In this document: positions 1 through 64,000 of the stretch, piece by piece
Position numbering within the stretch: the stretch's first letter is position 1
Layout of the letters: every line of letters starts with the position of its first letter
Source of the DNA: Planctomycetota bacterium
Lineage (GTDB): Bacteria; Planctomycetota; UBA8742; UBA2392
Direction of reading: 5' to 3'
Assembly: GCA_016722065.1 (NCBI GenBank)
Contig: JADKGX010000002.1
Location: 57,301 to 121,300, forward strand
DNA length: 64,000 nt
Position numbers and translations under genes: made by a program
Notes under the pieces: model-generated
What the model saw: the letters and a program-made list of their open reading frames with translations, nothing else
What the model was told of the DNA's origin: nothing
The model's database searches: none

Positions 1-452
1 ATGGAGATGCTGGAGTAATACCCCTGCACACCGCGAATGCGCGCGCTTTCGTCGTCGCCGCTGGTCAGCAGATCCTGGGTCGGGAAGATCTTCTTCTTTT
101 CCAGGTCGTCGCGCTTGGCAGCGATGTCGGCGTTGCTGATCTGTTCGACTGTCCAGGTCAGTTTACCGGCACTGCTGGTGGCCAGTTCCTGCAGCTTATC
201 GCGCACGTCGCGTTGCAGGTTGATGCGCTTGGTGGGGGGTTCTTCGTCGCAGTAATACGTGACCTGCACGTCTTCCGTCAGCGAGGCAAACAAACGCTGG
301 GTGCCCTCACTGAGTGTAAAGCGCTTGTCGGCCGTCAGGTCCAGACGTGCGCGGTGCTCCATCGCAAGATAGTTCACGGCGCACAGCGCCGCAGCCGTCA
401 GGGCCGACAGCAGCAGAAAGTGCAAGGTGTAGGAACGCTTCCGGTTCACCAT
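1..452 (-). CDS. GldG-family ABC transporter auxiliary protein (N-terminal part; runs off window)
   Basis: Manual translation from ATG at 452: MVNRKRSYTLHFLLLSALTAAALCAVNYLAMEHRARLDLTADKRFTLSEGT; N-terminal TM plus the DLTxxKRFTLS motif; start overlaps the stop of the upstream permease. Confidence 0.8.
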   Translation of the reverse strand, partial: MVNRKRSYTLHFLLLSALTAAALCAVNYLAMEHRARLDLTADKRFTLSEGTQRLFASLTEDVQVTYYCDEEPPTKRINLQRDVRDKLQELATSSAGKLTWTVEQISNADIAAKRDDLEKKKIFPTQDLLTSGDDESARIRGVQGYYSSIS

Positions 453-1390
453 TACGAATACCGCCGGCTTTCCAGCGACCACACGTTCAACAGCACGAAC
501 ATGACCACCAGCGAGCCAAAGAACACCAGCCCATTGGAGTAAATCACCCCGCGTTCGATCTCTTTGAAATGATCCAGCACACTGATCTGCGACAGCGCCG
601 CCACTACGGCCTCTCCTTGCGGGGTCATCTCGCGCACGGTTTTGCCATCCAGTGGTGCCGGTGCGGCCCACAGGTAGACGCCGGTGTTGACCACCAGCCC
701 CAATGCGGCCGATGCCGCGCCCACGGCTTTGTCGCGCCCGGCCGCAGCGGCCAGAATCGCCAGCGCCACGATCGGAATCGTCACGATATGCACCAGCGCG
801 GCGTTGGGTTGTGAACGCGCCAGGTCACCCAGAAACGTGCGGGTCTCGCCCAGCCCCACCAGCCCAAGGCAGAACATCATGCCCAGAAAGAACGCCAGCG
901 CCTGGTTTTCTGTCAGCCCTGAAAGAAACAGGCCAATGGCCAAGAACGCCGCGCCCAGCACAAAGCAGGCAAAGTACCCGCCCAGCACAGGCCCCCAATC
1001 GGGCTGTCCGAACTGGGTCATCATCAAGGGCATGGCCAGTGTGGCGCCCAGCATGGCGGCCAGAAACACCAGCCCGGCCAGGTATTTGCCCAGGCAGATT
1101 TTCCAGGTCGGAATCGGCAGGGTCATCAGCAATTCAAACGTGGCCTGGCGGCGGTCTTCGGACCACAGCCGCATGCTGACTGCCGGCACCACCACCGCGG
1201 CCACCCACGGAAAGATGCCAAAGAAGGTGCGCATGGAAAGTTCGCCGCGCTTGAACCAGTCCCCACCCTGGCCCATCGGGTCCAGTAACAGCGAAAGCAG
1301 CATCATCAGCACCACAAAGGCGCCAATGATGCCCGCGCCCATCAGGGAATCGAAGTACCCCGAAAGCTCGCGCCGCAGGATCGCCCTCAT
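452..1390 (-). CDS. ABC-2 type permease (GldF-like)
   Basis: Multi-TM protein with SMRLWSEDRRQATFELLMTLP motif; in operon with the ABC ATPase. Confidence 0.88.
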   Translation of the reverse strand: MRAILRRELSGYFDSLMGAGIIGAFVVLMMLLSLLLDPMGQGGDWFKRGELSMRTFFGIFPWVAAVVVPAVSMRLWSEDRRQATFELLMTLPIPTWKICLGKYLAGLVFLAAMLGATLAMPLMMTQFGQPDWGPVLGGYFACFVLGAAFLAIGLFLSGLTENQALAFFLGMMFCLGLVGLGETRTFLGDLARSQPNAALVHIVTIPIVALAILAAAAGRDKAVGAASAALGLVVNTGVYLWAAPAPLDGKTVREMTPQGEAVVAALSQISVLDHFKEIERGVIYSNGLVFFGSLVVMFVLLNVWSLESRRYS

Positions 1391-2748
1391 GAATCACCCC
1401 CGCCGGACTTCTTGCTTTGCTGCTCGCGCAGGGCGCGTTCCTTGCGCTCGGTCTCTCGGCGCGCCGCCGCAATATCTGCGGCTGTCAGGGCGCCACTGGC
1501 TGCTGCCGTGGCAAAGGGGTCGTGCGTTTCGGCCAGGGCTGGCAGGTCGGTTTCGGTCTTGCTGCCCAGCGGCTGGGCCTTGGGGTCGGCATCAATCAGG
1601 TCCCAGGATGTCTCGCTGGCCGGCTGCGTTGGCTTGTTGTAGTTCTCTGATTCCGTGGGCCGGCCCGTCACGCGCGTGGCTGCAGCCGTTGCGTCCGGGT
1701 CATCGGGCAAGCCAGCAACAACGGGCGCGGTGGCCTGTGCTCCGGGCTGTGCCGTGGCCTGCGTGGGCGCGGCGGCCGGGGCCGCTGGCGCCTGCTTGCT
1801 GCGCAGCAGGGCAAGAAAGGTGTCTTCCAACGTCTGGGTCTGCGGTGCAAGCTCGGCCAGGTTCAAGCCGCGCGTGCGGCACAGTTCACTGATGCGCTCA
1901 CAGATCAGCCGTGTGCCGGCAGCGCCTCCCCTGGTGTGCACTTCAAATCGGCCAAAGCCCTGGGGCGGGTTCAGGCGGTCTACGGCCGTTACGCCGGTGA
2001 TGCCGCGCAGGGGCGCTTCCAGCGCTTCGCCGCCACGCACCAAAAGGCGCACCTTCTGGCGGTCGCTGGATTTCTGGGCCAGGTCGTCCACCGTGCCATC
2101 GGCGACCTTCTTGCCGCCACTGACAATCACCAGCCGCGAAGCCACGGCCGTGGCCTCTTGCAGAATGTGGGTACTGAAGATGATGCATTTGGACTCGCGC
2201 AGGCGGTCAATCAGCTTACGGATCTCGATGATCTGCATCGGGTCCAGGCCGCTGGTGGGCTCATCCAGGATCAGCACTTCCGGGTCATGGATCAGCGCTT
2301 GCGCAATGCCCGTGCGCTGCTTGAAGCCCTTGGAAAGCTCGGCAACCCGCGAAAGCCGCTTGCGCGACAGGCCGGTTTCATCAATCACCGCGTCCAGCCG
2401 CTGCTTGAGCTTCAGCCCGCCAAGCCCGCGCGCGCGGCCGGCAAAGGTCAGAAAGGCCTCAACGGTCATGTCGCCATACAGTGGGGGTGTCTCGGGCAGA
2501 TAGCCAATCCGGCGACGCACTTCGTTGGGCTGGGCGTGCACGTCAAAACCCGCCACGCGCGCTGTGCCTTCACTGGCGCTGATATATGTGGTCAGCACCT
2601 TCATGGTGGTGGATTTGCCGGCGCCGTTGGGGGCCTAGAAATCCCAGCACCTCGCCTTTGGCGACGTCAAAGCTGACCTCGTCGAGGGCTTTGAATGTGC
2701 CGTAAAACTTGGTGATGCCGCGAACTTCAATCATGGGAACGTCAGGCA
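1387..2748 (-). CDS. ABC transporter ATP-binding protein (GldA-like) with +1 frameshift in Walker A
   Basis: MPDVPMIEVRGITKFYG...GEVLGFLGP in one frame, NGAGKSTTMKVL...LSKGFKQR...LILDEPT in another; the G5 run at 2629-2633 has one base too many; low-complexity Ala/Pro C-terminal tail. Confidence 0.88.
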
Positions 2749-2864
2749 TGAAAACGTCACGCGTCAGAACAACTGGTCCCAAACGAAGGGCGAATCTTAG
2801 TGCCGAAGCGCCGCACTGCAACGGAGTCTCTGGCACCGAATCGATACGCGCAGGCCGGCCCGGG

Positions 2865-3734
2865 TCAGACAGGAATCCGCGAAACCCCAAGCCCCTCGGC
2901 GCGCTTGATCATGGCCGTGGCCACGGCCTCGCGCGTGGGTTTGTCAATGCCGCGCAGGTTGGGCATGCCGTCGATTTCAACCAGCAGCGGCCCGGCATGG
3001 GTTTCAATCACGTCCACCGAAGCCACCAGCAGCCCCGTGCCCGTGCAGGCGCGCTGGGCCAGCTTGCGCAGTGCTTCGGGGCATTCCACCGTGGCGCCGG
3101 GCTTGATGCCCGCGGCGTTAGCCCACTGCGGGCGGCGCAGCACCGCGCCCAGGAATTCCTCGCCCGCCACGTACAGCCGCAGCTCGCGTGCCGCCCCCTG
3201 CACCCGTTGCAGGATGAACTGCGTGCCGTGCTGCCAGGCCATGGCCGTTACGGCCTCCAGTGTCGCGCGCGAATCCAGCAGCACCGGCCGGCCCACGGAT
3301 TGGTGCACGGGCCGAAGTTGCAGCGGCAGGCCACCCAACGCTTCCACGGCGCTTGCAAGTTCTACCGCGTTGGGCACCAGTGCGGTGGGGGGCACAGGCA
3401 AAGCCAGCCCGGCCAGCGCCATGGCGCCCAGGAAGCGATCGCGGGTTTGTTCCAGCGCGTCGGCGCTGTTCAGAATCGGCACGCCCATGCGTTCCAGCGC
3501 GCGCAGCACGGTCATGCCGTGCTGCCAGTCCTCAGGTGTCAGGCGCGGGATCACGACTTCGGCCGACGACGGCAACTTGCCCTTGAACAGCAGTCGCGGC
3601 TGCCCGGCGGTGATCACCAGCGAACATTCCAGCGGAGAAGCCACCCGCACGTCGTGGCGGCGCAGCTTGGCCTCGGCAATCAGGCGCCGCGTGGTGTAAA
3701 GGAAGCGCGACCGGCTGAGGATCACAAAGCGCAT
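2865..3734 (-). CDS. rimK: RimK-family ATP-grasp ligase
   Basis: MRFVILSRSRFLYTTRRLI...SPLEC N-terminus and VASVDVIETHAGPLLVEID ATP-grasp end; the central ATP-binding loop looks divergent. Confidence 0.65.
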   Translation of the reverse strand: MRFVILSRSRFLYTTRRLIAEAKLRRHDVRVASPLECSLVITAGQPRLLFKGKLPSSAEVVIPRLTPEDWQHGMTVLRALERMGVPILNSADALEQTRDRFLGAMALAGLALPVPPTALVPNAVELASAVEALGGLPLQLRPVHQSVGRPVLLDSRATLEAVTAMAWQHGTQFILQRVQGAARELRLYVAGEEFLGAVLRRPQWANAAGIKPGATVECPEALRKLAQRACTGTGLLVASVDVIETHAGPLLVEIDGMPNLRGIDKPTREAVATAMIKRAEGLGVSRIPV

Positions 3735-3786
3735 GGGAGGCGGCAGGCTAGGGTGCGGCGCGACATGCGCAAGGCAGGGCCGGGTC

Positions 3787-3814
3787 TTGACAGTGCGCGG
3801 CGCAAGGGTATCTG
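3787..3814 (+). promoter_or_regulatory. Putative sigma70 promoter of tRNA-Lys
   Basis: Perfect TTGACA at 3787-3792, imperfect TATCTG -10 at 3809-3814, about 25 bp before the tRNA. Confidence 0.45.
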
Positions 3815-3839
3815 TAAGCCCCGCGCCAAAGCATCGCGC

Positions 3840-3914
<75 letters not shown>

Positions 3915-3922
3915 TCTAAAAA

Positions 3923-3958
3923 GCGGCCCCCGGAGCCAGTCCGGGGGCCGCCTTGTTG
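3923..3958 (+). terminator. Intrinsic terminator after tRNA-Lys (possibly bidirectional)
   Basis: 12-bp stem GCGGCCCCCGGA / TCCGGGGGCCGC with 5-nt loop; A-run before, T-rich after. Confidence 0.75.
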
Positions 3959-4033
3959 CTTCGCCTTCGTCGCCTGTGCACTCGCCTGTTCTTGCCGTAA
4001 CGGCTTGGCGCGGCGGGCGTGTTGGAATGCTTG

Positions 4034-5521
4034 CTAGTTGTTGTCGATCTGGGCTTTCTGCACTTTGCCGCTGTAGTCGATGATCACGGTCTTGATCTCG
4101 GAGAACGCCTCAATCACTGTCGGGCCGCCTTCTCGGTGCCCGTTGCCGGTGTTCTTCCAGCCGCCAAAGGGCGTGCTTACCTCGGCGCCTGTTGTCCCTG
4201 CGTTGATGTAGCACAGTCCGCTTTCCAGTTCCTCGCTGGCGCGGTGGCACAGGTTGACGTCTTTGCTGAAGAAGCTTGTGCTCAAGCCATAGGCCACGTT
4301 GTTGGCCACCGCAATCGCTTCTGTGTAATCCTTGACCTTGATGACCGACAACACCGGCCCGAAGATTTCCTCCTGCGCAATGCGCATGTCCGGCTTGACG
4401 TTGCTGAACACCGTGGCGGCGTAGTAGTGGCCCTTGGCGTATGCGCCGTCCTTGAGCATTTTGCCGCCGCATTCCAGCTTGGCGCCTTCCTTCAGGCCGA
4501 TCTGCACATAGCTGTCAATCTTGGCCAGTTGGGTGTCATTGATGATCGCGCCAAAAAAGCTGGTCGGGTCGCTGCCGTGGCCTACCTTGAGTTTGGCCGC
4601 GTGCTCAGCCAGCAGCTTGACGAACTTGTCGTGAACTTTCTCGTGCACAATCACGCGCGAACAAGCCGTGCAGCGCTGGCCGCTGGTGCCAAAGCTGCAC
4701 CACAACACGGCGTGCAAGGCCAGTTCAAGGTCGGCGTCGTCCATGATGACCACGGGGTTCTTGCCGCCCATTTCCAGGCTGACGCGCTTGTTCAGCGGCG
4801 CGGCCTTTGCGGCAATACCAAGCCCGGTTTGGGTGCTGCCAGTAAAGCTGATCATGGCGACATCGGGGTGGGTCACCAGCCTGTCGCCAATTGGCGCGCC
4901 GTGGCCCACTACCATATTGAAGACACCGGCAGGAAAGCCGGATTCATGCAGGATTTCCGTCCAGCGCTTGCCCAGCAGCGTGGTGTGTTCGGCGGGTTTG
5001 AAGACACAGGTGTTACCCATCACCAGCGCCGGATAGGACTTCCAGGAGGGTATGGCAATCGGGAAGTTCCAGGGCGTGATCAGCGAACACACGCCAAGGG
5101 GCTGGCGCATGGTGTACATGCGCTTGTTGGGAAGCTCGCTGGGAATCTGCCAACCCCAGCCGCGGCGGCCCTCGGCAGCAATGTAGTAGGCCATGTCGAT
5201 GGCCTCCTGCACGTCGCCCCGCGCTTCGGCAATCGGCTTGCCCATTTCGCGCGTCATGAGTTGCGCGATTTCTTCTTTGCGCCGGCGCGCGATCTCCACG
5301 CTGTTGAGAATCAGCTTGGCGCGTTCCGGGCGCGGTACCTTCTTCCAGGTGGCGAATGCGGCCTTGGCGGCGGCCACGGCGGCGTCGACATCGGCGTTGT
5401 CGCTTTGGCGCATGTGGCAGATTTCGTCGCCGTTGCCGGGGTCCTTGCGGACCAGCTTCTCGCCCTTGCCCCTGGTGGCAACCCACTGTCCGTTGATGAA
5501 GTTGAGGACTTCTTCGCTCAT
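4034..5521 (-). CDS. Aldehyde dehydrogenase family protein
   Basis: ITPWNFP, FTGST, LEMGGKNP, GQRCTA and EEIFGP motifs. Confidence 0.95.
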   Translation of the reverse strand: MSEEVLNFINGQWVATRGKGEKLVRKDPGNGDEICHMRQSDNADVDAAVAAAKAAFATWKKVPRPERAKLILNSVEIARRRKEEIAQLMTREMGKPIAEARGDVQEAIDMAYYIAAEGRRGWGWQIPSELPNKRMYTMRQPLGVCSLITPWNFPIAIPSWKSYPALVMGNTCVFKPAEHTTLLGKRWTEILHESGFPAGVFNMVVGHGAPIGDRLVTHPDVAMISFTGSTQTGLGIAAKAAPLNKRVSLEMGGKNPVVIMDDADLELALHAVLWCSFGTSGQRCTACSRVIVHEKVHDKFVKLLAEHAAKLKVGHGSDPTSFFGAIINDTQLAKIDSYVQIGLKEGAKLECGGKMLKDGAYAKGHYYAATVFSNVKPDMRIAQEEIFGPVLSVIKVKDYTEAIAVANNVAYGLSTSFFSKDVNLCHRASEELESGLCYINAGTTGAEVSTPFGGWKNTGNGHREGGPTVIEAFSEIKTVIIDYSGKVQKAQIDNN

Positions 5522-5563
5522 GGCAGTCTCCTGCAAGCGTTCTAGCAAGCAGGCCGCCCGGCG

Positions 5564-6044
5564 CTATCCCTCCGGCCGGGGGTTGTCGGCCGGCTGTGGC
5601 GGGGTGGATGAAGCGTCCGATGGCGGGTCGGTCAGCCAGGAACCTTGCACTTCGGGCGGTGGGGGCCTGAATGCCTGCGAGCCGGGCAGGTCTTCCGGTG
5701 GCAGCGGCATGGGCCCAACCATGGGCGGCGGTGGCGGCTGGAAGGCTGGTGCGCCGCCCTTTGCAATCTCTGCTTCCTCAGCCGCGCGTTCTTCGGCGGC
5801 TTGAGATCAGCTTGATGTCAACTTCGGCGGCGTGTTCTGCGGCCTTGAGGGCCGCTTTGTCGTTGGCGTGGCGAACCAGCCACAGGCCTACTGGGCCAGT
5901 CAGCAGGCCCAGAATGCCGGCTTCAAACTGCGACATCGAATCCTGGCGGGCGGCGCGGCGGCACAGGTACCAAAACGGCATGCCCAGGGCAAGCCAAAGG
6001 CAGACCGGGCCGACTACGTAAATGCTGAAAAATGCAATCACCAC
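5564..6044 (-). CDS. Small membrane protein with Pro-rich tail; apparent +1 frameshift near 5804
   Basis: Two hydrophobic segments in ORF 5778-6044; the coiled/Pro-rich continuation QAAEERAAEEAEIAKGGAPAFQPPPPP is in another frame, ending at TAG 5564-5566. Confidence 0.55.
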
Positions 6045-6133
6045 CTGGTGACGCCTCCGGGCTTCATTCCGCCCTGGATTCTAGCGGCGCCATGGCGGGT
6101 TACGAAAGCAAAGCCCCGAAACAGCCCCGCTGG

Positions 6134-6724
6134 CTAGCGCGCAATCATGGGCAGGGCGTTGCCACAGTTCATGCACAGTTTGCGGCCGGCCTTGGCACGG
6201 GCTTGGCAGGCGGGGCAGGTGACATAGCCGTCGGCCTCGCCTGTTGGCGGCGTGGTTGCGGGGCCAGTGGCAGCACTTGGGGCGACCGGCGCAGCAACCA
6301 GCGGGCCCTGGGTTGGCGGCACGGTCGCAACGGGCGCGGCAGCGGGCGGCATGTGCACGGGCTGTCCGTAATTGTAGGGCCCCGGGGCGGGTCGGGGCGG
6401 CAGCGGGCGCGGCGGGCGGGTCTTGGCAAACACCGCGCCGGGGCGCAGCAGCGGCACCATGCGCACGCCCAGATAGGCCAGAAAGAAGCCCAGTGCAAAG
6501 GCCCCCCAGGGGTTGGCGTCGTTGTCTTCGGCTTTACTTTTGGCCCATAGCCCGAACAACACTTGAATGCCAATGCTGACGACTACCGAAAACAGGATCT
6601 GGCCAAGACTGAAGCCGGGCAGCTTCATGGTGCCGTCAGGGCCGGGGCCCATAGGACCCCAGGGGTCCTGTTGCAGCAGCGGCAACAGGTCGTTGGCAAG
6701 TTGCGGAAGCATCAACCGGTTCAT
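6134..6724 (-). CDS. Membrane protein with Pro-rich linker and C-terminal double zinc ribbon
   Basis: Two TM segments, then CPACQ...CMNCG. Confidence 0.75.
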   Translation of the reverse strand: MNRLMLPQLANDLLPLLQQDPWGPMGPGPDGTMKLPGFSLGQILFSVVVSIGIQVLFGLWAKSKAEDNDANPWGAFALGFFLAYLGVRMVPLLRPGAVFAKTRPPRPLPPRPAPGPYNYGQPVHMPPAAAPVATVPPTQGPLVAAPVAPSAATGPATTPPTGEADGYVTCPACQARAKAGRKLCMNCGNALPMIAR

Positions 6725-6726
6725 GA

Positions 6727-7224
6727 TCAGCCCACCGCGCTGGTTGCCATGGACATATCGGCACTGAACTGCAACGCAATCAGCACCACAAATACAGCCA
6801 CAATCACGGTGCTGATTACCGTTGCCATGCGCTTGCGCTTGCCGGAAGTGGTGGGCAGAAACACGCCGGCTGCCAGCAGCAGCACGCCCAGTGGCACCCA
6901 GGGGGCCGATGCCGAAAGCGAAACCACGCCCTGCAGCATTGAGTTCAAATGAAACACCAGTTGCTGGCCCAGCGGGGCGTCCAGGCCGGGGCCCTTCATC
7001 ACGGCCTCGGGCCCCCGGCGCATGAAACCCCAGACGCCCATCACCATGGTGGCCTCAACCAGAATGAACAGGTAATAGTAAAGGCCTTCGGGCAGGCGCG
7101 GCGAGGGCAGGTTGGGGTCGGGTTTGGCGCGTCCGGGGCGGTCCGCACGCAGCAGCGCCGCGATTTCGTCGTCGGTGGGCGATTTGGGTGCAGGGGTGGC
7201 TGCGGTTGGCGGGTCATCGGACAA
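6727..7224 (-). CDS. Hypothetical membrane protein (3 TM)
   Basis: Hydrophobic segments; 2-bp gap to the next gene. Confidence 0.7.
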   Translation of the reverse strand: MSDDPPTAATPAPKSPTDDEIAALLRADRPGRAKPDPNLPSPRLPEGLYYYLFILVEATMVMGVWGFMRRGPEAVMKGPGLDAPLGQQLVFHLNSMLQGVVSLSASAPWVPLGVLLLAAGVFLPTTSGKRKRMATVISTVIVAVFVVLIALQFSADMSMATSAVG

Positions 7225-7264
7225 GGCAAGTCACCTGCAAGTTGGGTATGCTTCAGGTTAGCCA

Positions 7265-10204
7265 ATGGCCGATGAAAACGCATCTGGTTCAAACCCGCCG
7301 GGGCACGAGTCCGCCAAACTCGCGCCCGAGGTCGCTTTGCCTGCGTCGCCCGCGCGCAGCGATACCAGCGCACGCCAGGACACACTGGTAGGCCAGCGGC
7401 TTGCCAGTTACGAGATTTTGTCGCGCGTGGCACGGGGCGGCATGGGCGTGGTGTACCGCGCGCGGCACGTGTACATCGACAAGATTGTGGCCGTCAAAGT
7501 GCTGGACCCCGCACTGGCGCAACGGCCCGATCTGATTGAGCGTTTTCGCACCGAGGCGCAGTCGCTGGCCCGTGTGGAACACGAAAACGTGGTCAAGGTA
7601 ATCGACATTCTGGAAGACAAGGGTGTCCACTTTATCGTGATGGATTTTGCTGAAGGCATCAACCTTCGCAACATGGTCAAAGAAACCGGGCCGCTGACAT
7701 CGGTTGAACTTCTCAGCGTCGCACGCCAGACCGCCGAGGCGCTTTACGCCGCGCACCGCGAGGGCATTCTGCACCGGGACATCAAGCCGGAAAACCTGAT
7801 CCGCAACGCGCGCGGGCGCTGCAAGCTGGCGGATTTCGGGCTGGCCGGCGACCTGCGCCTGATTGCCGAAGGCCACGAAGGCCCCCTGAACTTCGGCACA
7901 CCTGCCTACAGCGCACCCGAGGTCTTGCGCCGGCGCGTGCCGGACCGCCGCAGCGACATCTTCAGTTATGGCGCGACCATGTACCATCTGGCCACGGGCG
8001 AGCCGCCCTTTGGACACAGTGGGCTGCAGCAGATCATGCTGCGCCAGAAGCAGGGTGCCGAACTGCTGGATGGCCGGCGTGAGGACCTGCCCGTCAAGCT
8101 GTGCAAGCTGATCATGGATTGTCTGGCACTAGACCCAGCCCAGCGCCCAGACAGCTTCAGCGAAATCCTGGAACGCCTGCCCCGTCGTGCCCACACCCGC
8201 GTGGCCGGCGCCACGGCAACTGCCACCGAGCCTACGGACAACCTGGCCACGGCTTCAGCCCCGTTGCCGCCGGAGCCAGCACCAGCGCCCAATCGCGTTA
8301 TCGGCGTCGGTGTGCTTGTGCTGGCATTGGCGGCTGCTGCGCTGGTGGCATTTCTGGCCTGGCAGCAGTTTCGCAGCGGCCCTGCAGCGCCAAACCTGGC
8401 CAACGATTCCGCGCCGGGCAACGGTGATCCCCTGCCACCGCCGCCGACCAACGTGGCCAGCAACGGTCCGGCAGCCAATGGCCCAGGACCGACGTTTCTG
8501 CCGGAAGACGAAGCCTACGCCGCCGCAGAACTGGACAGCCGCACGGCGCTGTCACGCGCGGATTACGTTGCGGCTTATGCGGCCTTTGCGGCGTTTTTGG
8601 GCAAGTACCCGGCCTCGCGCTATGTCGAGCAAGCCCGCCAAGCACAGAAAGACGTTCAAAGCCGCGTGCAGCAACTGCGCCAGCAGGAAATGCGCAAGGC
8701 GCGCGATGCCAGCGACGAAGCCTTAAGGGAAAAGCGCACTGCCGATGCGCTGGCTGCATTGGCGCGGTTTCCTGCGGAGTTGCTCAAGCCATTGTTTGAG
8801 GGCGAGGAGATCGAATCCGCCCAGCTTCTGGAAACGCAGCGGCAGGTGGTGATTGCCGCCGAGGCCGGCGATCTGGCCCGGTTGTTTGAGCAGGCGGATT
8901 CCTGGCGCAAGACCTGGCGCGAGGACGCCGAGGGCGGCGAAGGCGTAAGTGAAACGCGCCGCCTCCGCGCAGCACCAATGTTGTTGAAGGAGCGCGACCT
9001 GCTGGAAGCCTTCTTGCCCGGCCGAACGCAGGACACGCAGGACAAAGTCAGCAAGCGGCTGGCGGGGCTGCGCAAGCAACTTGAAACCTCGCACCAAAAC
9101 GCGATGCTGGCGTTCAACAACTGGCGCCAGTTCGTGGGCGGCCTTCGCGCCGATTGGGCCCTGCAAGGCGTGCAACTGGCCGACACAGTGGCGCCGCTGC
9201 TGGCCAACAGGGATTTTGAAGCGGCACGCAAGCGGCTGGATGAACTGACCCAGAAGTGCACGCTGGCCCGACAAGCCCTGGCCGCAGCCGCCAAGGGCGA
9301 AGTCGGCGCGCGGGTAATCGAGCGCCGTGAAGTAGAAGACCTGCTTAAGCGTCTGCGCGACGACATCAGCCTTGCTGAAAAGTGCAACCTGGCCATGCAG
9401 GGTGCCCTGCGCCGCAACAAGTTGAGTGGCACGTCCACGGACTATCGCGTCCACGGCGGCTATGACGCCGACGGCAAGCGCAGCAGCAAGATCGACCGCT
9501 ACACGGGCCGCGTACTGGGCGTGACGCAGACGGACTTCGAACTTGAGACCGATGCCGGGCGCGTAACCCTGAAGCTGGATCTGCTGACGATCGACAGCGT
9601 GCGGGCGTTGCTCAAGGCCAGCCGGAACTTTGACGAACAACTCAGCCTGATTGCCTGGCTGGTGGCCCAGGGCAAGGGCGACCTGGCGGGCGTAGAGGAA
9701 GCCCGTATCGCAAGGCTTTCCGACGTGCCCAGTGACGTACTGGTGCGCATGCGCGAACTTGTGGCGGCAGGGCGGCTGGCACCCGCGGCCTTGCGCCGGC
9801 TGACGTACATGGCCGTGATTGAGGGCAAAATGCCCGCGCCCGCGGATGCAGCGTTGTGGCCGGAATCCAGCCTTGAGTCGCAGTTGGTGGCCGCCCAGGC
9901 CCGCGCGGCTGACGGAGCGGTGGATTCGGCCGGGGCCTATATCGCGCTGGTGCGTGACTTGGCAGACCCGGAACTGGTGCACCTGGAAACACTGTCGAGG
10001 GCGCTGGTCGTGGCGGATGCCCCGGTGAATGACCTGAAGCTGCGGCTGGCACTGGAACCCTGGGACGCCCGCGCGCACGCCCAGGTGGCGCGAGGGAACT
10101 TTCGTGCCGGTGCCGTTGACCAGGCCAAGCAGCAGTCCCAGCGCGCGCTGCTGATTGACCCAAGCTGCGAGGAAGCGTGGACGCTGCTCAAGGAGATTGG
10201 TTGA
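7265..10204 (+). CDS. Hanks-type Ser/Thr protein kinase, membrane-anchored, large helical C-terminal region
   Basis: GGMGVVY, VAVK, HRDIKPEN, DFG, GTPAYSAPE motifs; TM at about aa 345-365; TPR-like end. Confidence 0.95.
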   Translation: MADENASGSNPPGHESAKLAPEVALPASPARSDTSARQDTLVGQRLASYEILSRVARGGMGVVYRARHVYIDKIVAVKVLDPALAQRPDLIERFRTEAQSLARVEHENVVKVIDILEDKGVHFIVMDFAEGINLRNMVKETGPLTSVELLSVARQTAEALYAAHREGILHRDIKPENLIRNARGRCKLADFGLAGDLRLIAEGHEGPLNFGTPAYSAPEVLRRRVPDRRSDIFSYGATMYHLATGEPPFGHSGLQQIMLRQKQGAELLDGRREDLPVKLCKLIMDCLALDPAQRPDSFSEILERLPRRAHTRVAGATATATEPTDNLATASAPLPPEPAPAPNRVIGVGVLVLALAAAALVAFLAWQQFRSGPAAPNLANDSAPGNGDPLPPPPTNVASNGPAANGPGPTFLPEDEAYAAAELDSRTALSRADYVAAYAAFAAFLGKYPASRYVEQARQAQKDVQSRVQQLRQQEMRKARDASDEALREKRTADALAALARFPAELLKPLFEGEEIESAQLLETQRQVVIAAEAGDLARLFEQADSWRKTWREDAEGGEGVSETRRLRAAPMLLKERDLLEAFLPGRTQDTQDKVSKRLAGLRKQLETSHQNAMLAFNNWRQFVGGLRADWALQGVQLADTVAPLLANRDFEAARKRLDELTQKCTLARQALAAAAKGEVGARVIERREVEDLLKRLRDDISLAEKCNLAMQGALRRNKLSGTSTDYRVHGGYDADGKRSSKIDRYTGRVLGVTQTDFELETDAGRVTLKLDLLTIDSVRALLKASRNFDEQLSLIAWLVAQGKGDLAGVEEARIARLSDVPSDVLVRMRELVAAGRLAPAALRRLTYMAVIEGKMPAPADAALWPESSLESQLVAAQARAADGAVDSAGAYIALVRDLADPELVHLETLSRALVVADAPVNDLKLRLALEPWDARAHAQVARGNFRAGAVDQAKQQSQRALLIDPSCEEAWTLLKEIG

Positions 10205-10575
10205 TGTCCGACCACGCCTGCCCGTTTTGCACTGCTGCCCTGAACCTGGCCGACGTGCCGGCCGGGGCAGGCTTTCGCTGTGGCGGCTGCGGACAAGCCC
10301 TGGAGGCCGGCGAATCGCGCTTGAGCAGCCAGGAAGTCAGGGCCTATCGCGGTCGCCAGAAGGTGCGGCGGCTGATGCTGTGCATGGTTGCAGCAGACCT
10401 GGCGGCTGTGGTTACGTATTTTCTTCCAGTCTGGTCAGGGGGCACAGACGCCTGGATGCGCTGGCTTGCCACGGCTCTGGCGGCCATGGTGGTGGGGCCG
10501 GTGTTGTTTATGGCCACCAGTGCGCGGCGTGCCCCGGTGCCGGTAGCGCCGCCACTTGATAAGGTGCAGACGTGA
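10204..10575 (+). CDS. Zn-finger membrane protein
   Basis: CPFC...CGGC followed by two TM segments; ATG overlaps the kinase stop. Confidence 0.7.
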   Translation: MSDHACPFCTAALNLADVPAGAGFRCGGCGQALEAGESRLSSQEVRAYRGRQKVRRLMLCMVAADLAAVVTYFLPVWSGGTDAWMRWLATALAAMVVGPVLFMATSARRAPVPVAPPLDKVQT

Positions 10576-11033
10576 ACGGTTTTTCATGGGTTGTGGAAGG
10601 CGAAATCGCGGGCATGGCCCGGCCCCATGGCCGAGACCAGGGCCTTTGGCCTTGGCTTGCGCAGCAAGGGATCAAGCTGATCGTCAGCCTGACAACCAGT
10701 GCGCCGGATGCCAACGTGCTGGCTTCCCTGGGCATGGATTTGTTGCACGTGCCAATTGAGGATTTCTCGGCCCCGTCGGCGCCAGAGATTGAGGCGTTTC
10801 TTCAGACCGCACGCTTTTACCGCCACGAACACAAGCCGATCGTCGTGCATTGCGGCGCGGGCATGGGCCGCACGGGAACCTTGATTGCCTGTTACCTGGT
10901 CGATGGCGGCATGAGCGCGCAAGACGCCATTGCGCTGGTGCGAAAGCGCAGGCCCGGAAGCATTGAAACCCAGGATCAGGAACAGGCCGTACAGGAATTG
11001 GCGCGGACCAAGGGCAAAGGGCATGGGCCATAG
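10572..11033 (+). CDS. Dual-specificity / tyrosine protein phosphatase
   Basis: HCGAGMGRTG (CX5R) motif and IEDFSAP acid loop. Confidence 0.92.
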   Translation: MNGFSWVVEGEIAGMARPHGRDQGLWPWLAQQGIKLIVSLTTSAPDANVLASLGMDLLHVPIEDFSAPSAPEIEAFLQTARFYRHEHKPIVVHCGAGMGRTGTLIACYLVDGGMSAQDAIALVRKRRPGSIETQDQEQAVQELARTKGKGHGP

Positions 11034-11185
11034 CGACAGGCGGTTAGATCGGCGGTTTTTGAATTTCGGTTTTGGGTCTTGGGGCACCGGGATTGCTGGG
11101 CACCAAGAACCCGAACCTGCACCCGAACCCCAATTCTCAACCGCCGCCCAATGCCCTGACCCCGATGCCCAAGGCCTGACCTGAC

Positions 11186-12454
11186 ATGCACATTGCCATT
11201 GTACGCACTGAATTTGCGGCTTCGCGCGGCGGCGCGGAACGGTATGCCGTGAATCTGGCACGCACCTGGCTTGATCAAGGCCATCGCATCACGGTGGTCT
11301 GCGCAAAGCACGACCCGCAGGATACCCAGGGCATGCAAGTGGCCACAGTTTCGCGGCCCAAGCTGCTGGGCCCCTGGAAACATCGCTGGTTTGCCGGCAA
11401 CGCAGGTGAAGTAGCAAACGCCACCGGCGCAGATGCGATCTTGTGCCTGGCCCGCGCATATCCTGGCGATTTGCTGCGCCTGGGCGACGGGCTGCACCGT
11501 TCGTGGCTTGGCGCGCGTTACCCGAACCTGGCCCGCCGCCGCCGCGCGTTGCTGAACCCCCGCCACCGGGAGCTGTTGAAGCTCGAACAGCAGATGTTCT
11601 TTCCCGGTCGCTTTCAGCTTTATGTGGCCAACAGCGAAATGATCAAGCGCGCTGTCACGCACATGTATGGCGTAGATCCTGCGCGCATTCTGGTCATTCC
11701 CAATGGCGTTGATACCGCACGCTTTCAGCCTGTCCCCGCAACGCGGCGTGGAGAGTTGCGTGCCTTGCTGGGCCTGCCTGGCGATGCACGAATTGTGCTG
11801 TTCAGCGGCATGGACTTTCGCCGCAAGGGCTTGCTGCAAGCCGTGCAGGGTTTCATTCAACTTGTCAAAGCAGCGCCCAACCGCGACCGCCTGCTGTTTG
11901 CCTGCGTTGGCAAAGGCGATTCCAGCTTTGCCCAGTACGCGCTGGCCCAGGCCGGGCTTTCCACCCAGGCGCGCTTTGAGCCAGCTACCAGCGCCATTGA
12001 GCAATGGTACGGCGCCAGCGACGTGCTGCTGCTGCCAACCATGCACGACCCCAGTGCCAATGCAGTTACGGAGGCCCTGGCATGCGGACTGCCGGTCGTG
12101 ACCAGCAGTGAAAACGGCGCACGTCAGCACATTGTGCAGGGGCGCAACGGCGTGGTTCTCAAGGACCGCACCGATGCCGGTGCCATGGCCCGCGCCTGCC
12201 GCTTGTTGTTGGACGCTGCCGCCAGCCAGGAAAGCATTGCCCGCATGTCTGGGCTGATGACCACCGGCGACAACGCCGCAGCCATGTTGAGCGCGCTGAA
12301 TCAGGCTGTGGCCCTGCGTGGCCAGGCCAAAGCGGCCGGCCCCTACGTGGCCAGTGGCAACCAAGCTGCAATCTTGCGCCAACTCAAGCGCCAGATGTGG
12401 GCCAGCGGCGACACGCGCGACTATCGGCAGGTGTTTCGTCAGATGCAGAAGTAG
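11186..12454 (+). CDS. Glycosyltransferase family 4 (WaaG-like)
   Basis: GGAERY, IPNGVD, FRRKGL and DPSANAVTEALACGLPV motifs. Confidence 0.9.
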   Translation: MHIAIVRTEFAASRGGAERYAVNLARTWLDQGHRITVVCAKHDPQDTQGMQVATVSRPKLLGPWKHRWFAGNAGEVANATGADAILCLARAYPGDLLRLGDGLHRSWLGARYPNLARRRRALLNPRHRELLKLEQQMFFPGRFQLYVANSEMIKRAVTHMYGVDPARILVIPNGVDTARFQPVPATRRGELRALLGLPGDARIVLFSGMDFRRKGLLQAVQGFIQLVKAAPNRDRLLFACVGKGDSSFAQYALAQAGLSTQARFEPATSAIEQWYGASDVLLLPTMHDPSANAVTEALACGLPVVTSSENGARQHIVQGRNGVVLKDRTDAGAMARACRLLLDAAASQESIARMSGLMTTGDNAAAMLSALNQAVALRGQAKAAGPYVASGNQAAILRQLKRQMWASGDTRDYRQVFRQMQK

Positions 12455-12460
12455 GCGGTG

Positions 12461-13591
12461 TCAGGCGCCTTGGCGCGCCTCAGGCACATTGGTGTCAAAA
12501 TGCGCCACCGGGGCCTGGTCACAGGCCTGGCGCATTTCCTGCAGGGTAATGCCAAGGTCTGCGGCGTCACCATAAGCCAGCATTTGCTCATGGCCCTGGC
12601 GCCATTGCGCGCGCGCGGCCTGCGCATCGCCAAGCGCCAGCAGCACCAGGGCGTAGCGGCAGCGGTCAAAGGCTTCATAGGGCCGGTTGTAGATGTCCTT
12701 GTGCGTGGCCAGCGCCTGGCGGAAGCTTTGTGCGGCCTCCGGCAGGCGGCCCAATTTGGCCAGCACCACGCCCATGTTGCCGTGCGCAATGCCGTGGGTG
12801 CGCCGGTTGCCTGATTGCAGGGCCATGGCGGCGGCCTGTTCTCCGCAGTGCAGGGCTTGCTCCCATTGGCCTGTGTCAAACAAGTAGACCGCAATGTTGC
12901 CAAGCGCCAGCGATTCGCCCCGCTGGTTGCCGGCGGCTCGATGGGCGTCCAGCGCCTGCTGCTGCAGCGCAAAGGCCTCGGTGGTCAAGCCGCGAGACCG
13001 CTTGATGCTGGCAAGGTTTGTCAGGGCCATGGCTTCGGTCTCACCGTCACCGCATTGGCACGCGATGTCCATGGCTTGCTCAAGCCGGGCATAGGCCTGA
13101 TCCATGCGGCCGCGAACCAGATCAACGACGGCCAGTTTGTGCAGGGCTGAACCCTCCAGCTGGCGGTCGCCTGCGGTACGGGCGATTTCCAGCGATTGCT
13201 GCATGCGCGGCTGTGCTTGATCGGCCAAGCCTGATTGCAGCAGCAAGTCGCCCGCGCGCAGCAGCGCGTCGGCACGCCGAACAGGGTCGTCCTCGAGTCG
13301 CGCGGCGGCTTCCAGCCAGTGCAGGGCCTCGGGGTCGTGCTTGGCGCGGGCAAAGGCTGCCGCGCGCCAACTGTAGGCCAACTCGACCCTGGGCTGGTCC
13401 GCCAGTCGCGCATGCACGGCCAGCTCTGCGGCAATCGCATCGCGTTCGGAATCCGGGTACGTGGCCTCGATGATTGTCAGCGCAAGGCCGTGAAGTTGCC
13501 TGCGCTGGGCCGGAAGCTGAAGGTCATAGGCCGCATCGCGCAGCAGCGCATGGCGAAAAAGGTAGGCCAACTCGGCGTTGGTCTCAGTCAT
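12461..13591 (-). CDS. TPR-repeat protein
   Basis: Repeated 40-aa LxNLA/LGNIA/GNMG TPR_12-type units; N-terminus YLFRHALLRDAAY. Confidence 0.85.
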   Translation of the reverse strand: MTETNAELAYLFRHALLRDAAYDLQLPAQRRQLHGLALTIIEATYPDSERDAIAAELAVHARLADQPRVELAYSWRAAAFARAKHDPEALHWLEAAARLEDDPVRRADALLRAGDLLLQSGLADQAQPRMQQSLEIARTAGDRQLEGSALHKLAVVDLVRGRMDQAYARLEQAMDIACQCGDGETEAMALTNLASIKRSRGLTTEAFALQQQALDAHRAAGNQRGESLALGNIAVYLFDTGQWEQALHCGEQAAAMALQSGNRRTHGIAHGNMGVVLAKLGRLPEAAQSFRQALATHKDIYNRPYEAFDRCRYALVLLALGDAQAARAQWRQGHEQMLAYGDAADLGITLQEMRQACDQAPVAHFDTNVPEARQGA

Positions 13592-13609
13592 GGCGAAAGC
13601 CTGGCCAGG

Positions 13610-13828
13610 CTATCTGCGACTCTTCTTGCTTACGTTGTAGCCGCCCAGGCAGCCCAATAGCACGCCCACAGCCAGCAGGGCAATGCGTTCCATGGGCCAC
13701 TTGCTGAAGCTGGCAATGCTGCCAAGGTCCAGGTTGAAGCCGCTGCTCATGTGAAACAGGTCGACCAGCGCAGCAAGCACCAGCGCCACGCCCAGCACCA
13801 GCACGATCAGTCCGGTTTTCTTGTTCAC
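13610..13828 (-). CDS. Small 2-TM membrane protein
   Basis: GTG start; MNKKTGLIVLVLGVALVLAAL...IALLAVGVLLGCLGGYNVSKKSRR. Confidence 0.65.
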   Translation of the reverse strand: MNKKTGLIVLVLGVALVLAALVDLFHMSSGFNLDLGSIASFSKWPMERIALLAVGVLLGCLGGYNVSKKSRR

Positions 13829-13848
13829 GCTGTCTCCGCGGATAGCCG

Positions 13849-14058
13849 CTACTTCTTCTTGGCGGGTTTCTTGATCATCGAATAGCAGCCGAAAATGGCG
13901 ACAACGGCGCCCACCGAAAGCACGCCCGTGCGCACTGGGGGCCAACCTCCCACCAGCATGTCGCCAGACGCGCCACCGGAACCCATGACGTCAAAGTACG
14001 CAAGCGCAATCACGCCCAAGCCAACCAGCATGAAGATCACGCCGCCCATTTTGCCCAT
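13849..14058 (-). CDS. Small 2-TM membrane protein
   Basis: Same layout as its neighbour; ends GCYSMIKKPAKKK. Confidence 0.65.
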   Translation of the reverse strand: MGKMGGVIFMLVGLGVIALAYFDVMGSGGASGDMLVGGWPPVRTGVLSVGAVVAIFGCYSMIKKPAKKK

Positions 14059-14069
14059 GACTTCTCCTG

Positions 14070-14705
14070 TTATAGCGCCACTGGCTTTGCGGCTGACGCG
14101 ACAAACACGGCCACGTCATCCTGCAGTTTTCCGGACTTGAGTCGAACCAAGTCTACCAAGGCCTTGGGCAAGTCGGGCAGGGGAACCCGCTTTGCCACCT
14201 CACAGATTTTCTCGGGCCGGGTGTACTTGAACAGCCCGTCGCTGGCCACCAGCAGCAGCCCGCCCTGAAGCTTGGCCGTAAACGATACCGGGTCGCTTTG
14301 CCCGCTGCCTACCAGCGGCTTGCGCATCTGATTTTTGGTCAGGTCATTGAACTGGCCGCCATGAATCACCCAGGCTTCGGAATCTCCAGCACTGGCGCCA
14401 CAAACGACCTGGCCGTCGCTTTCGAGCGCGATCAAGGTTGTTTCGCCCGCGTCGCGCGTGCCGCTGACCTGCTTGTCGATGGTATGGAACAGGGCAGGCC
14501 ACTGCGGGGCCAACACCAGGCCCGGCTGGGCACCCAGAACGTCCATGCTTGCTTGAACGGCCGTTTCCGCCGCCAGTGTGCCGCCGCCCATGCCGCCCAT
14601 GCCGTCGGCCAGTGCCACGCCGATCAAGTTGTCGGCTTCCAGCCACAGGATGCGATCCTGGCCAGTGCCCGCGGCGGCTTCAATGTAAGCAGCAACCTGC
14701 AGCAT
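14070..14705 (-). CDS. PP2C-family (PPM) protein phosphatase
   Basis: GQDR, ALADGMGG, GETT, AGDS, ASDGL and QDDVAV motifs. Confidence 0.88.
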   Translation of the reverse strand: MLQVAAYIEAAAGTGQDRILWLEADNLIGVALADGMGGMGGGTLAAETAVQASMDVLGAQPGLVLAPQWPALFHTIDKQVSGTRDAGETTLIALESDGQVVCGASAGDSEAWVIHGGQFNDLTKNQMRKPLVGSGQSDPVSFTAKLQGGLLLVASDGLFKYTRPEKICEVAKRVPLPDLPKALVDLVRLKSGKLQDDVAVFVASAAKPVAL

Positions 14706-15421
14706 TACTGGTAAGCCCCGCCCTTGGGCCGGTACTTTTCGTTGTAGCTGTTGGTGGTGCGGTTGATGACAGCCCACAGGTCCGGGAACTGCGCCTCGTG
14801 GGTGGTTTTCTCCAGTGTGCTTGCCGGAACGCCTTTCAGGCTGGTCACGGCGTCGCCAATGATCCGCTTGACCACATGGAAGTGCCGGAACTTCCAGTGT
14901 TGCAGTTCCTGGTCAAACTCGTGCATCGCCCAGGTCAGGTCATACAAGTCCTGGTGCTTGGCGCGGTCCTGGTGAATTACGTCCAGCGTCACGCCGCGTT
15001 GCTTGATCAGCGCTTCAAAGGCCGTCAGAACCGGCGGCACGGCCTTGTGCAGCGCCTTGTAAGTGGGGCTTTCCTGCCCGCTGCCCTTGCCAAGGCCCAT
15101 GCGGATTTTGTGGTAATCCCAGGGTGCCATGCTGCGCGGAAACTCCAGGCTGTCGGCCAGAAAGCGCAGAATCTGCCCGCTGCGCGAAAGAAACCGTGTG
15201 GCTTCATGCAGGTTGCCACTGCCCATCCAGGTAACGGACTGGTCCAGGTGCTGGATCACGACCTTGAGCCACAGCTCCATGGCCTGGTGAACAACCTGAA
15301 ACAGCAACTCTTCTTCGTTGGCCCATTGGTCAGGGGTCTTTTGCAGCTTGTAGAGCTCCTGGGTACGAATGTAGCGCTCATAGTCGCTGGTGCCGTCGCC
15401 AAAAGAGGACTGGTAGGTCAT
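14705..15421 (-). CDS. kynA: Tryptophan 2,3-dioxygenase family protein
   Basis: YERYIRTQEL, EELLFQVVHQAMELW, GSGQESP, RIIG and FPDLW motifs. Confidence 0.88.
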   Translation of the reverse strand: MTYQSSFGDGTSDYERYIRTQELYKLQKTPDQWANEEELLFQVVHQAMELWLKVVIQHLDQSVTWMGSGNLHEATRFLSRSGQILRFLADSLEFPRSMAPWDYHKIRMGLGKGSGQESPTYKALHKAVPPVLTAFEALIKQRGVTLDVIHQDRAKHQDLYDLTWAMHEFDQELQHWKFRHFHVVKRIIGDAVTSLKGVPASTLEKTTHEAQFPDLWAVINRTTNSYNEKYRPKGGAYQ

Positions 15422-15550
15422 GGTTCGCCTTTCCTGTTGCACCCTTGATATAGCCGGGGCGGGCCTTCGGCCATAGGCAAGGGTGACAAGCCCGGGCTTG
15501 GCGGCCTGCGGCCCCTAGCCTGTGGCGGCAATGCGAAGCATCATCCGGAC

Positions 15551-16051
15551 ATGCGCGTTGGAATTGGTTACGACATTCATGCCCTGGTGGAAGGCCGCAA
15601 GCTGATCATCGGTGGCGTACATGTGCCGCACGATCGCGGCTGCATGGGCCATTCCGATGCCGACCCGCTGCTGCACGCCATCATTGACGCCATGCTGGGT
15701 GCGGCCGGGCTGGGCGATATCGGGGAACACTTTCCGGATACCGACGCCAAGTACAAGGACGCTGACAGCGCCGTGCTGTTAAAGCACACGGTAGGCCTGG
15801 TGCGGCGCCGCGGCTGGGAAGTAGAAAACGTCGATTGCAACGTGATTGCCCAGGCACCCAAGTTGAAGCCCTACAAGAACCAGATGGAGTCACGCATCGC
15901 GACGCTGATTGAGATTGATACAGACCGCGTGAACGTGAAAGCCAAGACCAACGAGAGCTTTGATTCGGTGGGCAAAAAAGAGGCCATCGCCACCCAGGCC
16001 GTGGTGCTGCTGAAGAAGGCTCGTGCGTCGCGGCCTGAACGCGAAGTCTAG
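15551..16051 (+). CDS. ispF: 2-C-methyl-D-erythritol 2,4-cyclodiphosphate synthase
   Basis: MRVGIGYDIH, GHSDAD, GDIGEHFPDTD, NVKAKT. Confidence 0.97.
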   Translation: MRVGIGYDIHALVEGRKLIIGGVHVPHDRGCMGHSDADPLLHAIIDAMLGAAGLGDIGEHFPDTDAKYKDADSAVLLKHTVGLVRRRGWEVENVDCNVIAQAPKLKPYKNQMESRIATLIEIDTDRVNVKAKTNESFDSVGKKEAIATQAVVLLKKARASRPEREV

Positions 16052-16096
16052 GCTCGCGCCGCAATCGGCGCATCAACAACTGGCAAACAGGCAACC

Positions 16097-17920
16097 ATGT
16101 CCGTGCTGAAGCTGAAAAACACCTACACCAAGCGGCTGGAAGTTTTCCAGCCCCTGGATCCGCAAGGCCAGCGCGTGACGATGTATTCGTGCGGCCCGAC
16201 GGTTTACAACTTCGTGCACATTGGCAACTTTCGCAGCTTTCTGTTTGCCGACATTCTGCGCCGAACGCTGCAACGCAATGGCTATGAAGTGCGGCAGGTC
16301 ATGAACATTACTGACGTCGGCCACATGACCGAAGATCACCTCGCTGATGCAGAAGGCGAGGACAAGCTGGCCGTGGCCGCGCGCAAGCTGGGCAGCGACC
16401 CGTTCAAGGTGGCGCTGCATTTTGAGCAGGCCTTTGAACACGACGCCCGGGCCCTGCGCCTGCGCGTGTACCAGGGTGGCGAAGCTGGCGACCCGGCCCT
16501 GCACCCCCGCGCGACGCGGCACATTGCTGAAATGCTGCTGGCGATTCAGAAGCTGATTGAAGAAGGCTTTGCCTACGTTGTGGAAAGTGGCGAAGTGTAC
16601 TTTGAGGTCAGCAAATTCCCCGAATATGGCCAGTTGTCGGGCAAAGTGCTGGAAGATCTGGAGGCCGGCGCGCGCGTGGAAGTGCGCGACGAAAAGCGCG
16701 ACCCGCGCGACTTTGCGCTGTGGAAGGTCGACACCAAACACCTGATGCAATGGGACCCGCACAGCGAAAAGGGCTGGCAGCCCGAGGACTGGAAGCGCTT
16801 GCGCGAACTTGCGCCCAATGGCGTTGACGCGAAAATCAAACCCGGCTTCCCCGGCTGGCACATTGAATGCAGCGCGATGTCGCGCGCGCATTTGGGGCAC
16901 ACGATCGACATTCACACCGGTGGTGAAGACAACATTTTCCCGCACCATGAGTGCGAGATCGCCCAAAGCTATGGCGCCTTCAAAACCTGCGTGCACGGCC
17001 CGCATGGCGCGCCCGACGAAGGCAGCCAGCGCAAGACCTTTGCCCGCTATTGGGTGCATGGACGCTTCCTGCTGGTCAACAACCGCAAGATGTCCAAGCG
17101 TGACGGCAACTTCTATACCGTCAAAGACCTGCTGGACCCGCGGGGGCAGGACCGCGAGCCCCTGGCACTGGAACTCGAGAAACTTGGCTTTGCCGGCGGC
17201 AAAGTGCCGGCCAACGTGCTGCGCTTTGCCTTGATTTCGAACCAGTACACCCAGCCCATGAATTTCAGCCTGGAGGCGCTGGCCGCCGCAAAGGCCAGTG
17301 TGGAGCGCATCCAGACCCGGTTTGACAAGCTGCGTGAGACCCTGGGCGACGGAACCAACCCGGACAGCAACCTGACGGCCAGCGGCGCCGTGATTGAGTT
17401 GGTCAACCGCGCCGAGACCGAGTTCGACGACGCGCTGAACGACAACCTGAACACGCCCAACGCCCTGGCCGCTGTATTCAAGGCCGTGGGGGAACTCAAC
17501 AGCATGCAACTGGGCCCTGCCGAAGCGCGCGAGGCAATGCGGCTGCTGGACAGCTTTGATGAAGTGCTGGATGTATTGGACCGCACCGAACGCGGCGGAT
17601 TGATCACGCGTGAACAAGTGCAAGCCTGGCTGGAGCCCGAAAGTTTGCGCCGCAAAGCGGAGGCTTTAAAGCATTGGGCCCAAGCGCCCGACCGCGAACA
17701 GTTGTGGGAGCGCATCGAAGCCGGGCAGTTGCCGGCCTTTGAGGAAACAGCGGTGGTCGAAAGCATGGACGGTGCGATGGTGGAGCTGTTCGTGGCGATT
17801 CGCCAAAACGCCCGCAAATCCAAAGACTTCAAGGTAGCCGACGGTGTCCGTGACGACCTGAAGAAACGCGGCGTGATGATTGAGGACACCGCCCAGGGCT
17901 TTCGCTGGGTCAGGGCTTGA
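16097..17920 (+). CDS. cysS: Cysteine-tRNA ligase
   Basis: [42 protein letters not shown]; several lineage-specific insertions. Confidence 0.97.
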
Positions 17921-18467
17921 TTTGCGCCTGTGCCTTGCTGGCTGGCTTGGGATTGCGAACTGAGGGCCGCCAGTACTGATACCAGCAACCCAGCAGGGCG
18001 CAGCACATCAGTATCATGCCGCCCAAGGATCCCACGGTCGCCACAAGCGACGCGACTCCATATTCGAATGGCAACTGCGCCTGCAGCGCCCATTGGTCGT
18101 TTGACGGTCCGTACACAATTGCCATGGCTTCGATGGGGGCGGTAAGCGACGCATTCTTGTACTTTTCGAATTCGGCCGGCAGGACCTCAACCTCCTGGGT
18201 TGCTCCAGTTTCTCCGGCAGGGAATCGTGCGGTCAGGTAGTAGCGGTCCCAGGCATAATCCAGGACGATCACTGTCTGGGTGCGGGCAAAGATTACCTGG
18301 CCTTTTTGGAGCTGGCCGTGGCGCTCGATGTTGTGCCAGTGCAGGTAGCAGGACAGACCGTAGACGCCGACCGCCAGCCCCATCAGCAGCAGCGACAGCG
18401 CAATGAACACCATTTTGCCAGGCGTGCTGTCACCGTCGGGTGTGCGAAGGTACTTGCTTAGGCTCAT
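17910..18467 (-). CDS. Hypothetical 2-TM membrane protein
   Basis: TM - soluble domain - TM layout. Confidence 0.6.
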   Translation of the reverse strand: MSLSKYLRTPDGDSTPGKMVFIALSLLLMGLAVGVYGLSCYLHWHNIERHGQLQKGQVIFARTQTVIVLDYAWDRYYLTARFPAGETGATQEVEVLPAEFEKYKNASLTAPIEAMAIVYGPSNDQWALQAQLPFEYGVASLVATVGSLGGMILMCCALLGCWYQYWRPSVRNPKPASKAQAQIKP

Positions 18468-18546
18468 GGATTCAGGCTAGCCGATCCTGCGGCTGCAAGA
18501 AACCCTGGTCGCTTCGACAGCACCTGGGTGATGGGCCGTTGCGGTA

Positions 18547-19044
18547 TCAGCCCTCTTTGGCCGCCACGCCGGGCTTGAATTCGGCGTACACGTACACCGG
18601 AATCTTCACGTCATCCAGCACTTTGTGCAGCAGCGGGTGAACCTCTTTCCAGTCCAACCCACCCACACCTGTGGCCAGGCGCGGCAAAGCCAGGCTGGTA
18701 AGCTTTTCGCTTTCGATCAGCTTCTTGAGTGCATGCAACGCGTGGTTCAGGTTGGCAATGCTGGCTTTGCCGGGGTGCTTGCCACTTGCGGGTGCTGGCT
18801 CCTGGGTCAACAGGTTCACTACGCGGCGGGTTTGACCGTTCTTGTCGACACCACCCCAAATCCAGGCCTCGCCGGGCTTGGGCTTGTAGATGTGGCACCA
18901 GTGGCGGAAGTCGCCCACCATGGCCGGAAAGCGTTCTCGCAGCGCCATGGCCAGGCCCTGTTTGAAATCATCGTTGGGGCCAATGCCGTGGGCAATGGCC
19001 TGGGCCGAAGTCAGCAGAATGTCGCCAGAAACGGGCTTGAGCAT
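18547..19044 (-). CDS. Macro domain protein
   Basis: VSGDIL, AHG, GLAMALRERFP, NLLTQ and SLALPRLATGVGGLDW motifs. Confidence 0.88.
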   Translation of the reverse strand: MLKPVSGDILLTSAQAIAHGIGPNDDFKQGLAMALRERFPAMVGDFRHWCHIYKPKPGEAWIWGGVDKNGQTRRVVNLLTQEPAPASGKHPGKASIANLNHALHALKKLIESEKLTSLALPRLATGVGGLDWKEVHPLLHKVLDDVKIPVYVYAEFKPGVAAKEG

Positions 19045-19139
19045 GTAGGGTGCCTCCGTGGATGCGCACATTATGGATCGGGCGTGGCGCAACGATAGTG
19101 CCTGTAGCTGGACCCGAATTGTCCAGTACCGCAGCACAA

Positions 19140-19793
19140 TCAAGGCGCGCGGCCCAGCCGCTGCAGTGCGTCAGATTCCAGAATGTGAAAACCCGTCTTG
19201 GGCTGGCTTGCCGCCCGCAGCATGGCCTGTGCAACCACCTGCGCCTGGATCGCCCGATACTTCTTGAGTGGCCCAATCAGCAGGGGCCAAAGCCCGTAAA
19301 ACAGCGGAATCGCCAGCCGTTCGCCAAGCCGGAACTCGCGTCGGTGCCCCAACAGCATTGAAGGGCGCGCCACGTACACCGACGCAAAGCCCAGCGCCTG
19401 CACGTCACTTTCAGTTTGGCCCTTCACGCGCAAGTAGAAGCTGCCAGCTTTGGCCGAAGCGCCAATCGACGATACCAACACGAAGGTGGCCGCCCCTGCG
19501 GCTTTGGCGGCCTGGGCAAAGGACAGCACAAAGTCGTGGTCCACGCGCGCAAATGCCTGCTTTGAGCCGGCAACCTTGATCGTGCTGCCCAGGCAGCAGA
19601 AGGCAACGGTGGGGGCGGCCAAGCCGGGAGCAATTGCCCCAAAGTCTACGACCTGTTGCTGCCACTTGGCGTGCTGGCGCTTGAACTCAGACCGGCCCAG
19701 CGTGACGACGCGGGTCACAGAGGCATCATTCAACAGCAGGTTCAAAAGCTGCCCGCCAACCAGCCCGCTGGCGCCCGCAAGCCAGGCAATCAC
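19140..19793 (-). CDS. NAD(P)-binding Rossmann protein (HTATIP2/YraR-like)
   Basis: AGASGLVG, FCCLGSTIKVAGS, VDHD, FYLRVKG, RPSMLLG. Confidence 0.88.
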   Translation of the reverse strand: MIAWLAGASGLVGGQLLNLLLNDASVTRVVTLGRSEFKRQHAKWQQQVVDFGAIAPGLAAPTVAFCCLGSTIKVAGSKQAFARVDHDFVLSFAQAAKAAGAATFVLVSSIGASAKAGSFYLRVKGQTESDVQALGFASVYVARPSMLLGHRREFRLGERLAIPLFYGLWPLLIGPLKKYRAIQAQVVAQAMLRAASQPKTGFHILESDALQRLGRAP

Positions 19794-19796
19794 GGG

Positions 19797-20813
19797 TTAG
19801 TTGTCCAGCCCGAGGTCCGCAACCAGTTCCAAATCATCCTGTTTGGTGCGGCCGGGGGTGGTCAGGTAGTTGCCCACCATCATGCCGTTGGCGCCTGCCA
19901 GGAAAAGCATCGGCTGCAACTGGCGCAGATGCTGCACGCGGCCGCCCGCGACAAACAGGTCGCTGTGCGGGTTGGTTAGCCGGAACAAGGCAATCGCCTT
20001 GAGGCATTCCAGCGGCTTCATTGGCTTCAGGTGCTCCAGCGGCGTGCCTTTGACGGGCACAAGAAAGTTCAGCGGAATGTGGTCAGGCCGCACCTGTGCC
20101 ACCTGGAACATGAGCTCGACGCGCTGGTCAAGGCTTTCGCCCATGCCCAGAATGCCGCCGCAGCAGGTTTCCAGCCCGACCTGTTTGGCCGTGGTGATGG
20201 TTTCAAAGTTCTCCGACCAATCACGCGTCGTGCAGATCGTTGGGTAGAAGCTGCGCGCGCTTTCCAGGTTGTGGTGATAGACCTGCAAGCCTGCTGCTTT
20301 GAGTTTCTCCAGTACCGGGCGCGAAACTACACCCAGGCTGGCATCGGGCGCGATGCGACCCTTGGCGCGAATGCGGCGCACGGCCTCGCAGATCTGCTCC
20401 AGCATCGGGCCTTCCTGCACGCCTTTGATGGCCGTGACAATGCCGAAGTTGCTGCTGCCGTAGGTGGTCGCGTCGTCGGCTGCGCGCAAGATCGCGTCGG
20501 CGTTCATCAGCGAGTAAGTCTCAACGCCCGTCTGCGGCTGGTATGACGCGCTTTGCGCACAAAACTTGCAGTCTTCGCCACAGGCGCCGGATTTGGCGTT
20601 GACGATGCTGCAACGGTGCAGCGCATCGCCATGGAAGTGGCGTTTCACCAGGTTGGCGGCGTACATCAGGTCTTGCACGCGGTTGTCGGGCAGGTGAATC
20701 AGCCGCAGCGCGGTTTCTTCGTCAAGCCGCCCGCCATCAATGATGAACTCGGCGACATTGACCAAAGCTGCGCTGCCGATGCCTGGCTGTGTGGTGCTGA
20801 TGGTGCCTGCCAT
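19797..20813 (-). CDS. bioB: Biotin synthase
   Basis: NAKSGACGEDCKFCAQS radical-SAM motif, YHHNLES, CCGGILGMGE, GNYLTT. Confidence 0.96.
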   Translation of the reverse strand: MAGTISTTQPGIGSAALVNVAEFIIDGGRLDEETALRLIHLPDNRVQDLMYAANLVKRHFHGDALHRCSIVNAKSGACGEDCKFCAQSASYQPQTGVETYSLMNADAILRAADDATTYGSSNFGIVTAIKGVQEGPMLEQICEAVRRIRAKGRIAPDASLGVVSRPVLEKLKAAGLQVYHHNLESARSFYPTICTTRDWSENFETITTAKQVGLETCCGGILGMGESLDQRVELMFQVAQVRPDHIPLNFLVPVKGTPLEHLKPMKPLECLKAIALFRLTNPHSDLFVAGGRVQHLRQLQPMLFLAGANGMMVGNYLTTPGRTKQDDLELVADLGLDN

Positions 20814-20871
20814 GTTTGTCTCCTGGCCCGCACAGGCCGGATTGCCTGTGCCACTGAACCCAGTTTCTGCG

Positions 20872-22146
20872 TTACGCCTTCTTCTTCAGGCCGCGCCAGC
20901 CAATGTCTTTGCGGTAGTGCATCTTATCGAAGTGAATCTTTTCAATGGCGGCGTAGGCCTTCTTGCGGGCGTCTTCCAGGTTGTCGCCCAGCGCGCATAC
21001 GCTAAGCACGCGGCCGCCATTGGTGTACCACTGGCCGTCGACTTTCTTGGTACCGCCGTGAAACACCTGCACATCGGGCCCAAAATCGCTGTCCAGGCCC
21101 CTGATCTTGTAGCCCTTTTCAAAGTCACGCGGATAGCCGCCACTGGCCAGCACCACGGTAACTGCCGTGCGCGGGTCCCAATCCACGGAGACATTCTCCA
21201 ACTTGCCGTCTACGGCGGCGCTGAGAATCTCAAACAGGTCGCCACGCAGGCGCATCAAAATGCTCTGGGTTTCGGGGTCGCCAAAACGCACGTTGTATTC
21301 CAGCACCTTGGGGCCCTGGCGGGTCAGCATGCAGCCGGCAAACAGCGTTCCTACAAAGGCCACGCCCTCGCGGTTCATGGCATGCACGCTTTGCACAATC
21401 ACGTCGCGTTCGAGCTGCGCGTTCACTTCGTCGTTGATCTGCGGCAGCGGGCTGTAGGTGCCCATGCCGCCGGTGTTTTCACCCTGGTCGCCATCCAGCG
21501 CGGCTTTGTGGTCCTGCGCCAGGCACAGCGGAAGAATCGTGTGGCCGTCGGTGATGGCGTGAACGCTGATTTCCTCGCCCTGCAAAAAGTCTTCAATCAG
21601 CACCCGGCGACCGGCCTCGCCAAAGCGGTTCTTGACCATGGCTTCGTTGACGGCGGCCTCGGCTTGTTCAAATGTTTTGCAGACGGTCACGCCCTTGCCA
21701 GCGGCCAGGCCGTCGGCCTTGAGAACCACCGGGTAGTCGCAGTTCTTGAGGTATTCAATGGCAGGTTGGGGCGCGTCGTAGGTTTTGTGGCCGCCAGTCT
21801 GCACGCCGTGGCGGGACATGACTTCTTTGGCCCACACCTTGGAGCCTTCAAGCCGCGCGGCTTTCTGCACCGGGCCGTAGATGCGCAGGTGCTTGCGCTG
21901 AAAGTAGTCCGCAATGCCTGCCACCAGCGGGTCTTCGGGGCCCACGACAGTCAAGTCGATCTGGTTTTCACGGGCAAATGCCGCCAGCTCGGGCATGGCA
22001 GTCACTTTGATGTTCACGACCTTGGCCAGGCCGGCAATCGCATCGCTGCCAGGCGCGCAGAACACCTGCGTGACCAGCGGCGATTGCTTCAACTTCCAGA
22101 TCAATGCGTGCTCGCGCGCGCCACTGCCGATGACCAGGACCTTCAT
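20872..22146 (-). CDS. purD: Phosphoribosylamine-glycine ligase
   Basis: GSGAREHA, VVGPEDPL, LEGSK, KADGLAAGKGV, NTGGMG, EYNVRFGDPETQ. Confidence 0.98.
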   Translation of the reverse strand: MKVLVIGSGAREHALIWKLKQSPLVTQVFCAPGSDAIAGLAKVVNIKVTAMPELAAFARENQIDLTVVGPEDPLVAGIADYFQRKHLRIYGPVQKAARLEGSKVWAKEVMSRHGVQTGGHKTYDAPQPAIEYLKNCDYPVVLKADGLAAGKGVTVCKTFEQAEAAVNEAMVKNRFGEAGRRVLIEDFLQGEEISVHAITDGHTILPLCLAQDHKAALDGDQGENTGGMGTYSPLPQINDEVNAQLERDVIVQSVHAMNREGVAFVGTLFAGCMLTRQGPKVLEYNVRFGDPETQSILMRLRGDLFEILSAAVDGKLENVSVDWDPRTAVTVVLASGGYPRDFEKGYKIRGLDSDFGPDVQVFHGGTKKVDGQWYTNGGRVLSVCALGDNLEDARKKAYAAIEKIHFDKMHYRKDIGWRGLKKKA

Positions 22147-22901
22147 GGCTGCTCTCCGGGCCTCTGCTGCGCGTTGACGGCCACCATGGCCTGCAGGGCG
22201 CCCCGCTTTCCGGGGTCTACCGGCAACAGGATGACGAACCGCGTGCCCTTGCCCTCTTCCGATTCAAAGGTGATCTGGCCGCCGTGTTCTTGCACGATGC
22301 GCCGGACCATGGCCAGGCCCATGCCTGTGCCGCCCTTCTTGGTCGTGAAGTACGGGCGAAACATACGATCATGGTTTGAGGGTGCAATGCCGCAGCCTGT
22401 GTCAATCACCTCAATGCCCAGCACTTCGCCTTTGACGTAACCGCGCACGATCACTTCGCCGCCCTTGGCCGGGTCAATGGCGTCAAAGGCGTTCTTGAGC
22501 AGATTGAGAAGCGCCTGGCGCAGCAGCTTGGAATCGACCACGATGCCATCCAGCCGGCCGATGTAATCAAAGTGCAGCTCAATGTTGCGCGCCTTGGCCT
22601 CGGCGCCAAGAAACTCCAGAAGCTGCATCACCAGCTCGCGCAGGTCCGTCTGCACGACCTGCAAGTCATGGCCGCGCGCGAACTGCAGAAACTCCTGGAC
22701 GATGTCGTCCATGTGGGCAACTTCGCGCAACAGCAACTCCAGCTTGCGCAGGCTGCGGCGCGCGCCCGCCGAATCCTCCTTGCGCATGTCCTCTTCCAGC
22801 AGTTGCAGGGTCAGCTTGATCGTGCTGAGCGGGTTCTTGATCTCGTGTGCAAGCCCGCCCGCCAGGCTGCCCAGAAACTCCAGTCGTGACGCGTTGCTCA
22901 C
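22143..22901 (-). CDS. Histidine kinase (HisKA + HATPase only)
   Basis: LAHEIKNPL H-box, NLLKNA, DTGCGI, FTTK, GTGMGL; no N-terminal sensor. Confidence 0.9.
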   Translation of the reverse strand: MSNASRLEFLGSLAGGLAHEIKNPLSTIKLTLQLLEEDMRKEDSAGARRSLRKLELLLREVAHMDDIVQEFLQFARGHDLQVVQTDLRELVMQLLEFLGAEAKARNIELHFDYIGRLDGIVVDSKLLRQALLNLLKNAFDAIDPAKGGEVIVRGYVKGEVLGIEVIDTGCGIAPSNHDRMFRPYFTTKKGGTGMGLAMVRRIVQEHGGQITFESEEGKGTRFVILLPVDPGKRGALQAMVAVNAQQRPGEQP

Positions 22902-24250
22902 GGCTTTTGCTCCGGTGCTGGCTCGGGCTGGACCTCTGGTACTGGCTGGTCCGGGGTTGGTTGCGCCGGTGCGGGCGTGGCGCCTGCGGCGGCATCCAGG
23001 CCCAGCAGCCGCGCGCTGCGCTGCAACTGCGCGGGGTCAGGGTCGGTCGCGGCTTCCTTGAGGGCGACAATCTGCGGGTGCAGCAGCTTGTTCAGCATGC
23101 GTTCCATGCCGGCCAGAGTTTCCTGGCGGGCCTCTGGCGTCATGGTCTCCAGCTGCGGGGCAAGGCGTTCGATCTCGGCCTGTCGGGTGCTTTCCGCACG
23201 TTTGCGCAATTGCGCAATCAAGGGGCCAGCGGCGTTTGCAGAAACCCCGGCCAGGAACTTGTCGGTTTCTTCGCGGATGATTGCCGCGCACAACTCGAGT
23301 TCGCGGGAACGGGCCAGTGTGTGTTCGGCCACTACTTCTTCCAGGTCATCCACGTTGTAAAGGTACACGCCCTCAATGTCTGCGCAGTCGGCTGCTACAT
23401 CGCGCGGCACGGCAAGGTCCAGCACAAAGGCCGGCAGGTAACCGCGCTTCTTTTGGCTGCGGGCAAAGGCGGGCTTGTCCAGCACGACGTGGTCCGATGA
23501 AGTCTGGCAGATCACGATGTCGGCTTGGGGCAGGTAATCGTGCAGCAACTCAAAGGGCACCGCGTCGCCGCCAAAGCGCGTGGCCAGCTCTCGGGCGCGT
23601 TCCAGCGTGCGCGACAGCACGACCACGCGCCCGATACCGCGATCGCGCAGGTAGGTCAGTGTCAATTCGCCTACTTCGCCAGCGCCAATCAGCAGCGCCG
23701 TCTTGTTGCTCAGGTTGTCAAACACGCGGTCGACATAGCCCACAGCAACGGAAGAAATGCTGAGTTGCCCGCGCCCGATTTCGGTCTCGCTGTGCAGGCG
23801 CTTGGCCACGTGAAAGGCGCGGTGAAACAGTGTGTTCAGGGCCTTGCCGGTGGCGTTTTCGCTTTGGGCCAGCAAGTAGGCGCGCTTGACCTGGTTCAAG
23901 ACCTGGGTTTCGCCCAGCACAAGGCTGTCCAGCCCGCCGGCCACGCGCAGTACGTGTCGCACGGCATCGGCGCCGCGGTGAAAGTAGATGTGCTTGTCCA
24001 GAAACTGGGGCGAAAAGGAATGGTCGGCTGCAATCACGCCCAGAATGCGTGCGCGCGCGTCCTCGGCGGCTGAATAGGCACACACTTCCACGCGATTGCA
24101 GGTCGAAAGCACTACGACTTCATCGCACTGGGCGGTTTCGCGCAGAGCGCGCAGGGCCTGCGGAATGCGGCGGTCGGTGTATGCCAATCGCTCGCGCACC
24201 TCCAGTGGCGCAAACTTGTGGCTGATGCCCAGCACTACAAAGCGGTGCAT
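22898..24250 (-). CDS. hemA: Glutamyl-tRNA reductase
   Basis: LSTCNRVE, LDSLVLGETQV, IGAGE, DLAVPRD. Confidence 0.96.
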   Translation of the reverse strand: MHRFVVLGISHKFAPLEVRERLAYTDRRIPQALRALRETAQCDEVVVLSTCNRVEVCAYSAAEDARARILGVIAADHSFSPQFLDKHIYFHRGADAVRHVLRVAGGLDSLVLGETQVLNQVKRAYLLAQSENATGKALNTLFHRAFHVAKRLHSETEIGRGQLSISSVAVGYVDRVFDNLSNKTALLIGAGEVGELTLTYLRDRGIGRVVVLSRTLERARELATRFGGDAVPFELLHDYLPQADIVICQTSSDHVVLDKPAFARSQKKRGYLPAFVLDLAVPRDVAADCADIEGVYLYNVDDLEEVVAEHTLARSRELELCAAIIREETDKFLAGVSANAAGPLIAQLRKRAESTRQAEIERLAPQLETMTPEARQETLAGMERMLNKLLHPQIVALKEAATDPDPAQLQRSARLLGLDAAAGATPAPAQPTPDQPVPEVQPEPAPEQKP

Positions 24251-25155
24251 GGGGCCTCCTGCCACACAGCTGCACGGGGCGCGCCCCTGGGGGCGTGTTC
24301 GTTTTCAGCGCGGACAAACAGCGCCAGCCCGATGTATGTGCCCAGCACAAGCCCAAAGCCCAGCAGCACAAGGTACGAGTGGCGCCGGCCATGCAGCCAG
24401 CCGGTCAGTCGGCCCAGCGTGCCCGCCAGCAGCACCAGCCACAGCACAAGTGCCGTCAACACTTTGGGTGTCATGGCCAGCGCGCCCCATTGGTCGGCCG
24501 GAAAGGCGCCAAAACCAAGGGCAAAGCCCACCGTCAGCAGCGGCAGACCGACCCACAGGCACTGGTGAAGCAGCTTGCGCAGCGATTCCAGGGGCGGAAA
24601 GTGCCGGGCAAAGCCGGGCGTGTGGTGGCGCTTCAGCGCGCGTTCTTGAATCAAGAACATGCTGGCCGCAACGGCCGCCATGAAAAACACGCCGTAGGCC
24701 AGAATTGTAAGCAGCACATGCAGCACGACCATGGCCGACAGCGGCGAGCGTTCGTCAGCCACTTCAATCGTGCCGCCGGCCAGCAGGCTGACAAGAAAAA
24801 CTGCCGCCAGGGCCGGAAAGGCAAACCCGCCAAGCGCGGGCATGGGCTTGAGCCGTGTGGCGACAAAGTAGGCCCCGGCCAGGCACAGGGCCGTCAGTGT
24901 GATCACCTCAAACAGGTTTTGAAGCGGTGCCAGTCCTGCTTCCGCAAAGCGCGCACCGAAGTATATCAGCAAGGCCGCGGTCCCTGCCGCGCCGGTGATG
25001 TCGGCCCATTTCATGCGGGCGCGACCGGGTGCAAACAGCGCCACCAGGGCGATGATGGCGGCAATCACAAAGGCGGTAATCGCCGTGTGCAACGCCACCT
25101 GGGGCAGCAACCCGATGCCGCCGCTGGTGAACCGATGAAAGGTCTGCGCAAGCAT
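24235..25155 (-). CDS. ccsA: Cytochrome c assembly protein (CcsA/CcmC family)
   Basis: Multi-TM, LHV...FLIQERALK, PPLESL; adjacent to hemA. Confidence 0.7.
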   Translation of the reverse strand: MLAQTFHRFTSGGIGLLPQVALHTAITAFVIAAIIALVALFAPGRARMKWADITGAAGTAALLIYFGARFAEAGLAPLQNLFEVITLTALCLAGAYFVATRLKPMPALGGFAFPALAAVFLVSLLAGGTIEVADERSPLSAMVVLHVLLTILAYGVFFMAAVAASMFLIQERALKRHHTPGFARHFPPLESLRKLLHQCLWVGLPLLTVGFALGFGAFPADQWGALAMTPKVLTALVLWLVLLAGTLGRLTGWLHGRRHSYLVLLGFGLVLGTYIGLALFVRAENEHAPRGAPRAAVWQEAPCTAL

Positions 25156-25203
25156 GGCCGTTGATCCTGCGCGGGGGCGATCAAGCTGCCCGCCGCCGGT
25201 GCA

Positions 25204-26301
25204 TCATTGAAACACCTGGAACAGCAAAGACGCAAAGGTGGTGATTGGTGCCTGCTCGCGGATGTCCTCAAAACCGCTGCGCAGGGTGTTGATGGCATTG
25301 AGTGTGTCATTGAACAGCGAATCGTCGTTGAACAGCTTGCCGACCGTGCCCTCGCCGCGGTTGACCTTTTCAACCAGCGTGCCGGCTTCGTCGGTGGCGC
25401 GCTTGATGCTGTCCATCAGTTCCGGGGCCTTGGCAACGGCGGACTTGACGTTTTCGCCGGTTTCGTCGTCATTCAGCAGTACGCCAAAGAAGCCGCGGCC
25501 GCTGTCCACTTTCTGGACGATGTTCTTGATGCTGCGGCTGGCGCCTACGGTGTTGTCGCTGGCGTCTTCAATGTTGCGCACGATGTTTTTGAAGCGCAGG
25601 GCGGTGTCGGCGTCTTCCAGCAGCAGCGCAGCCACGCCTTCGCCACTGTTCATCTTTTCAGTGATGTCGCGCACGTTGCCCGTGATGCCGCGGGTGTCTT
25701 CGCTTGCCAACCGGATGTTCTCCGCGGTGGCTGAGATGTCTCCGGCAACTTTTTCGTCGCGCAGAATCATGCCCACGGGCCCGCGGCCATCCTTGACGTC
25801 TTTGACAATCGCGTTGACGTCCTTGATGGTGGCCACAGCGTAATCGATGCCTTCATTGATTTTGCCAATGCCGCGCCCGGCTGCCGTGAACAGGTCTTCG
25901 ACAATCTCGCCCCGAATGGTTGTTTCCGGGTCGTGGTCTTCTTTGGCTGACCCAAGGTAAAGGGAAATGGCCTTGCCGCCGAACACGCTGGCGGGAACAA
26001 TTTCCGCGTAGCAATCGGCCCGCAACTTGATGGCAGGGTCTAGCATGATGAACACATCAACGGTGCCGACGCCGGGGTCAACCACCATCTCCATCACGCG
26101 ACCCTTGGGCACGCCGCTGATCCAGACCGGGGCGTTTTTGTCCAGGCCGGCAACGCTTGGAAATTGAATGCGATAGCGCACTTCGCGGGTTTCCCAGGGC
26201 AAGCGGAAGCTGCCGTCGCCTTTGAGGCTCATGGCAAAGTACAGCGCCACGCCGACGCACACGAAAATCAGAATGCCGGCAATCAGGTCTCGGCTTTTCA
26301 T
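25204..26301 (-). CDS. mlaD: MCE/MlaD family protein with long coiled-coil
   Basis: N-terminal TM, VAGLDKNAPVWISGVPKGRV MCE motif, repeated GxGxxGxLLxD helical units. Confidence 0.88.
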   Translation of the reverse strand: MKSRDLIAGILIFVCVGVALYFAMSLKGDGSFRLPWETREVRYRIQFPSVAGLDKNAPVWISGVPKGRVMEMVVDPGVGTVDVFIMLDPAIKLRADCYAEIVPASVFGGKAISLYLGSAKEDHDPETTIRGEIVEDLFTAAGRGIGKINEGIDYAVATIKDVNAIVKDVKDGRGPVGMILRDEKVAGDISATAENIRLASEDTRGITGNVRDITEKMNSGEGVAALLLEDADTALRFKNIVRNIEDASDNTVGASRSIKNIVQKVDSGRGFFGVLLNDDETGENVKSAVAKAPELMDSIKRATDEAGTLVEKVNRGEGTVGKLFNDDSLFNDTLNAINTLRSGFEDIREQAPITTFASLLFQVFQ

Positions 26302-27227
26302 CGGGCGGTTCCTTCCTGGGTGGCTGGTGCGGCGGGCTGGGTCTGATTTGGCGGGTCTTGGCCAGCTGCTGCGACGTCTTGTGTTTCAGGTGTGCGGGCG
26401 CTTTGCATGCCGGGTGCGCGGCCGGTCAAAATGGCTGTAACACTGCGCTTGCTGACGGCGCCGCGCTTGCCGCCGGAAATGAAGTGCTGCACTTCCGGGA
26501 TCTCGCTGGCGCGGATTTCGTCAGGAGTGCCAATCTGGATCATCTTGCCCTGGTAAAACATGCCAATGCGATTGGCGATGTCGTAGGCACTTTCCATGTC
26601 GTGCGTCACGACCACCTGGGTCATTTTCAGCTTGTCGCGCAGGGCGTTGATCAGCTTGCCGATTTCATTGGCGATAACGGGGTCCAGGCCGCTGGTGGGT
26701 TCGTCGTACAGCACCAAGCGCGGGTCCAGGGCAATCGCCCGGGCCAACCCGGCCCGCTTGCGCATGCCGCCAGAGATTTCCGCGGGGTACTTGTTGCGGT
26801 CGTCCCACAGGTTTACGACTTCGAGTTTTTCCTGCACGACTTCGGCGCGGCGTTTCTTGCTCATGCGCGAGTGTTCAATCAGGGGCAGCTCGACGTTTTC
26901 AAGAATCGTCAGCCAGGCAATCAACGCGCCTGATTGAAACAGCACTCCGAATTTGCGGCGCATGATTTCAAGTTCATGCGGCGTCATGGTGGTGATTTCT
27001 TCGCCATCGACGCGAATGCTGCCTTCATCGGGCCGCATCAAGCCCACCAGGTGCCGCAGCGTGACCGACTTGCCGGTGCCGGAATAGCCGATGATCACAA
27101 AGGTTTCGCCCTGGCGAACGTCAAAGCTCAGCGAATCCAGAATCTGGCGACCACCCAGATTCTTGCGCACACCCGTGAACTCAATCACCGGGCGTCGTTC
27201 AAGCGAAGATGTCCGAACACTGGTCAT
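26298..27227 (-). CDS. mlaF: MlaF-family ABC ATPase
   Basis: GYSGTGKS, ISGGMRKRAGLARAIALDP, YDEPTSGLDP. Confidence 0.92.
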   Translation of the reverse strand: MTSVRTSSLERRPVIEFTGVRKNLGGRQILDSLSFDVRQGETFVIIGYSGTGKSVTLRHLVGLMRPDEGSIRVDGEEITTMTPHELEIMRRKFGVLFQSGALIAWLTILENVELPLIEHSRMSKKRRAEVVQEKLEVVNLWDDRNKYPAEISGGMRKRAGLARAIALDPRLVLYDEPTSGLDPVIANEIGKLINALRDKLKMTQVVVTHDMESAYDIANRIGMFYQGKMIQIGTPDEIRASEIPEVQHFISGGKRGAVSKRSVTAILTGRAPGMQSARTPETQDVAAAGQDPPNQTQPAAPATQEGTAR

Positions 27228-28006
27228 GCCAACCCCGAAATGAAGGTTTTGACCATCCTATAGAAGCTGGTCAGCAGGTAGTTGAAAAACACCGTCATGG
27301 TCAGCGCAATCACCACCGTGTTGCGGCTGGCCCGGCCCACACCCACGGCGCCGCCCTGGGTGCGCATGCCGTTGCTGCAGGCCACGGCCACCGCGACCAG
27401 GCTGAAGACAAAAGACTTCAGCAGGCCCCAGTAAATGTCCAGCGGGGCTGCGCCGCGTTCCGCAAAGCGCAGAAAGTTGTCCAGCGTCACGCCCAGTTGC
27501 ACATAGGCCACCAGCGCGCCGCCTGCAATGCCCACGCAGGTGCCAATGATTGTCACCATCGGGCCCATCACGGCATAGCCGATCACACGCGGAAAAATCA
27601 CATAGCTGATCGGATTGACGCTCATGACCTCCAGGGCATCGATTTCTTCGCTGACCTTCATGGTGCCGATTTCGGCGGCCATGGAACTGCCCACGCGGGC
27701 AATCAGCACAAAGGCCGTCATCCAGGGCCCCAGTTCGCGCACCATGGCCGAAACAATCACCAGTGCCACAAGGTTGGTCTGCCCGAAGCGGGCAAACTCG
27801 ATGCCGGTCTGCAGGGCAAACACCATGCCCACCAGCAGCATGAAGAAGCTGGCAATCGGCACGCTTTGGGTGCCAATGACGTGCATCTGGGTCAGGATCG
27901 CCCGGCGCCGGCGCCAAAGGTGGCCGATCATGCCCAGCGATTCAAGCAGCAGCACGAGCGTATAGCCCGCGCCGATGAACAGGTTCAGAAATGGGATCTT
28001 CTTCAT
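27224..28006 (-). CDS. mlaE: MlaE-family permease
   Basis: RELGP, ARVGSSMAAEIGTMKVSEEIDALEVM. Confidence 0.95.
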   Translation of the reverse strand: MKKIPFLNLFIGAGYTLVLLLESLGMIGHLWRRRRAILTQMHVIGTQSVPIASFFMLLVGMVFALQTGIEFARFGQTNLVALVIVSAMVRELGPWMTAFVLIARVGSSMAAEIGTMKVSEEIDALEVMSVNPISYVIFPRVIGYAVMGPMVTIIGTCVGIAGGALVAYVQLGVTLDNFLRFAERGAAPLDIYWGLLKSFVFSLVAVAVACSNGMRTQGGAVGVGRASRNTVVIALTMTVFFNYLLTSFYRMVKTFISGLA

Positions 28007-29577
28007 TGCCCAGCGCGAACCTTCAGGCCCCAGAACAGCCGGGTGTAACGGTCGTCGGGGCCATGGTGATATCCCAGCAAGCCATACAACAGGTCAAAGT
28101 CCTCGCGGTCGCCGGGCTGCGGCCCGTAGGGGTGGGGCAGCCGGTCTTTGGCCTGCTTTTCCACGTGCCAGTGAAACAGCGGCGCCAGTGACAGATCAAT
28201 GTGGTAGGGGTCCTGCTCATAGCTGAACATGCGAAACAGGGCCTGCACTTTGTCTTCTTTGGGGCCGGCAGTCACCGTAAAGAACTTGAAGAACGCGCCA
28301 TAGTTGGCGTCGAACTTGTCGTCATCGAACGGAAAGATGGAAAGCATCTCAAAGGTCACGCTGTTGTCCAAACCCTTGCGGTACTTGGCCAGCGGCCATA
28401 CGCGGATCAGGTCCTTGGTGCGGATGGTTCCGTCAGGTTCCGGCAGATAGCGCTTAAAGTTGGCAAAAAACAGCGGGAAGATCTGGTAGCGCGTCTCGGT
28501 GTATTCCGGCAACTGGTCTTCGTAATACCAAAACAGCGGCCAAAGCACGTTGATGGCCGTATTGGTTCCTGAAGCCGTCTTGCTGACGGAATAATCCCAA
28601 AGCGGCCACAGCCGATACTGCGTGAAGTTCTGGCCCTTGGCGTATCGAAAAATCGGCCAGAAGGCGTCAATGATGGTCGTGTCGGTCAAGTCTGCGCGGG
28701 TGTAACTGAACATCGGGTAGTTCAGGATAAACAGCGCGCTGATGTTCTTGGTGACGGCCGTGCTGGAGTAGCCAAACAGCGGATACACAAGCAGCGATTC
28801 GCGCGGATACTTGCGGTCCATGCGGTCGCGGTCATAGCGAAACAGCGGAAACAGCACGGTCCAGCGATCAGCCACGGGAACATTCTTGGTGCCGCCAGTG
28901 ATTTCGTCCTTCACTTCGCGCCAGACTTCGGTGCGTGAAAACAGCGGCATCACGCCATAGGTGCGATAGCCCGGGCCATAGCCCCACTTCACAATCGGAA
29001 ACGGCAGGTAATAGGTTACGCGGCCCTGGCGGCGCAGTTCCACATACAGCGGGAACATCACAAAGCGTACTTCGTCGTTGCCAAACACGCCTTTGAGGTT
29101 GCCGCCAAAGGGCGCCACGGCGAAGTGAGAACCCTCAATCGTGCTGTTGCCCCCAAACACCAGCGGAAAGAAAAAGTAATCCAGCTCGCGGTGGCCGGGC
29201 GAAAAACTCACGTCGTTCCACCACACAAAGGGCAGCAGGTGAAAGCGCGTTTCACTGCGGCCTGGCCAGCCCGGGCGTTCGCGCTGCCGAAAGCGGGCCA
29301 GCGGGTAAAAGAATAGCCGGTCTTCCTCAAACTGTGACGGGTTACTGGTGTAGACATAAAACGGCCGCACCGCCGTGCGCGTGTAACCATCGGCGCGCTT
29401 TTCGTGTTCGTAAAACGGCCCAGCCGCCCGTGTGTTGCTGGTGCCCTGCTGGTTGAAGTAGTCGTCGTAAAACGGCCATGCATAGGTGCGCGCCCCCGGC
29501 CGGTCGCCCACGGCGCAACTCCCAAGGCAGCACGCGGCCGCCAGAAGGATTGCTGCGGTCAAGACGGGCTTGCGCAT
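28003..29577 (-). CDS. Putative exported (lipo)protein, aromatic-rich, first gene of the mla operon
   Basis: Signal peptide with ...CLGSC lipobox-like end; recurring [LVFW]-[FWY]-P-[LIF]-[FW] motifs. Confidence 0.75.
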   Translation of the reverse strand: MRKPVLTAAILLAAACCLGSCAVGDRPGARTYAWPFYDDYFNQQGTSNTRAAGPFYEHEKRADGYTRTAVRPFYVYTSNPSQFEEDRLFFYPLARFRQRERPGWPGRSETRFHLLPFVWWNDVSFSPGHRELDYFFFPLVFGGNSTIEGSHFAVAPFGGNLKGVFGNDEVRFVMFPLYVELRRQGRVTYYLPFPIVKWGYGPGYRTYGVMPLFSRTEVWREVKDEITGGTKNVPVADRWTVLFPLFRYDRDRMDRKYPRESLLVYPLFGYSSTAVTKNISALFILNYPMFSYTRADLTDTTIIDAFWPIFRYAKGQNFTQYRLWPLWDYSVSKTASGTNTAINVLWPLFWYYEDQLPEYTETRYQIFPLFFANFKRYLPEPDGTIRTKDLIRVWPLAKYRKGLDNSVTFEMLSIFPFDDDKFDANYGAFFKFFTVTAGPKEDKVQALFRMFSYEQDPYHIDLSLAPLFHWHVEKQAKDRLPHPYGPQPGDREDFDLLYGLLGYHHGPDDRYTRLFWGLKVRAGQ

Positions 29578-29591
29578 GTGTGGGTTTCTGC

Positions 29592-30638
29592 CTAGCTGAC
29601 GGCTTGAAGTTGGGGTTCCACTGCGGCCTTGCGACGCCCAAGCAGTTCGTCCTGGGGCACGCCAACCACGCTTTCAAAGTGATCTGTAATCTCGTCGACG
29701 ATCTCGTGAAACTCCTCACGCGTGTTGACGCGTGTCAGGCGTGCCCGGAATTGCGGGCTGCCGGGAATGTCGCGCACATACCAGGTGGCATAACGCCGCA
29801 CTACCTGGCACGAAGTACCAACATCAAAAGTTTCTACCAGCATCTCAAAGTGTTCGCGCAGCACGGCCAGGCGTTCCAGTGGCCCCGGCGAAGGCGTAAC
29901 CACGCGACCGTGCTGCACCAGCTCGCTGATCTCGCGGAACAGCCAGGGGCGGCCCCACACGCCGCGGCCCAGCATCAAGCCGTCGCAGCCGGTCTGCTGC
30001 AGCACGCGCAGGCCGTCTTGCGGCTCCTTGATGTCGCCGCTGGCAATCACGGGAATGCGCAGTGCCGCCTTGAGTTCGCCCGTGCGATCGTGGTTTGCAA
30101 GGCCTGTGAACATCTGGGCACGGGTGCGCGGATGAATGGTAACGGCCTTCATGCCGCAGTTTTCGGCCATGCGGCCCATTTCAACAAAGTTCAGGCAGGT
30201 TTCATTGACGCCAGCGCGCATCTTGACGGTGACAGGGATGTTGACGGCGTTGACCATGGCTTCAAAGCACTTGCCAGCGCGCTCCGGGTACGCCATCAGT
30301 GCGCTGCCGGCGCCGCAGCGGCCGATTTTGGGCACCGGGCAACCCATGTTGAAGTCGATGATGTCGTAGCCTTCGTCCTGGGCCATTTTGCAGGCTTCGG
30401 CAAGCCATTGGGGGTTGTTGCCGGCAAACTGAATGCCCACCGGTCGCTCGTCGTCGCGGTAGTACTTCAGGGTCATCATCTTGCGGTTGTGGTGCAGAAA
30501 GCTTTCCACCTTCAGCATTTCTACATACACAAGCCCGGCGCCGTAGCGCTTGCACAGCACGCGATAGGCGCGGTTGCTGATGCCCGCCAGCGGCGCGGCA
30601 ACCAGATTGTTGGCAAGCTTCAAGGTGCCAATTTGCAT
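29592..30638 (-). CDS. dusB: tRNA-dihydrouridine synthase
   Basis: APLAGIS, DFNMGCPVPK, VTVKMRAG, IHPRT, ASGDI, MLGRG. Confidence 0.93.
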   Translation of the reverse strand: MQIGTLKLANNLVAAPLAGISNRAYRVLCKRYGAGLVYVEMLKVESFLHHNRKMMTLKYYRDDERPVGIQFAGNNPQWLAEACKMAQDEGYDIIDFNMGCPVPKIGRCGAGSALMAYPERAGKCFEAMVNAVNIPVTVKMRAGVNETCLNFVEMGRMAENCGMKAVTIHPRTRAQMFTGLANHDRTGELKAALRIPVIASGDIKEPQDGLRVLQQTGCDGLMLGRGVWGRPWLFREISELVQHGRVVTPSPGPLERLAVLREHFEMLVETFDVGTSCQVVRRYATWYVRDIPGSPQFRARLTRVNTREEFHEIVDEITDHFESVVGVPQDELLGRRKAAVEPQLQAVS

Positions 30639-30801
30639 GTCACAACCCTAACGGGCGGCTTGATTTAGGCCATACGACCCGGCAAGTATGAAAACAACGC
30701 ATGGGCGGTCAATGCAGGGACAGGCCGCTTGGCTGAAGTAACTTGGCGACAAATTCCGTATCATAGGGCGTCGCTTTTGGGGCAAGTCACGGAGATAGCC
30801 T

Positions 30802-32385
30802 ATGTTGAACAACGTCACCCTGCTGGCAATGGCAGCCGGATTGATTGCGCTGCCTTCGGGCATTGTGCAGGCGCAGGACCTGAAGATTCGCGTTGTAGGC
30901 CAGGGCAAAGTCGAAGTGGCCCCGGCCACGACCCCGGCCCCGCACGAGGTGTCGGCCCCGATGCCTGATCGCGGTGGCGACAGCCAGGGACTCGACGAAG
31001 TACAGCGCATGCTGCGCGAACAGCAGCGCATGGAAGCGATGTTGATGGCCGACGGCGATTTGTCCAAGGAAGACATGGACAAGCTGATCCAAAAGGCCCG
31101 CGAGCGCCTGGACCGCGACATGCAGAAGCTGGAAAAGCGCGAACAGGATAACGCCCGCGAAACCGACCCCAAAGACAAGGCCGAAGAGGCCACTGACATC
31201 AAGAAAGACCGCTACCGCGCCAGCGTGCGCGCCCTGGAGCGCGACCTGCTGTATCGCATTGACCGCCTGCGCAAGCCCGGTGGCGACCAGTATGAAGCCA
31301 ACCTGGACAACATGATCGACAAGATCAAGGACACCTTTGCCGACCTGCAGGACAAGCTGGATGACGACCCGCCGGCCACCTGGTCGACAACGCTGGATGT
31401 TGCCCGCAAGTTCTACAACGACTACCTGACCCAGGTCGAAAAGTGGGGCAAAGACATTGGCATCGATTCTACCGTGCCCAATGCCGACCAGCGCCTTAAG
31501 CAGCTCAGCGACGACCTGATCAACCGTGCCAAGCGCATTCGCAAGGTGGGTGGCGAAAAGTACGAAGACCAGTTGGATGCCACCATTGACAAGATTCGCG
31601 ACACCTTTGCCGACCTGCGCGAGAAGCTGGAAAAGACCCCGACCAAAGGCTGGGCGGAGATCCTGGCCAGTGGCGAAAAGTTTGCGGCCCAGTTTTCGGC
31701 AGACCTGGACAAATGGTCCAAGCAGATGGGTGGCGATGAATCCCAGCCCTCGCCGCTGGAGAAAATCACTGAACTGTCCCGCGACCTGCTGGAACGCCTG
31801 GGCGCACTGCGCAAAGCCGGGGGCGACAAATACGAGGACAACCTGGATTCCCTGGAAGACAAGGTGCGCGACACCTATGCCGACCTGAAGGACAAGATTC
31901 TGAACAAGAACAAAGACCAGTGGCCCAAGATTCTGGAGGACGCGGCCAAGTTTCACCGCGAATACAGCGATCAACTGGAAACCTGGCGCATCAAGATCAG
32001 CAACAACGGCAAGGTCGACCGCACCGAAACGCCTGAACCAGTGCCCACACCGGGCAAAGTTGACTACCCCGAAAAGGACCTGATTCTGCCTGACGGCACA
32101 CACGCCGACATTGTCGGGGGCATTCGCATCGCCCGCGCCACGCCGGTTCTGCGCAAGCAGTTGGGGCTGGAAAACGGCCTTGAAGTAAAGGAAATCACCG
32201 ACGCCGACGGTGCATTATCTCGCGCCGGTATTGACGTTTACGACGTAATCCTTGAAGTAAACGGCAGCAAACTGGACACGCGCACGGCCCTGCGTGAAAC
32301 CATGGACGGAATCAAGAAAGGCCAAGAATACACCGTGGTGATCATGCGCGCCGGAAAGCAGCAAACCCTCAAGGCCACAAAATAG
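30802..32385 (+). CDS. Exported protein with three helical repeats and C-terminal PDZ domain
   Basis: Signal peptide; three ~80-aa repeats; GLEVKEI...AGIDVYDVILEVNG PDZ motif. Confidence 0.8.
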   Translation: MLNNVTLLAMAAGLIALPSGIVQAQDLKIRVVGQGKVEVAPATTPAPHEVSAPMPDRGGDSQGLDEVQRMLREQQRMEAMLMADGDLSKEDMDKLIQKARERLDRDMQKLEKREQDNARETDPKDKAEEATDIKKDRYRASVRALERDLLYRIDRLRKPGGDQYEANLDNMIDKIKDTFADLQDKLDDDPPATWSTTLDVARKFYNDYLTQVEKWGKDIGIDSTVPNADQRLKQLSDDLINRAKRIRKVGGEKYEDQLDATIDKIRDTFADLREKLEKTPTKGWAEILASGEKFAAQFSADLDKWSKQMGGDESQPSPLEKITELSRDLLERLGALRKAGGDKYEDNLDSLEDKVRDTYADLKDKILNKNKDQWPKILEDAAKFHREYSDQLETWRIKISNNGKVDRTETPEPVPTPGKVDYPEKDLILPDGTHADIVGGIRIARATPVLRKQLGLENGLEVKEITDADGALSRAGIDVYDVILEVNGSKLDTRTALRETMDGIKKGQEYTVVIMRAGKQQTLKATK

Positions 32386-32415
32386 TGTCACCGGTGGCGC
32401 CAAACGCATGACAGG

Positions 32416-32445
32416 CGGGCCGGGGCTACCCGGCCCGTTTAGTTT
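32416..32445 (+). terminator. Intrinsic terminator
   Basis: CGGGCCGGG-gcta-CCCGGCCCG followed by TTTAGTTT. Confidence 0.75.
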
Positions 32446-32493
32446 GGAATGGGCCCTCAGGCGCGCTGGTTCGTATCAAAGGCGGAGGCTGCC

Positions 32494-33684
32494 ATGAGTG
32501 AACTGCACAAACTTGATGACAAAGAGCCGGCTGAAGTGGCGTTCTATGAGGGCTATCAGCGTGGTCACAACGACACCGCGCGCATGCTGGCGCGGCGTTC
32601 GCTGGTGTACCTGTTTGTAGGCTGCTTTCTGGGCGTGGGGCTGTTCTATTTGGTGATGCAGACGGGCTGGATGGACCGCGTGGGTGCCGCGCCCGTGGTG
32701 GAAGACCCGGCCCTTACCCAGGAGAAGCCCAAGCAGTTCGTCAACGCCGTCAACTGGGCAAAGCGCTTTACCGTGGGCATTGTGGCCAAAACCCAGGACC
32801 GCACCGTGCGCAGTTTCAGTGGCGTCGGCACGATTCCGGGCCAAAGCTACATCGGCAGCGGCATCGTGCTGGATACCCAAGGTTACATCCTGACCAACTC
32901 GCACGTAATACCAAGCAACGTAAACGAACTCAGCGTCGTTCTGGGCGACAGCATTTTCGAAGCCCGTTTTGTAGGTCACCGGCCTGAGTACGACCTGGCG
33001 GTGATCAAGATCAAGGCCGAAAACCTTGTCGCTGCCAGCCTTGGCGACAGCGACAACGCCGAACAAGGCGACGTGGTGCTGGCCATTGGCAGTCCGCACG
33101 GGCTGTTTCACACCGCCACGGAGGGCATTGTCAGTTATGTGGGGCGCCGCAACGACGCCGGCGGCACGCTGGTGCGCAACTACATTCAGACTTCGGCCGC
33201 CATCAACCCGGGCAACTCTGGCGGCCCGCTGGTTGACCTGACAGGCCGGGTGATTGGCATCAACACCCTCAAGCTGGCCGGCGAAGGCCAGGACGCCACC
33301 GACGGCATTGGATTTGCCATACCCATCAACATTGCTCGCAAGGTCTCGGAGGCCATTATCAAGGGCGACGACCCCAGCAAGGACAGCAAGATCAGCAGTC
33401 GCCCGCGTAACCTGCAAAGCGCATTTCTGGGGGTGAACATTGAAACCGGCTATCGACCAGAAATGCAGGACGGGGCCATGATCCGCAACGTTATCTACGG
33501 CACCGCCGCCGAAAGGGCCGGCCTGAAGGCTGGCGACGTGATCACCAAGGTGGGGGACAAATCGATCAAGGGCTTTGAAGACCTGTCCGGGACACTCAAG
33601 GGTTTGCAACCCGGCGAGAAAATCACTGTCACCTATCGCCGGGACGGCGAGGACCACGTGATTGAGATCAACCTGGGTGAATAG
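32494..33684 (+). CDS. HtrA/DegP-family serine protease with PDZ
   Basis: GSGIV, LTNSHV, DLAVIK, INPGNSGGPL triad; one TM and one PDZ. Confidence 0.95.
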   Translation: MSELHKLDDKEPAEVAFYEGYQRGHNDTARMLARRSLVYLFVGCFLGVGLFYLVMQTGWMDRVGAAPVVEDPALTQEKPKQFVNAVNWAKRFTVGIVAKTQDRTVRSFSGVGTIPGQSYIGSGIVLDTQGYILTNSHVIPSNVNELSVVLGDSIFEARFVGHRPEYDLAVIKIKAENLVAASLGDSDNAEQGDVVLAIGSPHGLFHTATEGIVSYVGRRNDAGGTLVRNYIQTSAAINPGNSGGPLVDLTGRVIGINTLKLAGEGQDATDGIGFAIPINIARKVSEAIIKGDDPSKDSKISSRPRNLQSAFLGVNIETGYRPEMQDGAMIRNVIYGTAAERAGLKAGDVITKVGDKSIKGFEDLSGTLKGLQPGEKITVTYRRDGEDHVIEINLGE

Positions 33685-33953
33685 CCCAGGCACCCGGTAA
33701 TTAGTGAACGTAAGATAGGCATGCTTGCCACGAGTACTTAGGGGCCCAAGGCCACGAGTCATTGCGAACGGTACTTCACTATTAATGTAATGTCACCACG
33801 GCACCAGTGTAGTCGTTGCCTTGACGGCAGATCGTCAGCGCGGCCTGAAAAGGCGTCAATGGCGGGAGTCATAGTGGGCGGAGCAACCAGGCCCCGGCGC
33901 GCCCAGAAGTCGGGCCCGAAAACACGATCGCCCGCAACGCGATAGTAATAAAC

Positions 33954-34838
33954 CTAACTAACTGGAGCTGCCAAGAATCTGCTGCCTGACTGAAGCATGC
34001 GCCGAACCGGATACTCAGGCTCGTGATAGAAGAAGCATTGGGCCTGGGTAGCGACCAGTTTGGGGTACAGCGATTCGCGGGCATGGAAGCTGCCGCCGGC
34101 GTTGATGTCGTAGGCGCTGATCCAGGCCAGCGGCACATGGCTGGCCGTTGGCACCAGGTCGCCCAAAAAGCAGCCGCTTTGGCCCTGGTCTTGCAGCCAG
34201 ATGACGGCGTGGTTTTCGGTGTGGCCGCCGTTGAACTCAAAGCGCACGCCGGGGACGATCTCGGCGTTGCCTTCCACCAGGCGTAACTGCCCGCGTTGTT
34301 CGATGGGTGTGAGAGATGCAGGCGTGTAGCTGGCCTTGTGCAGGTTGGAGGGTTTGGTGGCAATCTCCCATTCGCCGCGCTGGGCCACATAGGTGGCTTT
34401 GGCAAAGGTGGGTTCATAGTTGCCGTCACGCAAACGGCACAGGCCGCCGGAGTGGTCCCAGTGCAGGTGGGTGCAGGCCACGGTGTCCACGGCATCGGGT
34501 TCTATGCCCGCGGCGCGTACCAGTTCGCCAAGCAGCGGGCCCTTTCGATCTATGCCGTAGCGTTCATGCAGTTCAGGGGCCACGGCCTGGCCAAGACCGG
34601 ATTCAATCACCAATGTGTTGGTTGGGGTCTGCACCAGCAGCGGTCGCATGGCCATGCGCACGCGGTTCCTATCATCGGCTGGAAGCTGCTGTTCCCATAG
34701 CGTCTTGGGAACAATGCCGTACATCGCGCCGCCATCGAGCGATAACCAGCCGTCCAGCAGCGTCGTCACGCTGATACGCCCAATGCGCACGGTAGCGCGG
34801 CCTTCAAAGTATTGAACTTGCTTCAAGCAAGGCTCCAT
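33954..34838 (-). CDS. MBL-fold metallo-hydrolase (YtnP-like)
   Basis: LDGGAMYGIVPK, THLHWDHSGG, GGHTENH, GDLVP. Confidence 0.92.
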   Translation of the reverse strand: MEPCLKQVQYFEGRATVRIGRISVTTLLDGWLSLDGGAMYGIVPKTLWEQQLPADDRNRVRMAMRPLLVQTPTNTLVIESGLGQAVAPELHERYGIDRKGPLLGELVRAAGIEPDAVDTVACTHLHWDHSGGLCRLRDGNYEPTFAKATYVAQRGEWEIATKPSNLHKASYTPASLTPIEQRGQLRLVEGNAEIVPGVRFEFNGGHTENHAVIWLQDQGQSGCFLGDLVPTASHVPLAWISAYDINAGGSFHARESLYPKLVATQAQCFFYHEPEYPVRRMLQSGSRFLAAPVS

Positions 34839-34856
34839 TCACTTCGCTGCAAGGGC

Positions 34857-36827
34857 CTACTGCCGGCTGGAAGTGCCCACAGCGCTGTGTTCCAGGCGGG
34901 CGGCTTCATCATACAGCATGGTGCGCTTGAGGTAGGCGTTGTTCAACTGGCGCCGGCTGATAATGCCTACCAGCTTGGTCGGGTCGTCGTCGGCAACAAC
35001 GGGCAGCTCGTCATAGCGGCTTTCAGCAAACCGCGCGGCAACATCGGCCAAGGTGTCGGCTGGTTTGACGGAGATAATGCGCCCCTGCACGATGTCGGCG
35101 GCCACCAGCAGTTGCCAGACTTCACTTTGCGAAAGCACCGTGCGCACGTCACTCAAGCTGAACACGCCGACAAACTTTCCGGCCTTGGTCACGACCGGAA
35201 AGTAAGCCTGGCGGCTGGACTTGAGCTGCAGCACCTGGGCCAGCGAGGTGCTCTCCAGGACCGTTTCAAAGGCACCCAGGTCAGGCAGCACGTCGGCCAC
35301 GCGAATCTCGCGCAGCACATTGACGGAAAACGCCCCGGCGTGGGCCGGGCTTTGGCGGCGCGTTGGTACCTGGGTTTCAATCAACCGGAATCGCCGCGAC
35401 AGCACAAAGGTGATCGAACAGGTCCAAAGCGCCGGCAGCAGCAGGTGGTAGCTGCCGGTCAACTCGCAGACAATGATCACGCTGCTGAAGGGAACTTTGG
35501 CGACACCGGCCCAAAAGCCCGCCATGCCAATCAGGGCAAACACGGCGGCCGTGGCGGCTTGCGGGTCAGTACCTGCCAGGCCGACGGGCAACAGAAAGCT
35601 GGGCAGAATGCTGTAGCACAACATGCCAACGCCGGCACCAATCGTGCCACCAATGACTACCGCCGGGGCGAACTGCCCGCCAGCGCCGCCACTGCCCACC
35701 GTAAGCGCCGAGGCCAGTATCTTGGCGCCCGCCACAATCAGCAGGATCCACCAAAGCCCCTGGCCGTGCAGGGCTTGTTCCAGCGCCGGGTAGCCGTCAC
35801 CCATCACGGCCAATAGTATCGGCTTGGGTTGGCCGTCTTCACTAAGCAGCGCCGAAAGCCCGTACACCGCCAGCGTAAGGCCGCCAGCAAGCGCGGCGCC
35901 AAGGGCAGGCCGCGCCAGCCAGTGCACCTTGTTGAACAGCTTGTGAATGACCTGGTAGGTCTTGACGAACAGAAAGCCTGCAATGGTCAATGACACGGCC
36001 AGCAGGGCCATCGGGGCTAGTTCCAGCGGGTTGGCAAAGTGATAGGCCGTGGCCACACCGCCAAACAACGAACCCCACCCGAAGTTCAGGCAGAACACGC
36101 AATAGCTTGCAATGCTGGCCATAACGGCTGGTACCAGGGCGTCGGCCTCAAACTCGGAGTCCGCGTAAAGCACTTCGCCGGCCATCAAGCCACCAGCCAG
36201 CGGCGCGCGGAACATTCCGCCAATGCCGGCGGCAATGCCAGCCAGCAGCAGAATGCGGCGCTGGCGCACGGTCAGGTTCAGGCGCTGGGCAAGCCAGGAC
36301 CCGGCGGCTGCGCCCATGTGCGCAATCGGGCCTTCGCGGCCGGATGCAGCGCCGCTTCCCAGGGTGATGGTGCTGGCGACAAATTTCTTCCACACCGTGC
36401 CGCGCGGAAAGCGGCCACGGTCGTTGTGGAACGAACCCACGGCAATGCCCGTATCGGTGGGGGTGGAATCTTTGGTAACGCGCATCCACAGTGCCAGCAA
36501 CAACCCGCCTGCCAGCGGAAACACAACCATCACCCACAATCTCGGCTCTGTGGGGTCGCCCGCGGGCAGGGTTTCCAGGAAGTGGCCCAGCCACCCGCCG
36601 GCGCCGTGCTCGCCGATCTGTACATGGCCGACGCTGCCAAACAGCAGGCGCATGACAATCTGGCTGACGGTCAGAAACGCCACACCCAGCAGGCCCACGA
36701 CAATACCCACCAAGGTGCCCAGCAGCGGCAACTTGCCCAGGGTTTCGATCGGCTTGGGCGCAATCAGGTCGCCGCCGTCAAATTTATCGGCGCGAGAGGT
36801 TTTACTGCCAGGTTCTTCGCCACTCAT
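34857..36827 (-). CDS. ClC chloride channel/transporter with two CBS domains
   Basis: GREGP, GGQFAP and FRAPLAG motifs; C-terminal CBS pair. Confidence 0.93.
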   Translation of the reverse strand: MSGEEPGSKTSRADKFDGGDLIAPKPIETLGKLPLLGTLVGIVVGLLGVAFLTVSQIVMRLLFGSVGHVQIGEHGAGGWLGHFLETLPAGDPTEPRLWVMVVFPLAGGLLLALWMRVTKDSTPTDTGIAVGSFHNDRGRFPRGTVWKKFVASTITLGSGAASGREGPIAHMGAAAGSWLAQRLNLTVRQRRILLLAGIAAGIGGMFRAPLAGGLMAGEVLYADSEFEADALVPAVMASIASYCVFCLNFGWGSLFGGVATAYHFANPLELAPMALLAVSLTIAGFLFVKTYQVIHKLFNKVHWLARPALGAALAGGLTLAVYGLSALLSEDGQPKPILLAVMGDGYPALEQALHGQGLWWILLIVAGAKILASALTVGSGGAGGQFAPAVVIGGTIGAGVGMLCYSILPSFLLPVGLAGTDPQAATAAVFALIGMAGFWAGVAKVPFSSVIIVCELTGSYHLLLPALWTCSITFVLSRRFRLIETQVPTRRQSPAHAGAFSVNVLREIRVADVLPDLGAFETVLESTSLAQVLQLKSSRQAYFPVVTKAGKFVGVFSLSDVRTVLSQSEVWQLLVAADIVQGRIISVKPADTLADVAARFAESRYDELPVVADDDPTKLVGIISRRQLNNAYLKRTMLYDEAARLEHSAVGTSSRQ

Positions 36828-36893
36828 GTGCGACCGAGTCCGGAAATACAAGCGCCTCCGCAATGCGGAGGCGCCCATGCTTGTGCGTTAGGT

Positions 36894-37762
36894 TTACTTC
36901 TCGTGGTAGACATACCAAGCCTGAAGCATACCACCCTCGAACACGAACTCTGCTATGACTTGCGTTTCGCGGCCGCGGGCGTCTTTGTGGATCATGTAAT
37001 ACTGCTGCGTTTCAAACGGACGGTGAATGATAATGCGGTCCGGGTTGCGGTTCTGGAACCAGGCGAACAGCTCGTTGCGAGTGCGGGCGTACAGCAGTTC
37101 TTCGGCAACGATGTAATCGCTGTAGCTGGCCTTGCCGGCACCCTTGAAGTTAGGATCAGCAATCTTTTCACGATGTGCCAGTTCAACCCGGTTGAGGTCC
37201 GCCTGGGCGTTCTCGGCCTGCTTGCGAATGGCCGGCGCGCCCATACCGCGCTCAAGCACGGTATTGAACTTGCGCATCAAGCGGGCCTCGAACTCCAGCA
37301 GGCTCTTTTCGCGTTCCTGGTTTTCGAGGGTATAGCTGTTCCAGCTGATCAACTGGTCGGATTCAAACATCAGGTAGAAGTTGGTGCGGCTTTGGGTGTT
37401 GAACCGGCTGTAAAACAGCATCGTCGTGGAGCCGTCTTTGCTGACTTCGTCGGGGGCCTCGATAATGCGGCGCCTGGCGGTTTCCACGCTGATACCGCGA
37501 GTCAAGCGACCGGCCAGCTCGGCGCGTACATCAATGCCGCTGCGGCGCAGCCACTGTTCGCGCTCTACGCTGTCTTCGATCGCCAAAGTCCGAGGCGCTC
37601 TTTGTCGGTCATTACCTGCAGGTGGGTACTCCAGCGCGTGCGGGTGGGCGTGGAAGCAGTTCCCACGGCTTCAGGGCCGTTGCCCCGAACTTCAGGACCC
37701 GACGAGCAGGCCGCGCCAAGCAGCGCGACCACAAACAGGACTGGCAGGAAGGCAAATCGCAT
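36894..37762 (-). CDS. Hypothetical lipoprotein with apparent -1 frameshift at 37585-37587
   Basis: MRFAFLPVLFVVALLGAAC lipobox in one frame, continuing as (L)AIEDSVEREQWL in another; one more T in the T3 run joins them. Confidence 0.7.
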
Positions 37763-37849
37763 TCCAACACCGGAATTCGGGTGACTCGGGGGTAGGTGCA
37801 TCATAGGGGACTCAAATCGCGACGCAAGGGCTGCTGCAACACGGTTTTG

Positions 37850-39337
37850 TCACTTGGAGCCATCCTTGCGAAAATCGCGCCCATCGAACGAAAAGACCAC
37901 ATCTTTACCTTCTTCGCGGCTGGCAAGGTGCACCGGGCGGTTCCAGATACGGTGCAGGTTGGAAAGTGTCTCGCGTGTGTACTTGCCGTCCAGGTCAAAA
38001 CCTTCATGCCTGTGCACCAGCAGCAATTCGCCGCGGTTGTGGTAGTTGCCGTCGTGCACCTCAATGAAGGGCTCGCCCATGTTGGTCAACTGGGTCAGCA
38101 GCTTCTGCTTGATCTGGTCGAAGTCGCGGGCACTGATTTCGTATCGCCCGCTGGACTCATTGAAATCATAGGTAAACAGCTTGGCCCGCACGCAGAAGTC
38201 GGGCGTCAGAAACTCGTCGATGAAGGTCAGGTCATTGTAGATGCGTCGTACCTCAAAGATCTTGCGGCGGCCTTCACCGGGCGTGTGCTTATCCCAGTTG
38301 GCTTTTTCGGCCAGGTCGTCGCACTGGTCCCATTGCGGGCCGTGCATGCCGTGATCCCAGCGGTACTCAATGTCGCGCAGCATTTCCAGACCCAGCTTGT
38401 AGGGGTTGATCACCCCCGGCTGCATACCCATGGTCATGCTGTGATGATCTGCAAAATCCACGATCTCGGCGGCGGTGGCGGCTTTTTGGGTCATGATCGT
38501 GCTGTGCCAATAGCTGGCCCAGCCCTCGTTCATGATCTTGGTCTGGCGCTGGGGCGCAAAGTAATAGGCCTCGTCGCGCACAATCGCCAGCACGTCGCGC
38601 TGCCAGTTGCGCAACGGGGCATAGTTAATCAAGAACCAAAGCACGTCCTTGATGGGCTGCTCTGGGAACTTTGGCGGCTGCTGCTTCTTTTTCAGTAACT
38701 CCCCGCGCCGCTGTTCCAGAATCTCGGGCGGGTTGATGTAGCGGTCCATGTAATCCTTGGACTTCAGCTTGGTCACTTCCACGCGGGCGGTTTCGTCGTC
38801 CAGATCATTCTGCTCCCGGCGCACCGGCTGGCGGGTGAATGGAAGCATGGGGTCAATCAGGTTTTCCAGGCTCAGGCAGGCGTCGACGAAAGCCTCGACC
38901 TTTTCCTGGCCGTAATGGTCAATGTAGCGCCGCATGCGGGCGGCGTGGTTGGCCATCTGATCGACCATCTTGCGGTTGGTTTTGCTGAACCAGGCGTTGT
39001 TCTTGAAGAAGTCGGCATGGCCGTAAACGTGTGCCATGACAAGCTTCTGGGAGACAAAGTCGTTGCTGTCCATCAGGTAGGCAATCACCGGGTCGTTGTT
39101 GATCACCAGTTCATAGATCTTGCTGATGCCGTAGGTGTAGCCCTTGAGGAGTTCCTCAAACTGCATGCCAAAGCGCCAATGCGGATAGCGCGTGGGGAAG
39201 CCACCGTAGGCCGCAACTTCGTTCAGGCTTTCGGAATCCAGCAGCTCAAAGTGGACGTCGTAGAAGTCCAGCCCGTACTTCAGGGCGTGCTCGAGTATCT
39301 GCTGCTTGGTTGCCGCCAGTTCGCCGGTGAGGATCAC
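37850..39337 (-). CDS. spoVR: SpoVR family protein
   Basis: [47 protein letters not shown]; GTG start with GGAG RBS. Confidence 0.92.
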
Positions 39338-39649
39338 GCGTGTCTCCAGCCCCTGTACCCCAAAGTAACCCAGCGTGCCGCGCCCGTACAGGTGTGGAAG
39401 GTCGCAGCGAAGGCGGCGCCTGTTCGCCTCGACGTGCGTCGGGTTCATGGCAACCACGAAATGGGGTGGTGGGCTATCTGACGTGGGCGTTAAGTGTCAA
39501 CGGTCGCAGCCTTGGAAGCCATGCCGGCAGTAAGGCTTGCGCCAAGTAAGAATTTGCGGCAATTCTGATTCCCGTGTAATGCCTTGGCCTGCCAGGCGAC
39601 ATACTGGCAGCAGTTCATTGGCATATTCGGACAAGAAACGGAGGCACCA

Positions 39650-42600
39650 ATGCGGCCCAAACCCGCATTGGCGATTCTGGCGTTGCTTGCGTTGCTGGCA
39701 GGGATCTGGACGTCCCTGCCCAAGAACGCGCAAAGCCAGGACGCCACCGGGGCGAACACGCGTGGGGAAGTTTCTCGTGCCGCCTCGAGCCTGGACCTGG
39801 GTGTACCCTTTGATTGGCAGACCCAGTGGCACTTTGAGCAGCAACTGACGGTCCAAGAACGTGAACGGCTGATCAGCCTGCGGGCCCGCTTTGAGCTGGC
39901 CCAGGCAGATTGCCCGCTGCCCGAGGCGCAACCGCGCCAACCGTTCTATGTGAAGTTCAAAGGCCCATTGCCCCGCGAACTGGCCGATCGGCTTTCCGCC
40001 GCTGGCGCCAGCTTTGTCGGCTACGCCTATCCGCACGCGCACTTTCTGCGTGCCGCCAACGCCGATTCGCTGGCCCAGATCGGGCTGATTCTGCGTGGAT
40101 CGCCGCTGGTCGCGGGCACCGTGTTGCGCCTGGGCGTTGACGCGTTCGACCCGCTGGCCTGGCGCGTGCTGCAGGACGAAGAGTTCGTTGAGGGCGCGTT
40201 TCGGTTGCGCTTCTGGGCCGATATCAGCCCCGAGAAGGCCGAGCATTTGCTGACCGCCCGCAACGTCACCATCACCGAGGCCACCCGCGACGAAAGCGGC
40301 CATCTGGACCTTGAGACGCCCTTTGTGGACACCTGGCTGACCCATGCCCAGTTGGCAGAACTTTCCGCAGACGACGCCGTGGAGTGGATCGCGCCTACAC
40401 CAGTAAAGGTTGCAGACAACGTAGACAGCGTGGCGCTTTCGCACGCGACGCCTGCAGAAATCGGCCCGGCGACGTCTTACAATCTGGATGGCACCGGCAT
40501 GGTGGCAGGGGTGTGGGATGCCGCCCGCGCCCGCGACACCCACGTGGACTTTCAGAACGCAACGTCGCCCAGCCCGATCAACAACGGCGCCAAGCGCGTG
40601 CGCATGGTCGATGGCACATCGCTGAACTTTCACTCCACGCACGTCACCGGCACGATCATCGGCGATGGCACGGGCAACGCAGCGGCGCGGGGTTATGCGC
40701 CCAAGGCCTGCGTAGTTTCGTACAGCTGGAATTCGATGGATACCGAGCGCCGCACGGCGCGTCACGATTATAGGCACGTAGCCGACAACCATTCCTACGG
40801 CACAGGCACGCCGTCAACGTACACGCCCTCCTATTACGGGGGCTACGACAGTGATGCCCAGACCTCCGATACCGACATTCGCGACATTCTGCTGAACATG
40901 TGCAAGTCGGCGGGCAATGACGGCTCGTTTGGCAGCTTGAGCTGCACGCACGATGCATGCATGAAAAACTCCTTCACCATTGCATCGACCAGCGACGGCG
41001 GCACGGTTTCGTCATTCTCGTCGCGCGGGCCCACGCTGGACGGGCGGCTGATTCCGCACTTTGCGGCCAACGGCGAAAACCTGACCAGCACCTACGAAAC
41101 CAGCAACACGGCCTATGGCACCATTTCTGGCACCAGCATGGCTTCGCCCAGTGCTTGCGGCTCGCTGGTGCTGCTGGCGCAGCTGTTCCAGCGAGAATAC
41201 AACAAGCAGCAGTTTTCCCCGGACTTGGCACGCGCGATTGTAGCTGCCACAGCTATTGAACGCGGCAATCAGGGGCCCGATTATCGCTATGGCTTTGGCA
41301 TCATTGACTGCAAGCGCGCCGCAGACCTGATTCTTGCCGACAAGGCAGGTGGGGAAACCATGTGGTGCGCGGCACCATGCGCCCGGGCAATGTTCTGGAG
41401 TACAACCTGCAGGTCACCAGCTCTGCTGCCCCGTTGAAGGTCGTTTGCTCGTGGCTGGACATCTATGCCAGCACGGCCAGTGGCAACAAGTTGATCAACG
41501 ACATTGACCTGGAGCTCATAGAGCCCAACGGCAGTACCACTCACTATCCTTGGAGTGGGCTTGCTTCCAGTGCTGCCGGCGACCAGACCTATCAATGGAC
41601 GCGCACCGGGCCCAACCGCCGCGACAACATTGAACTTGTGGAAGTCGATGCACCAACGGTGGGCACTTGGAAAATCCGGGTCACCGGCTTCAGTATTCCG
41701 GCCAACCCGCAAACCACGGTGCGCAACGACGCCACCGGCTTTGTGTTGGCCAGCGAAGCACCCATCACGGCCAACCAGGAGCGATTTGTAGACACAGCCG
41801 TGGCCGCCAGCCCCTTGGCGATTCCAGACAACGACACCAACGGGGTTTCGCGCACCTTCAATGTAACCAGTACCGACACCGTCAAGAACGTGCGCGTGAT
41901 TGTGGACGTGCGCCACGTGCAGCGCGGCGACATTGATGTCTACCTGACACACGGCGCCACCACCGCGCAGATTGAAAAGAAGGACACCAGCACCCGCGAC
42001 GATCTGATTGCTGTTTACCCCGACACGCGCCAATACGACGACGACACTGCGGGATTCATTGGCCAGGTGGCCACCGGCACCTGGACCGTCAAAGTGACCG
42101 ACACCACGGCAAGCAACACCGGCACGCTGGACTGGCTGGCCATTGAGATCGACTACGCCCCCAACCAGGCGCCAGTGGCCAACGCAGGCACCGATCAAAG
42201 TGTAAATGAAGGCGCCACCGTCAACCTGACTGGCGCGGCCAGCACAGACCCAGACAACGACACACTCAGCTTTGCCTGGACGCAGGTAAGCGGCACCAGC
42301 GTGAGCCTTTCTGGTGCGGCCACGGCCACGCCATCGTTTACGGCGCCCATGGTGACCAGCACCACCGTGCTGACCTTCCGCGTAACCGTCAGTGACGGCC
42401 GTGGCGGATCAGATTTTGACGACGTGCAGATCACCGTCAACGACGTCAACAGCCCGCCGGTGGCCAAAGCGGGCTCCAACCAGTCCGTCAATGAAGGAAC
42501 TGCGGTCAACCTGAGTGCCGCCGGCAGCTCGGACCCTGATGGCGACCCCCTGGGTTACAGTTGGACACAAACCAGCGGCCCGGCAGTCACGCTTTCGGGA

Positions 42601-43470
42601 GCGGGCACGGTGGCGGCCTCGTTCACGGCGCCACAGGTTACGGCCACAACGATTCTTGTGCTGCGCGTGACCGTCAGTGACGGACGCGGCGGCAGTGACT
42701 TTGCAGACGTACAGGTTACGGTCAACGATGTTGTTGCGCCCAACAACCCGCCTGTGGCTAATGCCGGGGCGAATTTCAACGTCACGGAAGGGCTGGTCGC
42801 AAACCTTTCAGGGGCAGCCAGCACAGACCCCGATGGCGACCCACTGTCATACAGTTGGACGCAAATCGGCGGTTCGGCCGTAACTCTGGCCGGGGCCGCG
42901 ACGGTCGCCGCAAGCTTTACCGCGCCCATGGTGGCCGCATCAACACCGCTGACATTCCGGCTTACCGTCAACGACGGTCGTGGCGGCATCAACACCGACG
43001 ACATCGTTGTCACGGTGCTGGACAGCGCTGTCAACAACCCGCCAACGGCAAACGCCGGGGCTGATCAGGCCGTTAGCCAGGGCGCAGCGGTGAACCTTAA
43101 CGGCGCCGCCAGCAACGACCCTGAAGGTGACACGCTGACCTTTGCCTGGGTGCAGATCAGTGGCGTCAACACTGTGGTGTTGAACAACGCGGCTACCGCA
43201 GCGCCTGATTTTGTTGCGCCAGTAGCCGACGACGTGCTGGTGTTCCGCCTGACCGTCGACGACGGCCACGGCAACATCGACACAGACGAAGTTGCCATTA
43301 CCGTGGGCACGCCACCCGTAGGCAGCAGTGGGGGAGGCGGCAAAAAAGGCGGCAAGGGTGGTTGCAGCACCAGCGAAGAATCAAGCTGGATGTGGCTGTT
43401 GGCCGTGCTGGCACCGTTGGCCATGTTGCGTCGCGCACGGGTTTCTAAGCCAGAACCCCGTGTGCGGTAA
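39650..43470 (+). CDS. Secreted S8 subtilase with P-domain, four PKD/Ig-like repeats and C-terminal sorting tail; -1 frameshift at 41351-41354
   Basis: Triad GVWD / HSTHVTGT / GTSMASP; P-domain (HVQRGDI...ATGTWTVKVTD); four NxPPVAxAG repeats; one more G in the G4 run joins ORFs 39584-41437 and 41362-43470. Confidence 0.9.
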
Positions 43471-44326
43471 GCGCGCTCTTCATCGCCTGGCGGTTCTTGG
43501 CATGGATGGGCGCCAGTGGGGGACGCACGTTCTCAAGGCACAGACCAAGCAGCGCTGCCCCGGCCTTGACGGGCACGGGGTTGGATTCGGTGAAGCAGGC
43601 ATCAATCACGGGCAGGGCTTTGCGGTGGATAGCGCGGGCCCGGGCAAAATCGCCGCTTGAGATGGCACGGCACAGGGCGACCATGTCGGCCGGAATCAGG
43701 TTCGAAACAACGCTGACAATGCCTACCGCCCCAAGCGCCCCAAGCGGCAGCGTTGCAGCGTCATCGCCCGAAAAGAAAGCCATGTGCGGGCAGATCGCCA
43801 GCAATTCATCGGCCTGCTTCAGGTTACCCGTTGCGTCTTTGTAACTTGTGAAACTGGCCGGAAAGTCGCTCACCAGCCGCACAATCGTCTCCGTGGCAAT
43901 ATTCACAGCCGTACGCCCCGGAATGTTGTACAGCATGATGTCAAAGCCCGGCACGGCCTTGGCCACGGCGGCAAAGTGCAGGTACAAACCCTCCTGCTGC
44001 GGACGGTTGTAGGCCGGTGCGGCAATCAGGGCCCCATTGGCGCCCAGTTCGCGCACTTTGCGCGTGAAATCTACGGTCTCTGCGGTGCTGCTGGCGCTGG
44101 TGCCTGCCAGCACGGGTTTTCGACGGGCCACGCGCTTGACGGCGTGCCCCACCACCGCCTGGCGTTCGGCGGGTGTCAGGGTGATCGCCTCGCCGGTGCT
44201 GCCGCAGACCACAATGCCGTCAATGTCGTGTTTCAATTGGTGGTCAATCACGCGGTCCAGCGCGGCGTAATCAACGCTGCCGTCGGCTTGAAACGGCGTG
44301 ATGATAGCTGTTATGGCGCCTTGCAT
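43445..44326 (-). CDS. dapA: 4-hydroxy-tetrahydrodipicolinate synthase
   Basis: AIITPF, GSTGEA, PAYNRP, LYNIPGRT, YKDATG, SGDD, ESNPVPVK. Confidence 0.97.
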   Translation of the reverse strand: MQGAITAIITPFQADGSVDYAALDRVIDHQLKHDIDGIVVCGSTGEAITLTPAERQAVVGHAVKRVARRKPVLAGTSASSTAETVDFTRKVRELGANGALIAAPAYNRPQQEGLYLHFAAVAKAVPGFDIMLYNIPGRTAVNIATETIVRLVSDFPASFTSYKDATGNLKQADELLAICPHMAFFSGDDAATLPLGALGAVGIVSVVSNLIPADMVALCRAISSGDFARARAIHRKALPVIDACFTESNPVPVKAGAALLGLCLENVRPPLAPIHAKNRQAMKSALTAHGVLA

Positions 44327-44432
44327 GGTGGCCCCAACGATGGTCGGCAAACCGTAGCCACTGTGGGGGGTGAAGTCAAAGGGGGGCAAACCGGCGATGT
44401 CGCGGCATGTGATAAGCTTGCGTGGGGGACTC

Positions 44433-44900
44433 ATGCCAGACAGTGCCGAACGCCGCCGCAAGGCCCAGCGCAAGAAGTACCCAAAGAACTGGCGCATGAT
44501 CAGCAAGCGCGTGCGCTTTGAGCGTGCCCAGGGCCGCTGCGAATGGTGCAACAAACCGCACGGCCAGACCATGCGCGTTGGCGCCAAGGGTTGCTGGGCG
44601 CTGTCGGACGGCATCTGGCACGACCAATTCGGCCGCCGCATACCAGGCCCAATGCCCTGGCCCAGCAGCGATTGGTGGAAGCACGTGATTGCCCATGGTG
44701 GCGAACCGCCACAGATTCGCGAATCGGTCGTGACTCTCCAAACCGCGCACCTGGACCACGACCCGCAAAACTGCGCCGACGAAAACCTGGCCGCGCTGTG
44801 CCAGTTCTGCCACGCGGAGTACGACGTGCAGCAGCGAATCTGGTCTGGCGCCATCACCTGGGACCTGCGCCGGGGCCAGAAAGTCATGTTCAAGGGCTAG
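44433..44900 (+). CDS. Phage-type HNH endonuclease
   Basis: YPKNW...RCEWC...LQTAHLDHDPQNCADENLAALCQFCH. Confidence 0.85.
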   Translation: MPDSAERRRKAQRKKYPKNWRMISKRVRFERAQGRCEWCNKPHGQTMRVGAKGCWALSDGIWHDQFGRRIPGPMPWPSSDWWKHVIAHGGEPPQIRESVVTLQTAHLDHDPQNCADENLAALCQFCHAEYDVQQRIWSGAITWDLRRGQKVMFKG

Positions 44901-44902
44901 TT

Positions 44903-44918
44903 GGCCGATGCATCGGCC
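44903..44918. repeat. Perfect 16-bp palindrome after the HNH stop
   Basis: GGCCGATGCATCGGCC is its own reverse complement. Confidence 0.7.
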
Positions 44919-45116
44919 GGAAAGGCTTATTCCAAGCAGCTTCCGGGCCCAAACCGCCGCAAATGCCCCTGGAATCGTCCGGCAGGCGTCCGAACGAGCC
45001 CAAGGTCAATCCGAAGCCAGAGAAATTGTCAGGCTGCGGGCCTGTCGACGGCAGGCCCGCAGCAAACCCAAGTTCTAGTGGCAGAACTCGACCCGGCCCG
45101 ATGGCACATCTATTGC

Positions 45117-45146
45117 CTACGTCCGATAATCGATCAGTTGCGCGGT
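45117..45146 (+). repeat. attL: XerC arm + overlap + degenerate XerD arm
   Basis: CT-ACGTCCGATAA-TCGATC-AGTTGCGCGGT; the first 19 bp are identical to 62136-62154. Confidence 0.85.
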
Positions 45147-45148
45147 GC

Positions 45149-45160
45149 CAGTCCGATAAT
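45149..45160 (+). repeat. Second XerC-arm-like copy
   Basis: GTCCGATAAT repeated exactly 30 bp downstream of the attL copy. Confidence 0.6.
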
Positions 45161-45312
45161 TTTGCCCGCTTTGCGCGGGTGTTGTTCTTGGACTGTACCC
45201 CATGAAACGGTTCGCGTCAAAAGTTTCTGACATACCCTCAACACATCCGCCGTTGTCGCCAGAGTGAGTATCATTTTTCGGTGCCTACAACTGGCTTCGA
45301 AGGAGTTGCCCT

Positions 45313-46128
45313 ATGACAAGCCCAGAACAGAGCCGCAAAGATGCCAATGCACAACTAACGCGCGATGCCAAACGTGCTGGGGGCGCCATGTTACAGGGCG
45401 CCGGGCATGCCCTGGCGTTGCTCACTGACCCAGCCGATGAGCTCAAAGCAATGGGCAGGACGCTGTCAGAAGGCGTCAGGTCGAAGGACTACGCAGAGCG
45501 TGTTGAAGCCTTAGCAACAAGAAAGTGTGTTGCCGCCGCCTCGGCGCATCCCAAGTTGAGGGCGGGTCGGCAGGTCAATAAGCAATCGCTACACCAGTTG
45601 ATTCAGGAACTCACTTTGAAAGCAGTAGAAGCCAGAGTTGAAGATCGAATACGCGCGATTGTTGCTGCCTCGATTGGCGCGACGGAGGATGGGCCAATGG
45701 CAAGCGCGGCTGACTTGTACGCCGCAGAGACCATCCTTCAATCGAAAGACCATCAGATAGCATTCTTCCGGGAGTGGCTGAACAAGTGGATTGGGCCAAA
45801 GTGCCTCAACAATGTGGTGCCATGTCCCCATGCCCAGCTCGTTGGTCCTTATCCGCTACAAGCTGTTTGCGACGACAACATGCGAAACCAAATGGTTAGC
45901 GCGAGTCGCGGTTACTTCCCCGTTCCTCTTGATCACCCGACCAACATTTACGTCGAGACGTTTGTGTTCGGCCTTAAGACTAGTATGGAGATGACCCGAC
46001 AAGACCTGCACGACAAGAACCATCCCTTCGGCCACGGTGTTTGGTGGCCTTCGGAGTTGACTCAACGGATCCACAACGCCCTCGTTCGGGCACGAGAAAA
46101 CATCGAGTTTGAGCTGAATCTGGAGTAA
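45313..46128 (+). CDS. Hypothetical cargo protein (271 aa)
   Basis: Long ORF with AAGGAG RBS; visibly more AT-rich than the element core; no recognisable motif. Confidence 0.7.
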   Translation: MTSPEQSRKDANAQLTRDAKRAGGAMLQGAGHALALLTDPADELKAMGRTLSEGVRSKDYAERVEALATRKCVAAASAHPKLRAGRQVNKQSLHQLIQELTLKAVEARVEDRIRAIVAASIGATEDGPMASAADLYAAETILQSKDHQIAFFREWLNKWIGPKCLNNVVPCPHAQLVGPYPLQAVCDDNMRNQMVSASRGYFPVPLDHPTNIYVETFVFGLKTSMEMTRQDLHDKNHPFGHGVWWPSELTQRIHNALVRARENIEFELNLE

Positions 46129-46147
46129 GCGGTGCCTGGATTGGCCT

Positions 46148-46864
46148 CTAGGTCCTTTTCTTTTTCGCGTCGATACGCGCCCTCATCGCCGCAGCGTGGG
46201 CGGGTGTAACGTACAAGTCCACAAACAACAACTCGACAACGTCGATCGTGTATTCGGCGTCTGCGGCGTCTACATCGATTATGGTTTCTGCTTGGTCGGT
46301 GCTTGGGTGCGCACTCCAGTTACCGATTTCGCGTACATGATGCAGGCTGTCCTGGGTCGGTTTCGTTAGCTCTGGTCGCTTGACGGCTTCCTCGATTTCT
46401 TGAAACAGATCCCGTTTCTTGATAGCCAACTTGATGCGAATCAAGTGCTGGATACAGCGGCGGGCAAGAACCGCTGCGGCCATCGGGGACGATGCCAGAA
46501 CGGCTCGCGCTTGGTCGTAAGCACTCTTGATTTCTGGTTCTACTTCTGGAGGAGCGGCATCTGGCCGAGTGCTTTGAGCGGGCCACAAGAACACGCCCAA
46601 GGGCAGATACGCAGAAAGAGCCAACATGCTAACGCCCACTACCGCGCCGCAACAACTCGCACACTCGGATAGGTGCAACTGTTCCGCAACCCCGTGCGAG
46701 TCTGGCTTCACATTGCGAAAGATCGACCTCTTGGAAGGGTAGCCGTATGTAGCTACCTGAGCGAAGGAACCGTAGGCTCCGCAATGTGGGCAGAGCGCGG
46801 CAGCCCCTGCAAACACGCCTGATTCTTCGAAAACTTGCCGAAGCGGCCTGTGCTTTTTGTTCAT
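46148..46864 (-). CDS. DUF4145 (HEPN-like) protein with N-terminal Zn finger
   Basis: CPHC...CASC; AAAVLARRCIQ...LFQEI...VREIGNWSAH signature. Confidence 0.82.
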   Translation of the reverse strand: MNKKHRPLRQVFEESGVFAGAAALCPHCGAYGSFAQVATYGYPSKRSIFRNVKPDSHGVAEQLHLSECASCCGAVVGVSMLALSAYLPLGVFLWPAQSTRPDAAPPEVEPEIKSAYDQARAVLASSPMAAAVLARRCIQHLIRIKLAIKKRDLFQEIEEAVKRPELTKPTQDSLHHVREIGNWSAHPSTDQAETIIDVDAADAEYTIDVVELLFVDLYVTPAHAAAMRARIDAKKKRT

Positions 46865-46927
46865 AGTGCAAGCAACATATCATCGCCGCATCTGTGCGAG
46901 CAGTTCCCTTTTGGGCTTTTGGTACTG

Positions 46928-47374
46928 TCAAAACGGGATCTCGTCGCTGGTGGTGGCTGGCTCGAACCATGGCACCTGGGCGCCGTCGTCTGACCAGTCT
47001 GGCGCGGCTTCTTCCTGGGTCGGTTCTTCTTCCAGCCCTTTCGTGTTGTCGCGTGGCTGGTAGTGCTTGATCAAGTAGGCTTCGTGATCTAGCGGCTTGT
47101 CCGTTGCATACCACGCAATTTCTACGTCGTCGCGGTGGTAGGCTTCGCGGGGCTCGCCCCGGTCAATCCAATGGCCCATGTGGCGCTTGATCGTCTCGTA
47201 AAGGCGCCCTGTGTGGCTTTCGCCAACATAGAGCATGGCCTTGGTGCGGGCGTTTCGGATGCCGTACACCCCGTCAATCCAAGGCGCCATCTGCTTTGGG
47301 TAGCGCGTGCCTGGCGGGCCTGGGCGAAACCATTCGCCGGGCTTGAACGGGCGCGGGGTTTGAATCTTCTGCAT
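46928..47374 (-). CDS. GIY-YIG-like nuclease with acidic DEIPF tail
   Basis: GVYGIRN...LYVGES...IKRH...E...N pattern; ends TTSDEIPF. Confidence 0.72.
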   Translation of the reverse strand: MQKIQTPRPFKPGEWFRPGPPGTRYPKQMAPWIDGVYGIRNARTKAMLYVGESHTGRLYETIKRHMGHWIDRGEPREAYHRDDVEIAWYATDKPLDHEAYLIKHYQPRDNTKGLEEEPTQEEAAPDWSDDGAQVPWFEPATTSDEIPF

Positions 47375-47463
47375 GGGTTTCTCCGGTGCCTGATTTTTTG
47401 CTCTGCCTGTCGCGGGCCTGCGGTGTATCTTTGCACCTTCAAAGCACTGCCCTGGGGTTCCTT

Positions 47464-48009
47464 ATGACCACTTCTGTCGATGCCTTGATTTGCCCTCACT
47501 GTGCGGCCTCTATCGACGTGCCTGATGGCGTGACGCGCCTCAAGTGCCGGTTCTGCGGTAGCACGCTGGAACTACGCGAAACAGGCAGCGCGCGCGGCCT
47601 GGCGCTGTTGCAAGTGAGCGTTGACAAGATCGCGTCGGGTGTTGACGTGATTGCGCAGCACACGGGCGCGCTGGCCTCGCATACGTTGGGCGCGCGTGAA
47701 CGTTGGAAAGCCGCGTATGATTCCCTGCGTGGCCGGGCGCGCAAACGCATGCTTGCCGCAACGGTCGTGGCGCTCCTGGGCTTCGCGGCGATGTTCGCAA
47801 CGTATGCGTTTCTGACGGCCATAAATGAACTGCCGCCCACGGCGACGGCCACGCAACGGGCGCAAGCGCAACACGACGCGGGGGCCTCGTACCTGTTCGC
47901 CAGCATGTTCGCCACGTTGCCCTTTCTTCTGGCGGCGGGTGTCCTGCAGAAAGGCGCCCAAAACCTGGCAGCGGAAGCCCAAGCCCTGAAACAGCGCGAG
48001 CCGATCTAG
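47464..48009 (+). CDS. Zn-ribbon 2-TM membrane protein
   Basis: CPHC...CRFC, then two hydrophobic helices; opposite strand to the viral operon. Confidence 0.75.
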   Translation: MTTSVDALICPHCAASIDVPDGVTRLKCRFCGSTLELRETGSARGLALLQVSVDKIASGVDVIAQHTGALASHTLGARERWKAAYDSLRGRARKRMLAATVVALLGFAAMFATYAFLTAINELPPTATATQRAQAQHDAGASYLFASMFATLPFLLAAGVLQKGAQNLAAEAQALKQREPI

Positions 48010-48764
48010 CGCGAGACGATCACGGCCACGGCAACCGCGCCAACGGCCAAGGCGACAATCGGCCCCCATGGCATTGATGCCTCAATGCCCTCGCTAATGC
48101 CCTCGCCCACGGCCTTGCCTGTGCGCTTGATCAGATTCTCGGCGCCCTGGGCTACGGCCTCGGCCTGATGGGCAACGTAGTCGTCAACCTCTGACCACTT
48201 CACGGTGAACAGCGGCGCGCCTGGAATGAGGGCAAGCCACGGGTTGCCTTCAACTGCGAAGTCGGCGCCGATCTCGCTGCGCACGGCCTGGGCGTTGCTG
48301 TTGTAGCGGTCTTTGAGGCCGGAAAGCAGCGCGTCGGCCACGCGAACGGCGTGGGCCATCGCTGCGCCTGCGTTGTCGAGTGTGCGGCGCTTGGCGGCGG
48401 TAAACAGCGGCGCGGCGCCTTCCTTGATTGCCTGGGCGATGTTTGCAACGCGGTCGTTGTAGAGGCGCGCGGCGGTGTAGATATCCATAGCCGGGCCGTC
48501 CCACGCCTCTTGCGGGTAGCTGTTCCAGTTCGTCGCCAGCGCAAAGGCTTTGGCCTTGCGGGCTACTTCGTCGGCTTCAAAGAACGCCTGCAAGGTGGCG
48601 TCGTTGGAATAGTCGCCGGGCTTCCAGACCAGACGCGGGATTTCGTCGGCGGTGCCTTGGCTGCCGCGCACGCGCGGGCGGTGCATCTGGCCGGCTGGGG
48701 CGCTGGCGCGTGTGGCCGGCACAAAGCCGAACATGGTGGCGGGGCGTTGGAGTCTGCGGAACAT
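48006..48764 (-). CDS. Putative virion protein with C-terminal membrane anchor
   Basis: Helical body; ends WGPIVALAVGAVAVAVIVSR. Confidence 0.7.
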   Translation of the reverse strand: MFRRLQRPATMFGFVPATRASAPAGQMHRPRVRGSQGTADEIPRLVWKPGDYSNDATLQAFFEADEVARKAKAFALATNWNSYPQEAWDGPAMDIYTAARLYNDRVANIAQAIKEGAAPLFTAAKRRTLDNAGAAMAHAVRVADALLSGLKDRYNSNAQAVRSEIGADFAVEGNPWLALIPGAPLFTVKWSEVDDYVAHQAEAVAQGAENLIKRTGKAVGEGISEGIEASMPWGPIVALAVGAVAVAVIVSR

Positions 48765-48799
48765 GGCGGGCCTTTCGTTGGTGGTGGCCGTGGTGGGGT

Positions 48800-48853
48800 G
48801 GCGACGGGCGCGGGAGCCCCAACGCGGCGCGCCACGCGGGCGCGCCCGTCGCC
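48800..48853. repeat. 13-bp perfect inverted repeat (intergenic hairpin)
   Basis: GGCGACGGGCGCG (48800-48812) / CGCGCCCGTCGCC (48841-48853). Confidence 0.7.
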
Positions 48854-48861
48854 GGGAGTGT

Positions 48862-49353
48862 TCACTTGATCAAGCGCCAAAGCACAAAGGCCAGACCAGC
48901 GCCAATGATGGCGGTGGTGCCGGGGTTGGCCTTGATGGTTTCCATGATGCCGTTGCCCTGGGCCTTGGCGACGGCGTTGGCCACGTCGTCTGCGCGGGCG
49001 TCGGGCACGGCGCCCACGGCGCCCGTGGCGCCTTTGTCGGTCGATGCCGGGCTTGTGGGGCCGGTGGGCTCGGGCAAGCGTTCGGCGGGCTCCTCCACGC
49101 GCTCCACGGGCGCGGCAAGGTTGAGCTGCGCGAACGTGGCAAAGCTGACGTCGTTGCCTGGGTAACTTGTCCAGCGGCCATTTGACGTGCGGCGGAACAT
49201 CGAAACCTCGCGCGGCGGAACGCCGGTGCCTCGATCTGCTGCAAAGGGCTCGCGCAAGTAAGCGACGGTGCCGATGGGATATTCCTTGGGCACGGCGGCG
49301 CCCAAAATGCCGGGCACCTTTGCGGAACCAAAAAAGCCCGTTTCAATGATCAT
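48862..49353 (-). CDS. Putative virion protein with C-terminal membrane anchor
   Basis: Small N-terminal domain, Pro/Ala linker, ends TAIIGAGLAFVLWRLIK. Confidence 0.7.
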   Translation of the reverse strand: MIIETGFFGSAKVPGILGAAVPKEYPIGTVAYLREPFAADRGTGVPPREVSMFRRTSNGRWTSYPGNDVSFATFAQLNLAAPVERVEEPAERLPEPTGPTSPASTDKGATGAVGAVPDARADDVANAVAKAQGNGIMETIKANPGTTAIIGAGLAFVLWRLIK

Positions 49354-49481
49354 GGGGAACCTCGGGAAGTGCCGCCCGCAAGGCAAGGCTTACGGGCGGC
49401 GGGGTGGATTTGTGGCGGGTGGTGTCCTTGGTCGTCCTGGCCTTCGGTTTGCGATCCTGGGGCATTTGTGGCGGTCGTTTT

Positions 49482-49826
49482 TTACTCCCTTGGGCCGGTT
49501 GGCCGGGTTTGCGGCCTGTAGGGCACTTCGGGGAGTTCTTCGCCCTGGTCTTGGTCTTGGTCGTACTCGGCCTGGTCTTGGTCGCTCATGGGGATTGTGC
49601 CGGTGCATCGGTGCGGGTGCGGGCTCAAGGTTTGGCTGATGGCCGGGAGTATCGCGGCGATGCCAGCGGCAAACATGTTTTGCATGGCGGCGGCGCGCTC
49701 GCGGCCTTCCTGCAGAATGCAGTTGTTGCGGTGCCATGCCAGCGCCAGCCGGGCAAAGCCGCCCGCGCTGCTGATCAAGATGGCCGTAATGGCCAGAATC
49801 AAGGCGGCAAAGGGTAGGTCGTTCAT
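49482..49826 (-). CDS. Small membrane protein with acidic tail
   Basis: N-terminal TM (FAALILAITAILISSAGG); CAGGAG RBS. Confidence 0.6.
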   Translation of the reverse strand: MNDLPFAALILAITAILISSAGGFARLALAWHRNNCILQEGRERAAAMQNMFAAGIAAILPAISQTLSPHPHRCTGTIPMSDQDQAEYDQDQDQGEELPEVPYRPQTRPTGPRE

Positions 49827-49877
49827 CGGTGGGGCTCCTGGTGGTGGTCGGGGTTGGTGGTGGTTTGCGTGGCGGTG

Positions 49878-50207
49878 CTACTTGGTGATGGCCTTGAGTA
49901 AGCCGGGAATCAACGTGCCGATCATGCTGGCGCCGCGCGTGACGGCATCTTGCAACGCGGTCGTGAGGGCGCGCGCCGTGGTGATGCTGACGGCGGCCGC
50001 CACGTTCTGTACCTGGGCGGCAAGATCAAGCCGGGCCTGGGCGTCTACCTTGCCTGTGGCCAGTTCGCGCGCGGTGTTGGTGAAAGCGGCGCGCGCCACC
50101 TTGCCCACAAGCGCGCGGTCTTGCTCGCTCCACTTGGCTACCTCGTCGCCAGCGCTGCGCTTGATTGCCTCAAGTATCATGCGGGCAAAATCTCCTGCGG
50201 TCGTCAT
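49878..50207 (-). CDS. Hypothetical helical protein with amphipathic C-terminus
   Basis: GGAG RBS; in operon. Confidence 0.65.
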   Translation of the reverse strand: MTTAGDFARMILEAIKRSAGDEVAKWSEQDRALVGKVARAAFTNTARELATGKVDAQARLDLAAQVQNVAAAVSITTARALTTALQDAVTRGASMIGTLIPGLLKAITK

Positions 50208-50276
50208 TGCAATGGCTCCGGTTGCGGGTTGCGAAAGCCTGCAAGGGGCGCCCGTGGGCGCCCCTTCGGGCGACGG

Positions 50277-50612
50277 TCAAAACGCGAGTCTTACCTTCTC
50301 CACGCCGGTGATGCCTCCGGCCTGCGCGGCCAGCGTGTAGGCCAGCGCCAGCCACAAGCGCTGCGTCTCGCTCTTGGCCTGGCCGGGCGTGAGGCGCTTT
50401 TCCAGTGCGGCCATTTCGCCATGGTGAAAGTTGGTGACGTGGGCGGGCACGCTGCTTGTGGGCGCGCCGTTCAAGCGCTCGGCCAGTTTGCCCAACGTGG
50501 CGATGGCGTCTTGGGCTTCCTCGCCCTGGTGGGGCATCTTGCCGATGCGCTGCATTGCCTCGGCAATCGTGCGGTCGCTCTGGCTGGTCTTGGCTTTGGT
50601 CTTGGCTGCCAT
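50277..50612 (-). CDS. Hypothetical protein
   Basis: AAGGAA RBS; in operon. Confidence 0.6.
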   Translation of the reverse strand: MAAKTKAKTSQSDRTIAEAMQRIGKMPHQGEEAQDAIATLGKLAERLNGAPTSSVPAHVTNFHHGEMAALEKRLTPGQAKSETQRLWLALAYTLAAQAGGITGVEKVRLAF

Positions 50613-50665
50613 GGGTCGGTTTCCTTGCGTTGGTGGTGGTGGTGGTGGTTTGGTTGGTGCCGGGG

Positions 50666-50959
50666 TTACTTGCCCTCGGCCTTTCGCAGCCTCAAGTCCC
50701 ACGTCTTAAGCGTGGTCAAGCCCTGGTCGCGCTGTTCGTCGGTCAAGCTGCTGTCGGCCTCGATGTAGCGGGCCTGGCGCGGCGCCACGGCGTTGTATGT
50801 GGCGCGGTCGGCCTTGACGTACTCGCCCTGCACGGTGCAGCCGCAAAGCAGCGCCAGAAGCGGGCCAAGCACAAGCACAAGCACAAACAGCAACAAGGCG
50901 GCGCGCTCGCGTCGGCGGTCTGTTGGTGGCGGGTTGTCGGTTGTGATCGTCGGGCTCAT
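50666..50959 (-). CDS. Small lipoprotein (o-spanin-like candidate)
   Basis: RRRER + hydrophobic stretch + LLCGC lipobox; short helical mature part. Confidence 0.7.
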   Translation of the reverse strand: MSPTITTDNPPPTDRRRERAALLLFVLVLVLGPLLALLCGCTVQGEYVKADRATYNAVAPRQARYIEADSSLTDEQRDQGLTTLKTWDLRLRKAEGK

Positions 50960-50998
50960 CGGTGGGGCTCCTGTGTGGGTTGCTCGCGGGCTCGCGGG

Positions 50999-51310
50999 CT
51001 AGTTGTCGGTGGGCCTGGCCTTGGTGTTCTCGCGGATTGCGGCGGCAAGCTCCGCGATGTTGGCGCCGCCCTGGGCCATGGCGGCGGTGTGGGCGGTCTG
51101 CGCAACGGCCTGGGCCTCGGCGGCGGTCGCGGCGCGCTCTGCGATGGCAAGCGCGCGGTCGCGGTGCGTGAGTAGCTTGTCAATCAATGGCTGCACGTTC
51201 TCGCGCCACGCGGCTTTGACCACGCGCGAAAGCAAGCCGCCAATGATCAGCAAGGCAGCCGGAAGCGGCGCGTTGCTCAAGAGCGTGGCCAGTGCGGTTG
51301 TTTCGTCCAT
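50999..51310 (-). CDS. Single-TM coiled-coil protein (holin- or i-spanin-like candidate)
   Basis: N-terminal TM (LPAALLIIGGLL) followed by an Ala-rich coiled coil; directly upstream of the lipoprotein. Confidence 0.6.
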   Translation of the reverse strand: MDETTALATLLSNAPLPAALLIIGGLLSRVVKAAWRENVQPLIDKLLTHRDRALAIAERAATAAEAQAVAQTAHTAAMAQGGANIAELAAAIRENTKARPTDN

Positions 51311-51323
51311 GGTGCGGGCTCCG

Positions 51324-52205
51324 TTAGATGCCGTAGTAAGTTTTCAAGTCGTCAACCAACGTGGCATAGTTGGCATAGAGGCCATCGCTTAGGCTTCGCA
51401 GGCAATATCAAGATCGGCCTCGCCCAAGCCCAAGGCGCCCGCGTCGGGTGTCCAGTCGGCATTTTCTGCGACGGTCACAAAGGCGCCGCCGTCGATTGCG
51501 AGTTTCAATTTCTTCTCGCCTGCGGTGTTGTCAAAGCGCACATGCAGAACATGGGCGCCCACGTTGAACGCGGTATTTATCGCGGTCTGCGCGTAGCCTG
51601 TGAGGAAGCCGTAAGCGCGGGCGCCGGTGGTGTATTGGCGCACCACAAAGGGCCGGTTGGAGCCCAAGGCGCATATGCTCAAGTTGTCGTCGGCGGAAAC
51701 GCGGCGCACCACAATAAAGTAGTCGTAACTCTTGGCCGTGATCATGGCGGCGGCGGTGGTGTTCGTCGCCATCCCATGACTAAAGCCCTTTAATGGCTTC
51801 GATGTAGAGCGTGGGCTTGCCGTTAATTGCGTGGTCGCCGTCGCCCTTGCCGTGCTTGTAGTTGTTATTTCCGTTGCTCTGGTATGCCCACAATGCGCCC
51901 TCTGCGGGCGCGCGGCGTTTGATCACCTCGCCTTCGGTGCCTGCTGCGGGTGTGGTGCCCGCAACGTCGGTAAACAGTTTGGCCAAGTCCTCTTGGTAAA
52001 CCCAAGTAAGGCCGGTGCCTGCCAGCGGGTGCGACGGGCCAGCCGGGGGCGCGGGCGCGATGCTGGCGGCCACGCTGGCGGCCAAGCTGACGGCGCTGGC
52101 GACGGTGACGGAAAACAGCGCCGCGCCGCCCAATGCGCCGCCGCCCGCGTAGCCTATGGCGCGCGTGCGGGGCGGTTCGATCACGGGCAAGAACATCGCG
52201 GGCAT
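51324..52205 (-). CDS. Putative spike / receptor-binding protein (LamG-like beta-sandwich), split by two apparent frameshifts
   Basis: Three segments in different frames join into one protein ending ...LVDDLKTYYGI*; breaks at 51782-51784 and about 51395. Confidence 0.55.
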
Positions 52206-52212
52206 GTTTTCC

Positions 52213-52659
52213 CTAGCAGTTGCAAGTTGCGTCGGCGCTGACCATTTCGCGCACTTCGATGCTGACGGTTGCGTCTTTGCGGGTGCTTCCGTCCACGGCG
52301 GAAAGCGCCACAAGATCAAGCGTGAGGCTCTTGATGCCTGCGGGCGCGGCTTCCACCTTGCTGCCCTCGGCGCTGATAAAGAGGCCGCGGCCTGCGGCCA
52401 ATTCGTTCAACGCTTCGTCGGGCGTGAAAGGTGAATTCACGGCCACGAACACAAGCGCGTCGTCGTCGCCGGTGATCGTGGGCCACTGTTGCAACGTGAT
52501 CGCCCACGCCTTTGTTTCGGGGCCGCGCGGCAAGTCGATCTGCACGCGGTGGCTGGTGTCGGCGCTGCTGACCAGCTCGCGCGATGCCCACGGGCGGGCG
52601 CGGCCTGGCACCAAAGGGCGCAAGGCTTCGGCTATCGTTTTGCAATCGCAATCTTTCAT
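52213..52659 (-). CDS. Beta-rich 148-aa protein (penton / single jelly-roll candidate)
   Basis: Alternating hydrophobic beta patterns (RVQIDL, WAITLQ, LVFVAV, LTLDLV, VSIEVRE); lies between the capsid candidates and the spike. Confidence 0.55.
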   Translation of the reverse strand: MKDCDCKTIAEALRPLVPGRARPWASRELVSSADTSHRVQIDLPRGPETKAWAITLQQWPTITGDDDALVFVAVNSPFTPDEALNELAAGRGLFISAEGSKVEAAPAGIKSLTLDLVALSAVDGSTRKDATVSIEVREMVSADATCNC

Positions 52660-52686
52660 GGCCGGGTTTCCTTGGTCTGCCTGGGC

Positions 52687-52713
52687 CGGGCGCGCCGCGC
52701 GACGGCGCGCCCG
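52687..52713. repeat. GC-rich hairpin 3' of the 367-aa gene
   Basis: CGGGCGCGCCG-cgcga-CGGCGCGCCCG. Confidence 0.65.
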
Positions 52714-52748
52714 ATGGCTCACCCCGTCGCGCGGGGCCGGGGTGGGGG

Positions 52749-53852
52749 TTACACCCCGTTGGCGGCACCTTGGAATTCGTCCTGGGCGCTGCGGCCTTCA
52801 AAGATGCTGACAAGCCGCAACGTGCGCGCGGCGGCGGGCGTGGTGGCGTTGATCTTCACAAAGGCCGATTCGTCGCGGTGCATGTCCACCTGGCCGAAAG
52901 CCCAGTCAAGCCCGGTGTGGCCGATGGCGTGACGGGCCGGAACGGGGTCGGTCGGGTGGGCCTGGCTTTGCGTGGCCAGTTCGGTCGTGAGCGCCAAGAA
53001 TTCACTCTCAAGGCTGATGCTGTTGGCATCGTGCAACAAGCCGCGCACGCGCAAGCGGCGCAAAAGCTTGCCGTGCTGCGCGGCGGGCGTTTGCTCGATG
53101 CGGCTTTGGAAAGCGGCGCTGTAGGCCGTGGCGTTGCCAAAGAACACGGTTTCACCTTCGCCGTTCTTGAGGCGCGTCCAAAGGGCTTCGGCCTGCTGGC
53201 CTGCGGCGCCTTCGCTTGGAAACTCCACGCAATGCAGAATCACGCGGCTAATGCGGGCGCTTGCGCCGGTCAAGTCCTGCAACGTCATTGTGACCAGTTC
53301 TTGCGGGTTGATGGCGATGGCGCCCACGCGGCGCCCGTCTGCCAGTTCCAACACGGTGCCGGGGAAGTAAACGCCGGGGTGTTGGCCTTGAATTGCCAGC
53401 GTGGCGACGGCGCTCAAGAGCGCTGTATTCAAGGTGCGCTGCAAGGCCAGTTGCGTCGTGAGTTCCTTGAAATTGTTGTTGAGCGTGGTTTGGTTGAACG
53501 CGGCGCCCACGTCGTCAACGGTGGCGTCAGCCGTGCCGACTGCGTGAGTAAGCGCGGTGGTGTTGGTCGCGGCGGGAATCGTCGCGGCCAATGAACCGCC
53601 ACTGAGTTCGTCAAACAGCGGCATGGGCGTGGGGGCAATCAAGCCCAAGGGGAAGCCGTCGCCCTGGGCGTAGTTGCGGCCTGCCACCTTGAAACTTGTA
53701 ATCAAGTTTTGCAGCGCGTGGCGCGGGTGCGTGGCGACGTAGGAAACGCCGATAATGGCGGCGCGGCATCGCGGCTTGCGCGAAAACACCACGGGCGCAA
53801 GGCCGCCCGTGTATGTGGTTTGGTCGCTGATTAGATCAAAAGGCTTGAGCAT
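52749..53852 (-). CDS. Candidate double jelly-roll capsid protein (367 aa) with head-fibre-like insert
   Basis: Two beta-rich halves of about 130 aa; helical insert ADATVDDVGAAFNQTTLNNNFKELTTQL in the first half; GGAG RBS. Confidence 0.55.
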   Translation of the reverse strand: MLKPFDLISDQTTYTGGLAPVVFSRKPRCRAAIIGVSYVATHPRHALQNLITSFKVAGRNYAQGDGFPLGLIAPTPMPLFDELSGGSLAATIPAATNTTALTHAVGTADATVDDVGAAFNQTTLNNNFKELTTQLALQRTLNTALLSAVATLAIQGQHPGVYFPGTVLELADGRRVGAIAINPQELVTMTLQDLTGASARISRVILHCVEFPSEGAAGQQAEALWTRLKNGEGETVFFGNATAYSAAFQSRIEQTPAAQHGKLLRRLRVRGLLHDANSISLESEFLALTTELATQSQAHPTDPVPARHAIGHTGLDWAFGQVDMHRDESAFVKINATTPAAARTLRLVSIFEGRSAQDEFQGAANGV

Positions 53853-53891
53853 GGCGGCGGTCTCCGTGGGTGGTCGTTTGGTTGGCCGGGT

Positions 53892-53937
53892 GGCTTGAGT
53901 TGGCGCCCTTGATTGGGCAAGGGCGCCGCTTCAAGCC
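53892..53937. repeat. Long hairpin directly 3' of the 210-aa gene
   Basis: GGCTTGA/TCAAGCC outer stem and GGCGCCCTTG/CAAGGGCGCC inner stem. Confidence 0.72.
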
Positions 53938-53944
53938 GTCAAGA

Positions 53945-54577
53945 TCAACCCTTCACGGCGTCTGCAACTTCGATGTAGCCGGTCACGCTGATGACGCCTG
54001 AGAAAGCCTCGGCAAGCGTCACGCCGGTGATGCCGTCAAACAGCACCTTGAACACTTCGCCGGGGTTGAGGATGTCCAGCGGGTTGACGTGTTCCTGGCC
54101 ATCGGGGCGCTTGCACTGGTTGAAGTGCACAAGCGAACCGGCAAAGCCGTCGTCGTCGGCGGCGGCGCCCTGGTGGGTGCCTTCAAAGCCCAACGCGTAC
54201 GCGCGGGCGGCGTTGATCACGCTGGCGGCGTTGGCGCGCTTCAGTTCCGCCGTCAAGAGGCGCATGATCTGGTGGGCCGTGCCTTCGGGAACGCGGGTGC
54301 CAGCGGCGTCAAACACCAGAATCAAATTGCCGATGTTGCGCCAGCGGTCGCTGCCGTTGGTGAAGTTCATCGTGCCAGCCAAGCCAAGCGTGGTGGCGCT
54401 GAGGGCAACGGCGGCATCGCACTTGATGAAGTTGCGCTCAAAGCGCTTGGCGCTGCTGAAATACTCGTCCATCTTGAATTTGCCGCCCGCGAAAGCGAAA
54501 GCGACGGCGCCAAAGTCGCGCAAGCGGTTCTGCTGCAACTCCTGCGCGGCTTCTTCGATCTGTTTCAGGGTAAGCAT
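53945..54577 (-). CDS. Candidate major/minor capsid protein (210 aa, single jelly-roll-like)
   Basis: Beta-rich; GGAG RBS with unstructured ACC-rich leader; strong 3' hairpin. Confidence 0.5.
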   Translation of the reverse strand: MLTLKQIEEAAQELQQNRLRDFGAVAFAFAGGKFKMDEYFSSAKRFERNFIKCDAAVALSATTLGLAGTMNFTNGSDRWRNIGNLILVFDAAGTRVPEGTAHQIMRLLTAELKRANAASVINAARAYALGFEGTHQGAAADDDGFAGSLVHFNQCKRPDGQEHVNPLDILNPGEVFKVLFDGITGVTLAEAFSGVISVTGYIEVADAVKG

Positions 54578-54634
54578 CTGGTGGTCTCCGGTGTTGGTGG
54601 TGGTCTGGTTGGTGTTCACCCCGCGCGGGGTTTG

Positions 54635-54955
54635 TTACTTGAAAAGCGAACTTCCAAGGCTGCCGATGAAGCCCTTGCCGGTGTCCAGCGCAAAATCAAG
54701 CAGCCGGTCGCCGATGGGCTTGTCCAGCGCCTTGAGTTCGGCCTTGCGTACCTCGGCGGCAAGCTCGGCCTGGCGTTCGCGTGACTGCGCCTCGGCAAGC
54801 CGCGCCTGGGCGTCTGCGGTCAAGGCTGCTGCGCCGCTATCGGGCGGAAGCAATGCCTCGTTTGTGGCGGGTTTCTTGCTGACGTAGAGCAAGCCGCCCA
54901 CAACTACTGCGGCGGCAAGTCCTCCGATGGCAAGTGTTGCTCCGTTGATCTTCAT
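54635..54955 (-). CDS. N-anchored virion membrane protein
   Basis: MKINGATLAIGGLAAAVVVGGLLYVSKK TM, coiled coil, amphipathic C-terminus. Confidence 0.72.
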   Translation of the reverse strand: MKINGATLAIGGLAAAVVVGGLLYVSKKPATNEALLPPDSGAAALTADAQARLAEAQSRERQAELAAEVRKAELKALDKPIGDRLLDFALDTGKGFIGSLGSSLFK

Positions 54956-55005
54956 GGCCGGGCGTCCTTGTGTGGTCTGTTCTTGGGTTGGCGTTTCCCT
55001 TGAAA

Positions 55006-55482
55006 TCAGTTCACAAGATCGCGCACGCGGCCATTTTGCGGGCGGTCGTTGGCGACGGTGCGCGAAATGCCCTTGCTGCCTTCGACGGTGGGCTCGGTGG
55101 TGGCCTTGGCGGGCTTCACCTTCTCGGCAATCCACGCGGCCAGTTCCTTGATTGCGGGGGCCGCGCGGCCTGCGACGGCCAAGGCGGTGCCGCCCAAGAT
55201 CGCGGCGGCAAACTTCTTGGTCGCCTTGATCTTGCTGGCGCCAAAGGCCACGGCGATGCCAGCGCCAGCGGCGATGGCGCTGGTGATCACCTGGCGCTTG
55301 GTGGTCTCGGTCGCGGCGGGCTCGCCCATCGCGGCGTTGGCCACTTCGGCGGCGACGGTTGACAAGCCTGCGCCGGTCAAGGTTGCGGCGCCCTGTTTGA
55401 CGGCGGGCACAAGCGCCAGCGCGCGATTGCCGCCGTTGCTGCTTTTGCCGGGCGGCTTGCGGGTTCCTTTGTTTCCTGCCAT
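55006..55482 (-). CDS. Multi-TM virion membrane protein
   Basis: Basic N-terminus plus two to three Gly/Ala-rich hydrophobic helices; CAGGAG RBS. Confidence 0.7.
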   Translation of the reverse strand: MAGNKGTRKPPGKSSNGGNRALALVPAVKQGAATLTGAGLSTVAAEVANAAMGEPAATETTKRQVITSAIAAGAGIAVAFGASKIKATKKFAAAILGGTALAVAGRAAPAIKELAAWIAEKVKPAKATTEPTVEGSKGISRTVANDRPQNGRVRDLVN

Positions 55483-55543
55483 GGCTCTTACTCCTGGTTG
55501 GTGGTGGTCTGCCTGGTGTGTGTTGCTGGTGTGCGTGGCCGGA

Positions 55544-55909
55544 TTAGCCCACGGTCTTGCGCAGCCGATCACGCGCGGCGTTTAGCGCCGTGCGTTCTTC
55601 GTCTGTGAGTCCTTTGACAAAGCCGGAAGCGTGGGCAAGTTTGCCGTCGCTGCAAAACTGCGAGTCGGCAAGCTGCTTGATAATCCGCAAGCCCTGGGCC
55701 TCTTTCTGCGTGAGGGTGGGGCGGGCGGGTTGCGGTGTGGCCTTGCGCGTGGCCTTGCGGGCCGGTTTGCGCGGCGTGGCCTTGCGCTTGGCCTTGGGGG
55801 CCGGTTTGCGCGGCGTGGCCTTGCGCGTGGCCTTGCGGGCGGGCTTGCGCGCGGCGGGCTTGCGCTTGGCCTTGGGGGCCGGTTTGCGGTTGGTTGTCTT
55901 TTTGCTCAT
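55544..55909 (-). CDS. Histone-H1-like basic DNA-condensing protein
   Basis: Repeats of RKPAPKAKRK / RKPARKATRKATP over the first 60 aa. Confidence 0.72.
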   Translation of the reverse strand: MSKKTTNRKPAPKAKRKPAARKPARKATRKATPRKPAPKAKRKATPRKPARKATRKATPQPARPTLTQKEAQGLRIIKQLADSQFCSDGKLAHASGFVKGLTDEERTALNAARDRLRKTVG

Positions 55910-57450
55910 CTGCCTTTGCCTCCTGTAAGTGCCAAGCCGATCACAACTGCCGCGCCTGCCGCACAAGCCGCCCAAATCCAGCCGGGCGGGCCGGTGCTTT
56001 GCGGCGGGCCTGGGCCGGTGGGCTCGGGTGCTTCGGGCGGTAGCAGCGCCACTTGCGCGGCTTCGGTGGTCTGTTTGCTGACGGCGATTTCGGATTCCAG
56101 CGCCGCGATTTCGGCCTTGATCGTGTCCACCTTGGTTTGTTCGGTCGCGGCCTGGGCTAGTGCGCGCTCGCGGGCTTCCTGCACCTGGCGTGCATCGCGG
56201 CGGTCTTGGATTGCGCGGTGAATCGCGGTGCCAGCGGCCACGGAAGCGGCGCCAAGGGCGGCGGCGGCGATGTTGTAGGGCACGGGCAAGAATGGCGCCG
56301 CCACAAGTAGCGCGCGGCCTGCGGCGGTGAACGTCTGCGCGCCAGCCTCGGCCACGGCGGTTTCATCAAAGGCGGAAACGCTGCCATCAATGAACACGGC
56401 GCCAAGCTGGTTGAGGATTTCGGCCTGGGCGAAAAAGCCAAGCGGCTTCAAGAGAAAAGTCGCCAGCCACGGCGCGGTTTTCTCGGTGCGCAAGATGTTT
56501 TCGGCCAATGCTTGCGCGCCCTTGCCTATTTCCTCGATCACGTTTCGCACAAACTTAAGCGGGTGGGTAAACAGCCGCTTGAGGCTGTCGCCAATGCCGT
56601 TGGAACCGGTCACGCTGCCGATCATTACGGGCGGCGTGGTGATCGCGCTGCCTGCAAGGCCGGTGGCGATGGCCTCGCGCGCGGCGATGTTGTCCAGCGC
56701 CACGGGCGCGGCTTGGTGCAAGGCTAGCGCGTCGTCTATGGCGGTGCCCTGGGCCGTGAAGATTTGCGCCATGCGGGCCGCGACCACGGCGGCAAGCTGT
56801 ACGTCGGTTGCGGTGGGGTTGCCCTCGTTGGCCAGCGCGAAGGCGCGCAAGGCGGCGCGGCGCTGCGTGAAGCCTTCGCCGGGCTCGATCATGGAACCGG
56901 CCCAACGTGAGGCCAGCGCAATATTGAGGCTGCCCAAATCGCGCGGTTGCGCCAGCGGCGCCAGTGTGGCGGCGCGCACAAGCACGCCAGCGGGTCGAAA
57001 GCCCTGGTCAACGTAGGCCAGCCGGAACGCGATAAAATGCAGCATCGCGGCGCGGGTTTCGTTGTAGGTGCCAGCGGAAAGCGCTTTTTCGACGGCGGCG
57101 CGCGCGGGCGCGCCCTTGGCGCGTCCGATCATGGCAAGAAACACGTTGGTTTGTTCTTCGCTCAAGGCGCGGAGTAGATCGCCCCACGTTCTGATGGTCG
57201 GGTTGTCGGGCGCGGGCGCGGCCTGCATCTGCGCAAGCGGCAAGGCTGCGAGTAGCGCGGCCTTGGTGACTGAGCCGGTAAAGCCTGACTCAAGCGCCGA
57301 TTGGCGCGGGCCTGTGCCGCCGCCCGCGTCCTTGTCGCCAATGCGGCGCCAGTAGGCTTCGCGGATTGCGGCGGGCACAAGCTGCCATGCGCGCCAGTCC
57401 ATTACGGCGGGCGCGGTGGCGGGCAAGCTGTATTCGGCGGCAAGGCTCAC
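55906..57450 (-). CDS. Large Ala-rich virion protein (about 514 aa) with internal hydrophobic hairpin and C-terminal TM
   Basis: GTG start overlapping the upstream stop, GGAGG RBS; ends WIWAACAAGAAVVIGLALTGGKGR. Confidence 0.7.
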   Translation of the reverse strand: MSLAAEYSLPATAPAVMDWRAWQLVPAAIREAYWRRIGDKDAGGGTGPRQSALESGFTGSVTKAALLAALPLAQMQAAPAPDNPTIRTWGDLLRALSEEQTNVFLAMIGRAKGAPARAAVEKALSAGTYNETRAAMLHFIAFRLAYVDQGFRPAGVLVRAATLAPLAQPRDLGSLNIALASRWAGSMIEPGEGFTQRRAALRAFALANEGNPTATDVQLAAVVAARMAQIFTAQGTAIDDALALHQAAPVALDNIAAREAIATGLAGSAITTPPVMIGSVTGSNGIGDSLKRLFTHPLKFVRNVIEEIGKGAQALAENILRTEKTAPWLATFLLKPLGFFAQAEILNQLGAVFIDGSVSAFDETAVAEAGAQTFTAAGRALLVAAPFLPVPYNIAAAALGAASVAAGTAIHRAIQDRRDARQVQEARERALAQAATEQTKVDTIKAEIAALESEIAVSKQTTEAAQVALLPPEAPEPTGPGPPQSTGPPGWIWAACAAGAAVVIGLALTGGKGR

Positions 57451-57941
57451 GCAAGCCTCCAATGCTGGCGGCGCGGATAGTGCGGCATATCGGCGCGTGT
57501 GTTGAACGGGTGGCCGGTCTGGTCTGCCTTCGGGTCGGAAAGCCACATCTTGCCGCCTGCGAAAAACTCAACGGCGGCGTGGCGGTACGGGTCGGCCTCG
57601 TCGCCAGCCGTGACCAGATAGACGCGGGCAAAGCCAAGCACGCGCAAGCCTGCCATGATCACGGCGGCCCACTGGTCGCAATCTCCGCCGTGGGCGATGG
57701 TCTCCGATACTTCCTGAATCGGGTCGCACTCGTCGCGGTCGCTCTGGCGGTAGATGCCTGCGCGGGCGGCGTCGTGTAAGGCTTCGGCGGTGGTGGCGTT
57801 GTTGGCGTGCATCCAAGCCACAAGCGCGCGGCGCTGGTCAAGATCGCGGGCGCCACGCTGCGCAGCCGCCAAAATCGCCGGGATAGTTTCGACCGGGTAG
57901 CGGCGGCGCTTGTCTGCTTGGCTGGTGTAGCAGAATTCCAC
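57447..57941 (-). CDS. Transglutaminase-like (Cys-His-Asp) protein
   Basis: GGDCDQWAAVIMAGL...YRHAAVE...WLSDP triad pattern. Confidence 0.8.
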   Translation of the reverse strand: MEFCYTSQADKRRRYPVETIPAILAAAQRGARDLDQRRALVAWMHANNATTAEALHDAARAGIYRQSDRDECDPIQEVSETIAHGGDCDQWAAVIMAGLRVLGFARVYLVTAGDEADPYRHAAVEFFAGGKMWLSDPKADQTGHPFNTRADMPHYPRRQHWRLA

Positions 57942-57946
57942 GGTGA

Positions 57947-58297
57947 CTACTCCACGGGCTTCGGTGCGGGCTTTGCGGTCTCTTGACTGGTCAAGTCTGC
58001 TTTGATCTCGCCTTGCGCCTGGTGAATCATGCGCACTACCTCGGCGCGCAACTTGGGCGCGCTGGCCAGTGCGGTACGGTGCGCGATGCGTTTCAGCGGC
58101 GGCAACGTAGCAAGGCCGGTCTCGATGATGTGCGACGGCGGCGCGCCCACAAGCGCGCGCTTGGCCTGGGCGGAAAGCCCGTGCATGGCGGCGCGTGCAA
58201 GCTGTTCGTCGCTTTCCCAAAGCGCCAGCGCCTTGCCCAACAAGCGGGCGTCGGCGGGCGGCAAGGGAATCGGGCGCGGCTTGGGGACGCTGCTCAT
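57947..58297 (-). CDS. Hypothetical protein
   Basis: ATGA overlap with the upstream gene, GGAGG RBS. Confidence 0.6.
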   Translation of the reverse strand: MSSVPKPRPIPLPPADARLLGKALALWESDEQLARAAMHGLSAQAKRALVGAPPSHIIETGLATLPPLKRIAHRTALASAPKLRAEVVRMIHQAQGEIKADLTSQETAKPAPKPVE

Positions 58298-59202
58298 TCT
58301 GCGCCCTCCACGTCGGAAACTTCGGCGGTCGTGTCCACGGTTTTTACGCCGGTCATCTTCTCGCGGGCGTATTCAAAAATGGCCTGGATGTTTTCTTCGC
58401 TGGCGATGTTGTCCATGAAGCGCGCCAGCGCGCCGGGCTTGTCCTCGCGCACGTCCTCGGCGGCCTCGATCAACGGCGCGAGTTCGGCCTTCATGCGGGC
58501 GCCCAAGCTGGTCAACTTGCGCACCTCGCCAATTACCTTGCTGATTTGCTCCATGGGGTCTACGGGCTTGCGGGCGCGCTCGATCACGTCAAGCACAAGC
58601 TCGCGGCCTAGCATGTCCATGGGCGACGGCGCGGCCTGGCGCTGTTCCAGCCGTTCCAGCGCGCGGCGCATTTCCGCAAGCTCGGGGTTGGGCGCGGCGT
58701 GGTCGGGCGCGGCCTGGGCCTGGGCGGCGTCGGGCTCGATCATCAAAGCAAAGTGGGCCTCGTGCTTGCCGTCCTGGTCACTCCACGCCACGGTTCCTGC
58801 AACGTGGCCAGCGCCAGCGCGGCGCCGCATTGTTGCAATGGCATCGGGCGCCAGATGCGCCAGCGGGCACGCGATTTCCCGGCCTTGATCGGCGGTAAAC
58901 TTCACGGTGGCGGCGCGGTGGGGGACGGCCTGCAATTCGTCGGCGGTAAAGGCGCCGCCGTCAATCAAGCCCTGCAAGTAGCGCGGGATGGGCGCGGTTG
59001 AGCCGGTGCCGCGCCCGTTTTCCGCGTGGGCCTCTGCGCGCCGAACGGTGGGGCCGCGCGTGGGTGGCTCGGGGCGCGGTTCGGCGGGCATCGGCGGGAA
59101 GTCGTCGTCTAGCTCGTCGTCGGCGGGGTTGCCGCCCATGCGGTCGGAAAACAGCGCGGTGTTTGCCGTGTTGAGCGTGGGCTCTGTGCTGTCCGGTTGC
59201 AT
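58294..59202 (-). CDS. Hypothetical protein (acidic/Pro N-terminus, helical C-terminus); first gene of the putative late operon
   Basis: About 302-aa ORF coupled to the downstream gene. Confidence 0.65.
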   Translation of the reverse strand: MQPDSTEPTLNTANTALFSDRMGGNPADDELDDDFPPMPAEPRPEPPTRGPTVRRAEAHAENGRGTGSTAPIPRYLQGLIDGGAFTADELQAVPHRAATVKFTADQGREIACPLAHLAPDAIATMRRRAGAGHVAGTVAWSDQDGKHEAHFALMIEPDAAQAQAAPDHAAPNPELAEMRRALERLEQRQAAPSPMDMLGRELVLDVIERARKPVDPMEQISKVIGEVRKLTSLGARMKAELAPLIEAAEDVREDKPGALARFMDNIASEENIQAIFEYAREKMTGVKTVDTTAEVSDVEGAE

Positions 59203-60664
59203 GGGCGGCGCCTCGCGGGTTGTGGCTGCTGCCACAAGCTCAAGCCACCATCGTAAACGGTGCACCCACGCTGCTCGCGGCCGGGCAACAATCTTGGATC
59301 CAGGCGCGGGGCCTGATGGCCACGGTTTCCTAGCCGCGGGTCGTGGTACTTTCGGGCGATGGCCTCAAGCTGCGCCAGCGTGGCGCACGTTGGGGCCGGT
59401 GCGTAACTTTCGCGCCACGCCGGGCGGCCTGCTTTGAGCCAGTCTTGGGCGTCCATCTGCAAGCGCAAAGGCCAGCGCCCGCGCCGGGCCTCGTCAATCG
59501 CGGCATCCTGAAACGGCGCCAGCCGCGCGGCAAACGCGTCGGCCATCGCTTCACGGTCTGCGCGGGCCTGGTCTCGCGCGGAATCCTGCGCCTGATGCAA
59601 CTGCCTGCGGTTCGCAAGTGTTGACTCGTCAAGGGCGCGGCCTTGTGGCTGTTGGTCGTTGCCGTTGGCTGGTAGCTGCATGGCCTGGCGCAAGGCGGCG
59701 CGGCGCTGTTGGTCTTGGTGCCAGCGGTCTACCGTGATTGCGCCCTCGGGCAACGTGAGACGTTCGCCGCGTTGGAAACGGCGCACCATATCGCGCAAGA
59801 ATCCCCAACATTCGTTGGCCTGCTGTTGCGGTTTGCGAGTTTCTCCAGCGCCATCGTGAGCGCAGCGGGCGTGGCGCTGGCGCCGATCTGTGCAAAGTCG
59901 CGCATATCGGCGGGCGTTAGCAGGCAGACCACGCGGGCGAAAGCTGCAAGGGCGTCGGGGCTCCCTTCTGCTGCTGCTTTATCTTGCTTCTGCATATCTG
60001 CTTTTAGGCGGTCGTCGGATGGGCTTGCTGGTGCGGTTCCTGGGCGTTGGTTGGTGGTGTATACCACCTGGTTTGGTGGTATATGCGCGGGTGGGGTGGT
60101 GGTGTGCACCACCAACTCTGGTGGTGTAGACCACCTATCTTGGTGGTGTATACCACCAACTTTGGCGTCGGTTTCTGCGTCGGTTTCTGCCTGGATTTCG
60201 TCGCCCTGGTCGGCCTGGGTTTCGGTGTTATCCACACTCTTGATGGGCGCGTTTCCGGTGTTCGTTTCTCGCCAGTATGGCCGGGCATCGCATAGCGATT
60301 TGAGATTGCTGACGGCCTGGGCGCCGTCGTGAAACACAAGCGCGCCGGTGCGGTCTTTCCATGCGCCATAGTCTGTGTTGAGGATGTAGCGGGCTTTGCT
60401 GGTCTCGATCAAGATGCCACGCCAGACCAGCCGCTTAAGTGCGCGGTAGCAGTCGCCACGGGCGCTGCGTTGGCTGTTGAGCCACGGGCCGGTGGCCACG
60501 TTGATCAGCGCAGATTTCTGCCATTGCTGCGGCGTGCCGTACATGTAAGCGATTGCCGACAACATCAAGCCGGATTCGGCCTGGCTCAAGTCCATTTGCG
60601 CCAGCGCAAAAAGCAAGTCGTGGCATGGCGTGGCGAAGGGCTTGGCGCGTAGTTTGTAGCTCAC
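59109..60664 (-). CDS. Lambda-O-like replication initiator; apparent -1 frameshift at 59803-59806; C-terminal end uncertain
   Basis: N-terminus LLFALAQMDLSQAE...AYMYG...ALKRLVWRGIL...LNTDYGAW resembles the Phage_rep_O winged helix; one more G gives NVGGFLRDMVRRF and joins ORF 59109-59798. Confidence 0.72.
60053..60157. repeat. Iteron array (putative origin) inside the rep gene
   Basis: GGTGG-N6-CCACC at 60053, 60098, 60120 and 60142, plus a half-site at 60075; spacing 22/23/22/22 bp. Confidence 0.85.
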
Positions 60665-60975
60665 TTGGCGGGCTCCTGCTTGGGCGCTGTGCGCCAGTAG
60701 ATTGCGTGTAAGGCCAGATACAACGCGGCCATGGGGCCGTGATTGATTGCGGCCTCTGTCATTGCGTGGCCTAGCTTGGCGGGGTTGCGGGCGGCCTGGG
60801 CGGCCTGGGCCAGCGCGCGCAAGATGGTTTCGCTGCTGGCCAAGCATTGCACGGGGCCGCGCGCCATCTCCCACGCTTCGACGGTCTCTGTCTGCACTCC
60901 GATCACGCGCGCCAGCACAAGGGTTGAAAGCCCAAGGTCGGCGCGCGTTTTCCAGACAAGATCGGGCGTGATCAT
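60661..60975 (-). CDS. XRE-type HTH transcriptional regulator
   Basis: TRADLGLSTLVLARVIGVQTETVEAWE. Confidence 0.8.
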   Translation of the reverse strand: MITPDLVWKTRADLGLSTLVLARVIGVQTETVEAWEMARGPVQCLASSETILRALAQAAQAARNPAKLGHAMTEAAINHGPMAALYLALHAIYWRTAPKQEPAK

Positions 60976-61304
60976 TGCTCGGCCTCGTCGCCATCCCACG
61001 GGCCTGATGCGGGGCTTATGGCCATGCGGCGGGCGGCCTGTAGGTCTGCGCGGGTGTCCAGCGGGTTTGCTTTGTTGCTGCGCAGCGCTGGCGGGATGGA
61101 GGCATCGCGCACGCGGGCGCGCGCAAGCATGGCAAGCAATGCCTTGGGCGTTTGCTCAATGCCCGTGGCGCGGCTGGTTTCCATCAAGATACCGGCCACG
61201 CTTCGCCCGTCTCGCCATAGCTCGATGGCAAGGGCGCGGGCGTCGGCGCGGGCTTCTGTGATGCGGCGGCGCAAGCTGCGCGCAATGGTGGTGGGGGCAT
61301 TCAT
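60972..61304 (-). CDS. Putative DNA-binding protein
   Basis: AIELWRDGRSVAGI helix pattern; translationally coupled on both sides. Confidence 0.55.
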   Translation of the reverse strand: MNAPTTIARSLRRRITEARADARALAIELWRDGRSVAGILMETSRATGIEQTPKALLAMLARARVRDASIPPALRSNKANPLDTRADLQAARRMAISPASGPWDGDEAEQ

Positions 61305-61594
61305 TGTTGCACCACCTGGCGCAAGCCGCGCACAACGCCAATGCAAAGGCGGGCGGGCGGCTTGCCTTCGCAGTAGAAGCGCAACGCGGTGGGGTGGCCG
61401 TTGGCGTCGTACTCGGCGCCATCGGCGCGGAAGCCTGGGCAAGCTGTCGAGCAACATTTGCCATCGGCGGAAAGCGGGCAAGCGGTGGCCTCTGCAAGTT
61501 CTTCCTCGGTGGCCTTCACGCGGCTAAACGTGCCGGGCGCACCTGGAAGCCGCAGACCATCGCGGCCAAACAAGCCCTGGTTGACGGTTTTCAA
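61301..61594 (-). CDS. Small Cys-rich protein
   Basis: CP...CCSTACP...C...C pattern; GTGA/ATGA overlaps. Confidence 0.6.
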   Translation of the reverse strand: MKTVNQGLFGRDGLRLPGAPGTFSRVKATEEELAEATACPLSADGKCCSTACPGFRADGAEYDANGHPTALRFYCEGKPPARLCIGVVRGLRQVVQQ

Positions 61595-62085
61595 GCTGCA
61601 CCACCTTGCGCGCGCTGCGCGTAGGTGGCGGCCCGTAGAACGCTGGCGGTGGCTTCGGCGGCGCGCTGGTTATCGGGAACGTAACCAAAAAGCATGGCCG
61701 TGTCTCCGCGCCCATGCACCCCACAAGCCAAGATCACGGCCTCGGGCTTGCTGTTGTTCGGGTTGATCACTGGCGCCGTGCGGAAGTCGCTGCACACTGA
61801 GCCTGCGCAGTGGGCCAGATGCCCGCGCGGGCATTTCGTGGCCTCGCAAGCCTCGGCCACGGTGCGGAAGCGGCGCAAGCCTGCATCGGGTGAGATTGGC
61901 TCGGGCTCGCGGGCCTGGGCGATGGCCTGGGCCGGTGTGGCCGGGGCGCCCTTTTGGATGCGCCAGCCGCCACGGCTGCCGCACTCGCCAGCGCTGCATA
62001 GTTGCTTTGCAAGCGCGCCGTCGCGCTTGTGGTTCCATGGGCGGCTTGCGCCGCACTCCTTGCACTCGATTAACACGTCGTCCAC
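61591..62085 (-). CDS. Cys-rich two-module Zn-binding protein; first gene of the element
   Basis: CKEC...CSAGEC and a second C...CP...CAGSVC...C module; AAGGAAAG RBS. Confidence 0.65.
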   Translation of the reverse strand: MDDVLIECKECGASRPWNHKRDGALAKQLCSAGECGSRGGWRIQKGAPATPAQAIAQAREPEPISPDAGLRRFRTVAEACEATKCPRGHLAHCAGSVCSDFRTAPVINPNNSKPEAVILACGVHGRGDTAMLFGYVPDNQRAAEATASVLRAATYAQRAQGGAA

Positions 62086-62137
62086 CTTTCCTTGTGGACT
62101 GGCGTGTCCGCCTGTTCGCTTCCGGGCGTAATCTTCT

Positions 62138-62165
62138 ACGTCCGATAATCGATCTTATGTTCGGT
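62138..62165 (+). other. attR = intact dif-like site (XerC arm / 6-bp overlap / XerD arm)
   Basis: ACGTCCGATAA-TCGATC-TTATGTTCGGT; 11-6-11 layout with ATAA/TTAT inner symmetry; right arm matches E. coli TTATGTTAAAT at 8/11. Confidence 0.82.
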
Positions 62166-62330
62166 TGAGGTCAGGCGGGGCGGTTTGGCTGCGGTTGGCT
62201 GTGCCAAGGGCTTTTACGGCCAAATGCCTGCTGGTTCTACTCGGCACATGGCCATTTCGGCCCGGCGTTTCTGGCCATGCCGCGTTATCATCCTGACGCC
62301 CTGATTTGACCCCGTGGAGTGCCTGCGCTG

Positions 62331-63563
62331 ATGACACTGCGTCCTGTTCTGCTGGCGATTTTACTTGCCGCCAGTGCCTTGCCTGCTGCCAATGTTGCCG
62401 TCAACCTTTCCGGCACGACGAATCAGCCCTTTGCCAACAAGCTCGTCGATACCGACGTGCAGGTTGCCCGCTTTGTTCTGCAGGCCAGTGGCGGCGATGT
62501 AACCATCGATGGCATCACGATTGACTTTTCCAATCCCACCAATGCGGCCTTGGCTTTCTCCGGTGTGCGGCTGTTTTACGACGCCAACGGCAACGGCACA
62601 TTTGAAGACCCGGCGGAAGAACTTGGCAGCGTCCAGGCCGTTGGCACCGGCGCCGTTACGTTCACGGAGACTTTCACGGCCCTCAATGGCCTGATTCGCG
62701 AGCTTCAGGTTCGCGTACACATTGGCAATAACGTGGCTGTGTATGGCGAGGCCTTCCAGGCCCGGATTGACGCCGCAGGCAGCATTGTTCTGCCTGGCGC
62801 CAGCAGCGATACGGTCAGCGGAACGTTTCCAGCCACCGGCAACGCGATCACGATTCGCAACAGCGTCAACCAGCTTGTGCAAGGCACTGGCAACCCGGCC
62901 ACGCCGCGCACAGTGGCCAAAGGCAGCCAGAGTGTTTCCGGGGTTCACTTCATCGTTGATTGCCAGGTGGCAACCAACCCCGGAGAACTTGTGGGCATAG
63001 ATCTGCAAAGCCTTGCGATCAGCGTGACGACCCAGACAGCCGGGCAAACGGCGGCGGTTTCTGGTGTCAGCCTGTGGCAAGACGACGGCGATGGGCTGTT
63101 TGAGCCCGGCGCCGGCGAGATTCAAATTCTTGGGCGCACCCCGGCCGACGTAGGCAAATGGATTGCTGCCGGCAACGTGATTACCGTGACCTTTGACGGA
63201 ACATCGATCGCCGTGCTGCCGCAGATCAACACTGGGCAGGCGCGGGCGTTCTGGGCCAGCATTAGTTTTGTTGGTGGCATGGAATGTGTGTGCCAGGTTT
63301 CGATCAATCGCACGGGCATTCAGGGCTCGCTGGGCAACCTTGCGGACTTCTTCGTAACAAGCCCGGCATCGATTCAAGGCGAGGTAATCACCGTGGCCGA
63401 TGTGCCAAAGGGTGACAAGGCCCCCGAAGCCTCCGGGGAGGGCGGCTGCAGTACGGCCGGACAGCCATTTTCGGGTCTTAGTCTGGCCTGGTTGCTGGCA
63501 GGAATTGCTTCGGGTTTGTGCTTGCGTAATCGTAGAGTAAAGCAAGCAAAATTACCCAACTAA
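62331..63563 (+). CDS. Exported beta-rich surface protein with GGCS-type C-terminal sorting tail
   Basis: Signal peptide; repeated LFYDANGNG / LWQDDGDG motifs; ends GGCST-spacer-TM-RNRR. Confidence 0.8.
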   Translation: MTLRPVLLAILLAASALPAANVAVNLSGTTNQPFANKLVDTDVQVARFVLQASGGDVTIDGITIDFSNPTNAALAFSGVRLFYDANGNGTFEDPAEELGSVQAVGTGAVTFTETFTALNGLIRELQVRVHIGNNVAVYGEAFQARIDAAGSIVLPGASSDTVSGTFPATGNAITIRNSVNQLVQGTGNPATPRTVAKGSQSVSGVHFIVDCQVATNPGELVGIDLQSLAISVTTQTAGQTAAVSGVSLWQDDGDGLFEPGAGEIQILGRTPADVGKWIAAGNVITVTFDGTSIAVLPQINTGQARAFWASISFVGGMECVCQVSINRTGIQGSLGNLADFFVTSPASIQGEVITVADVPKGDKAPEASGEGGCSTAGQPFSGLSLAWLLAGIASGLCLRNRRVKQAKLPN

Positions 63564-63571
63564 GGAAACCA

Positions 63572-64000
63572 ATGAGACTGCATTTAGCGTTGTCGGCGCT
63601 TACTGCAATCGCATTCGCCACCACGGCCTCAGCGGCCGTAAGCGTGGGCGACATGGCTCCGAACTTCAAGTTCGAGAAGACCTGGAATGCGACCGGTGCG
63701 CAGACCCAACTGGACGACTATCGCGGTAAGCTCGTGATCGTCGAAGCCTGGGCGACGTGGTGAGGACCCTGCATGGCGGGGGTCCCGCACTTGAAGGAAC
63801 TGTACGCGAAATACAAGGATCGCGGCCTGGAACTTCTGGCCGTAAGTAACGAAGAAGAATCCAAGATTGCGGGTTTTGTCAACGGCGACAAGAAGCCCAA
63901 CTACACAGTCATACGATACAGCAAGATTGCCGAATTGTACGGGCTGAAAGGCTGGCCCTCAGCGTGGGTTCTGGATGCCGAAGGCAAGGTTTTGTGGGCC
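63572..64000 (+). CDS. TlpA/ResA-like thioredoxin, probable selenoprotein (UxxC); runs off window
   Basis: VGDMAPNF...YRGKLVIVEAWATW-TGA-GPCMAGVPHLKELY...; the frame stays open past the TGA at 63761-63763 to the window end. Confidence 0.85.
63764..63785 (+). promoter_or_regulatory. Candidate SECIS hairpin
   Basis: GGACCCT(GC)-ATG-(GC)G-GGGGTCC stem starting immediately after the UGA. Confidence 0.5.

Follow-up and report, generated by a model that had tools for sequence, protein, structure and literature searches.

A probable lambda-type replication origin inside the O-like initiator gene of a tailless Planctomycetota provirus

The initiator gene and its surroundings

The stretch of DNA analysed here (the window, 64 kb in full length) contains a 17-kb provirus of a tailless, double-jelly-roll virus. 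The replication initiator gene (rep) of this provirus lies on the minus strand between a small regulator-like gene and a gene for a 298-aa protein, and it carries within its own coding sequence an array of short palindromic repeats followed by an AT-rich tract (Table 1). The start codon of rep is GTG at 60664. The stop codon of the regulator-like gene overlaps this start, which points to translational coupling within the early operon. Two close copies of the locus were available for comparison, L001 (a Logan contig) and L002 (GCA_964267785.1).

Table 1. Features of the initiator locus, in window coordinates; the iterons are numbered in gene order.
Feature	Position	Strand	Description
XRE/HTH_31-like (weak) gene, 104 aa	60661-60975	-	Upstream of rep, early operon
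Initiator (rep) gene	59307-60664	-	Full-length homology to the intact 445-aa P0004
N-terminal winged-helix domain coding region (~aa 1-130)	60275-60664	-	Distant homologue, by profile comparison, of the lambda O origin-binding domain (PF04492)
Iteron 1	60142-60157		GGTGGTGTATACCACC = GGTGGT-GTAT-ACCACC; translated GGIHH
Iteron 2	60120-60135		GGTGGTGTAGACCACC = GGTGGT-GTAG-ACCACC; translated RWSTPP, in a different frame from iteron 1
Iteron 3	60098-60113		GGTGGTGTGCACCACC = GGTGGT-GTGC-ACCACC; translated LVVHTT, in the third frame
Iteron 4	60075-60083		Half-site GGTGGTATA; L001 has the fuller dyad GGTGGGATACACCACC at the same position
Iteron 5	60053-60068		GGTGGTGTATACCACC = GGTGGT-GTAT-ACCACC; closest iteron to the AT-rich tract
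Candidate DNA-unwinding element	59967-60006		60% AT, purine/pyrimidine-skewed; 47 bp past the last iteron in gene orientation
First frame break	59801-59804	-	TGGGG versus GGGCGG (L002) and GGGGGG (L001); one base short
Second frame break	59329-59331	-	One extra G: CTAGGAAAC versus CTAGAAAC (L002) and TTGAAAC (L001)
298-aa gene	58306-59202	-	Just downstream of rep, position of lambda P

As assembled, the rep open reading frame encodes a protein of 311 aa (P0001) and ends at a stop at 59729; the only close relatives of P0001 are 369 and 445 aa long. Alignments of both DNA and protein revealed that the gene is read in frame A from 60664 to 59804, in another frame from 59804 to 59331, and then in frame A again. 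The out-of-frame segment between the two breaks still encodes the ancestral protein without stops. L001 has one intact rep open reading frame of 445 aa, and in L002 rep is broken too, at another place. Programmed frameshifting at the breaks was rejected, since the L001 reading frame is uninterrupted and the L002 break lies elsewhere. A second provirus gene (51327-52205, minus strand), which is the orthologue of a 293-aa L001 protein beside the small jelly-roll gene, is read in frames -3, -1, and -3, another pair of opposite single-base shifts relative to L001. In L002, a G run in a 413-aa host gene beside the provirus (7178-8325, corresponding to 62319-63563 of the window) is one base short, which splits the gene into parts of 162 and 222 aa and suggests indel errors in the GCA_964267785.1 assembly. 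The genome from which the window derives (G000) is 88% 'complete' in only six contigs, and together these observations fit the pattern typical of long-read consensus errors. If the frame breaks are real, the window copy keeps an intact origin and cannot make the full-length initiator.

Real breaks would agree with a provirus that has been domesticated and is decaying, in which the initiator is a pseudogene, the array is the relic of a formerly functional origin, and nothing fires in this genome. The two breaks in rep and the two in 51327-52205 relative to L001, the separate break in L002 rep, and the presence of three close copies at the same chromosomal site all speak for such a relic. We nevertheless consider it unlikely. 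The iterons are kept without a single change between the window and L002, the shifted segment remains a stop-free copy of the ancestral protein, the indels in the L002 host gene and the 88% figure for G000 in six contigs are typical of long-read consensus errors, and L001 retains the intact 445-aa gene. The family is also absent from two genomes of the same genus, so that the element appears to be mobile and not fixed.

Other replication functions were sought among 19 provirus open reading frames and their intact orthologues, and no helicase, loader, primase, polymerase, or rolling-circle nuclease was matched in Pfam or PHROG. Among the 19 provirus frames there was likewise no match to HUH or Rep_trans initiators, the sole Rep_trans line being noise (P0008, E 0.094), and no Walker-A motif was detected in any frame of the provirus. 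The 298-aa gene is conserved in all three lineages of the family described below, at 24-53% identity, and had no match in Pfam, NCBIfam, PHROGs, or PDB sequences. By its position, which matches that of lambda P, its product is a candidate non-homologous helicase loader or scaffold protein. To our knowledge lambda P itself has no Walker A, and a non-homologous loader is therefore possible despite the Walker-A-free provirus. The original prediction noted no P/DnaC-like loader and presumed that the host loader is used; the absence of a loader agrees with the searches, all of them negative (Pfam, PHROG, Walker A). In the host genome DnaB was found at 305 bits and DciA at a borderline 22.5 bits against a cut-off of 24, and the search of that genome yielded no clear DnaC.

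At the low-GC left end of the element, two minus-strand genes (46148-46864 and 46931-47377) encode a DUF4145 protein (E 4.5e-15) and a small protein that is GIY-YIG-like by eye. These are probably cargo or a defence module and not core virus genes.

The initiator protein and its family

The AF2 model of the intact protein has a folded winged helix at residues 15-127 and an all-helical C-terminal region at residues 217-430 (pLDDT ~90); the secondary structure of the N-domain is H-H-H-E-E. Direct hmmscan of the three close copies returned PF04492 as the best and only consistent Pfam match. The scores, 13.7-18.8 bits (E 0.0023-0.2), are below the gathering cut-off of 28.7, and the alignment spans profile positions 14-95 of 95. 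This profile was matched by six of the ten family members. The family profile in turn detected P0012, a true PF04492 protein (79.5 bits), at E 1.9e-4 in a search of 1.84 billion proteins. When eight family N-domains were aligned by hhalign, the result was 95.7% against P0012 and, for an alignment of 20 PF04492 proteins with lambda O among them, 96.6% (E 6.8e-10); against lambda O alone it was insignificant (E 0.14). P0007, another member of the family, matches phrog_678, annotated as 'replication initiation O-like'.

Structural comparisons were made with models of moderate quality (pLDDT 69 and 63, from alignments of only 10 and 4 sequences). In three Foldseek searches (full-length model against BFVD and PDB, N-domain model against BFVD) no match reached E <= 0.001; with these moderate models the best relevant one, at E 0.41, was to a protein annotated as 'lambda replication protein O N-terminal domain'. 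Sequence and profile searches of PDB with the N-domain, with the family as a whole, and with the 298-aa protein produced chance matches only. Judged by the profile alignments, the N-domain and the lambda O origin-binding domain are distantly homologous, and the former is a member at the level of the superfamily and not at the Pfam threshold. The O-like domain of the original prediction, for which comparison with PF04492 had been proposed as a check, thus holds at the profile-profile level, with the direct Pfam match remaining sub-threshold. For the C-terminal region no relative was found in Pfam, NCBIfam, PHROGs, PDB sequences, or PDB folds.

The family is small. A search of 1.84 billion representative proteins with the N-domain profile recovered only nine clusters at 50% identity, and in a sample of 401 Planctomycetota genomes the family was present in two. 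Two same-genus genomes are without it, and we conclude from this distribution that the element is mobile and rare. No match to the initiator protein was obtained by tblastn against 50,697 phage records, and P0005 had no related locus in IMG/VR. One further locus, L004, which was found with P0010, proved to be a false positive: it encodes a terminase sharing the word 'MDSCRYAMS' and has no repeats.

The repeat array and the AT-rich tract

The array (60053-60157, read on the plus strand) consists of four perfect 16-bp GGTGGT-N4-ACCACC palindromes and one half-site, and the start-to-start distances of the five sites are 22, 23, 22, and 22 bp. Five sites of these sequences, at a period of two helical turns and just downstream of the winged-helix coding region, had been predicted, and they are present as described. 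Within the minus-strand initiator gene the array occupies nt 508-612 (codons ~169-204), directly after the part coding for the winged helix (~codons 1-130). With at most one mismatch allowed, GGTGGT-N4-ACCACC occurred four times in the 64-kb window, each time in the array, where 0.18 occurrences were expected window-wide, and none of 100 shuffles reached four dyad matches. The half-site TACACCACCA, again with at most one mismatch, had 11 matches in the window (2.2 expected), seven of which fall within the ~107-bp array. Scans with the pattern and with the half-site revealed no further iteron copies, as possible operators, elsewhere in the provirus.

Across the repeats, one DNA word is read in all three frames, giving the peptides GGIHH, RWSTPP, and LVVHTT/QVVYTT. 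Since a period of 22-23 bp is not divisible by 3 and all three reading frames are used, the repeat is one of DNA and not of peptide. Just upstream of the array in gene order lies a 12-bp tandem duplication, GCGTCGGTTTCT x2 at 60162-60191 (peptide AETDAETDA). It is missing from L002 and therefore represents variation in linker length, outside the iteron set.

The proteins encoded by the window and by L001 are 61% identical. At the DNA level the iteron cores were identical at 66 of 76 positions (87%) in this comparison and the remaining linker at 65 of 144 (~45%), a highly significant difference (Fisher p 6e-10). The remaining linker comprised the inter-iteron spacers (13/29 identical), 70 columns upstream (27/70), and 45 columns downstream (25/45). 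Between the window and L002, the cores were identical at 76/76 positions and the rest of the linker at 99/144. Conservation of the cores far above that of the remaining linker demonstrates selection on the DNA and not on the peptide, and AF2 pLDDT is ~30 for the array-encoded stretch, residues 131-216 of the intact protein. The three reading frames, the palindromy, the conservation of the cores, and the low-pLDDT linker establish that the repeats are DNA sites. The linker protein tolerates whatever these sites dictate.

In a gene of ~63% GC, the candidate DNA-unwinding element is the most AT-rich 40-mer, and within the 17-kb provirus it is joint second in AT content, tied with four others at 60% AT. 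Its conservation against L001 (34/45, 76%) is above that of the DNA on either side. In all five genes examined (the window and four relatives) the most AT-rich 40-mer follows the last iteron on its 3' side at a distance of ~40-70 nt, and in lambda O it is likewise on the 3' side, immediately after the last iteron. For three independent lineages, the chance of finding this 40-mer no more than 100 nt past the array is ~5e-4. By composition and position, the AT-rich tract that flanks the iterons on their 3' side is the third anatomical part of a lambda-type origin.

Arrays were compared at the DNA level in L001, L002, and two distant family members, L003 and L007/L008. L003 (29% identity) has seven or eight GACACC(C) sites in the same linker at 22-23 bp spacing, several of which form GGTGTC-N4-GACACC dyads, and these are followed by an AT-rich stretch (75% AT). 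L007/L008 (~25% identity; another genus of the same planctomycete family) have five GTCCGA-CCCA-TCGGAC dyads at distances of 33, 33, 33, and 21 bp, and in L007 the most AT-rich 40-mer of the gene follows the array. Both L003 and L007 are syntenic with the window provirus: the genes after rep are homologous to its 298-aa, 163-aa, 511-aa, and 111-aa genes and its 367-aa capsid gene. A layout that persists across three lineages, with site sequences that vary along with the protein, is the pattern expected of an initiator and its cognate origin. The 18-kb L003 contig also encodes a tyrosine integrase (PF00589) at 1713-2780, at the end of the element. The window element has no integrase, and this virus lineage therefore includes two integration strategies. 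The linkers of P0005, P0006, P0007, and P0010 contain peptide repeats of ~7-8 aa (e.g. CSTTPEKVL twice in P0006), which suggest the same kind of array.

DNA sites of this form might alternatively serve as operators of a transcription regulator, either the upstream XRE-like protein or the initiator itself as autorepressor or roadblock, and not as an origin. Dyad-symmetric sites of 16 bp are indeed typical of operators, and an HTH_31-like gene lies immediately upstream. We regard this explanation as very unlikely. The sites occupy the middle of a gene instead of a promoter, no promoter-like site is found near the array, and neither the region around the early operon start nor the remainder of the provirus contains further copies. 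Operators would also leave aside the linked, conserved AT-rich tract, the same gene position in three lineages, the co-variation of the N-domain with the sites, and an arrangement that is the lambda layout. A peptide repeat or slippage-prone low-complexity linker without DNA function would suit a linker that is disordered, fast-evolving, and acidic/Pro/Thr-rich, next to a 12-bp duplication that is plain length variation absent in L002, but it can be practically dismissed, as the repeats are translated in three different frames, palindromy is meaningless for a peptide, and the cores are much more conserved than the spacers and flanks.

Comparison with known origins and a proposed mechanism

In phage lambda, O is located at 38686-39585 and the iterons at 39034-39118, spaced 20, 24, and 23 bp, with the AT-rich tract directly after them (PMC7466680); the parallel originally drawn, that the ori iterons of lambda also lie inside O, is thus accurate. 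The locus described here resembles lambda O/ori-lambda in its N-terminal winged-helix origin-binding domain, which by profile belongs to the same superfamily, and in having four to six dyad-symmetric iterons, 20-24 bp apart, in the linker-coding part in the middle of the initiator gene, with an AT-rich tract 3' of them (PMC7466680). It differs from lambda in several respects. The N-domain is below the Pfam cut-off, the protein has 445 instead of 299 aa, and its helical C-terminal region is unrelated to that of lambda O and unannotated. No recognised P-type loader gene is found downstream as a partner to which the C-domain could bind. The AT-rich tract starts ~47 bp after the array, whereas in lambda it abuts the iterons, and in place of a tailed phage the carrier is a tailless double-jelly-roll provirus of 17 kb from Planctomycetota.

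Lambda, P22, and SPP1 are classic examples of phages whose initiator gene contains the origin. In SPP1 gene 38/oriL and in lactococcal phage rep, the repeats of the origin are part of the coding sequence of the protein that binds them, and this protein has its DNA-binding domain at the N-terminus and a recruitment domain at the C-terminus; phages of this type encode their own loader and/or helicase. The initiator gene described here is like those of the Gram-positive phage replisome organisers in containing the origin repeats. The corresponding profiles PF09681 (Phage_rep_org_N) and PF07261 (DnaD-like) gave no match at E up to 1, and a Foldseek match to a DnaD N-domain was not significant (E 8.5). 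In iteron plasmids (Rep_3/RepA, pi, TrfA) a winged-helix initiator acts on phased repeats beside an AT-rich element and uses the host helicase without a plasmid loader. The iterons of these plasmids are direct repeats and lie outside rep, in contrast to the dyads inside the gene in this provirus, and PF01051 (Rep_3) was not matched by any of the 10 family members at E up to 1.

Among tailless phages, the PM2-like Vinavirales have winged-HTH (DnaD-like) initiators, and their replication modules are often exchanged (PMC9502842). The provirus shares with them a tailless double-jelly-roll virus type and a winged-helix initiator in place of a rolling-circle nuclease or protein-primed polymerase (PMC9502842). 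It differs from them in that the initiator is O-like and not DnaD-like and in having no packaging ATPase. In the available part of PMC9502842 we found no description of an in-gene iteron origin for Vinavirales initiators. Unlike PM2, FLiP, and inoviruses, the provirus has no HUH or Rep_trans rolling-circle initiator. The arrangement as such is already known; here the N-domain is very divergent, the C-domain is unannotated, and both the virus lineage and the host phylum are new.

We propose that the array and the AT-rich tract are probably the vegetative origin of the 17-kb tailless provirus, situated inside its own lambda-O-like initiator gene. The sequences support the presence of the three anatomical parts of a lambda-type origin, conserved in the relatives: an O-like N-domain, in-gene dyads, and a 3' AT-rich tract. 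The lambda-style origin of the original prediction is accordingly upheld by an N-domain homologous by profile, by in-gene dyads under selection at the DNA level, and by the position of the AT-rich tract 3' of them.

By analogy with lambda, dimers of the N-terminal winged helix would occupy the five 16-bp dyads, which follow each other at intervals of about two helical turns, and would wrap them into an O-some-like complex. This complex would strain the supercoiled circle and melt the AT-rich tract next to it. Host DnaB might then be brought in by the all-helical C-terminal domain (aa ~217-430 of the intact orthologue), either directly or via a DciA-type helper; host DnaB is proposed because the element encodes no helicase or loader. 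Bidirectional theta replication of the double-stranded circle would follow. We infer binding, unwinding, helicase recruitment, and replication mode from the known systems, and recruitment of the helicase is a step that we purely infer; both the C-domain and the 298-aa gene are without detectable relatives.

The original prediction further argued for dsDNA theta replication and against an ssDNA/rolling-circle inovirus. The lack of a HUH or Rep_trans initiator fits this, and we favour double-stranded theta replication over single-stranded rolling-circle replication. The argument is indirect, as it concerns the replication genes and not the packaged nucleic acid.

If the proposed origin is correct, the replication module of this tailless Planctomycetota provirus lineage consists of an O-like initiator with an in-gene origin, and includes no rolling-circle nuclease or polymerase. 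This bears on how an ATPase-less double-jelly-roll virus is to be classified relative to the ssDNA FLiP-like and the rolling-circle PM2-like viruses. The three different dyads in three lineages provide a natural specificity series for site reading by winged-helix initiators, and, in a phylum for which genetic tools are scarce, an intact rep that contains its own origin is a candidate for a compact replicon. It is conceivable, though we rather doubt it, that the family represents a self-contained 1.4-kb replicon whose helical C-domain loads host DnaB directly in a DciA-type bacterium, without a phage loader. If true, Planctomycetota vectors would gain their first minimal theta replicon, and a double-jelly-roll lineage without a packaging ATPase would be shown to replicate as a double-stranded theta circle.
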